DNA of 6,214 nt, taken from positions 1 through 6,214 of the forward strand of contig JAEOSI010000136.1 of NCBI GenBank assembly GCA_016840425.1, read 5' to 3'. Shown one piece after another: positions 1 through 6,214 of this stretch. Positions within the stretch are counted from its first letter, which is position 1, and each line of letters opens with the position of its first letter. The DNA comes from Candidatus Wukongarchaeum yapensis (GTDB lineage Archaea; Asgardarchaeota; Wukongarchaeia; Wukongarchaeales; Wukongarchaeaceae). The notes under the pieces are model-generated. The model did no database searches. It was not told the origin of the DNA and saw only the letters and a program-made list of their open reading frames with translations. The position numbers were made by a program, and so were the translations under genes.

Positions 1-218
1 CCCCACTTCTTGATTTTAGGAGCAATAGTAATGTTTTAATATATCTAATCTATAGATGGCGTGACAAAAAAATATAACCACGCGAGCCAATTTAACAATA
101 GGTGTTATCCAAGTAAGATTTTTAAAAAAGAGATTATTGAAAGTAAAATAAAAACTTCTATCGTATCACAATTTCTATTTTTACTTCCCATAGGCCTAAA
201 TTTTTTTAAAATCAACCC

Positions 219-226
219 TTAAATAT
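219..226 (+). promoter_or_regulatory. Candidate archaeal TATA box for the coiled-coil gene
   Basis: TTAAATAT in an AT-rich leader, about 25 nt before AGGAGA (250-255) and about 55 nt before the ORF. The region is AT-rich, so other boxes are possible. Confidence 0.35.
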
Positions 227-279
227 AAAATTCTTGAAAAAGAAAACAATAGGAGATAGATAATAAAACAAGGTAAAAG

Positions 280-1173
280 GTGAAATATTTGGAAAGTGAT
301 AATGCAGGAGCTGGTGTAAAAACAATCTACGAGGATGAGGAGAAACTAATTGAAAAAAAAGTTGAAGAGTTGGTAAAACTTCGGGATAATGCTTTAAAAG
401 AAGCAGAAGAATGGGCTAAAAAAAGAGATTTTTTAAATCAAAAATCTTCAAAACTAAGCACTACAATACGTGAAGAGAAAGAAAAAAAGGAAGAAGCCCT
501 TACAGAAGTCGCTTCTTTAAAAGAAATAAAGGCAAAAAAGAGGGAGGGAAAACAAAAAATAATCAATAAACTTCGGAAACTCAGGGAAAAAACCGCCAAA
601 GAAAAAGGACTAAAACCTGTACACCTCCACATTCTCAGGAAAAAATTAAGAGACATCGAATGGCGCATAGAAACCACCGCTAAACTCTCCCTCGAAGAAG
701 AAAAAGAACTAGTAAAACAAGCCAACAACATCCAGAAACAGATAGAAGAAGCAGAACTTGAATTTGGAAAAACAACCCAAGGAAAAGACATCGAAATGCA
801 AATAAAAGCAATAAATATGGGGTTAAAAGACCTAAACAACCAAATAAAAAAGCAATTCCAAGAAATCCAAAAATACCGCGAAAAAACAAAAGCTCTATTC
901 GACGAGTTGAAAAAAACAAGAGCCAAGGCAGACGAAGCCCATGAAACATTTATCGAGTTTAAGAAAATAACACGGGAAAAACAAAGAGAAATTAACGATC
1001 TCTTAATGAGAAGAAAAGTTGAGATGAGAAGATCACAAAAAGAAAAACTTGAAGCACTCCAAGCAAAAATGGATGAAAAAGTCAAAAAAGCTTTAGAAAA
1101 ACTAGAAAGCAATGGTAGAGCAAGATTAACCTTTGAAGAGTTTAACCTCCTCCTAGAAAGAGGCTTAATTTAG
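280..1173 (+). CDS. Archaeal coiled-coil protein, COG1340-like (often loosely annotated as phosphoserine phosphatase-like)
   Basis: 297 aa K/E-rich heptad protein with the family-typical central LEWRIETT..LSLEEEKELV-like segment (here IEWRIETTAKLSLEEEKELV) and C-terminal KALEKL..xxLTFEEFNLLLERGLI. The true start may be the in-frame TTG at 289, since GGTGA at 279-283 is SD-like and 5 nt upstream. Confidence 0.85.
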   Translation: MKYLESDNAGAGVKTIYEDEEKLIEKKVEELVKLRDNALKEAEEWAKKRDFLNQKSSKLSTTIREEKEKKEEALTEVASLKEIKAKKREGKQKIINKLRKLREKTAKEKGLKPVHLHILRKKLRDIEWRIETTAKLSLEEEKELVKQANNIQKQIEEAELEFGKTTQGKDIEMQIKAINMGLKDLNNQIKKQFQEIQKYREKTKALFDELKKTRAKADEAHETFIEFKKITREKQREINDLLMRRKVEMRRSQKEKLEALQAKMDEKVKKALEKLESNGRARLTFEEFNLLLERGLI

Positions 1174-1234
1174 GCTAAAAAATCCTCCCCTAAAACAATT
1201 AATATATTTTAAAATTCTATTTGATTTTTCCCTC

Positions 1235-1735
1235 TCATTCTTTCTTTTTACTCCCGATTACCTTTAAAAGATCATAATATACTAAAATGTCTGCAAAATT
1301 TTCTAAACTCGTATCTGTCGACTTGCTATCTGTAATAACTACGGTCTCTTTTCCCTCCTCCCGCGCAAAGTTCAGGACAGGAATATAGTTTGGATTATTA
1401 GCAACTATTGCAATCATATCCACCTTATCTTCAAGTATAAGTTCAAGCGCCTCTATTGCTATATGAACATCAATATCCCCCGAAAGCATTATAGGGGAAA
1501 ATCCCACATTAACAATCTCATCCATTACCCTCTCATCGATTGCATGATCAAAAAAGATCTTAGAAACCCGTATGGATCCTAATTCTTCTAAAGGCCCAGT
1601 TATCAATCTTAACTCCTCTAAGTTACGGTCTTTAAGCAAGAGTCTACCTTCTACAAAAAGCCCAATCTTCTTTTTTTTGCTGAGCTTTTTCTTTACCGCA
1701 CGTCCAAATTTCTTCAAATAATCGCCACACTTCAA
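1235..1735 (-). CDS. NYN-domain (PIN-like fold) protein, TIGR00288/LabA/DUF88 type, probably catalytically degenerate
   Basis: Segments IGLFVEG, VGFSPI..GDIDVHIAIEALELI, VDMIAIV, YIPVLNFAREEGKETVVI and SLENFADI follow the TIGR00288 pattern (IGLFVDGPN..GDVDV.MAVEAME..DADF.P...AKE.GKETIVI..ALQNSAD). TTG start. Confidence 0.85.
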   Translation of the reverse strand: MKCGDYLKKFGRAVKKKLSKKKKIGLFVEGRLLLKDRNLEELRLITGPLEELGSIRVSKIFFDHAIDERVMDEIVNVGFSPIMLSGDIDVHIAIEALELILEDKVDMIAIVANNPNYIPVLNFAREEGKETVVITDSKSTDTSLENFADILVYYDLLKVIGSKKKE

Positions 1736-2084
1736 AACAAAACTTTACAAACACAGGCAAAACATTAACAAATTATTAAAGGTTTATCTAAAAAATGTTT
1801 TATGCTCCCCTACAAAAAACTTCCCCTCTCAATTCCTTAAATAATGTTAAACCTTCCCCGAGGATAATTATATGCCCTCAAATCCGCCAAAAGCAAACAT
1901 TATAAAAAAACATTAAACACTGAAAACAAAGAAATCTCCAAAAAAAGAGAAAGGAAACCGAGAAATCTAAACCAAAAAAGCAACAAAACCCCTAAAAATT
2001 CATAACATTTGTCATATTCAAAATGATAATATAGATGGTAACGGGAGTGGTGGTAAATAACCGTTTCAGCTATGATTACCCCCC

Positions 2085-2312
2085 TTATTCCTCCACTTTT
2101 TTTTCACTTTTTGTGGCAATGGTTTCTTTTTCTTTTTCTTCTTCTATTTTTTGCCTGAGCTCGATTATTTTCTCCGATATGGCGCGCTTACAGAACTCAG
2201 ACGGGTTTTTTACGCCATAGATAGCTCTTATATACCGTTCCTCTATGAGTTTTTTGACCTCCTCCCACATCTCCTTTGGTATCCCTATCGATGTGAATCC
2301 TTTTGCTGGCAC
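2085..2312 (-). CDS. Ribbon-helix-helix (CopG/Arc/MetJ-like) DNA-binding protein (RHH1)
   Basis: N-terminal alternating beta-strand FTSIGIP, helix KEMWEEVKKLIEE, second helix NPSEFCKRAISEKI, charged tail. SD-like AAGGAG lies 6 nt before the ATG. Confidence 0.75.
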   Translation of the reverse strand: MPAKGFTSIGIPKEMWEEVKKLIEERYIRAIYGVKNPSEFCKRAISEKIIELRQKIEEEKEKETIATKSEKKVEE

Positions 2313-2326
2313 ATTTCGCTCTCCTT

Positions 2327-2403
2327 TTATCCTACTTTTCTACTCCTTTTTGCATACGGTTATCCTACTATTATATTTATTTATTTCTTTTGCAGTAGTA
2401 TAA
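2327..2403. promoter_or_regulatory. Operator-like repeat array and TATA element upstream of RHH1
   Basis: TTATCCTACT occurs at 2327-2336 and 2360-2369 (direct repeat, 33 bp period). An inverted copy with 1 mismatch, AGTAGTATAA, lies at 2394-2403. The AT-rich TAAATAAATATAA (minus strand) sits between the inverted pair. Confidence 0.5.
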
Positions 2404-2557
2404 CGGTAGGGTTATCGACCTTCACAAGTTTTTGGACTGCATTAACTCCTTTTTTTTCAACTAGGAAAAGTCCCGCTTGTTTCTTGCCAGAACCAACTAT
2501 ATGTGCCGAAAAATCGGTAAACTATTGATCGACCGTGATGTACCCTTCCGCGGCCAT
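2381..2557 (-). pseudogene. Possible remnant of an unidentified gene (in-frame TAG)
   Basis: MAAEGYITVDQ*FTDFSAHIVGSGKKQAGLFLVEKKGVNAVQKLVKVDNPTVILLQKK*. Protein-like composition, one internal TAG at 2522-2524, no family recognised. Confidence 0.25.
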
Positions 2558-2566
2558 TTTGGGTGA

Positions 2567-3103
2567 ACTGAGAAACAGCTAAACCTTTGCAATGCCACCA
2601 CGAAACTGAGAAGGGAAAAAGAACAACTAATCGCCGAAGAAGCGGAAGAACTGTTAGACGCCTACCCCGAAAAATTTTCCCTCATCCAAAAAAAGAAGCT
2701 AAAGCAATGCATAACAAGCGACGAGCAAACCCTGCTATTCGGCCTAGGGAGAACTAGGCAAGAGTTCGCCTCTCTCACCCCAACTCTTAGACGCCATAAA
2801 TCTTAACCTTGTGAGAAAGATGCTCTCCTAGGATTTAACGATTTTAGGAAAGAAAAAGATCGGAAATGCCTTGAGGAGGTTTGGGAAGGTTGTCAAAGAC
2901 CTCAATCGTGTAAAATTGTTGACCGTTCACGGTGCAAAGGGGGCGGAAGCCGATAACGTGTTCTTTTTCGACAATATTTCGGGGAGGATTAGGGATTCAT
3001 GAAAAACGAAAAGGAGAGAATGGAGGAGAACAGGATTTTTTACGTCGGTGCAACGAGAGCTAAGAAGCAGTTGTTAATTATAAAAAATTATTTTCATACA
3101 TAG
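2567..3103 (+). pseudogene. C-terminal fragment of a superfamily-1 UvrD/Rep/PcrA-like helicase
   Basis: Motif V VKLLTVHGAKGAEADNVFFFD (2910-2972) and, after a -1 shift near 2999, motif VI EENRIFYVGATRAKKQLLII (3023-3082). There is an in-frame TAG at 2829-2831 and a probable further shift near 2770-2790 to an upstream open frame (2567-2806). No Walker A/B part is present. Confidence 0.85.
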
Positions 3104-3186
3104 CGGTATCTTATCGGGACGTAGTTGCATTTCCAACCTAAGTCGGCGAGCTTCGAGGGCATGTGAACGTGGAAGTATAGACGCTT
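3094..3186 (-). pseudogene. Second, short AbrB/MazE/SpoVT-like remnant
   Basis: KRLYFHVHMPSKLADLGWK resembles the upstream KYFYGHLPSKLAE, and LGWK fits the AbrB P..LA..LGW pattern. No start codon before the motif. Confidence 0.4.
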
Positions 3187-3208
3187 TTACGGGTCTAAAA
3201 AATGAAAG

Positions 3209-3374
3209 TCATTCCTCCACTTTTTTGATCATAAGCTTCCCTCCTTCAACGATCTCCACAACCACGTTTCCCCTCTTTAAAGGGGAACTGGCTGCCCTCT
3301 GCGAGTTTTGAGGGTAGATGGCCATAGAAGTATTTGTATTCCTTTCCCCTCTTACGCGGATTTTCGTCTTTGTG
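3209..3374 (-). pseudogene. Frameshifted AbrB/MazE/SpoVT-type (swapped-hairpin) DNA-binding protein
   Basis: Reconstructed TKTKIRVRG/GKEYKYFYGHLPSKLAEGSQFPFKEG/NVVVEIVEGGKLMIKKVEE*, with a -1 shift at the C4 run 3346-3349 and a +1 shift near 3267-3273. The P..LA...FPF..G..V.VEI..GKL.I.K pattern is typical of archaeal AbrB-like proteins. No good start codon. Confidence 0.65.
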
Positions 3375-3398
3375 GGATTACCGTTTGAATACAGTACA

Positions 3399-3422
3399 AA
3401 AGCTTTACTAAAGCTTTATATA
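3399..3422. promoter_or_regulatory. Tandem palindromic operator overlapping a bidirectional TATA box
   Basis: The palindrome AAAGCTTT occurs at 3399-3406 and 3410-3417 (11 bp period; TAAAGCTTTA at 3409-3418 is a 10-bp palindrome). TTTATATA at 3415-3422 lies about 33 nt before ATG 3455, in the gap between the divergent AbrB and RHH2 genes. Confidence 0.55.
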
Positions 3423-3454
3423 TACCGTTGACATTCTTGTTATTAGTGATAACT

Positions 3455-3622
3455 ATGAAAAGCCTGAAAGGGAGAGGCGTTACAATAACGCAGGAACAAG
3501 CCAAGTGGCTTGAAAAGCATCCTGAGATCAACTTGTCGGGATTGCTGAGGAGGACCCTCGATGAGCTGATGAAAAAGGAGACGGAGGAAAAAAATGCGAA
3601 AAAGGAGGAGGAAGAAAGATGA
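3455..3622 (+). CDS. Small RHH (antitoxin/CopG-like) regulator (RHH2), first gene of the C-K cassette
   Basis: MKSLKGRGVTITQEQAKWLEKHPEINLSGLLRRTLDELMKKE: strand (GRGVTIT), helix, then INLS..LR..LDEL, typical of archaeal RHH proteins. ATG 3455 follows AGTGAT and is preferred over TTG 3428. Its stop overlaps the next start (ATGA, 3619-3622). Confidence 0.75.
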   Translation: MKSLKGRGVTITQEQAKWLEKHPEINLSGLLRRTLDELMKKETEEKNAKKEEEER

Positions 3623-4713
3623 AAACAATTAGGGTACACTGGACATATCCCTACATATATTCACGGGCAAGAGGATTTCTAAGCAGGATGCTGTCACCAA
3701 GCCAAGTTGAAAACATCCTCCGAAGCGACATCACCACATTCCTACAAGTATTACTAAACACAAATTACAAAGATGTTGTAGCAAGTTCTTCCCAATCAGA
3801 ATTCTCAATAGTAGACTTTGAACACGCTGCCAGAGAAGAACTGTTAAATAGGCTAGAAACTCTTATCAGGTGTATTCCTAAAGACGCTATGCGCGTAGTA
3901 AACTTGGAGTTCAAAAAATTTGAAGCACGAAACATTAAACAAGCTTTAAGGATACTTCACCTCGTTGAAACTGAAGAAGAAGAAGTCCCAGAAGAGCTAA
4001 AGAAATTTTTCATACCCGTATTCTATCCTCCGGAATATTATGAACGCTTCTTAGATTTAGGGTCAATTGCCCGAGCCATCGAAGTAATAAGGGATACAAG
4101 GTTAAGAAACGCGCTTCTAGGAGTCTACGAAGATTACAAACGTAAGGGAGAATATTCAGTTATGGAAGCTGTAATTGATACGGTTATCTACCGCGACCTA
4201 AGAAATGTGGTAAAATACTGGGGCGTTTGTTCCAAAGCAGGCGATGCAGACAGGTTCCAAATATACCGTTTAGTAAGCGAAGAAATTGACCTAGTAAATA
4301 CGGCCATAGTAATGCGATGTTTCCTTGCTGGTGTGGATTTCACAGACTATTTAATTCCCGCAAACTTTGCCTTAGGCGATGAATTTTGTTCAATACTTGC
4401 CGCTGAAACAGTAACCGAAGTCCTAAACATATTGGCAAGAACCCCCTATAGACACATAGTGGAGCGAATTGGCTCGGTTGATGAGCGTGATGCCTTACAC
4501 GAGTTCGATCTCCTAAGTAAACGGTATATAGTAAAAAGGATCAAAAGCTCGTTATACACGTCTCCATTTTCAGTTATTTGCTTCTACTGTTTCCTAGAAC
4601 TAGCGCTTCAGGAGCTCGAAGACATCATAACAATATTCGTTGGCAAGCTTAGCGGCTTAGATCCTGAAGCCATCAAGTCCAACCTAATAATGCTTGGTTT
4701 AGATGGAAGATGA
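3619..4713 (+). CDS. atpC: A/V-type ATP synthase subunit C (AC39 / V0 subunit d family)
   Basis: 364 aa. N-terminal YPYIYSRARGFLSRML..LLNTNY, then KKFEARNIKQALR, EIDLVNTAIVMR, LARTPY and C-terminal ELALQELEDIITIFVGKLSGL..EAIKSNLI match the vATP-synt_AC39 pattern. It lies next to a proteolipid gene. Confidence 0.9.
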   Translation: MKTIRVHWTYPYIYSRARGFLSRMLSPSQVENILRSDITTFLQVLLNTNYKDVVASSSQSEFSIVDFEHAAREELLNRLETLIRCIPKDAMRVVNLEFKKFEARNIKQALRILHLVETEEEEVPEELKKFFIPVFYPPEYYERFLDLGSIARAIEVIRDTRLRNALLGVYEDYKRKGEYSVMEAVIDTVIYRDLRNVVKYWGVCSKAGDADRFQIYRLVSEEIDLVNTAIVMRCFLAGVDFTDYLIPANFALGDEFCSILAAETVTEVLNILARTPYRHIVERIGSVDERDALHEFDLLSKRYIVKRIKSSLYTSPFSVICFYCFLELALQELEDIITIFVGKLSGLDPEAIKSNLIMLGLDGR

Positions 4714-4768
4714 CCTCTCTCTAAGAAGTAACTAAAAATAAAGAATGAAAAATAAGAGGTTTAAAATT

Positions 4769-5095
4769 ATGAAAACCAAAAACTGGATGAAATTTTTGTT
4801 GTTCCTCTGGTGCGTAGCCCTTCTTTTTCTTATGATCGCATTAGCGGTACACGGCCAAGACGACACAACAGAATTAACAAACCAAGGTGACTTAGCTATT
4901 GGTGCAGCTATAGCTATAGGCCTTGCTGGTATCGGTGCTGGTCTCGGGATGGGTAATGCTTCCTCTTCAGCAATCGGCTCTCTAACAGAAAAACCAGAAG
5001 TTTTCGGTAAATCCATGATCTTCATCGTTATGATGGAAGCTATCGCTATTTACGGTCTAGTCATCGCTATCCTACTCTTCGGCCTCATAGGTTAA
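4769..5095 (+). CDS. atpK: A/V-type ATP synthase proteolipid subunit K (c), single hairpin with an N-terminal hydrophobic presequence
   Basis: AIGAAIAIGLAGIGAGLGMG glycine motif, EKPEVFGK loop and essential Glu in MMEAIAIYGLVIAILL. SD AGAGGT (4755-4760) favours ATG 4769 over 4745 or 4787. Confidence 0.95.
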   Translation: MKTKNWMKFLLFLWCVALLFLMIALAVHGQDDTTELTNQGDLAIGAAIAIGLAGIGAGLGMGNASSSAIGSLTEKPEVFGKSMIFIVMMEAIAIYGLVIAILLFGLIG

Positions 5096-5407
5096 GCAAC
5101 TAAAGATTGTGGGGCTATAACGAATGGAGAAGATACTGGGTTAGGTTTTTCGAACAATAGAGGGAGGAGAAAAGCGTTGATTAAGGAGGTTCCTAAAAGG
5201 ATGACCGTTGTTGAAATCCTCGCGTTCGGAGTGACTGAAGTCGCCAAGAGGCAGCAGAAGAGAAAGATGACATATCCGAAGATGGAAGCTTTCGAAACTT
5301 CCTCTTCAAAAACTTTTTCACCGTCCCCAAGGAATCTTGAACGGTTCAACACAACAACCCCAAATACGCAAAGCTAGGGATGCAACGCTAAGACAGCCGC
5401 CCACCAT
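5092..5407 (-). pseudogene. Small membrane protein, probably frameshifted
   Basis: MVGGCLSVASLALRI (ATG 5407) joins by a +1 shift near 5362 to GVVVLNRSRFLGDGEKVFEEEVSKASIFGYVIFLFCCLLATSVTPNARISTTVILLGTSLINAFLLPLLFEKPNP.... About three hydrophobic segments; no family recognised. It could instead be an intact 86-aa gene starting at GTG 5352. Confidence 0.4.
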
Positions 5408-5458
5408 ACTTAAATATGAAAAAAAGCCGATAGTTTACTCTATGTGTCGGCCTGGAGA

Positions 5459-6214
5459 TCAAATACCTTTGAGCCTGCCGACCCGCACCTTACTGCTCCC
5501 CACCTTCCTAATATACTCCTTCTCGTTCTCTATCACTTTAGAAAGATCCTTTATAGAACTATGATAAAGATTGGTGTATCCGAAAACGACCCCCTCCTTA
5601 TGTCAAGGTACAAGACAACCAAACGCTCGCAAAGATACTCATATCGCGCCCTTTCAACCTTCGTTAAACGCCAAAAATAGTCAAAACCAGTCAACTTGTT
5701 CTGCTGCCTGCTGTTAACAATGATCTTGTCCCTCACCAAGCGAAGAGGCTTAAACACGCGGCTGTCCGTGTTTTCTAGCTTTATTTGCGTTCGAAGAATA
5801 GCCTCTTTCAACAGTGTTTCCTTGTCCTTTTCCCGTTCTATAGCGGTGACAAGGTAGCCCTGTTCAAAAGGAGTCTCATAATCGTGCAACCTGTAACCGC
5901 GGACAAAAACCAAACCCTTCCGCTCCAAGTTACGCACGCTAGCCATAACAGACCTAGGCACCCCAGCCCCTCCCTCACCTCCGTGGTAAAAAACGTGCTG
6001 TCAATGTTCTCATACAAAAACCTCAAACCCTGAAAAATGCCTCTCTGCACAGGCAAAGCTTAAACATAGTAACTGCGCATATTATAAGACACCCCGCCCC
6101 CACCTTAACATCCCTACAACGCTCCCTCAAAGGTTCCTTTGTACGCCAAACCTTGCTCCCTTGATATAAACGGCAAAGAGCGTTCCAATCAGCCACCTTG
6201 CCCCTCCCAGTAAC
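5459..6214 (-). pseudogene. Winged-helix-containing protein gene, multiply disrupted, 5' end outside the window
   Basis: Reconstruction: ...WNALCRLYQGSKVWRTKEPLRERCRDVKVGAG/VSYNMRSYYV*ALPVQRGIFQGLRFLYENIDSTFFTTEVREGLG/VPRSVMASVRNLERKGLVFVRGYRLHDYETPFEQGYLVTAI...LYLDIR/EGVVFGYTNLYHSSIKDLSKVIENEKEYIRKVGSSKVRVGRLKGI*. The -1 shifts are at C-runs 6092-6095, 5961-5964 and 5590-5594, with TAA at 6060-6062. EVREGLG..SVMASVRNLERKGLV is a wHTH recognition helix plus wing. Confidence 0.7.

Follow-up and report, generated by a model that had tools for sequence, protein, structure and literature searches.

A gene pair encoding only a socket subunit and a ring subunit of a rotary ATPase (named C'' and K'' here) was found in a MAG that our analysis assigned to the Hodarchaeota (Asgard archaea). 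It is the third copy of the rotor genes in this genome, and sequence comparison shows that it arose within one genus by duplication of C' and K' from the native I'-C'-K' cluster. Both genes are intact and chromosomal, they are paralogues kept under selection, and the fold and ring motifs are retained; in the genomes searched, each head and shaft gene has a single copy. Rotary ATPases are usually viewed as one operon encoding one machine. Because no stator or head genes accompany the C''-K'' pair, its most likely role would be that of an alternative rotor for a single head, and we give about an even chance to C''-K'' being such a rotor isoform of the cell's only ATPase.

Gene content and genomic context

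The window, which is the whole 6,214-nt stretch of DNA analysed, contained three intact forward-strand genes between positions 3455 and 5095, encoding a small RHH-like protein, a full-length subunit C/d (C''), and a subunit K/c (K''). Homologues of I, E, F, A, B, and D were found nowhere in the window with Pfam or NCBIfam profiles. These results bore out the preliminary description, according to which C and K were the only ATPase genes here, intact and co-oriented.

Table 1 Features of the C''-K'' locus (window coordinates).
Feature	Position	Strand	Basis
UvrD-like helicase remnant, frameshifted and 5'-truncated (pseudogene)	2465..3103	+	UvrD_C fragments; phrog_1967 DNA helicase
Frameshifted remnant of 85-aa ORF family	3209..3415	-	3234-3372 matches contig C194 at 86% nt
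TATA-like box TTTATATATA	3415..3424	+	Read from sequence; candidate archaeal promoter of the three-gene unit
RHH-like small protein, 55 aa	3455..3622	+	ORF; stop overlaps C'' start (ATGA)
C'', paralogous A/V-ATPase subunit C (eukaryotic V0 d), 364 aa	3619..4713	+	PF01992
K'', paralogous proteolipid (c/K), 108 aa	4769..5095	+	PF00137
Small conserved ORF 3' of K'' (66 aa; 77 aa in sister species)	5177..5377	+	Putative coding; no family match

A TATA-like box located ~35 nt upstream of the ATG of the RHH-like ORF was identical in the sister species, as were its surroundings, and may be the promoter of the RHH-like/C''/K'' unit. A GGAGG motif immediately preceded the C'' start, and an AAGAGG motif was located ~9 nt upstream of the K'' ATG at 4769. 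An alternative K'' ATG further upstream, at 4745, would yield a protein of 116 aa.

Both flanks had been described as pseudogenes, which was borne out for the upstream side only. Upstream, two UvrD_C fragments were found in different frames (2832-3002, 25.1 bits; 2993-3103, 33.1 bits), and the helicase remnant was the sole PHROGs match across the window. The neighbouring remnant of the 85-aa ORF, which had no Pfam family match, was split over two frames, and an intact copy is present elsewhere in the genome (G000:C194:4222-4479). The downstream flank contained only small ORFs, with zero family matches.

The junction from the upstream flank through the RHH-like gene into C'' was spanned by independent contigs from other studies (X18, 3206-3706; X3, 2551-3532), and the same junction was present in the MAG of the second species. 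The housekeeping genes flanking the unit were single-copy in the genome and syntenic in the sister species. The window contig is chromosomal.

ATPase gene inventory and origin of the pair

A whole-genome Pfam search identified three C, at least four K, and two I genes, and one each of A, B, D, E, and F, so that the membrane sector exceeded the head in copy number. The I, E, F, A, B, and D genes were located on contigs C142/C146, C208, C177, C158, C120, and C189, respectively. As the test of its idea, the preliminary description had proposed looking for another atpC and atpK in a complete operon. Further copies of both genes were found; a complete ATPase operon was not, as A, B, D, E, and F each stand alone in this genome. 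The sister-species MAG carried the same three C loci. With completeness values of 92% and 87% for the two MAGs, the assemblies could be missing a second head or a third I gene. The host head is of the native Asgard type: its A and B subunits were nearest to the dispersed A-B pair of a genome of the same order, not to the complete second operon of that genome.

We compared this inventory with a sample of 151 Asgard genomes. Asgard genomes normally place C before K, in an I-C-K cluster or as a C-K pair on its own, and have A, B, D, E, and F scattered. The euryarchaeal order H-I-K-E-C-F-A-B-D, against which the pair had been set, was therefore the wrong yardstick. The window pair resembles the Asgard arrangement in gene order, families, and K layout (a leader and a single hairpin, xEAIAIY), but differs from it in being an additional, I-less copy beside a complete I'-C'-K' cluster, with a genus-specific RHH-like gene upstream. 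Since the C-K order is common across Asgard archaea, the gene order and the split from the other subunits are ordinary, and the extra copy is the unusual part.

Could the pair be a product of plain operon fragmentation, being the only C and K copies, or of a contig mis-binned from another strain or species? A lone C-K pair is the sole copy in many Asgard genomes, and the window MAG consists of 277 contigs with 3.3% contamination. However, the preliminary description had held that its idea would fall if the window housed the only atpC and atpK, and the three C and at least four K genes led us to reject plain fragmentation. The same three loci occur in the sister-species MAG, and mis-binning was rejected because the flanking housekeeping genes are present in one copy each and both paralogues occur together in sequencing runs of independent studies, where the loose ends at 3640 and 5070 carry sequence of C' and K'. 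We consider an artefact of this kind hardly credible.

C''-K'' and C'-K' shared 81.7% nucleotide identity over 1494 nt. In the phylogenetic tree, C' and C'' formed one clade (SH-aLRT 100) nested among Asgard C subunits. At the amino acid level, C'' was 76% identical to C' and ~22% identical to the V-like C, and K'' was 82% identical to K'. The C'/C'' clade formed a long branch, with at most 29% identity to any protein beyond its own cluster among 1.84 billion representatives. The pair was present in one genus of the 54 searched, and a search for related loci in GTDB representative genomes returned the sister species only. The paralogues were separated by a dS of ~0.45, so the duplication predates the split of the two species. 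A horizontal-transfer or mobile-element origin was rejected, as C'' nests with the C' of its own genus, the flanks are chromosomal housekeeping genes, and PHROGs gave nothing beyond the helicase remnant; the notion of a transferred module, with C and K moving together from elsewhere, is contradicted by the tree.

A second case was found in the Borrarchaeum-like genome G040 (100% complete, 8 contigs), which has one A, one B, one I, and one I-C-K cluster, plus an I-less C-K pair. The C of this pair was 37% identical to the cluster C, and the pair was kept on at least 13 contigs. C and K were thus duplicated jointly without I, and independently so in a second Asgard lineage, which upholds the earlier view of C plus K as a unit. 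Three further candidates for orphan C-K pairs (G110, G107, and G002) were rejected because their second C sits in a complete second operon (I-K-E-C-F-A-B-D in G002). Such operons also add a second C and K, but they bring their own I, E, A, B, and D, of which the window pair has none. In the literature searched, neither I-less C-K duplicates nor multiple membrane sectors had been described for Asgard archaea.

Socket subunit C''

C'' matched PF01992 (vATP-synt_AC39) with 167.6 bits (cut-off 29), the match covering residues 15-354 of the protein and positions 3-338 of the 339-position profile. It scored below the cut-off of the equivalog-level NCBIfam family for archaeal AhaC (TIGR02923; 101.8 versus 240.5 bits), and a phmmer search against PDB sequences gave no match. 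C'' is thus, judged from profile scores, evidently a divergent member of the PF01992 family.

The AF2 model of C'' was of high confidence (pLDDT 90.9, pTM 0.89). Foldseek matched it with a probability of 1.00 and TM-scores of 0.65-0.80 to 1r5z, 1v9m, 8eas_d, and 6wlw_Q, the structural matches being Thermus subunit C (1r5z) and the yeast and human Vo d subunits. C'' is therefore predicted to fold as a complete, all-helical, three-lobed d/C socket.

When modelled with D and F, C'' reached an ipSAE of 0.86, compared with 0.00 for the best of three controls, though similar D-d complexes have already been solved and the pass may reflect likeness to these rather than binding. The runs had at least 97% of contacts in common, with a partner pLDDT of at least 78; the docking mark was reached by 51 of 78 solved complexes and by 2 of 108 mismatched pairs. 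The role of subunit C as the socket, as assumed in the preliminary description, fits these models, in which C'' keeps the d/C fold and docks to the only D shaft. Fixed differences between C' and C'' were neither enriched nor depleted at the modelled D interface (7 of 54 versus 8 expected; Fisher p = 0.84), a result that counts against the isoform reading.

Ring subunit K''

K'' matched PF00137 with 71.7 bits (cut-off 24) and fell below the cut-off of NCBIfam PRK06251 (81.8 versus 101). It consists of a signal-like leader and one helical hairpin, a layout matching that of other Asgard K subunits and of the Thermus L precursor. In an alignment with 30 Asgard K subunits, K'' retained the Gly-rich helix 1 of the GxGxGxG type, the TEKPE loop, and the helix-2 Glu in MEAIAIYG.

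K' and K'' were 82-92% identical at the amino acid level, with identical helix 2 and ion-site residues. The few differences at small helix-1 residues were inconsistent between the two species, and three Ala-to-Ser changes adjoining the cytoplasmic loop were fixed in K'' of both. The Na+-type c-ring signature (helix-1 Gln/Glu and Ser/Thr after the helix-2 Glu) was absent in K'', and K' has the same residues; the position that we take to be the equivalent of Q32 in Ilyobacter tartaricus numbering is Met in K'', and the residues after the Glu are Ala and Ile. An altered ion specificity or coupling, one of the roles first proposed for the pair, is accordingly unsupported, as the ion site of K'' is the same as that of K'. 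No functional difference between K' and K'' is visible in helix 2 or the ion site, an observation that runs against the isoform reading.

The closeness of the two proteolipids is also what would be expected if K'' and K' were mixed in one heteromeric ring, like that of Acetobacterium woodii or the eukaryotic c/c'/c'' ring, or K'' added to the K supply, with C'' merely replacing C' and no separate rotor species formed. A ring complex takes about ten K subunits, which makes a need for extra K plausible. However, K dosage alone needs no copy of the socket gene, and the socket gene was duplicated and kept with K in two independent lineages. Together with the three Ala-to-Ser changes fixed in both species, this leads us to regard the mixed ring as improbable.

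Selection on the duplicated pair

C'', K'', and the RHH-like ORF were all intact in both species. The C'' orthologues of the two species were 93% identical, with a dN/dS of 0.48, compared with 0.23 for C', and the dN/dS of K'' was 0.36. C''-K'' is thus under purifying selection in the two species.

The constraint on C'' is weaker than that on C', and C'' adjoins decayed genes, both of which go against the isoform reading. The same features, a dN/dS twice that of C' and pseudogene neighbours, would fit a redundant C'-K' copy in a decaying region, which drifts or supplements dosage without a role of its own and is heading for loss. The unchanged ring helix and ion site and the restriction of the pair to a single genus would fit it as well. 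In the sister species, part of K'' looks as if it had been converted by K', which argues for interchangeability over specialisation. On the other hand, all three genes of the unit have stayed intact in two species despite the divergence accumulated since the duplication, the dN/dS values lie well under 1, both species share the promoter-like box and the translational coupling, and the analogous Borrarchaeum-like pair was kept long enough to diverge to the low identity given above. We therefore consider a redundant copy rather unlikely; if C''-K'' is no more than a duplicate in drift, it is a curiosity of minor interest.

A possible alternative rotor

In the explanation that we favour, in which C''-K'' forms an alternative rotor, the C'-K' part of the I'-C'-K' cluster was duplicated in one Hodarchaeota genus to give the RHH-like/C''/K'' unit. 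This unit would be expressed from its own promoter, possibly under the control of the RHH-like protein. K'' would be inserted via its leader and assemble into a proteolipid ring, which C'' would cap while taking the tip of the only D/F shaft. With I' as its stator and the only A3B3 head to run against, the K''/C'' rotor would then be an alternative isoform within the same H+-type A-ATPase. Its expression may be conditional, and it may differ in ring size or regulation.

A free d/c-ring (V0-like) complex that serves as a pore or scaffold in the membrane, with no part played by the A1 head, would also account for a pair without its own stator gene, and head-free V0 roles have been proposed in eukaryotes. 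However, the D-docking socket is retained in the models, K'' keeps the proton-carrying Glu and the ring motif in full, and the neighbourhood hints at no other pathway, which makes a non-ATPase role highly improbable.

Eukaryotic V-ATPase isoforms combine one V1 head with alternative V0 subunits (a: Vph1/Stv1; d1/d2; c/c'/c''). The host likewise has several membrane-sector and rotor paralogues and single-copy head genes, and C'' is predicted to have the d fold, but the ring subunit in the window is a single hairpin rather than a four-helix protein. The C''-K'' duplication is recent and confined to one genus, and is therefore not ancestral to eukaryotes. Heteromeric and engineered c-rings offer another parallel: Acetobacterium woodii has c1/c2/c3, and changes in the helix-1 Gly motif alter ring size. 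Here too there is more than one proteolipid gene per enzyme, and K' and K'' differ at few small helix-1 residues; unlike those systems, the window has a co-duplicated socket gene.

By this inventory, the head genes of a close archaeal relative of eukaryotes are dispersed and single-copy, and its genome holds three socket, at least four ring, and two stator genes, a rotor-only pair among them. If C''-K'' builds an alternative rotor, the ring and socket would be the exchangeable unit of the motor, the host would let one study in a simple natural setting how the composition of the ring determines the ion-to-ATP ratio or enzyme regulation, and there would be a concrete prokaryotic analogue of V-ATPase subunit isoforms. 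Much more tentatively, and with some doubt, we propose that in some Asgard archaea C and K may form a self-contained, duplicable rotor cartridge that is swapped on one stator and head to retune the motor (in ring size, stability, or regulation), a prokaryotic forerunner of eukaryotic V-ATPase isoform logic that would have arisen at least twice, in one Hodarchaeota and one Borrarchaeum-like genus.

The RHH-like protein and base composition

The 55-aa protein had no match above the cut-off to an RHH family profile in Pfam, the only hit being CcdA (15.1 versus 22.4 bits, E = 0.031), and zero matches in NCBIfam and PHROGs. Its AF2 monomer (pLDDT 85.8) showed an extended N-terminal strand followed by helices at residues 13-21 and 27-54. 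The top VIA-align neighbours of this model were mostly RHH antitoxins (MazE-mt9, ParD2, PrpA, and KacA), with low Z-scores of 3.6-4.6, and Foldseek gave no match in the PDB at E ≤ 0.001. Its atlas feature matches were RHH families, with scores of 0.85-0.88, which we treat as a lead only. The RHH label given in the preliminary description may fit the predicted topology and falls short at the profile level; an RHH identity is plausible but not proven, and the case for it is weak.

The protein was confined to the genus of the window organism (3 clusters among 5.8 billion proteins), and the dN/dS of its gene between the two species was 0.27. The GC content of the three-gene unit was 41%, slightly higher than the genome mean of 38% and similar to that of the I'-C'-K' region (40%).

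Gene content of the window

An RHH-C-K unit standing alone at 3455-5095 had been proposed in the preliminary description, and the open reading frames, family matches and flank content confirmed it. C'' and K'', the window copies of A/V-ATPase subunits C (d, the socket) and K (c, the proteolipid), are co-oriented, and no further ATPase gene was found in the window; only the ribbon-helix-helix (RHH) label of the leading 55-aa ORF is tentative. Both proteins scored well under the NCBIfam equivalog cut-offs (101.8 vs 240.5 bits for C'' and 81.8 vs 101 bits for K''), and they are divergent members of their families. The stop codon of the 55-aa ORF and the start of C'' overlap in an ATGA, GGAGG lies upstream of the C'' start, and an AAGAGG motif precedes the K'' ATG at 4769. 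A TTTATATATA box ~35 nt 5' of the 55-aa ORF is kept in the sister species of the same genus. The downstream flank contained only small ORFs without any family match, and the GC content of this right flank was 46%, compared to a genome mean of 38%.

Features of the window and of related loci
Feature	Position	Strand	Remarks
55-aa ORF, RHH-like (tentative)	3455-3622	+	open frame, co-oriented with C'' and K''
C'', 364 aa	3619-4713	+	end-to-end match to PF01992 (subunit C/AC39), 167.6 bits
K''	4745/4769-5095	+	PF00137 (proteolipid), 71.7 bits
Two UvrD_C fragments, differing frames	upstream flank		profile matches
Frameshifted copy of an 85-aa ORF	upstream flank		intact copy on contig C194
75-aa ORF	2085-2312	-	conserved, 95% aa identity to sister species, dN/dS 0.24; no family match
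TIGR00288-type NYN-domain gene	1235-1735	-	adjoins the 75-aa ORF
Segment of ~650 bp	5365-6013		missing from sister species
136-aa ORF	5551-5961	-	within the ~650-bp segment; family not detectable
Paired membrane-sector clusters	G000:C142:16801-20507 + G000:C146 (reverse) = L023:7834-16496		
Second two-hairpin proteolipid gene	G000:C194:1130-1609 (L074)		alone, no other ATPase gene nearby on the contig
Canonical I-K-E-C-F-A-B-D operon, complete	G002:C40, 8993-16896 (L068)		same-order Asgard genome, which also has dispersed native genes
Separate C-K pair of G040	G040:C7:174810-176232 (L059)		no ATPase gene within 8 kb
ATP-synt_ab match in two pieces	G042:C56:22739-25189		Borrarchaeum-like; inside one 1081-aa open frame; possibly an A or B subunit that contains an intein

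ATPase genes of the genome and assembly checks

The window is one entire 6.2-kb contig of a metagenome-assembled genome (G000) of 2.16 Mb and 92% completeness. Family searches of the whole genome identified three C genes (on C146, C142 and the window contig), two I (stator) genes, two single-hairpin K genes, two two-hairpin K genes that are 76% identical (on C146 and C194), and single copies of A, B, D, E and F. The latter five are each solitary on their own contigs (C158, C120, C189, C208 and C177) among unrelated neighbours, and the genome contains no operon for the ATPase head. The A gene, for instance, is followed by Tat-like genes. Contigs C142 and C146 share an exact 144-nt overlap, and the joined locus was confirmed by a 26.8-kb public contig carrying I'-C'-K', an opposite-strand ORF and a second cluster, I-K-C. 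K' has a single hairpin with a leader, while the K of the second cluster has two hairpins and two carboxylates.

That the window pair is an assembly artefact, or the product of plain operon fragmentation, is highly improbable. The window was covered, and the junction of flank, RHH-like gene and C'' bridged, by contigs of four runs from four studies; loose ends at 3640 and 5070 carry sequence of C' and K', which places the two paralogues together in those samples. Housekeeping genes flanking the pair in the sister species are single-copy here (86–92% identity), on C72 and C138. The window contig and C72 are neighbours separated by an assembly break at a variable site, an adjacency confirmed by sister-species synteny. 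Window positions 1-515 overlap G000:C72:1-520 in reverse at 97% identity.

Extra C-K pairs across Asgard archaea

The gene order, earlier regarded as atypical, proved common: K directly follows C across Asgard relatives, with I directly upstream in some, and several Asgard genomes have no I within 1.5–8 kb of C-K; among the relatives in general, E is often convergent. The C-K arrangement is not unusual in itself; the extra copy is. Most of the 151 Asgard genomes surveyed (completeness ≥85%) have one C gene, and in the inspected genera with two (G110, G107 and G002) the second sits in a complete second operon, which in G002 is probably an acquired second ATPase.

An extra C-K pair lacking I was found in only two places in this survey, the window genus and a Borrarchaeum-like genus. 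Both species of the window genus have C'', C' and C in the same synteny. In the Borrarchaeum-like genome G040 (8 contigs, 100% complete), A, B and I each occur once, and a separate C-K pair exists besides an I-C-K cluster. The two C genes of G040 are 37% identical, and the orphan C is sister to the I-linked copies of that lineage (SH-aLRT 98). The orphan pair is conserved, in unvarying synteny, on 13 or more contigs that come from several samples. Socket and ring have therefore been duplicated together, without the stator, on at least two occasions, a pattern that supports the core idea of C and K as a module. At the Borrarchaeum-like loci (L059, L063-L066), the pair is always followed by two conserved ORFs, one of 105 aa with two predicted TM helices and one of 76 aa, and by an FAD/Fer4 oxidoreductase.

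Origin of the window pair

C''-K'' and C'-K' share 81.7% nucleotide identity across 1494 nt, with amino acid identities of 76% for C''/C' and 82% for K''/K', and between C'' and the C of the I-K-C cluster identity is only ~22%. The closest C'' homologue, 93% identical, carries the annotation Candidatus Hodarchaeota, a lineage of Asgard archaea. C' and C'' nest among Asgard C subunits, their closest named neighbours being Borrarchaeum, Atabeyarchaeum and Baldrarchaeia, and form a clade on a long branch (SH-aLRT 100, stem 0.98). Among 1.84 billion cluster representatives, only their own cluster exceeded 50% identity, and the next best reached 29%. The I-C-K order is kept in relatives at 50–52% identity. 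For A and B, the nearest relatives are the dispersed A-B pair of a genome from the same order rather than the complete I-K-E-C-F-A-B-D operon that this genome also carries. By these identities, the placement of C' and C'' and the affinity of A and B, I'-C'-K' and the single head constitute the native set, and C''-K'' arose by duplication of the native rotor; the suggested transfer of the pair finds no support.

In the I-K-C cluster, K best matched eukaryotic c''/c and C best matched eukaryotic d at the sequence level, and the cluster looks V-type-like; its closest relatives beyond the genus are Bathyarchaeota-like. The dS between the window paralogues and their native counterparts was ~0.45 (C) and ~0.30 (K), values that put the duplication before the two species separated. 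In the sister species, the stretch of K'' that encodes the leader matches the K' of that species at 98% identity and the window K'' at only 87% (L022:11151-11260 vs L057:9196-9300), which suggests gene conversion between K' and K'' or fast divergence of the window K''.

Signs of function

C'', K'' and the 55-aa ORF are intact in two species. Between-species dN/dS stood at 0.48 in C'', 0.36 in K'' and 0.27 in the RHH-like gene, compared to 0.23 for C', 0.18 for K' and 0.27–0.33 for I, K and C of the second cluster; polarisable derived substitutions numbered 14 in C'' and 9 in C'. A drifting or dosage duplicate is a rather unlikely account of the pair. The best-supported reading, held with middling confidence, is that C''-K'' is an accessory rotor pair that has no stator of its own and works with I' and the single head.

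AF2 modelled C'' with confidence (pLDDT 90.9), and the model superposed on subunit C of Thermus as well as on Vo d from yeast and human (TM 0.65–0.80). When modelled with the shaft subunits D and F, the D tip entered the C'' socket with a score of 0.86 (best of three controls, 0.00). Of 78 solved complexes, 51 attained this mark, as did 2 of 108 mismatched pairs; the runs had at least 97% of contacts in common and partner pLDDT of at least 78. Since such complexes are already solved, this predicted docking shows preserved likeness rather than binding. A role of C''-K'' independent of the head is very unlikely.

K'' has the standard Asgard layout, with a signal-like leader, a Gly-rich helix 1, a TEKPE loop and the Glu in MEAIAIYG. 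In our alignment, K'' and K' alike have Met, Ala and Ile at the Na+-ligand positions, which indicates that both are H+-coupled and that ion specificity was not switched; the altered ion coupling proposed earlier finds no support. Helix 2 is identical in K'' and K'. In both species, K'' consistently departs from K' by three Ala-to-Ser changes beside the cytoplasmic loop and by a differing C-terminus. A contribution of C''-K'' to mixed rings is unlikely compared to the accessory rotor pair.
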